From: Craspedostauros australis
Lineage: Eukaryota
Length of the DNA stretch: 32,615 bases
Direction of reading: 5' to 3'
NCBI GenBank assembly: GCA_030167865.1
Contig: JALAGF010006212.1
Coordinates: 1 to 32,615 of the forward strand
Position numbers and translations under genes: made by a program
The notes under the pieces: generated by a model
Told to the model about the DNA's origin: nothing
Databases searched by the model: none
What the model saw: the letters and a program-made list of their open reading frames with translations, nothing else
Part shown: positions 1 to 32,615 of the stretch, piece by piece
Numbering within the stretch: position 1 is the stretch's first letter
Layout: each line of letters begins with the position of its first letter

Positions 1-857
1 GCAATCCGCAGAATGCCCCAGGTGCGGCAGGCCGGAAGACAACACACACATCCTCATGTGTCCCAGCGCTGCGAGCCAGTCCATTTGGGCCAAAGCCATC
101 CTCAAAGTGCGGTCAATCGTGAGACCGCCCACCACCCCACCCGAAGTCGCCCAGCTAGTTTGCACGGCAATCAAGCGCATCACATCTGGAGGCATTCCTC
201 CCTCAGGCATAAGGACGTCGCCCACTCAGAACATCCAGGTGAGACAGGCCAACATCGGTTGGGTAGCTCTAATCTGGGGCGGCTGGTCCACCTCGTGGCG
301 AGACCAGGCCCCTCCAATGGCTCCTCACCGGAGACGACGTGCTCCCAAGCTGCTCCGAGACTGGCAAGTGAGCATCACAAACCTCATGTGGCATACCGTC
401 CTGCAACAGTGGCATGACCGCAACGAAACCAAGGCGGAGCAGACGTCGCAAGGCATGACGGCTCTCCTTCAACAACAGCTTCACCGCCTCCGTACAACAC
501 CCACCGACGCGATCCCAGCAGTGCTGCGACCGCTATGGTCCAACCCACCAGCAACAGCCCAAATCGCCGCCCTAGTCCCGTGGGTCCAAGCGATGCAACA
601 AGGACTCGGCCTCGCGGCACCGGACATCCCGACCGTACTCACCAACTGGATGAAAAACCAGCGACGTCGCCACCGAGCACCAGCCACTCGCCCCTCGAAC
701 CCAGCCTGATGCTGACCCGACCTCAGAGCAGACGCCTCCACACACCGACACCTAGTGTCAATCCGTTCCCGCTGCGTGCATACACGTTGAATCAACGAGG
801 CGGAATAAAAGCGCCCTCGGCGCATGACTTAACAGTTATAATCCGTGTGTTATATAT
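1..857 (+). mobile_element. 3' end of a non-LTR retrotransposon (Ambal-like diatom LINE, clade inferred); continues upstream of the window
   Basis: The frame from nt 2 reads QSAECPRCGRPEDNTHILMCP (CCHC finger), then QANIGWVALIWGGWSTSW and WQVSITNLMWHTVLQQWHDRN, the typical C-terminus of this ORF2 type. It is homologous to 31260-31700. Similarity with the second element stops at GTTATATAT (857). Confidence 0.8.
2..709 (+). CDS. C-terminal part of retrotransposon ORF2 (zinc finger plus Trp-rich C-terminal domain), 5'-partial
   Basis: Open frame from the window edge to TGA 707-709, with a CPRC-x7-H-x3-C motif and no internal stops. Confidence 0.75.
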   Translation, partial: QSAECPRCGRPEDNTHILMCPSAASQSIWAKAILKVRSIVRPPTTPPEVAQLVCTAIKRITSGGIPPSGIRTSPTQNIQVRQANIGWVALIWGGWSTSWRDQAPPMAPHRRRRAPKLLRDWQVSITNLMWHTVLQQWHDRNETKAEQTSQGMTALLQQQLHRLRTTPTDAIPAVLRPLWSNPPATAQIAALVPWVQAMQQGLGLAAPDIPTVLTNWMKNQRRRHRAPATRPSNPA

Positions 858-1075
858 GGTAAGTCCATTGGTATGGTGTGTCGATAATGATGAGGTTGCA
901 GTGCGAGCATGGCACGCAATGAGAAGAACGAAATTGGCAAAGAGATGCATAACACTTGTAGAGCAGAGCAGAGTAGAGTAGTTCTTCCACTCGAAACAAG
1001 AGACAGAGCACCATCCAATCCAAAATGCAAGAAGCAGAGCACCACTGCCATGATCTGCATTCATGCACCACTCAC

Positions 1076-2963
1076 AAATTACTGTAAGATTTCCCAATTC
1101 CGCAGGAAGCTGGCCCTTCAGGGCATTATCGGGCACATTCAGAGCCGTCAAGGATGTCATCTTGCCCAGCTCCGATGGAATACTGCCCGTGAGCTTTGCA
1201 TTTCTGGCCAGAATCGACACGAGCCTGCCACAGTTTCCGAGCTCCGATGGGATGGTGCCGCTGAGACCAGCAGAGCCAACCCGCAGCTCGGTCAGTTGCG
1301 TCAGCAGACCGATCGTCGTTGGCAGGCCGCTGGAACGTTTCTCTTGCGTTGCAGCAGCGTTGCCGCCAAGAGAGTTCTTGGCCAAATTCAAGGTGACGAG
1401 GGTGTCGAGGAGACCGAGCTCAGGTGGAATGGTACCCGTCAAGTTGTTCTCGCGCAGTCGGAGACTCTCCACGAGTTCGTCGCCGTTGCAGGTGGGGCCG
1501 TCCCACCTGCACATGTCTTCGGTGATGAGCCAATTCGTGGTATCCAGCCATGTCGTGTCGCCATTTGTGCTGTAGTAGATTGATGCCAGCGCGTATTGCT
1601 GTTTCAAGCGCGCCGCGGCCGTGGTATTGTCCGCATCTTCACCAAGAACCTCCGTCGCAGAATCTATTCTGAATTCCATCATCCAGTCGAACGCTCTGTA
1701 CTGCGGTGACGCAGTGTCATTGAGGGCTCCCGGATTGATGGTTGTCGTCTCCGCTTTCAACCACTCTAAGAACTCCGAACGGACTACCGCAGAATCTTTC
1801 GGTGGTTCTTCTGTGCCAACAACTCTTTTGCTGCCGCTGCTGCCGCCAGACCCGCCCGTGGATAACAGAGAAACCGCAATCACAATGACGGCAATGATGG
1901 TCACGCACGTTGCAGTGATCAGCATGAAGAGGCGTCGCTTCTTGTCCATCGATTGCTCATCATCCATATCGTCGACGTCGCGCTTCGTTCGTGCGGTGTG
2001 GCTGTTGGTTGCGGAACCCGCTTCCGCAGATGCAGATTCCCGCATGGGGGTCACCTGCGTGGCATGCACCGCGTTTCCGATGAGAGTCTGACGGATCTGT
2101 TCTTCCAGATCCTCCGTGGCGACCGCGTTGGCGATCGTCAGCTGTGCACCGCTGACCCCTGGCGCCACGGTTTCGGTGAGGTCAGACATGCGAGTTGATC
2201 GCCTGCCCATCCGGAAAGCTTCGGGCGAGGATACCTCGTTGCTTCCGATTTTATGCGACTCCGTCCAATTCACAGTGTCTGCGTTCGGAGGAGCATCGAA
2301 CAGGTTGTCATCGTCTTCGCTCGCCTTTTGCTTGGCGTCGCCAGGTGCGACTGGGTTGCCTTCGTTTTCCTCGTCTTCGGTGGAGGTGTCCGTGTGAGAG
2401 TACAAGGCGATCTTGGCATTGACTCCATCCGCATTGTCCTCGAGCATGGGCGGGATGCCAACACTAGAATCACCAGACGAGCCAGGTGAGGAGCCCTTTG
2501 CCCTTGCTTGATCGGGAGACCCCTGCTTCGTGCGGCTTTGTGAGTTCAAGGGAGAGTTGGACACCTTGGTTGCTCCCACGGCGGCTCTACGTCTGGGACT
2601 GTCATTTCTGGTCTTCCTTTTTGCACCAGATCCGCCAGCACGATTCTGCCGCTCCACCTTGGCCCGGTGCCGCCGATCGTACGACCGAGTGTCGGCAACA
2701 ACGGGCGATTTGTCCGTGTTCGACGATGCTGCAGCCTGATCCGTCGTGAGGTCCAAGATCTGCTGCGATCGGTGGCGTACCAACGGGTCGGTCTGCTGTC
2801 GTTGCAGCTCTGATTGAGCCGCTATCTCGTCATCGTCGCTGCTGCTGGAGTTGCGCGCGTCTTCGGTGGGCGCTTCGTCGCCATCCAGGATGATCAACGA
2901 GTCGCTGTCCATCCTAAGGAGCGAGGAAGGACGGTCGCGTTCTGCGGAACGGTGCGAAGCCAT
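1076..2963 (-). CDS. Type II membrane leucine-rich-repeat protein, exon 1 (3' exon(s) not found in the window)
   Basis: Acidic disordered N-terminus, one TM helix (LFMLITATCVTIIAVIVIAVSLL), a cap (PQYRAFDW...QQYALASIYYSTNG..W...NWL...CRWDGPTC), then ~5 plant-type LRRs (LRENNLTGTIPPELG). The LRR pattern ends at a GTGAGT donor (1075-1070). The ORF-track tail to 792 is intron read-through. Confidence 0.8.
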
Positions 2964-3080
2964 GGTGATGGATTGTGTCTGCTATTGTGACTTTCGTTGG
3001 TGATGCTGCTGAGAATGGTATCAGAACTATGCCGGTTGGTTGGTTGGCCGATGCTGAACCGTTGTGTACTCTGCAAGTAT

Positions 3081-3125
3081 GCAATGTAATGTAATGAAGT
3101 GTAGTGTAGTGTAGTGTAGTGTAAT
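3081..3125. repeat. Pentanucleotide microsatellite (GTAAT/GTAGT)n
   Basis: About nine degenerate 5-nt units, ~120 nt upstream of the LRR ATG. Confidence 0.85.
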
Positions 3126-4659
3126 CGTATGGTTGCCATCCACAGACCGGTTATCTCTCACTTGTCCTCTGCGTATCGTACGACTATGGCAATCGTCTTG
3201 GTTCATGAACCAGTATGAGGATGAAGATGCTGACACACAAGCCTGACCCTTTCGGCGCCGACTGTTTGTTCTTCGCCTTGGAGGTGTGGCGAGTTCTCGC
3301 GGTGTAGTACCAATGCTCTTTGTGTTACTCGTGGCGAACGACGATGGCCTGGGAGCGCTTTGGAGGAACGGACCAAAAGGGAGTGGTGTTTTGTCACCTT
3401 TTTGGGTTTTCAACGATCATCGAAGAAGATTTATGGATACCGTGCGGCAAGAAGGCACATGCAAAGCGCTCGGCAAGTCCCGTTGACAAACAAAATGATG
3501 ACGAACGAAATCTCGCTGGATGAAAGATTGCCCGAGAAGGATAGGACGCCTAAATGTGAGTCCACAGCACAGTCACGATGAGGCTTTCTGCAACGGCGAT
3601 GGAAGCTCCGCGGTTGAGCAATTAGTCCTTCCTGCAGCCAGAACACAACGCGTTGCGCTCATACCTTGCTGGCGCATCTTGGTCCAACGGTTTGGTTGCG
3701 TGTCAGGTTAGCTTCCGACAACCTCCTTCCATTTTGGTAGGAATACTAGTTTTGAAGTTAGGAGGAGGAGAAGCTCGGTTCCATTTCCTCGCTTGCGACG
3801 TGTCAAGGAACAAACTTTGAGAGAGGAGGTGTGACAACCCATGGAAGCCCTCTATTGACTCGCTTCGGCATGAATACGGCTTGCTATCCTGGCATACCAG
3901 CACGCAATTTGGAAACTGGAGGGCCACCTTCTGGTCATGATCTTGCTACGATGTGTTTGAGATGTTAGAGCAAGGCGCGAGTGCAGTGGTGGCCATACCG
4001 TAGTTGAACAGATAGATTTCTGCTTTGGCGGTTTTGCGCTGTTCCGATTTCGGCAAAGCGGAAGAATCCTCCCGTGATGAGAATTCCATGGGTACATAGT
4101 ACTACTTTGGAGTATAGAGGCTGCTGATCATGTCTTCTGCAGAGGAGAACCCGTCATGGATTGGGCAGAAGCATTGGTCAGGTGCGGAAAGTGTGAGAGG
4201 CGAACTCAACCACGGACAAGGTACGACTATGAATCACAAGCATGATCCCTGTGTCAAGTGATGTTGATAGCAATCTCGCCCATGCACAAGCCAAATAATC
4301 GTCTGTCATGCATACATTCCTGCATGCATCCCGGCAACGGACAATCACAATCACAACAAGAATGGCAAGCCACCATCACCAACGGATGGGACGTGTCCGC
4401 CGTCATTGATCACGTTCTTACTTCACTATACCGCATTTCCAACAACTCTTTCTTTCTCTTCTCTCGACGAACTCAAAAAACTTGGAGCTTTTCTGCTACG
4501 CACTATTGGTATCCATTCATCTCTGCTTCAGGATCCGAAGATTCTCAGTCTATTCCCTATCGCTCTCCATTCAATGCGATGCAACGCAAACACGATTGGA
4601 AGATTCCATTGCTCCACCGTCTCGAATCTCCACTCATCCCAACCACGACATTCATTCAT

Positions 4660-5724
4660 TCATTCCAACCGGTACTCTCCCCGCAGCGTCTTGGCCTTCA
4701 GCTCCGCATCCAACTTCCAGGCGTTGCTTTCGACGCCGTTCCATCGGTACACCTGATGCTCCAACCACCGAAAGAACCCGGTGCGATCCAACGTGCGATT
4801 GCAAATACCCGAGATGATGCAGTAGTTGCCATCGTACGGCGCGATGTGATGCTGCGCATGTGGTGCGCGCGCGATGGTCCAACCCCATTTCTGCAACGTA
4901 TTGACCCATTTGGGAACCTGATTCAGCGTCATGTGCGACCATTTGTGAAATTCCTGCGACAGAATCTCAAAGACGCAGAACGTGGTGAAGAAGAAGGTCG
5001 TGGCGGGTCCCGTGATGGCGGCGATGAGCGCCATCGTGATGGGACCGAACGGCGTGCAGAGCTTGTAGACGTTGTTGCAGAACCCGCGTTCCGTGATGGT
5101 CCATGGCGCGCTGTGGTGTCCCTGGAAGGCCGCGATGATGTTGCCCATGATGGGCGTGCGGCCGTTGCCGTAGTTGTCGACGCTCCAGTGCAGGACGCCG
5201 GAGCCGAAGTCGGCCAGGATCCAGCTGCTCAGCGTGAGGAAGATGGATTGCAGGATGGTAGCGACGAGGTTGCCGCCGTTGAGGTTCAGCATGCCCTGGA
5301 AGGCCGTGGCGGCGAAGGTGGCGTGTGCGAGGAATGTGCCCGTCACGATGGCGACCTGGTATGGCTTGGTCTCCAAATCGTCGCCCTCGACGACGACCTG
5401 CGCGACCTTGCCTTTGGGTCGGTCCAAGCCGGAGCCCTCCAATCCGAAGACGAAGCCGTCATCGAGGTAGGACTTGGCTGGTGCTGCCGATTCGGCGCTG
5501 CTGCTTGCACTGAGCTGGGCATTGCTGCCCTCCTCTTCCTTCGATTGAGCCGCCGTGGCTTCAGGAGGTGACAGAGTGGACGAGAAGAGAGCAGTTCTCT
5601 GCGCTGCTGGTGCAACTCGCGATGCTCTTGAGTGAATTGGAGTTTGGAATGCTTCGACGCTCTGCTCGAATCTGCTTGCCGCGATGGCAACGACGGCGAC
5701 TACTGCTTGGGACGAAACTCTCAT
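4660..5724 (-). CDS. FAD4: Plastid-targeted FAD4-like lipid desaturase (TMEM189/CarF family)
   Basis: Signal peptide and VEA|FQTP (ASAFAP-type) transit peptide; ADFGSGVLHWSVDNYG, AFQGHH, SQEFHKWSH and HAQHH His motifs; YCIISGICN. 354 aa, single exon. Confidence 0.85.
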   Translation of the reverse strand: MRVSSQAVVAVVAIAASRFEQSVEAFQTPIHSRASRVAPAAQRTALFSSTLSPPEATAAQSKEEEGSNAQLSASSSAESAAPAKSYLDDGFVFGLEGSGLDRPKGKVAQVVVEGDDLETKPYQVAIVTGTFLAHATFAATAFQGMLNLNGGNLVATILQSIFLTLSSWILADFGSGVLHWSVDNYGNGRTPIMGNIIAAFQGHHSAPWTITERGFCNNVYKLCTPFGPITMALIAAITGPATTFFFTTFCVFEILSQEFHKWSHMTLNQVPKWVNTLQKWGWTIARAPHAQHHIAPYDGNYCIISGICNRTLDRTGFFRWLEHQVYRWNGVESNAWKLDAELKAKTLRGEYRLE

Positions 5725-5757
5725 CGTGCTTATTGTTCTATAATCCTACTCTGTAAT

Positions 5758-5782
5758 TGATATGATATGATATGATATGATA
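5758..5782. repeat. (TGATA)5 microsatellite
   Basis: Five perfect units ~35 nt upstream of the FAD4 ATG. Confidence 0.9.
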
Positions 5783-6143
5783 CGCTGTGGTAGCATGTAC
5801 TCGTATTCTGCTGCAGTGATTCAGATTCTGCGTCCTCTCAATGCGGAGTTGTGTGTCGATTTGTTCTGCGTTGCTCACCTCACCTCATCCATTGTTGTTG
5901 TTGTTGTCGTTGTCGTTGTTCATGCTGCTGTCGTTACCGTCGTTGTTGTTACTGGTGGTGGTCGAGGTGGCGATGACGGTGTTGTTCCTTGAAGAAAGGC
6001 AACAACAGCATCACACCTCCTCTCTCTCCTCTGCTTGTTCTTCGCCTCATGGTTGGTGCCGCGTTTTGTGACGACGCACACAAAGAAGTGAGTGCGTATG
6101 GCGATTCAACCTCCCTGCGTGGGTATTGTCTGAGTCAGTCAAA

Positions 6144-6275
6144 GCCAATCATGCTCCACCAATCGTGGTTGGTTGGATGGAATGACATGATTGTGACGTC
6201 ATGTAGTCAATATTGGACCACTCCGATTAAAGAAACTGCTCACGCTCGCGATGACCGTTACGGTGGGAAAATTGG
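6144..6275. promoter_or_regulatory. Candidate regulatory cluster in the divergent FAD4/INPP4 intergenic region
   Basis: Palindromic TGACGTCA at 6194-6201, with two CCAAT upstream and two ATTGG downstream. These are short motifs and their function is only inferred. Confidence 0.3.
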
Positions 6276-6787
6276 CATTTTTGAGAGAGAGCGGAACTGA
6301 TCGCCCACCACCGCGAAAGCACGAGGCGGCGTGACAACAATGACGAGCCCCAACCCATCACAACATTTGGTTCTGCACAACTGGACAACTGGACAACTGG
6401 ACAAGTGCTATTCCGGAGGTGTCGCAACCCATCTCGTCTCTCGACATCAGGTCATCGACCCTGCGGTCACGAGCAGCATACTAATACCATAGGTCGTATT
6501 CTATAATACGTTGTTCCACCATACGACTACATACGTACTCCTCTGCAAGCTGCTGCCCATCTGAAGAGAGAGAAGAGCACAAGCGCATCCATCGATCTCG
6601 GCGGTTGAGGAAGCTCCAGAATAGTAGCACTCGCAGCAGGTCCTCCACACTCCAACACTCCTCGATCTTTGCACAAAGCCAGGTTGAAGTTCCGCTCACT
6701 TCTGCAACCAAGAGATAGAAGGAGCAAGCCGACACCTCCATCCACCACAGACAACGGCAGCAGGCAACGGCAGCAGGCAAACGCAAG

Positions 6788-9700
6788 ATGGTGGGCTTCC
6801 CCGGCCGCAAGAACTCTGGCCTGTCCACCAACAGCGTGGATGCGGCCGCCGCGACGACGTCGCCATCGCATGGCACGCCTCCCACATCGCTGGGCGTTCC
6901 GGCCGTCGGAATGACGGAAGGCGGCATCCAGACGACATCGGCAGGGTCGCTCAAGTCCTACAACCTCATGTCCAGCCTGGAACGTCAGTACGCGGCGCCC
7001 GTGGGACAGCGCGTCTTCCTCTTCATCGCGGCAAGCCCCGAATGCAGCCTGGAGGGCGGCGTCGAGACCATCCTCAAGTACAAGGCCAAGTCCGCCAGCG
7101 GTCCCAAGCTGTCCGACGGCTCCGTCTCCACATCGCAGCCCTTCGAGGAGCAGCCCGGCGGCGATGACTTTGATGCGTTCGCCTTTCTCAACAACGGCGA
7201 TCAACCGCCGGCGCCCAATGCCGCGCAAATGAACGGCGGTCGCAAGAAGGGCATCGGCGGCTTCTTCCGACAGGTCGCGGCGTCGACGACGGCCACGCTG
7301 GAGCGCCAGATGCAAGGATTGGCGGTGCGCATGGACAAGGGCCGCAATCCGGATGTGCTGCGCGTGGCCATGTACGACGTGCATTCGGGCGAGTTGCTCT
7401 GCGTTTCCGAACCGGAACCCGTGCCGCCGGTCGAAGAAACGTGCCCCGTCAAGTTCGCCGTGCCTCTCGTTGTCGATGGCAAACGTCGTCAGCAGTCATT
7501 CGTGCTCAAGCTGTGGATGCAATCGGGAGCCTCCGTGCTGCAGGCCACGAAGGGATTGGCGCGCAACTACCTCATGGGGCAGGCCACCGTCGATTGCGCC
7601 AAGCTCCTGCCGTTGGCCGGCAGCATCGTGTCCATCCCGCTGTCGAGCCATCTCGTCGTGGGTGGATCGCTGCAGGTCTGCCCGCTGGCCGATGTCAAGT
7701 TCCCCATGCTGTGCACGCGCGGCTGGTCCCTGACGGATCCCGACATGTCGGCCTACTCCTCGCAGCTGGCTTACCTGCCGCTGGATCAGTCCTACCAGAT
7801 CAATCCCTACTCGCCAGAGAACAAGGTCAAGGCGCATGCCAAGTGGCTGCTGGCCACGGAACGCGCGACGGAGACTGCCATCGTCCTGCCCCTCGCAGCG
7901 GCCATCACGGAGGCGGCCACTCGGGCGTGTCACGCGTCCCTCATGCATGCGCAGACCGTCGGTCAGGTTCTGCGTTTGAATCGTCACGACGTCAAGGATC
8001 CCAGCAAGGCGGTGTGCCAGTTCCAGGTCTCGGCCGTGCAGACGGGACCCGCCCCGCCCACCGTGCCACCCGTTGCGGGTTGCATCGTGACCATCGCGTG
8101 GCGACGTCCCGATTCCATCTTTGAGATCGAGCTCGTGGGCAACGATCACACCGTGCCCCTGCTGGTCGACGCACCGCAGGTGCAAACGGACCCCGTCATC
8201 CGGCGCGAATTTTATCCCAAAATGTGCACGACCAACATCCTGCCGTCCATCCTCGATACGTTGGGTGGTCAGCTGCCACCCAGCGGATACCTCCTGGGCG
8301 GTCTCTACATCGGCGTGCAGGTCGTGCGTCGGCGTGGTGGCATCAATTCCGCGGAGCCCATGACGGAGATGTGGGAGACGCAGATCAACCTCGAGACCTT
8401 CGTCAATCATGCCGGCTCGCCGATGCAGGTGCCGCTGTACAAGGAGGGGCAGGTCGCCGGCCACATCCTCATGTCGGTGCAGGTCGCCATGCCGACGCCG
8501 CAGCAGAAGGCCAGCGAGAAGCAGATTCGACCCGCCAAGGAAGGTCTCGTCTCGTTCGTCGGTCTGGACAAGTGGCCCGATGGCGTTGCGCCATTGATGG
8601 ATGACGGTCTGCACGAGAACGAGAACGCCGTGCCCGGTGATCCGTTGCGCAAGCAACAGCTCAGCACGATGGGGCTTTTCTGCACCGTGCCGTACATGGA
8701 TCAGCATCTGCCCATGCGACAGTCGGATTGGGAAGGCTTGCAGGACCGCGCTCTGGCCTACAAGCAGGCCCTGATCCAGCCGCAGCAGGGCATCCGCCCG
8801 CACCAAACGCGCACGCCCAAGTGCTTTCGTCCCAGTTCCAGTCGTCCCACCGTGCTGCTGAGCGGATTGCCGTTCAATGCGCACAACGCCATCCTCAATG
8901 TCATGGACGTGTCGGTGGGATCGCCGCCGCTGTCGTCCGACAACCAGGAACTGCCCGGAGCGCTGTTCCATAACATCACGTGCGGCGCACCGGCAGATCA
9001 CGCACGCGGTTTCGGTAACATCCTGGAGGACCTCACAAAGGCCACAGCGGCGCGTGGTGGATTGCGCCGTCTCGAATCGCAGCGAGCGCAGTGCTACCAC
9101 GAGCTGCAGCAGGCGCAGACCATGCTCATCAACGGAGTTGGCACCTTCCTCGCATCCGTGCGTCCCATCAACCACGTGCCATCGCGGCATGCCGAATTGC
9201 AAGGCCTGCGTCTCAAGGTCTTTGAATGCGTGCAGAATCTGCATCACATCACTTGGCACTGCGCAGTGAGAAGGGCCAACGTCTTCTCGCAGTCGCTGGG
9301 ATTGGCCATCACGAGCTACATGGCCTGCATCAGCGACGTGAGCCGCATCTCCACGACGTGGCCCGAATTGTGGAAGCGCCATGGTTTCCTCGTCAGCTTT
9401 GAGGGTTTGCTGAGCGCCGTCGGCAAGGAGCTCGGCATGATCGAGGATGCCAGCGTCGCCATCGCCATGCTGCGCATGGTGCGCGTGACCTTCGTCAGCG
9501 GCGCAGCACCGCAAGGTGCCGTGGCCGTGCCGTCGTCACCGTACCTCAAATGGCTCTGCATCACGGGCACCGGGGTGGGATCGGCACGTCAGTTTCTCGT
9601 CCAGATCGGTGTCGACGATCAGTACTACCAGCAGCGCATTCCGGCGCCTTTGCAGAACGGAGCCACCGTCCAGATGTTCCCGATCTTGTGGGAGGTCGGC

Positions 9701-10435
9701 GTAGACATTCGACAATGGGGTGCGCACAACGCCAAGAACGTGCAGCAGCAGATGAATCGAGGTGGCGACGACGCGGGCGATCAGCTGACCGCGGAACAGC
9801 AGTCCGCTGCTGCGGAGGCTGGCGGCAGCATCCTGGATGATGACGATGACGACGACGCCGATGACATCCCCGACGACGATGTGCTCGTCGCGCTGAACTA
9901 TGAGGCGCTGCGCAAGATCAACGTGTACACGTACGCCGTCAACCCGCAGAATGTGCCGCCCGAGAAGATCCAGGCTGCGATGCAGCAGGTGTTCGCTCCC
10001 AACGCCAACAACAGCAGCGATGCCGGACAGCAGGACCTCCTACAGGTGCACCCGTCGCTGTCGCTGCTGCATTCCCACATCATCTCGTCGGCAGGCAAGA
10101 TGAACCACAGCATCCTCGACGAGGCCGCCACGATCGCCCAACAGCTGGGCGGCGGTGGGCTCGTGTTCTGCAAATCCGGCAAGGACCGCACGGCCATGCA
10201 CCTGACGTACAAGCAGGCACAATTCGTGGCGCGGTACCAGGATGAGCACGATTCCACGGGCATCATGAAGGACGCCACCATGATGCGGGTGCACGGCACT
10301 CGGTTACCCGTGTGCGAAAAGAATGTGGGAGAGTCGAAGTACGCCTTCAATTCCTTGCAGGTCAAGTTCATGCCCGAGGCGTTGCGGCCGCCCCTCCCGA
10401 CGTTGGCTGGGTTCAAGTTTAGCATTGAAAGTTGA
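6788..10435 (+). CDS. Inositol polyphosphate 4-phosphatase-like protein (CX5R phosphatase)
   Basis: 1215 aa with strong GC3 bias. It carries the C-terminal FCKSGKDRTAM catalytic motif, GFLVSFEGLLSAVGKELGMIED and KNVGESKYAFNSLQ blocks typical of the INPP4 family, and C2-like beta-rich segments N-terminally. Confidence 0.85.
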   Translation: MVGFPGRKNSGLSTNSVDAAAATTSPSHGTPPTSLGVPAVGMTEGGIQTTSAGSLKSYNLMSSLERQYAAPVGQRVFLFIAASPECSLEGGVETILKYKAKSASGPKLSDGSVSTSQPFEEQPGGDDFDAFAFLNNGDQPPAPNAAQMNGGRKKGIGGFFRQVAASTTATLERQMQGLAVRMDKGRNPDVLRVAMYDVHSGELLCVSEPEPVPPVEETCPVKFAVPLVVDGKRRQQSFVLKLWMQSGASVLQATKGLARNYLMGQATVDCAKLLPLAGSIVSIPLSSHLVVGGSLQVCPLADVKFPMLCTRGWSLTDPDMSAYSSQLAYLPLDQSYQINPYSPENKVKAHAKWLLATERATETAIVLPLAAAITEAATRACHASLMHAQTVGQVLRLNRHDVKDPSKAVCQFQVSAVQTGPAPPTVPPVAGCIVTIAWRRPDSIFEIELVGNDHTVPLLVDAPQVQTDPVIRREFYPKMCTTNILPSILDTLGGQLPPSGYLLGGLYIGVQVVRRRGGINSAEPMTEMWETQINLETFVNHAGSPMQVPLYKEGQVAGHILMSVQVAMPTPQQKASEKQIRPAKEGLVSFVGLDKWPDGVAPLMDDGLHENENAVPGDPLRKQQLSTMGLFCTVPYMDQHLPMRQSDWEGLQDRALAYKQALIQPQQGIRPHQTRTPKCFRPSSSRPTVLLSGLPFNAHNAILNVMDVSVGSPPLSSDNQELPGALFHNITCGAPADHARGFGNILEDLTKATAARGGLRRLESQRAQCYHELQQAQTMLINGVGTFLASVRPINHVPSRHAELQGLRLKVFECVQNLHHITWHCAVRRANVFSQSLGLAITSYMACISDVSRISTTWPELWKRHGFLVSFEGLLSAVGKELGMIEDASVAIAMLRMVRVTFVSGAAPQGAVAVPSSPYLKWLCITGTGVGSARQFLVQIGVDDQYYQQRIPAPLQNGATVQMFPILWEVGVDIRQWGAHNAKNVQQQMNRGGDDAGDQLTAEQQSAAAEAGGSILDDDDDDDADDIPDDDVLVALNYEALRKINVYTYAVNPQNVPPEKIQAAMQQVFAPNANNSSDAGQQDLLQVHPSLSLLHSHIISSAGKMNHSILDEAATIAQQLGGGGLVFCKSGKDRTAMHLTYKQAQFVARYQDEHDSTGIMKDATMMRVHGTRLPVCEKNVGESKYAFNSLQVKFMPEALRPPLPTLAGFKFSIES

Positions 10436-10770
10436 GTTAAAGTCAGATTTCTACTATACTTCTGCTATAGTTTGAATGAATGCATTATATATATGAATAT
10501 GCGGGTGTGAGGTTGTGCGACGAAGACATCTATGTTTATGCAGTTACTGATTGTGGAGGGCGCGTTGCTGCGATTGTCAGAATCTGCAGCCAAAGCACGC
10601 TTGCGTCTGTCCACCGATACATGAAATATAGACACGATGCTGTGTACGGTGCACAACATAGTACTGCAATGCATCATGCCAAAGAGTACTCGACAGCAGA
10701 TAAGCGTGAAGTGAAATGAAGCCAAGTAGAGCAGAGCATATGCTCAACACACTCTTCCACCCCGTGGCTC

Positions 10771-11505
10771 TCATCTCCGCTTCGCGATCACGGGCGCCAC
10801 CGACACATGCAACCGATACCGACTATGCTTCGTGATGAACAATTCCACCTGCTCCGGCGACGTCGTGGCGCGGTCCACCTCCCAATCGCGCAGCTCGTCT
10901 TCCTGAAAGTACAGATCCTCACGATCGGCCTCCGGCGTCCGCGGCCGGTACGCCATGAGCGTGACCATGGGCTCGGCAAATCGCACGCGCTTGAACTGCC
11001 TCCGTGCGTGCTGGCTCATGCTGCGCGTCGATAACTCCGTCACGACGGTCTGCAACGATCGCAGCGCCGCGGGCCGTTGCTTTCGAATGTAGGACGCAAA
11101 GGTCTGTTCGGGAATGCGTTGCCTCGATTCGATCATGGCGGCGCGCGCATCGTCGGTCGTGTCGCGCGTTTCGTCCTCGATGGTCGGTGGTTTCGTTCGT
11201 TTCGGCGTCGTCTTCCATTCGATGATCGTGCTCTTTTTTCGTATGGGTTTGCCGAAGACGCCATCGAGCTGTCGCTTCCATGATAGCAGCTGTGGTGAAT
11301 TGCATCCGACGCTGACGAGGAACAGCTCGTCGTCATGCTTCAATTGGTACAGCGTCGAAGGGGATACATCGAAGGTGGGCGTTATTGACAGATCCTCCGT
11401 TCTGTATGGCTCTTCGTGGTTGTAATTATTGTCGGGGAAGGCATGGTGGTCGTCGCGCTCTTCCGGCAGGTTGGGTAGATTGTGCGGTATCCTCATTCCC
11501 GCCAT
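10771..11505 (-). CDS. Hypothetical protein (244 aa) with KRVRF putative PP1-docking motif
   Basis: Likely ATG at 11505 (MAGMRIP); the upstream in-frame sequence is microsatellite-like UTR. C-terminal KRVRFAEPMV...RPRTP...DLYFQEDEL block; coding-like codon usage. Confidence 0.65.
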   Translation of the reverse strand: MAGMRIPHNLPNLPEERDDHHAFPDNNYNHEEPYRTEDLSITPTFDVSPSTLYQLKHDDELFLVSVGCNSPQLLSWKRQLDGVFGKPIRKKSTIIEWKTTPKRTKPPTIEDETRDTTDDARAAMIESRQRIPEQTFASYIRKQRPAALRSLQTVVTELSTRSMSQHARRQFKRVRFAEPMVTLMAYRPRTPEADREDLYFQEDELRDWEVDRATTSPEQVELFITKHSRYRLHVSVAPVIAKRR

Positions 11506-12963
11506 GATTGCGTCTGATTGCGTTTGATTGAGTTGTCTGTGCTGATTGGGGTGGACGGGAGGGTGAATGGATGGATGAATGAATGAGGTGGCTATCTCCG
11601 TTTCTCTCTCTCCTTCGGACTCTGCTTCGAACTCTGCTTCGACTCCACACAATGAGACTCTCTCAATACACTCTGGCCAGAAGGTATGACCTGTGGATGC
11701 AGCCGACGAAGACTGGGATGGATGGTTTGTGAAGGTGGTGGGAATGTGAAGCATGTGGTGGTTCACCTGTTTCTGCGGATGGAATGGGAAACAGAGGAGA
11801 GTAGAGCAAGGCAGAGAAAGGTAGAGCAAGGTAGAGCAAGGAAGAGCAGAGCAGGATAGAACGTAGTCCTCCAAAGAACAATGGCGACACCTCAATCGAA
11901 CACGTCGGTCTTAAGATGTGTTGAGCTGTCTTGGTGTCAGTGAAGACCAGAACACAACACAGCATCATAGTAGTCATGGTCTGACTGCGGATCAAGTGGA
12001 TGCAGTTGTGTTGGAGTCACCCATTCTCATCATCGTCAAACGCAAAAAAAAACGAAAATCGCCATGTCGGCAAAAAGATCTCGAAGTGCGGCAGTTGGAT
12101 CGGACCGTTGGTGTGGTCGTATGAGTCATTTACATGCGTTTCGCACGCCAGCGTGTATTCTCGGAGTTTTTCCGTGCGCGACGAGATTTCTCACGTTTGG
12201 TGCTGCGCGCAAACATGATGTTTTATCGGATGGACTGCGTCTGTCTATGATGCATGGTGCCTACTCCGTCATCGAAGTTGGCTTCACATTGGGTAGAATA
12301 GTAGAGAGATGATGGATGACACTCTTGAGATGGTCTATCGCAAGCCATCCATCGTATTATATAATACTCTATCGCACGCTGCTGTCTGCCTTCGGAAAGC
12401 AAGCATCTTCGAATGCGTTTCTGTCTGTCGTCCCAGTTACTGTATTCAATCAATTGACCCCATCAGATGAAAGAGAGTGTTGGACCATTGGAGACAACAA
12501 GCTAAAATCTGCATTGAATGAACAGCACTCCTGTGCTTCCTCTAATCTCCAATCGTCCTATTCTACAACGAAATGAAATGCACAAGATGTTGGCATTCCC
12601 CGTTCACGCGGACGCCGGCAAAGTTTGCCTTCTTCGCTATTTACACCACGTGAATCTAGCGATGGAAGACGAGCGATACAAAGTACTTACGAAGTCTCTG
12701 TTGTCGTGTTGGTGGGAACTGTATTCGAACGGATCGTTTTGGCGGTTGTTTTGACAGGTTTCAAGCGGATTCAAATTCGAGATCTCGTTCGCCTGCCCGC
12801 CTTGGCAACGAACAAAAATCAATGCTTCTCGCTTCTCTGTCTGTGTTTGTGTGGACAACCAAAGTCGCAAGTGCATCGTTGCAAACGACGTGAGATGTTC
12901 ACAAAGTCAAACGAGGACGCAAACGCATCATAGACAGCACAGAATACCACACACAGCTGAACC

Positions 12964-14478
12964 ATGGAGCGGTAAGTCAGAGACGACCATGGCGAACGAA
13001 AGAATGTGCGGCATGGAGTGTGAAGGCGGCGCAATGGTGGAACGCGACACAACAGCACGTCGTATCGTGTGGCATCGCCCGCATCAGCATTGGAGAACGA
13101 AGCAAGAACAACGCAGCGATGCAACATGGCGCCAACCATGCCATCAGGTGAAGAGAGGTTCTTCCACCGCACCTGAAGGTGTTTGAATCAACCTTGTGAG
13201 ATGGAACCAAGCGGTCATGGTAGCAAAGACAAGACGCTTGGAACCGTCCAACACAGGACCACAGAAAACAGGGAAGGAATTGACCATGGCCATGGCCAAG
13301 AGCTGCGGCGCCGGTGGCCAATGATCAAGTCACGAAGAAAAGTGCGGAAAAACTGTCCGCTGCGGAAACTACAACCAATCTTCCGCGATGGCAGTTTCTT
13401 GCACCTCTTCTTGATCCCATACTCGCAGGTTCTTCGTCGCTCACTCCAACGATCTCCCCTTCCTCTTCTTTCATCTCCGCACACCCAAACAACGGATCGC
13501 CATGTGACACAATGCAACGCAATGAATCACGATGGATCACAATGTAACGACATTCATACCGTTACCAACGTTGCCGCCAACGACCACAGCTATCAAAAGA
13601 TCGAGAAGCCGGATTCCGCGCTTGGAGAAGGAACGTACGGAGTGGTGTACAAGGCCCGCGATCGTCAGACAGATGAGATCGTGGCCCTCAAGCGCATCCG
13701 CCTCGAGGTGGAGGATGAAGGAATCCCATCCACAGCCCTGCGAGAGATCTCCCTGCTTCGTGAGCTCAGGCACGAGAACGTTGTTGACCTCAAGGACTGC
13801 GTCCAGGAGGCAGGCAAGCTGTATCTCGTGTTCGAATTCCTTGACAAGGACTTGAAGAAGTACATGGAGGCATGCGACGGACTCATTTCCCCCATCCTCG
13901 TCAAGTCCTACCTCTTCCAATGCTGCAGAGGTTTGGCATTCTGCCATGCCCGTGGCGTCATGCACCGCGATCTCAAGCCGCAGAATCTCCTCGTCACACG
14001 TGATGGACGCCTCAAGCTGGCAGATTTCGGTCTGGCCAGAGCGTTCTGCCCACCCATCAGACCGCTCACCCACGAGGTCGTCACACTGTGGTACCGCCCA
14101 CCAGAGATCCTTCTCGGATCGCAAACGTACGCACCACCTGTCGATGTCTGGGCAATCGGAACGATCTTCGTCGAGATGGTCACCAAGCGCCCCCTCTTCC
14201 CAGGAGACTCCGAGATCGACCAGCTCTACAAGATCTTCCGACAGCTCGGAACGCCAACGGATGAGGTCTGGCCAGGCGTCACGCAGCTGCAGGACTGGAA
14301 CCCTGCCTTCCCGAAATGGTACAAGAAGCCATACGGCCAGAATGTCACAAGTCAGCTGGATCACGTCGGGCTCGACTTGCTGGAACAGCTCTTGGCGTAC
14401 GCACCAAAGGACCGTATCACTGCCAAGGACTCATTGAACCACCCATACTTTGATGATCTGGACAAGGAGAACATCTAA
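12964..14478 (+). CDS. CDKA2: Cyclin-dependent kinase, PSTALRE type; join(12964..12971,13590..14478), 298 aa
   Basis: ATGGAGCG|GTAAGT...CACAG|CTATCAA splices to MERYQKIEK. Kinase motifs [29 protein letters not shown] and [10 protein letters not shown] are present. PSTALRE is the hallmark of diatom CDKA2. Confidence 0.92.
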
Positions 14479-14876
14479 GAGGCACAGCACAGCACAGCAA
14501 TTCGATTGTGGTTCGTGGCACAGATTGAAATGACCAAACGCACTCGGACGCAGCGAAAAATACCACCACAAGGGACATCACCACGAACCACTCCACTGTA
14601 CTACTCCACACGAATGAGGACCATATGGCATCACCATGAGGCTGCGCTGCTCTTCCATGGGAAACGGATCAACAAGAGACGTGCCGCGGCACATGAGCCA
14701 ATTTGATAGACGCAAAACATGAAAATGAAATCAACAAACATACTCGTGATCTACTGCAGCCCATTGTGTATGATACAACTTGGTGGATTCGCATCCATGT
14801 CTGTAATAGATGGCGATGGCTTGCAGTGGCTTGGTGTCAATATACGGCCTCGGTGCGTGCAAAGTACAGTTGAGGA

Positions 14877-15986
14877 TCAAACGATGACGAGTGCCTTGTC
14901 CTTGTAGTTAGGATGGCGGTCTTTGTAGGTCTCGAACAACCGCTTTACTTCCCTCCTGTAGACCCTATGCCAGTGGTTGACTTGATGCGGGCGTGGGTTG
15001 GGCAGGTACGGCAGCCCCAGCGGTTGTCCCGTCACGTGCAAGAGCTGCAACGTAATGGAATGCAATGCAATGCAATTCAATACAAGGCAAGGTCAGTGAT
15101 GAATCGAACATACTGCCAATAGACCGGGGTACATCAGAGACCATCGCTGTACGAGTAACAGCACTCCACGTACCTTCACATCCATCGGTATCGGCAGCCC
15201 CCACCGCCCCACGGGATACGTGAAGGGCATCTGCAATCCTTGCGAGATCTGCCGCAGAAACGTCCACCGCAGCGGACGATAACAGCAAGAGTTGCCAAAC
15301 AGAAAGACCGGCACGACATCGACGTCGGGACATTGCAAGGCCAACTTGATGAAGCCTTTGCGTTTCGTCAGGTACAGCGTCTCGTTGGCCTCAAAGACTT
15401 CGTCCGTCGCGCCGATCCACAACGACACGCTGCGGCGTTCCAGCAAGGTCTGCAGCTGGACGGGTTGCAGAGGAATGCATCCGAACAGACCCAGGACGTG
15501 CTTCAGGATGGGCGTCTGCAACGCCATGCGCGCGACGGCCAGCGGCGGCGCGTCGGCGTTTCGCAGATAATAGCACAGCGTCGTGAAGGGGACCATGCCG
15601 TGCGGGCATGCCGCGAAGATGTATCGTTGCTTGCCCGATTGCAGGACTTCGCGCAAGTTGATGGGCGTGGTTTCGTGGTATTCTTCGTAGTCGAAATAGT
15701 GCAGCATGGAATGGAAGAGATGATGGCGCCAGAAGGGAGACGCTCGGATGGGCAGAATGAGGCTGATGAGCATGGGCACCCCGAAGACGAGGACGGTGCG
15801 CAGCAGGTGGTGGTTGTCCGTGCAGAACGGGAGGAGGCAGATCAACAGGACGAAGTGGATGGGTCGGATGTAGTACATGATGCCAAAGAGCGTGGCCATG
15901 AACATGCCAACATAGAAGGAAGTTGGCTTGTCATCGCTGCTGTTGTTGTTGCGTGTCACGCGGGGGCCGTACTGGTTGGGTGCCAT
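14877..15986 (-). CDS. DGAT2: Diacylglycerol acyltransferase type 2 family; complement join(15174..15986,14877..15044), 326 aa
   Basis: N-terminal TM segments, YF motif, CPHG (HPHG-like), RKGFIKLA, VVPVFLFG and GRWGLPIP. A 129-nt intron (GTACGT...TTGCAG, 15173-15045) joins in frame to LLHVTGQPLGLP...H..Y...VKRLFETYK. Confidence 0.85.
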
Positions 15987-16413
15987 TGCTATTGCCTTTG
16001 CTTTTGGTATTGTTGCCGTGATTGTTTCATGGAGGCAAGCTATTACATGTACGGGTCCGGATGCGTGACTCTTCTGTGGTTTGGAGTGGTTTGGTGTCGT
16101 CACATCCAATGAATGAAGAGGCGAAGGTCAATGTTGTGAGTTCTGGATCTTTGCGGAGCGTTTGGAGACAATGAGACGCACGCGAAGGACCTAAACCCAA
16201 CACATCACAGTGCCAACTCCTCCATGGAGAGTGTACCTACTATTAGCACAGTCTCCACTGATACCAGGCTGTTCGTCGCAGTACCATACAATCACAGTAA
16301 TCAACCTTCACCATGTCATACCGCATCTTAGTATTAGAGAACAATGGCTACTCTACTCGTAGATACATGAAGTCGAGTACTCCAGAACACTGCACCCACT
16401 CTCATGTCTCTAC

Positions 16414-18487
16414 CTACAAACCGCACAACTGCATCAACGAGAAGACCTGCGCGAATGGCTTGGCAGCGTCCGTCAACGGCGCGTTGCCTGGCCGGATGCT
16501 CATGATGGGATGCCCGATACCGGCCTCCTGTGCCGCGACGAGCTCCGCCTCCGCATCGCTGACAAAGACGATCTCGGACGCATCGACCTGCAGACTCTTG
16601 GCGATAGCAGCGTAGGACGTCGCCTGCTTCTTGTTGCCCGACGTGGAGATATCGAAATGCGATGACAGGTACTCGGTCAGATCGCCTTGCGACGTGTTGC
16701 CAAACAGCAACTTCTGCGCCTGCACGCTGCCGGAGCTGTAAATGTGGACGTGCACGCCCTGCGCCTTGCACCAGTGCAGCAGCGGGACGAAGTCGGCGTA
16801 GATGTGTCCCTTGAGCTTGCCGGATTCGTACCCCGCCTTCCACAGTTTGCCTTGCATCGATTTAAGGGATTGCAGCTTGAAGTCGTTCTGCACCATCAAT
16901 CGGACCAGGGCGGGCGCAGATTTGTCGGACATGCCGTCGTACAGGTCCGGCGCATGACCCTGCAGGTCCTTCGTCAAGGCGTCCGTCAACTCCTTCAGCG
17001 CGTCGGTCGTCAACGTTTGGACGTACTCGTCGATGTTGTCCACCACGAACGGGAAGAGCGTCTCCTTGACGAAGGAAATGGCGGTCGTGCAGCCCTCAAT
17101 GTCGAGGAGGAGATGCTTTGCGTCGCGCGGAAGGATGGGGACGGCGTTGCCCGCCAGATCCTGCGCATTGTCGGCCTGGCCCATGCCGTTGAAGCCGTTG
17201 GCGACCTTGACCTTCTTGGCTGGTGGTTCCGCAGATGTTTCGTCCTTCGAATCCTCAATGCGGTACGTGCCGGCCGTTGGCTTCTTGGATAGATCGATGC
17301 CCATCTTGTGCAGCTCGACAGCGGATTGGAAGAGGTAATCGAACGATTCGCATTGGGTTTTGGCTTGCTGTTGTCGTCGACGATGTTGTTGAGGATGGCA
17401 AATGTTGAGTTGGCGTGTATGACTTGTTCGTGATAGATAAATGGAGTACAATACATGATTCTGATCAACCTGTCTCTGTACCACGTGGTTGATCATGTCT
17501 CCAGCTGAGGAGTTCCACGCTATCCAACCGATCCAACGATCCACGCTATCCAACGATTCAACTCCTACCCAACCCGCAAAACAAGGTAGGCATGTCACAC
17601 GGTCACAAAATACTCCGGAGCACTCTCCAAGAAACAGACGCCACCATTTGTTCCAGAAATATCCGCAGACGATGGCGACTCACCTCCCAGGAATCACCCC
17701 ACACGTAAACACCATGCCGGCGAACCAAAACACCATTGCACTTGGGATACTTGACCAAAGCCTCTTCCAGCTGCGCCGCCAGTAGATCCTCCGACGGACG
17801 ATTGTCAATGATGGGCACCTCCAGGAGATCATCGTAGGCGTGATTTCCAACCCCCTTGAGCATCTCCAAATGCGTGAGCTTGAGCGTCTTGGACGTCTCG
17901 GTGGGGTCGAGAAGCGTCGCCATCTGACCGTAGATGGAATGCGTGTGAATGACGGCCCGCGCGTTGGGACGATGCTTGTAGACGACGTACCACAACGGCG
18001 TGCAGGCCGATTGTCGCAGATTGGGCGTCTTGGGTGGCACGACGACCTTGCGGTCCATATCCAGCTCGAAGATGTCGTCGCCGATCATGTCCTCCTTCTG
18101 AATCCCGGACGGCGCCACGAAGACGCGCCACGCACCGGGACCGCCCACGCGGATGCTGATGCCGCCGCCCGTTCCCGTGGCCCAACCGCAACGGTAGAAC
18201 TGCTCGCACAGCTGGGCGATCAAGGCGCGCACGGCCTTGGCTTCGTCGCCCGGCGATTCCGTCAGCGCCTTTCCCGACGACGAGAAGCTCGTACGGTGTG
18301 AGAACTGGTTATCATCCTTGCCGATGCGCGACCAGCTCGACGTCAGATGCAGCCATCTGCGTTGCGCGGAGTACAGCTGCAGCTTGCCATCGCGCGTGAT
18401 GGGGAACATCTCGGGGCGCAGGTCTCCGTTGGACCAGCCCTGGCCAGGGGCGTCCGTGTCCATGGCGGCGTTTTCGGTTGATGACAT
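16414..18487 (-). CDS. Bifunctional methylthioribulose-1-phosphate dehydratase / enolase-phosphatase E1 (MtnB-MtnC fusion); complement join(17684..18487,16414..17367), 585 aa
   Basis: MtnB motifs GWATGTGGGIS, APSGIQKE, SACTPL, AVIHTHS and LVRRHGVYVWGDSWE. A 316-nt intron (GTGAGT...CAG) joins to QAKTQCESFDYLF. MtnC HAD motifs LLDIEGCTTAISFV, IYSSGSVQAQKLLF and FVSD follow. Confidence 0.93.
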
Positions 18488-19034
18488 CGTCGAGGCGGGC
18501 GGCAGGATCTTTGGGGATGAGTTTGATCTGACACGAGAGTGATGAATGATGAAGGATTATGTGATGCAATGACACAGTTCTGCTTTTTGTGTGATGGACA
18601 ACAATGATGAAAGTGCGTTGAGTATCTCTGTGCGCGATACGAATCTTTTTTGCGTTGAGTGCAGCACAAACAAAACCGTTGAGGCCATTTCGCGCGAACG
18701 TGAAATCGAATGAGTCACATCGGGTCTCTCAGGTCGTTTCAAACGTGGACTATCCCCAGAATCAGACGTGTACCTTTGACATGTCCGCGATCTTCCAAGG
18801 ACCGAAATTGACACGAACCGAACCCACGACGCTTCCCGCCAACAAAGACGATCGTGGACACGCCACAACTGCTCATGGCCATACCGCACAAGCCACAAAC
18901 GTGGAGAACAACGAAAGAAGCATCGCAGGCGGCTGTGTTGATCCACGATCAGAACAACAGCAGCAACAGTATCACTCCTCGTCTCACACCCTTTCTTCCT
19001 GTTGGTTTCCAGTGCATTCGTCTCCTGTGCATCG

Positions 19035-19889
19035 ATGCGGACGAGCCTTGCCTTGAAACGCTGCATCCCACTCTTGCTTGCCTCATCACGGCCTCTGCCA
19101 GCCACATCGTTATCTCCATCACGATCACATCCGCACTCGTACTCGTACTGGTACGATTACGTTCGCTCCCTTCGATCCTCGAACGCCTTGTTCAGCCACA
19201 ATAGTCGGTCCAACCCATCAACGCAACTCAGCATGTCTCAAAAGGAGGACGCCAGTGCCACAGATGGCAATGGTGACGCCGACAAACTCCCCCGCATCGA
19301 CAGCGTGACACCCATCGCCTCCACCAAATGGCTCTCCCTCCAAACAATGGACTACACCGACCAGGAAGGCAAGCCCCGCAAATGGGAACTCGCCACGCGC
19401 ACGACGAAACAATCGACCGAAACGGCCGACGCCGTCGTCATCGTGCCCATCCTGCGCAAGGACAACATCTGCGACACTCTGCTGGTCGAACAATTCCGTC
19501 CACCCGTGCGACAATCGACGATGGAATTCCCGGCAGGCCTGATCGACAAGGACGAGAGCCCCGAGAATGCGGCGTTGCGCGAATTGCGCGAAGAGACGGG
19601 GTACGTCGGAGAGAAGTGCACGGTCGTGCCGCAAGTCAGCCGGCAAGTCTGCATGAGCCCGGGATTGTGCGATGAGACGGTGCACGTTGTCATCGTCGAG
19701 GTGGATCTCGACAATCCCTACAACCGCGGCACGCCCGAGTTAGATCTCGATGACGGCGAGTACGTCACGGTGCATCGCGTGTCGTTGAAGGAAGGCATGC
19801 GCAAAGTGCTGGATGGTGGTTCGGCCATGCCGATCGAAGGCCTGTACTTGTTTGCGGTCGGGTTGGAGTTGGGTATGGGTATGAAGTGA
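19035..19889 (+). CDS. Nudix hydrolase, ADP-ribose pyrophosphatase (NUDT5-like)
   Basis: LVEQFRPP, EFPAG, Nudix box GLIDKDESPENAALRELREETGY, MSPG and LDDGE. Start is ATG 19035 (Ser/Arg-rich extension) or ATG 19233. Confidence 0.9.
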   Translation: MRTSLALKRCIPLLLASSRPLPATSLSPSRSHPHSYSYWYDYVRSLRSSNALFSHNSRSNPSTQLSMSQKEDASATDGNGDADKLPRIDSVTPIASTKWLSLQTMDYTDQEGKPRKWELATRTTKQSTETADAVVIVPILRKDNICDTLLVEQFRPPVRQSTMEFPAGLIDKDESPENAALRELREETGYVGEKCTVVPQVSRQVCMSPGLCDETVHVVIVEVDLDNPYNRGTPELDLDDGEYVTVHRVSLKEGMRKVLDGGSAMPIEGLYLFAVGLELGMGMK

Positions 19890-22234
19890 GTATGTGAGTG
19901 CATGGTTCAATGCGGAGCTCTGACTGTCCAACAGACCGGAGAGACAAATTTGGATTGAAGTAATACGAAATAAGACAGACACAGTCACCATCCAAACCAA
20001 TGTTCATCCAGAAATAGAAATAGAAGTACTCGGAGGTCAAACCCTGCACTCTACTATTTGTACTCGAACAGTTATCTCAAGATGAAGTGAAGACCTTGAA
20101 TCCTCCAGCCATGGCTGCGACACTCTCTATGTTTATCTTCTATGGAACGAGTATCATAAATCGACTTCTTTTCCAGTGTGTTGGCCCTGCAGACCCATTC
20201 AGAACATTGTACTCGTCGTTTTACAGGGGCGGCGGCGGCAAGAGAGAGTGCGAGCGGACGTGCCGTGGCTTGCTGAGACGTAACTGGACTGATCCGTTGA
20301 CATGACATGTGCAATGGCCATCCATCCTTTGATGGCTGTTGGTCACGGTTTGGTTCCGACTTGAACGCGCTGCTTTATGTGGCGCCATGCTAGAGCGACA
20401 TCAATCCTGGGTGCGATGAGAGTAGACAAGCGAAAGAAGAGACAACAAAGCTGCGGTGAGTGAACACTCATCTTCATGTCTTTTGTTGCAACGTCAACAA
20501 TCCGTTCGGAATGAAGACATGCGTATTTGAATGTCACGAGCATTCGACACGGTCCAATAATTGCGCAATATCTGTATTGCGCTGGGATGGAACGATTCCT
20601 ATGTAGCTCGACTGATGCGTTCTTGGCTCGCCTATGGCAGAGGTTTCACAATCTATAAAAGTATTGCATGGTCTATGGGAGATGAAGTTGTTGCATCATC
20701 GTAAAAGACGATCCTCCATGGCAGTAAGGTAGCCTTTGGTTTGGTTTTGTGAGTGCGTGTGAATGTGCGATACACACGACGGTGTTGCAAACTGCTGGCT
20801 GTTCGACGGACCTGTAAATTGCAATTATCAAGCTTGGCATCATCTGCACTGTCTGAATCCTGAGCGGATGCACTGCTGCTGCGTTGCTTCGCATTTCTCT
20901 CATGAGACTGTTGTGTCCGGCGAGTTGGAACAAGGAAAAAGGAAGATCGCAGTGAGGGAACATTGCGTTCGTGAAATGTGCATGCTTAAGGGAGCACAAT
21001 TCTCTGCTGCTGCTGCTATAAGGACTACAAATGGCTGAGAGCATGATCCACCGTTCATCTCCCTCAGAGAATACAAACACGATGCTAATCGGCATTTTCA
21101 ATTACAGAATACGACAGATTTCAGCAAGAGTTTTCATCACTGGGAGATGTAGCTGTTTTGCGTTTCTGGGTGGAGATTTCAATGGCACATCATTGCACAT
21201 TGTTGACTTACAGTGAGTGATCATGGTTGCTGCATCGGACCAAGAGGCCTCCACCGAAAGAATCTGCGTCATTCTTTCATTCTGTTTGGCTGATGCATTG
21301 AGGGAGGAGGAGAACAGATAGAGGAAGCGATGAGCACAAATCAAATGTTGTGAGAAACGCAGCGCACCACCAGCAGCATGCAGTACAACGAAGCAACTGA
21401 TGATCTCCACAACCACAGCTTGGCACCCACATCTCTCCCACCTCCAAACTCTCAAATAATACATGCGATTTTTTGTCTACAGCATCCTTCAGATAGAGCT
21501 AATAATTGTTGGTTTTCCTTGAGTTGTTGTTTGGGAGAGGCGTACTCGTACCAGTAGGCATGGGTGTGGCTCGTGGTGGCAGTGGCAGCAAAGGCAACAG
21601 CAGTAGCCTGGCTCACGCTGACCGAAGGATCATCATCCGGCAAGTGGTGGAATTGAATACGCGTAGAGCGCTCAACATACCTTGTTCGCCATGGGGAGGC
21701 GTGCGTGAACGTGGTGCTTCCTTCAGGTCATCACGACGATACTTGACGATGATGACAATCGTATGACGCGCATGTTGGTTGGCAATCAAGAGCAAGTGGG
21801 ATGATTGTAGTCTTCCCCTGAACTTGTGCCATCGTACCGTGGTTGGCCTGTGGTGGCATCACAACGGTCATCATGATGGGATGGGCAAAAGGCGATGGCT
21901 CTCTTGGTGTGTTGATGGATCCTTCGTCTATTTCCCCCTCATCTTTTGTGTGGTCAGTGAAGATGTCTGTATGTCGTCCGTGCAGATAGTCCAGAATATG
22001 GAATGTAGAGCGATGTTTCATATAAAAAATCACAAACAGTCAAGCTGCACTGGGAGAACGACGTTCTTGGCGGACAATGCAACCGTGATGAGTCCAGCTA
22101 TGTGATTTATTCATTAAACTATAACATTATATAATATACTACAACAGTATACATGCATTCTAACATTCCAACACTCGCGTTAGCACGAAAACACAACATG
22201 AATGGCACAGCTGTGCGGAGCGCGCCGCTGATGA

Positions 22235-23713
22235 CTACAATGTCGACATCAAGAGTAGCACGGTCGGCACCAAACCAAGCAAATCGATCCTTGATCTGCT
22301 TTCAAAGTCCGAAACACCGCTTTCGTCGTCGTTGTTGTCATCGCTGTCGCCGTTGCCGGTCCCGTCTCCGCTGCTTCCGGTACTGTCACCTTCATTTTCC
22401 AACAGAGGACTCTCGAGAGCGAATTGTAACATTTGAACCTCCTCGGTTTCGAAGTTTCCGGAAGATGGGACACTGGGACATCTCTCAGAACCATCGCAGC
22501 AGCCACACGAGTCCGTCTCGAAACCCTTGTCGTCTGGGATGCAGATCGTTCTCTTCACAGCTTCACCGTTCTGTGGATGAAACATGCCACGGCACTTGAA
22601 CACGCCTCGCTTGCCACCGCCGAGCCTACAAGACGTCGAAGCCTCAGTACCGCATCGTGGCGCATCCAGACCCAGCTGGGCTGGACAGGCATCGTTGCAG
22701 CAGCCACACGTGTCCAAGCTCGTTCCACCCTTTTCGGGATTGATGCACACGGATCTGCGCGTCCGCGAGCCGGTCAATGGATTGATGCGTTCACGACATG
22801 CGATGGTACCGTTCGTGTCTGGTTTGTTCCTGTCGCCTGGAATGGTGCACGTCACCAGTTCGTCGCTCTGACACTCAAAAGGGACTCTGGGTGGGCGTTC
22901 GAAGCGTTGGTTCTTGAGGCTGTCGGGACACACGCCATTGCAACAACCGCAAACGTCGTCTGCGAAGCCTCTGTTCTTTGGGATGGGGATGGTCATGCTG
23001 GCCTTGTCTCCCGTGTAGGGATTGTATAGTTCCCGACACACGATATCACGCATGGTGGTCTGCCCATTTCCGCCGTTGACACGGATATCGCCGCCGACAA
23101 GGTCACCATTGTTGCATTTGCTCATGATGAACTGGGACGTCTGCGGACAATCGTCAGCGCAGCATCCACAGGTATCCGAATGCCAGGCCCTTGAAGGGTC
23201 AATGCACATGGGAAAGGAGCGTGTCGTGTCGGCGTTGAAGGGGTCGTATCGCGTGCGGCAGACCAGGTGTCCGGCTTTCACCACGTTGTTGCCATTTCCA
23301 CCTGGACGTTTACTCCACTGCCGACGACGGTGTGCTGGCAGCAGGCATTCGTACTCGGCAGCTTTGCACGTGGAATCGACAAACTGCAAGCCTCTGTTGC
23401 CGTTGTTGTTGCGGAAGAAATCAAGCGGGTTGCGATTCTTGGATCGATTATCTCGGTTGCTGTTTCCTCCGCCCGCCCCATTACCTCCAGTGCCCGTGCT
23501 TCCACCACCACCAGTTCCAAAGACTCCACCGCCACTGCCTCCTCCAGTTTGTCCACCGCTTGTGCCGCCACGTCCACCACCTCTGCCAGCACGTGCAGCG
23601 GCGACGTCCATCATGGCCTCATCCTCATGTCCTTCGCTCCTGTGGCGTTGCGCATGACCTTGAGAGGTCAGCACAAGCGACACGCAGATCACCGCACACA
23701 GAATCGACTTCAT
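22235..23713 (-). CDS. Secreted, probably GPI-anchored cysteine-rich repeat protein (492 aa)
   Basis: Signal peptide MKSILCAVICVSLVLTSQG, Gly-rich tract, four repeats ending DxCGCCxxxCP, acidic Ser/Gly/Asp linker and hydrophobic C-terminus LLGLVPTVLLLMSTL. Confidence 0.85.
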   Translation of the reverse strand: MKSILCAVICVSLVLTSQGHAQRHRSEGHEDEAMMDVAAARAGRGGGRGGTSGGQTGGGSGGGVFGTGGGGSTGTGGNGAGGGNSNRDNRSKNRNPLDFFRNNNGNRGLQFVDSTCKAAEYECLLPAHRRRQWSKRPGGNGNNVVKAGHLVCRTRYDPFNADTTRSFPMCIDPSRAWHSDTCGCCADDCPQTSQFIMSKCNNGDLVGGDIRVNGGNGQTTMRDIVCRELYNPYTGDKASMTIPIPKNRGFADDVCGCCNGVCPDSLKNQRFERPPRVPFECQSDELVTCTIPGDRNKPDTNGTIACRERINPLTGSRTRRSVCINPEKGGTSLDTCGCCNDACPAQLGLDAPRCGTEASTSCRLGGGKRGVFKCRGMFHPQNGEAVKRTICIPDDKGFETDSCGCCDGSERCPSVPSSGNFETEEVQMLQFALESPLLENEGDSTGSSGDGTGNGDSDDNNDDESGVSDFESRSRIDLLGLVPTVLLLMSTL

Positions 23714-24122
23714 GATGGCTCATGCGATGGTTGCGGATGGATGGTGATAGGGAATGTGAGGTGGGAACAGATCGACGACTTTCTGATACCACAACAGACA
23801 GAGACAGACAGAGCTGCAAGAACAAACGCCAAAGGAAGAAAAAGTGTGCGCAGAAGTTGTGACGAACAAACACAGAGGATTTGTGAAGAGAAAGAGAAAA
23901 AGGCCAAAACCGTTCCAACCGCCAAATGACCAAACAATGACCTCGCTCACGTCGAATAGTATCGAGTCGATGCGACCCATCATTTCTCCGAAGCCACGAA
24001 TCACAGGTTTCGGCGAAATCGAACAAGCTCAGAAAAAGAGATCTTTCCACCCCAACCAAGCCATCAACACCATCAACATCATCAACACATCTGTGATCTT
24101 CGTGGTTGTGACTGAGATCGGA

Positions 24123-24186
24123 GTTGCGTTGCGTTGCGTTGCGTTGCGTTGCGTTGCGTTGCGTTGCGTTGCGTTGCGTTGCGTTG
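24123..24186. repeat. (GTTGC)12 microsatellite
   Basis: Twelve perfect units plus a partial one, between the divergent Cys-repeat and fabI loci. Confidence 0.95.
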
Positions 24187-24306
24187 GATATGGTTACAAG
24201 CGTGATCATCTCCAATGGAGACCACATCACGAAGCATTCCAGATGAGAGAGTCGCTCTGCATCCGAAACTACATCCGCAACTCTCTCATGAGAGCACACC
24301 ACCACA

Positions 24307-25175
24307 ATGAGCATCCAACAAGCTCAACGACCGCTCGCATTGGTCTTGGGGGTTGCGAATGCCAGATCCATTGCATGGAACTGCGTCCGCTCCTTCCTCA
24401 ACAACAACTACGATGTCATCCTCACGTATCAGAATGAAAAGATCGGCACCAAGGTGGAACGGATGATGCACAAGCACATCGAACAGCAGCAACAACAACA
24501 TGATACACAACAGCAACATGATACACAACAGCAACACCAACACCAACAACATCCATCATTGACAGGCCTCATCTGCGATGTCCAACACGATATCCCAAAA
24601 CTCTTTCAACACGTGTCACAACACCATCGTCCATTGCATGCCATCGTGCATTCCGTGGCATTTGCCAACAACCTGCACCGACCCTTGCTGAATACCACCT
24701 TGGAAGACTACTGTATCAAGAGGCCCACGCCATCTCAGCATACTCCCTCATCGAACTGGCACGACACGCACAGCCTCACATGGAACACCACTCCAGCATC
24801 ACAGCCTTGACGTACTTGGGATCAGTGCACGCCATCCCATCGTATCATGTCATGGGACCGGCCAAGGCCAGCCTGGAATCCATCGTGCGCGGTCTGGCAC
24901 TGGAGATGGCACCTGTGCTTGTCAACATGGTCAGCGCGGGTCCCTTGAACACGGTGGTGGCCAAGGGTGGCATCACCAAGTTTGGAGCAATGCGACAGGA
25001 GATGCAGGAGCGTGCACCGTTGGGAAATGTGACAGCGGATGAGGTTGCGGACATGGTGTCATTCTTGTTGATGGGTGGGACAGGCATCACAGGTCAGACG
25101 ATCTATGTGGATGGCAGGTACAGCATCGTTGGTGGTCCGGCAGTTGATGGTCCAGCGGTGGATTCTGATTTGTAG
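24307..25175 (+). pseudogene. fabI: Enoyl-ACP reductase (bacterial FabI type), frameshifted near 24712-24722
   Basis: First frame: LVLGVANARSIAW, LTYQ, CDV, IVHSVAFA. Second frame: AHAISAYSLIELAR, LTYLGS, YHVMGPAKASLE, SAGPLNT, ITGQTIYVDG. There is no room for an intron at the shift. A sequencing error remains possible. Confidence 0.75.
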
Positions 25176-25183
25176 AGTGTCGT

Positions 25184-25260
25184 AGAATGGAATGTCGTAG
25201 AATGGCATGGCATAACATGGCATGGAATAGAATAGAATAGAGCAGAGTGGATTAGAGTGG
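25184..25260. repeat. Degenerate pentanucleotide tract (GAATG/GCATG/GAATA)
   Basis: 5-nt periodicity directly after the fabI stop codon. Confidence 0.7.
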
Positions 25261-25874
25261 ACAGAGTCGATTGTGTGGACTGATGCAGTACGAGTCGATG
25301 TGTGTGTTTGGAGTACTCTGCTGCATTGGTCCATGTGCTTGTAGATATGGAGCTGCATTGGATTGTGTTGTGTTGTATTGCAGAGTGTGTTATAGTGTAG
25401 TACAATTGTATTCTAAATGAGCGAGCATTGCACCCGGTCCCAGCACTGTCGCCTCGAGTGGATGACTCCTCCGTGAGCCAGAACGAAACCGAACGATCCT
25501 GGATTCTATTCTGTCGTGCTCTCTCTCCTGTTTGGTACTGGTTCTATAGAACCATTCAGCGAAGTCGAGTATTATTCTGCGGATTTGAGATACTGAAACG
25601 TGATATTTTTAGACATCAATTTTTCGTCTTGTCCATTAGGGTTAGATATATTTAGCTAGCTTCTACGACACAAATACATGGCTGGCTTGTCCTCACCGTC
25701 GACGAAAATGATGACGTCATCGACGGTCGATGCCAGACTGAGATGGTATCCAGCAGCCTCGATGGTGATGTTGTGAAAGGTTCAGTGTCACGTTCATTCC
25801 TTGCGTTGTCGATGGTTTGGCTCTGGTGTGCGTTACCTCCTTTGTGCGTGGGATGTCAAACAGCACAGTGTTGG

Positions 25875-26497
25875 TGGTGGCATCCCTACACGTCCACTTC
25901 CACGTTCATGGCAATAGCAACACTTGCGAATATGACACAACATAATATTATATCATATNGTATCATATAANAATANAGTATTGTGTTATGGAGCATAACA
26001 CCAGGGACCAGGAAAACAAACACAGTAGAAACATGTAAAGATAGTATTCTACAAAATGAATGCAAACACCGAAACCGCACCGACGTCAACGGGTGTCAAC
26101 CATAGAAAAGATACAGAAGTGAGGCCAACAGCAGCAACAATGGCAGGCAAAGCAATGGTAAATCATAAGGAGACTGCCAACGGCATNNNNNNNNNNNNNN
26201 NNNNNNNNNNNNNNNNNNNNNNNNNNNNNNNNNNNNTGGTGGCATCCCTACACGTCCACTTCCACGTTCATGGCAATAGCAACACTTGCGAATATGACAC
26301 AACATAATATTATATCATATGGTATCATATAAAAATATAGTATTGTGTTATGGAGCATAACACCAGGGACCAGGAAAACAAACACAGTAGAAACATGTAA
26401 AGATAGTATTCTACAAAATGAATGCAAACACCGAAACCGCACCGACGTCAACGGGTGTCAACCATAGAAAAGATACAGAAGTGAGGCCAACAGCAGC
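25875..26497 (+). repeat. Identical 261-nt direct duplication (25875-26135 = 26237-26497) around an N gap
   Basis: Offset 362 nt, identical apart from Ns. The second copy is bounded by gaps on both sides, so this is probably an assembly artefact. Confidence 0.8.
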
Positions 26498-28840
26498 NNN
26501 NNNNNNNNNNNNNNNNNNNNNNNNNNNNNNNNNNNNNNNNNNNNNNNNNNNNNNNNNNNNACAGTCACAAACAAGGGCTGTCAAGACCATGCCAAGGAAG
26601 GCTGGGAGCAAGAAACGGGATAAGATGCTGACACTTGTGGAAGGAGAAAACAAGGAAGGAGTCTCCACTGCGCGTAAGACAACGACAAGCATGTGGAAAT
26701 CTCTGCCAGCAGAAATCCACAAGGTAGCTGTTTTGTTCTCCTACCGTGAAGTGATGGCAGAGGAAGGCAGGTTGATCCATATCCTGGTGAAAGGGATGAT
26801 GAATCAACGATAAAGGTGAACCAGGAAGGCGACTGCAAAAACAGGACACACCATCCCGGTGCAGGAAGTGCAGGTGTTCATCAGCATGGCCATCGATGGA
26901 AGAAAAGAAAAATTTGGTGTGGCACAAGTGCCCAAAACAGACGAACGACGACAGCAGATCCAACAACTTGCTGCTGACTTGAGCATGACAGATCCAAACA
27001 TGGTGCTGAAAGACATGATGATTCCCAATTCAGGAGGGCTCCTGAGGAAGACTGAGATCACCATTGTTCAGAGAGCGGCTGTGAATGTGTTGGGGTCACG
27101 GTACCCAGACATCACGTTCGTTCCCCAAGGCAAAGATGCAGTAATGGGGGAAACCGAAAGCAGCATGATGAGCACAACTGCAGAAGGGAGCAGAAAGAAG
27201 GGAAAGATGGGAGATAGCAACATCGTCCAACCAAGAAACCCCAAGCAGAAGAAAATCAAATTCATGACCAGCACACCAACTGTGATAGAGGTGGAGGGAC
27301 AGCGTTTGGCAAAGGCGATGGAGCACAACACAAGTAGTGAGAGTGAGGAGTCAGACAAAGATGAGGAGTCATGCAAGAGTGAAGGGAGCACAAGCAGTGC
27401 GAAAACGGATGAAGACAGTGATAGCAATGCATCCGTGGAGAGCAAGACCACGCATACGCTGAAGAAAGGCATGGTAGTGAAGAGATTTGACATGACAGTA
27501 CTGGTCAAATCAGGCGGCAATCCAGTGAAGAGGTATCTGAAGCCACTTAACAATGGCTAGGGGCGCTCAAGGATCACGCCGACACGATCTTCCTCATGGT
27601 GTGGAAGGTGCAAGACACCACTGAGGTGATCAGCAAAGCCAACCAATTTCCATCAACTGAGAAGGAGCTGATGGTGTACGTGAGCAGGATGAAGGCAACA
27701 TTGAATGGTCGAACAGTGGCGGCACAAGTGCGTATTGCTATGACATGTGATCCAAAGGACATCATGTCAAAGTCAGGATTGCAGCTGAGTTTCTTCTACC
27801 AGTCGACTGGACAGACTCTGTACAAGAGACTGCTGGATGAAGAGGAGTACACAAAGCAAATTGGAATGCTCACCTACATGGGGAACTTTTCCAATGGACC
27901 TGCTATATATGCCATCATCAACAAGCGTCTGAAGGCTGCAGGAGTCGAAGGCGAAGTTGGGGGAAGAGTCAGGGCGGACAGAATGATCAGCCAGGAATGG
28001 CAAGATGCTCATAAAGCTATGGGGAGGAGTTTCAAGGTGCAACCTTGGCAAGCTCTCAGGCTTGNNNNNNNNNNNNNNNNNNNNNNNNNNNNNNNNNNNN
28101 NNNNNNNNNNNNNNNNNNNNNNNNNNNNNNNNNNNNNNNNNNNNNNNNNNNNNNNNNNNNNNNNNNNNNNNNNNNNNNNNNNNNNNNNNNNNNNNNNNNN
28201 NNNNNNNNNNNGATTCATCCCCCATCCAATGGCAATGACGTTGGGCCCAGATGGAGTGGCAGCCATGAAGAAGATGCTACGGAAACACAAAGTGGGAATG
28301 GGAAGGATGATGGAACTGCAAATCAGAGGGGTCAAAGACCTTGATGAGCTGGACACGACGGATTCAAGGAANCACTGAGATCAAACCTTGCCAATCAGGT
28401 GCATCTGATCACAAAGAGGCCGGTGTTTATCCACGTTGACAAGCAGGAGGTGCCCTGGAATGGCAAGACCNACATCGCCTACGCATACATGCTCCCAGAG
28501 CATCTAGTGAGGGCAGAGGCGATCGTAAACACCCTGGCAGCGAGGTGCACATGGGAAGTGGGAGCCACCAGCGCGAACTGGTTCACTCCAACTGAGCAAG
28601 CCAAGGTGCATCAGGTGCAGTACGACAAAGAGACTGGGAAGTACATGGTGCTCCAGATCGAATCGATGTTGATGGTGGCAGACAACTTTCCGGATGTCGA
28701 CATCAAAGGACTCGAAGTGGTGGAAGGATTGTCATTTCGACTGCTGGCGCTTGACGACAAAAGTGCATACTCGTTCACGACGCACACCAGTCGAAAAGGG
28801 ACGGCGCTCGACAAGCCTATCAAGTCGGTCATGAAGCGAC
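26056..28840 (+). pseudogene. Retrotransposon ORF1 remnant
   Basis: Chain of same-strand Lys/Glu-rich ORF pieces (26056, 26418, 26859, 27596, 28399) broken by stops, shifts and gaps, lying upstream of the ORF2 remnants. No catalytic motif recognised. Confidence 0.6.
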
Positions 28841-28849
28841 GCATGGTGG

Positions 28850-31800
28850 AGGCTCCAGTGAGCATCCTACCAGGCCGTGGCGACAAGTGCAGGTATGATG
28901 CGAATCTTCCAGGTGGTAGGAAGCAAGTGGTCAATGGTGGTTCCACAGTCGTGGTGGGCAAGTGTGGCCGAATGAGCATCTGCAGCACAGCTGGAAGTGC
29001 AAACGGTGGAGGATCTGATACAACCAAGGAGGCAGGGTGATCGCCCAATAATGGAAGCCATTGTGGAGCTGTTTAACAGGGAGGAAATGCGACATGTGAA
29101 TCTGTGTCGAAGGTCAATGAAGTTGTTCTGGATGTCTGAGATCGTTTCGGCGGACAGAACAGGCATTCTGAAGGCGGTCCTTGAAGATGATGGAGCGATG
29201 GTGGAAGCCAGTGAAGTGAACGTGCCTAGAGTTGGGCGGCTCAAGNAAGCGTATTGGGCAACATGGAGGTCCAAGCTCAAGGAGATGCTGGGTCGGAATA
29301 GCGTGCTTCAGGATCGTTTACGGCTGGGCAAGTGGAGCAAGACAGGCAGTGCAACCTCCATGAGGTAGAATGAGCAAACTGGGAGGCTTCAGGTCCATGG
29401 CGATGGATGGATGGAATGGAGGGAGGTTCCAATGAAGTCAAGAAGGAAGCTGCTTTGGCAAGTGCCGGGAGTGGTGGGAAATGGAGAAGGGTCCCTTTGN
29501 NNNNNNNNNNNNNNNNNNNNNNNNNNNNNNNNNNNNNNNNNNNNNNNNNTACAAGCAAGGAGATGGCATACTGATGCTGGCAGTTGGCGAATGGGATGAT
29601 ACCGTGGTGGCAGATACCCAGGGGATGGAGAATTTCTGGGAAGGTCTTGGCAAGGCCAAGTCATGGGCTGTGAAACACATCAGATGCGAGGTTGACTGGA
29701 GAGATATGGCCCAGAGTATACAAGAAGAGACAGCAGTCGGCAGAAGTGACAGATCTGCCAGAAATGGCAAGGGAATTGTCAACATCTAGGTCGGAATTTA
29801 GGCTAACATCACACATGACTGGAACGTGATTCGACTCGATTGATAGTATAGTCGAATGAGTCTTGATGATGCGAATGGTGTTCGGGTTCTATTGTCATCA
29901 GATNNNNNNNNNNNNNNNNNNNNNNNNNNNNNNNNNNNNNNNNNNNNNNNNNNNTCCGAGGAATCAAGAATAAGTGATAGTCATGGTATGCTGACTTGTC
30001 TAGTGACGCCAGGTGCATCAGTGAGCACGTGGTAACAACAATTAGGAAATAGTCTTGTGATGTCAGGGATGATGCAAGCAATCTACTGACGTCGACGGTT
30101 AGGATATATGAGTCCTATGGGATTCTAAGACCAGCCAAGACCAGGCAAGATTAGACAAGATCAGACAGAGATGTAGAAAGACCCAAGAGGAGAAATAACA
30201 CGAGTTACTGCGCAAAGCAGACAACATCCTTGGGCAACAAAGTAGACAATATGCACGATGTAACACGAAGACATCGAGCAGATCAGTAGGAAGACCTGAT
30301 GATGAATCAGGCAAGATCGTAGAAATGGTGCATGAATGCATCAGATTAGGATGAGTGAGATCTTGTGCTCACAATTCACACTCAATCATCAATTGACACA
30401 CTAACTTAGCAACAACCAAATACACCAAACATCTCCAACTTCACCTATTGGATTGATCACCCAGGCGGCGTCGTAAGTGCAGTGTTTGGTGCTCCCCTCT
30501 TGTCCTGTGTGTAATTGCTGATTATCAGGAATGGCGGCATGGGCGATGACCACTAATGAGACTCTGGAGGTGACAGTGTTTAGAACCTTTGAAGCTCCGC
30601 AGAGGGAGGGCCTGACATCGTCCCAGCGAGCGGAGTTGGCGAGAATCTACGGTGCGCCAATGAAGGTTTGGGAAATGGAGGAGAGGTTTGGACTACAAGA
30701 CGGACGGGGGCGCTGAAGCTGTGACAACCTGAAAGCCCTGAAGGTGCTGGAGTGGGTACATGAACCGGATCTGGCGAGTCCTGGTCACGACATGATGGTG
30801 GCTGCCATGAGGGGCCGAAGCCAGCTGAGTACAACGCTTGTGGGACGACACGTGAGTGGGCATCAGGACGAGCACAAGAAGCCTGACAAACTTGATGTGT
30901 GGGAGCATATGAATGTCATTACGGACCAGATCGCAGTACAGCAATGACGAATGCTCGAAGAGGGCGATGCGTGGAGCTCTCACCAGAACACAGGGACGTG
31001 ATTGTGGCACATTGCAAGACAAGGCGTTCGCAGGTCGAGCATCACATATGTCAGTGTTGTTGGAGATGTGGTGGAGGCGAACATGGCGAGGGTCAGGGTG
31101 GAGCGAGGCATGAAGGTGATTGGTTGTGATGCCAACAAAGCGTGCAACGACGGGTGGCGGGCAAGCTCACCAATACACAGAGGGTGCTCACCATGGAGCT
31201 CACAATACAGGAGGTGGCTGTGGGAATGCAGATGGTTTGGTAGAAGGCAAGGACGAGTGACAGCTGCCCCAGGTGCGGCAAGATGGAAACTCATGGCCAC
31301 CTCTGGGTCTGCTGCTCACTGGAATTGATGGCATTTTGGAAAGTGCAGCGGAAACGGCTGAGGATCACGATGTGGAAGATGCCAACTCATCCTGCCATTG
31401 CGAAAATAGGGTTGAGCAATGTCAAGCAAGTGTTGAGAGGGCTGGGACCTGTTGGACGCATATGCACAAACTGGGCTGAGGCAAAGCTGATGGACAATCA
31501 ACAGGAGGCAGGATGGGATTGGCTGGTCACNGGCGTGATCGTGGGGTCATGGACCGAGTTACAGGAGCAGTACTACGCGCAAATCGGTCGGAGGCTGTCC
31601 ACAGCAAGGTGGGCGGCACGGATCGTGCGCAAGCTCTGGAAGGTGGCATGGGAGCATTGGCACCAATGCAATCAGGCGATGCATTGCACTGATGAGGGGC
31701 CAGAGGCTCACATGAGGCAGGTGTTGCAAGACTACAGCTCAACCCTGCAAGACGCAGTGCAACTACGAGGGCCAAGCATGGTTATGTGGGCCTGACTACA

Positions 31801-31930
31801 GCTGTCAGGCAAAGGAGCCACAGCTATGGGAACGGTCGCAGTATGGTTTGGACAAGTGCACCGAGTGCTGCAGATACCAGGCAATAAAGTTCCTGTTGAA
31901 GTCCGAACTTGGCTCCGCCGATGTCGGTAG
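28850..31930 (+). pseudogene. Retrotransposon ORF2 3' remnant: linker, RNase H (split by solo LTR), CCHC finger, C-terminal domain
   Basis: RNase H motifs AVGRSDRSARNGKG|MAAW, SSQRAEL, CDNLKAL, RHVSGHQD and NVITDQIA; CPRCGKMETHGHLWVC at ~31265; QQEAGWDWLV.G...W...WAARIVRKLWKVAWEHWHQCN. Multiple stops and frameshifts. Confidence 0.8.
29777..30527. mobile_element. Solo LTR (probably Ty1/copia type) with 5-bp target-site duplication GGAAT
   Basis: Starts TGTCAACA and ends TTATCA, with GGAAT at 29772-29776 and 30528-30532. Excision restores the in-frame NGKGMAAW of RNase H. Contains one N gap. Confidence 0.85.
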
Positions 31931-32615
31931 CTGGCCATCGTGAACAAGGCTGTCCCTAGATTTTCCTGTGTGAGTACGCAAATACATACACCTTACATAT
32001 TACCAGAGAGCCACGAATAGTGGAGAGCAGGATAGGTGGAGGCTGTCGTGATCCCCTGAGCGTGCATACATATTGACTTGATAGCCATTCTGCCTTGTGC
32101 CCTACATGAGATAAAAGCGGGTGGCATAAAAAAGTTTACGGCGCAGGCTGGGCACACACTAATAAGATTAATCCATGGGTTATATATAGTGCAATGAAGC
32201 ACAGTGACTTATCCTTTGGTATGAAAAATATATTTTATTGAACACTTAGGTTTGTTTGTAAATACAAAGTCCTGCTGAACCTGCTTTGCTCNNNNNNNNN
32301 NNNNNNNNNNNNNNNNNNNNNNNNNNNNNNNNNNNNNNNNNNNNNNNNNNNNNNNNNNNNNNNNNTTTTACTTGTTGTTTCTGGTGTTGTGATGTGAGTG
32401 CTTGCAGGTTCACTGACACTGAAACAAGAAGTTGAGAGGAGAGCAGATGAACAACAGCCAAAAGCCAACAATGACTGTTCGCGACGACCAGCAGAGAGGA
32501 GGTCCAAGCACACAGGCAGGGAATAGACCTAAAGCAAGGACGAGGCTGTACAATTGAGTGGGTACATGGAGGGAAGGCAATGTGTGCTGAATGGGACGTG
32601 GACGAAGCTCAACCT

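Follow-up and report, generated by a model that had tools for sequence, protein, structure and literature searches.

R2 elements have a structured 3′ UTR that their own protein uses to start target-primed reverse transcription. Stringent LINEs depend on a 3′ stem-loop for retrotransposition, and their cognate ORF2 protein binds it; UnaL2 ends in TGTAA repeats and the I element in TAA repeats, and these short repeats have been linked to template slippage (PMC4176376; PMC3747384). Here we describe a predicted folded RNA module at the 3′ ends of a LINE family that resembles these systems in overall design, starting from two copies in a 32.6-kb stretch of Craspedostauros australis DNA (32,615 nucleotides, hereafter the window). 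The parts of the two copies that lie upstream of the module are arranged as follows.

2..709, plus strand: C-terminal end of the left copy ORF, open over 235 codons, with the stop codon at 707-709 and the 5′ side cut by the start of the window
710..759, plus strand: 3′ UTR spacer of the left copy between stop codon and module, not conserved; the covariance model match begins at 760
28850..31795, plus strand: right copy, its ORF decayed to remnants that are spread over several frames and interrupted by N gaps (tblastn and ORF list)
31244-31795, plus strand: C-terminal domain of the right copy, homologous to the left ORF end

The left ORF end is a homologue of the right one (25% identity, E 3e-14), and the spacer that follows the stop codon varies in length, its two versions in the window having no common block. 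The right copy is colinear with residues ~1100-1870 of full-length relatives in tblastn comparisons, and its colinearity only from residue ~1100 onward marks a 5′ truncation. No LTRs surround either copy in the repeat list of the window. The C-terminal end of the left copy contains a Cys-His knuckle (CPRCG..E...H...C) followed by a helical domain, and neither ORF end in the window has a Pfam match.

A profile of the two ORF ends retrieved 2234 protein clusters (50% identity, E≤1e-3) from a library of 1.84 billion proteins, and the domain is always C-terminal in the long relatives (1800-1940 amino acids). Six of eight long relatives match RVT_1 at E≤0.01, two of them above Pfam's own cut-off, and four of the eight match Exo_endo_phos, the APE-type endonuclease, at the same threshold, with three above the cut-off. 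Because relatives that share the C-terminal domain carry both RVT_1 and Exo_endo_phos, we assign the two copies to a predicted family of APE-type non-LTR retrotransposons (LINEs), the domains being read in the relatives and not in the 32.6-kb window, where neither Pfam nor tblastn finds RT or APE (Exo_endo_phos) homology. The consensus of seven full-length relatives also contains a D..E..D..D pattern after the RT and before the C-terminal domain, which we take to be RNase H-like; Pfam confirms no RNase H in the window ORF ends or in the long relatives. The nearest Atlas clusters are labelled Eukaryota, with Bacillariophyta the commonest label among very few labelled members, and the LINE family is probably carried by diatoms.

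The zf-RVT family (PF13966) matches the Cys-His knuckle of the C-terminal domain in five of 25 members at E≤1, with a best E of 0.037 that lies under the gathering score, and in one neighbouring Atlas cluster zf-RVT is found in 63% of members (score 0.90). A word-indexed search of longer proteins with the left ORF end gave no match, nor did a search of the PDB by sequence with a full-length relative or with the seven-sequence profile. A fold model of the domain (pLDDT 85.9) has no Foldseek match at E≤1e-3, and a VIA-wide fold search reached a best Z of 5.8; a chain of the R2Tg TPRT structure scored Z 5.2, a likeness that we reject since it is tied with many unrelated helical proteins and is at noise level.

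An earlier note, made from the letters of the window, had proposed that the 3′ ends of the two copies share four ordered blocks, and on re-reading the letters all four are found where they had been placed: A at 774-790 and 32060-32076, B at 799-810 and 32120-32131, C at 818-824 and 32139-32145, and D at 839-857 and 32169-32187. The offset from B to C is 19 nt in both the left and the right copy, four of the six in-block mismatches are CpG transitions, and poly(A) is absent from both 3′ ends, all as the note had it. That the four shared blocks exceed chance is confirmed: patterns A and D occur at only these two places in the 32.6-kb window with up to three mismatches, and two matches were seen in none of 100 shuffles; in ungapped comparisons of 701-960 with 31941-32291, two segments score at least 10 against 0.09 expected per shuffle, and one scores at least 12 against none in 200 shuffles. 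The proposed sharp stop after TATATAT needs a qualification, as a further 11/12 match, TCCWTTGGTATG (864-875/32212-32223), lies beyond it; this match scores 9, where 1.31 segments scoring at least 8 are expected per shuffle, and it was rejected as a fifth block (E) for its chance-level score. There is also an alternative register, in which ATAAAAGCG at 805-813 is identical to 32111-32119. Folded singly, neither 3′ region of the window is more stable than its shuffles (z -0.54 and +0.62).

Relatives of these elements were collected from metagenomes by protein alone, leaving the motif out of the selection so that its presence at a locus is a test. Relatives are encoded in 230 stretches, of which we used the 80 most similar to the left copy (21-30% identity); these 80 loci are a biased sample, about a tenth of the family, picked for likeness to the left copy. 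On the ORF strand the core of block D, AATCnnTGnGTTA, follows the domain in 34 of the 80 loci, and no locus has it on the opposite strand. A covariance model, R1, for which 13 metagenome sequences and neither window copy were used, matches 42 of the 80 loci over its full length at E<1e-3 and 12 more weakly at E≤10, and in all 54 the match is on the ORF strand and 3′ of the ORF. The module starts 76-575 nt beyond the domain match. Most of the 26 loci without a match end too soon, but five extend for at least 670 nt downstream with no module in them, and a second class of 3′ end, seen in 13 loci, keeps only ATAGGCAGTAG (proximal to P3/P4), a P4-like hairpin and block D. Because of these five loci and this second class, the full module is to be seen as common in the family and not universal, with its terminal part the most widely kept. 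No additional, stand-alone R1 matches, such as a partner SINE with the same tail would give, were found in the window or in the 80 loci.

The left copy, although absent from the model, matches R1 over its full length (760-852, 35.1 bits, E 1.1e-5 in 256 kb; E 1.4e-6 in the window with filters off). The right copy matches weakly (17.7 bits, E 0.16 in 256 kb; 0.02 in the window with filters off). As negative controls we used 47 loci that contain an exact block D by chance, 10 from viral and 37 from prokaryote collections; the best of these scored 21.2 bits and the others at most 13.8, so that the 17.7 bits of the right copy fall within the range of loci with block D only, and it is the colinear blocks, not the R1 score, that make it a presumptive homologue of the left copy.

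Between the left copy and the loci, identity is 23-32% at the amino-acid level in the adjacent domain and 45-75% at the nucleotide level in the module, and across 587 pairs the medians are 40% for the amino acids of the domain and 63% for the nucleotides of the module. Equal conservation of ORF and 3′ UTR, which the earlier note had named as a result that would count against it, is not seen, and the spacer is not conserved. The central proposal of that note, a lineage-wide, structured RNA located in cis at the retroelement 3′ end, is borne out by the presence of the module in relatives fetched by protein and by strong covariation. Its question whether other members lack the blocks has a divided answer, in that the module is present in 54 of 80 loci when the weak matches are included, while 26 have no match and block A is found on the ORF strand of none.

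The alignments point to an RNA of about 95 nt that folds into four helices (P1-P4) and an invariant single strand, UAAUCnnUGAGUUA. P1 has the family form GUCGU-U-C / G-GCGAC with an invariant bulged U, and it encloses a variable hairpin, P2; the single-stranded junction after P1 ends in an invariant AAA; P3 has the form GCGC-nnn-GCGC and P4 the form nUAGn-loop-nCUAn, after which UAAUCnnUGAGUUA closes the module. The same architecture is seen in most of 26 single-sequence MFE folds, with brackets read by eye. A plain MAFFT alignment of 13 sequences has 336 pair cells; standard pairs fill 88.7% of them, compared with 30-54% once one strand is slid by 1-3 columns, and there are 48 double-change cells against 10-14 in the slid controls. 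The model-fitted alignment, with 43 matches in 38 distinct rows, has 870 cells, of which 88.0% are paired (30-55% when slid), and 24 of the 26 pairs show compensatory change against 8-12 slid, a result that none of 500 shuffles of the 38-row alignment reaches; fitting leans these counts towards the model structure, and the unfitted MAFFT alignment agrees with them. RNAalifold recovers only two pairs from the raw MAFFT alignment of 26 sequences because the variable P2 puts it out of register, a difficulty resolved by the 13-sequence subset and the model.

The distribution of variation within the module follows the helices. P3 covaries (GC/CG, CG/UA), and the closing pair of P4 appears as UA, CG, GC, AU and GU among the 38 rows. 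The invariant letters are nearly all unpaired, namely the bulged U, AAA, the A after P3, UAAUC, UG and GU; AAA is invariant in 37-38 of the 38 distinct rows, and UAAUC, UG and GU in 35-36 of the rows without a gap at these positions. Placed on this plan, the 3′ ends in the window contain the following features.

760..852, plus strand: structured 3′ module of the left copy, a full-length R1 match
762..768, plus strand: 5′ strand of left P1, UCCGU-U-C, with bulged U767, pairing with 799-804 in the model alignment; P1 covaries and had escaped the earlier note
769..798, plus strand: variable P2 region of the left copy, a local insertion in the model, containing block A (774-790)
within 769..798, plus strand: candidate P2 hairpins GCGUG/CACGU and CGUUG/CAACG, which overlap and are mutually exclusive (read from the letters and from folding)
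799..810, plus strand: block B, made up of the P1 3′ strand GGCGGA (799-804) and the junction AUAAAA (805-810), whose AAA is invariant in the family (model alignment)
811..824, plus strand: P3 hairpin GCGCC-CUC-GGCGC (811-815/819-823) and invariant A824, from folding, the model alignment and covariation
825..838, plus strand: P4 hairpin UGACU-UAAC-AGUUA (825-829/834-838), from the model alignment
839..852, plus strand: invariant terminal single strand UAAUCCGUGUGUUA of 14 nt, family consensus UAAUCnnUGAGUUA, the core of block D (loci and invariance count)
853..857, plus strand: left tail, (UA)n together with the preceding UA, and 3′ end of the element (tail survey and run X1 contigs)
32060..32076, plus strand: right block A, which lies 5′ of the modelled P1, unlike that of the left copy (pattern search and model alignment)
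32082..32182, plus strand: right module, a weak R1 match with D at 32169-32182 (model alignment)
within 32082..32182, plus strand: right P1, GCCAU-U-C (32084-32090) with GGUGGC (32120-32125), followed by AUAAAA (model alignment)
within 32082..32182, plus strand: right P3, with its 5′ strand replaced and block C at 32139-32145 (model alignment)
32183..32187, plus strand: right (UA)n tail, read from the letters

In block B the left and right copies differ twice, and each change is compensated in the P1 5′ strand, left G765-C801 corresponding to right A32087-U32122 and left U762-A804 to right G32084-C32125. The right copy seems to be rearranged as well as decayed, because it has a second ATAAAAGCG at 32111-32119, has lost the 5′ strand of P3 and carries block A outside P1. 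The structural plan also accounts for most of the four-block motif: B corresponds to the P1 3′ strand with AAA, C to the P3 3′ strand, and D to the terminal strand and tail. Block A, by comparison, is lineage-specific, with no match on the ORF strand of the 80 loci at up to three mismatches and a single three-mismatch match on the other strand (L121). Among the pairings suggested earlier, the GCGCC/GGCGC hairpin is P3 and has the backing of covariation. We reject a pairing between A and D on two counts: the right copy pairs at only five of seven positions, with one compensated change and two disruptions, and the mutual information of the variable positions of D against all other columns is at most 0.47 bit (n=26).

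Beyond the module, a tandem tail is present in 36 of the 40 uncut matches, where a 2-5-nt unit that begins within the last 4 nt occurs at least twice, and none of these 40 3′ ends has a poly(A) run. Modules ending in GAGUUA are followed by 2-6 copies of a unit that repeats the last letters (TTA, TTAA, TTTA, GTTA or TA), and the unit changes with the end of the module, being GTTT after GAGTTT and GTTGA after GAGTTG. Loci with identical modules (L071/L077, L099/L103 and L081/L082) differ in tail length and have unrelated flanks. The only public run with part of the window, X1, holds 23% of the sampled words, as contigs; one X1 contig agrees letter for letter with the window from 820 on and throughout the flank, and two match 819/820-857 and then diverge from it. 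Because these two contigs diverge after 857 and identical modules have unrelated flanks, the motif belongs to the element, not to its target, and position 857 is the element end.

These observations establish the conservation, structure, position, strand, boundary and tail behaviour of the module. Two marks of the stringent-type 3′ tail are present, covarying 3′-terminal stem-loops and short tandem repeats in place of poly(A), and because position, strand, structure, invariant strand and tail together have the design of a stringent-type LINE, we consider it probable that the module is the template-recognition and priming signal by which the reverse transcriptase starts target-primed reverse transcription. 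By analogy with such LINEs, the ORF2 protein would bind the folded module and so select its own RNA as template, the single-stranded end and tail would be placed at the nicked target, and slippage of the RT on the terminal nucleotides would give rise to the variable tail.

A more elaborate arrangement, which we regard as rather doubtful, is a two-part device in which the four helices would dock on the C-terminal Cys-His/helical domain of the family and UAAUCnnUGAGUUA would act like the template region of telomerase, with the RT recopying the last 2-5 nt onto the nicked target before entering the element. If true, the module would be a portable tag that could bring any RNA into diatom genomes, SINEs and engineered cargo included. 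We do not link the C-terminal domain to the module RNA, because the RNA-binding region of the zebrafish L2 elements lies between EN and RT (PMC4176376).

It is distinctly unlikely that the module serves the formation, stability or export of the RNA 3′ end in place of recognition by the RT. LINEs without poly(A) need some way to define the RNA end, and the junction of many members can be read as AUUAAA, UAUAAA, AUAAAA or GAUAAA, and that of the left copy as AAUAAA, variants that we take to resemble poly(A) signals. However, invariance is limited to the AAA and does not extend to a hexamer, and the distance from there to the end is about 45 nt; the 40 uncut ends have 2-5-nt repeats after the module and no poly(A), so that the module shows no conserved hexamer 10-30 nt before poly(A) such as a polyadenylation signal would have; and a linear signal would not need four covarying helices. 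A role in 3′-end formation could nevertheless accompany RT recognition.

The earlier note had also offered a self-cleaving ribozyme, which would trim read-through transcripts to the 3′ end of the element. Ribozymes occur in other retroelements, and a multi-helix RNA with invariant unpaired letters, here the bulged U, AAA, the A after P3 and UAAUC/UG/GU, can resemble a catalytic core. Nothing points to one in the present case: there is no Rfam match at gathering or permissive thresholds, and the length of the tail varies between copies of one element, a poor fit to a fixed cleavage site, which makes this reading very improbable. The chance that the shared sequence is host DNA, either a preferred target site or another repeat entered by both elements, is next to negligible, for although an 11/12 match (864-875/32212-32223) does follow just after both tails, it is at chance level and its three matches among the loci fall within the ORF, ahead of the module or on the opposite strand, whereas 54 of the 80 loci, which come from other sources, have the module on a fixed strand and 3′ of the ORF, unrelated flanks follow the tails of identical modules, and the X1 contigs diverge at 857.

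Rfam returned no match at gathering scores for the window and seven loci, and only snoRNA noise at E≤10 and E≤1. A search of the main texts of open-access articles on diatom and non-LTR elements gave no account of the 3′ end of this family, and 13-nt strings of the motif retrieved only unrelated papers. The family, the four-helix form and the invariant strand therefore appear to be uncatalogued, while the kind of element is well known. The suggestion that the RNA had not been described holds to the extent that Rfam has no match for it, and fails in that the design, 3′ stem-loops with a short repeat tail, is familiar from stringent-type LINEs.

The module leaves the general picture of stringent LINE function unchanged. 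What it adds is a covariation-backed RNA family new to Rfam and the exact position at which the members of a very large LINE family end on the 3′ side; this family of aquatic eukaryotes, with 2234 protein clusters, has been little described. The model can annotate such elements and any SINEs that borrow their tail. P1-P4, the invariant strand and the tail are mutational targets for the study of template recognition by a LINE outside animals, and the module could guide the design of cargo if such elements come to serve gene insertion in diatoms.

The family can be compared with three groups of described elements. R2 elements have a restriction-like endonuclease and a fixed rDNA target, whereas the present family has an APE endonuclease and unrelated flanks. 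Elements of the I clade carry an RNase H domain, and by motif reading the full-length relatives here have an RNase H-like pattern, which Pfam does not confirm. The Drosophila I element, a member of this clade, is also similar in that a short repeat tail, TAA in I, replaces poly(A) (PMC3747384). In the L2 clade (eel UnaL2, zebrafish ZfL2-1 and ZfL2-2), as in the module described here, a conserved 3′-terminal stem-loop is followed by a short tandem repeat and not by poly(A) (PMC4176376; PMC3747384; PMC1636434). There are three departures from the L2 clade. First, its single hairpin is replaced here by a larger module, with four helices over about 95 nt and a 14-nt invariant single strand, for which Rfam has no counterpart in sequence or structure. 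Secondly, the tail unit varies among subfamilies (TTA, TTAA, TTTA, GTTA, GTTT, TA). Thirdly, the protein is about 1800-1940 amino acids long, with a long C-terminal extension.

The protein of the two diverged LINE copies in the window carries a C-terminal domain with 2234 relatives and the pattern CPRCG..E...H...C, then ...IGW...G....W...Q..Y......G.RW....I.KLW..AWD.W.HRN. The domain is without a Pfam family, and an AlphaFold model predicts with confidence (pLDDT 85.9) an all-helical fold, which matched no solved structure above noise. Upstream is an RNase H-like pattern (..DGS.., ..RSEL.., ..ACD..SAL.., ..HVKGHQD....N..MD.LAK), unmatched by any Pfam RNase H model at the thresholds applied. 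These and the neighboring features are located as follows.

2–706 and 31244–31792; also proteins P0002–P0151: C-terminal domain
30522–30947; also residues about 1399–1545 of the first sequence in A8, the alignment of full-length relatives: RNase H-like pattern
795–2981, minus: frame of 729 codons from stop to stop, containing leucine-rich repeats (Pfam LRR_1, LRR_14)
13177–14475, plus: host gene, protein kinase domain (Pkinase, E 3.6e-69)
24522–25172, plus: host gene, short-chain dehydrogenase/enoyl-ACP reductase-like domain (adh_short_C2, E 1.3e-35)

A further open frame of 1238 codons at 6719–10432 has no Pfam match, and a (GTTGC)n microsatellite of ~16 units occupies 24113–24192. The leucine-rich repeat frame is convergent with the left copy; reading antisense to the LINE 3' end, it remains open for another ~60 nt before its stop at 792–794. 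The LINE insertion may have replaced the C-terminus of a leucine-rich repeat gene, the alternative being coincidence.

The 3' end of the right copy (32045–32131) looks rearranged. Of the blocks common to both copies, block A is preceded on its 5' side by a consensus-like GTCGTGATC and followed on its 3' side by GCCATTC, a second P1-like 5' strand, and ATAAAAGCG at 32111–32119 stands immediately ahead of GGTGGCATAAAA. The 7 nt separating block B from block C, at the place of the 5' strand of P3, differ from those of the left copy at every position. Either an internal duplication or chimera formation by template switching may account for this arrangement. A 261-nt direct repeat of 99% identity (25875–26135 and 26237–26497, spaced by 362 nt) lies shortly upstream of the right copy and borders on stretches of N; it may have arisen by tandem duplication or be an artefact of assembly.

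Past the tails, TCCWTTGGTATG matches at 11 of 12 positions between 864–875 and 32212–32223, beginning 6 nt beyond the left tail and 24 nt beyond the right; the match scores at chance level and does not recur behind the tails in the metagenome relatives.

Among the metagenome loci fetched by protein similarity to the C-terminal domain (best 80 of 230), a second class of 3' end accompanies the same protein family (L072, L075, L076, L085, L086, L093, L094, L100, L101, L107, L108, L118 and L122). With the main class it shares ATAGGCAGTAG, a hairpin resembling P4, TAATCAATGAGTTA and tails made of repeats. Its upstream portion is unlike P1/P2, the 5' part of the structured module.
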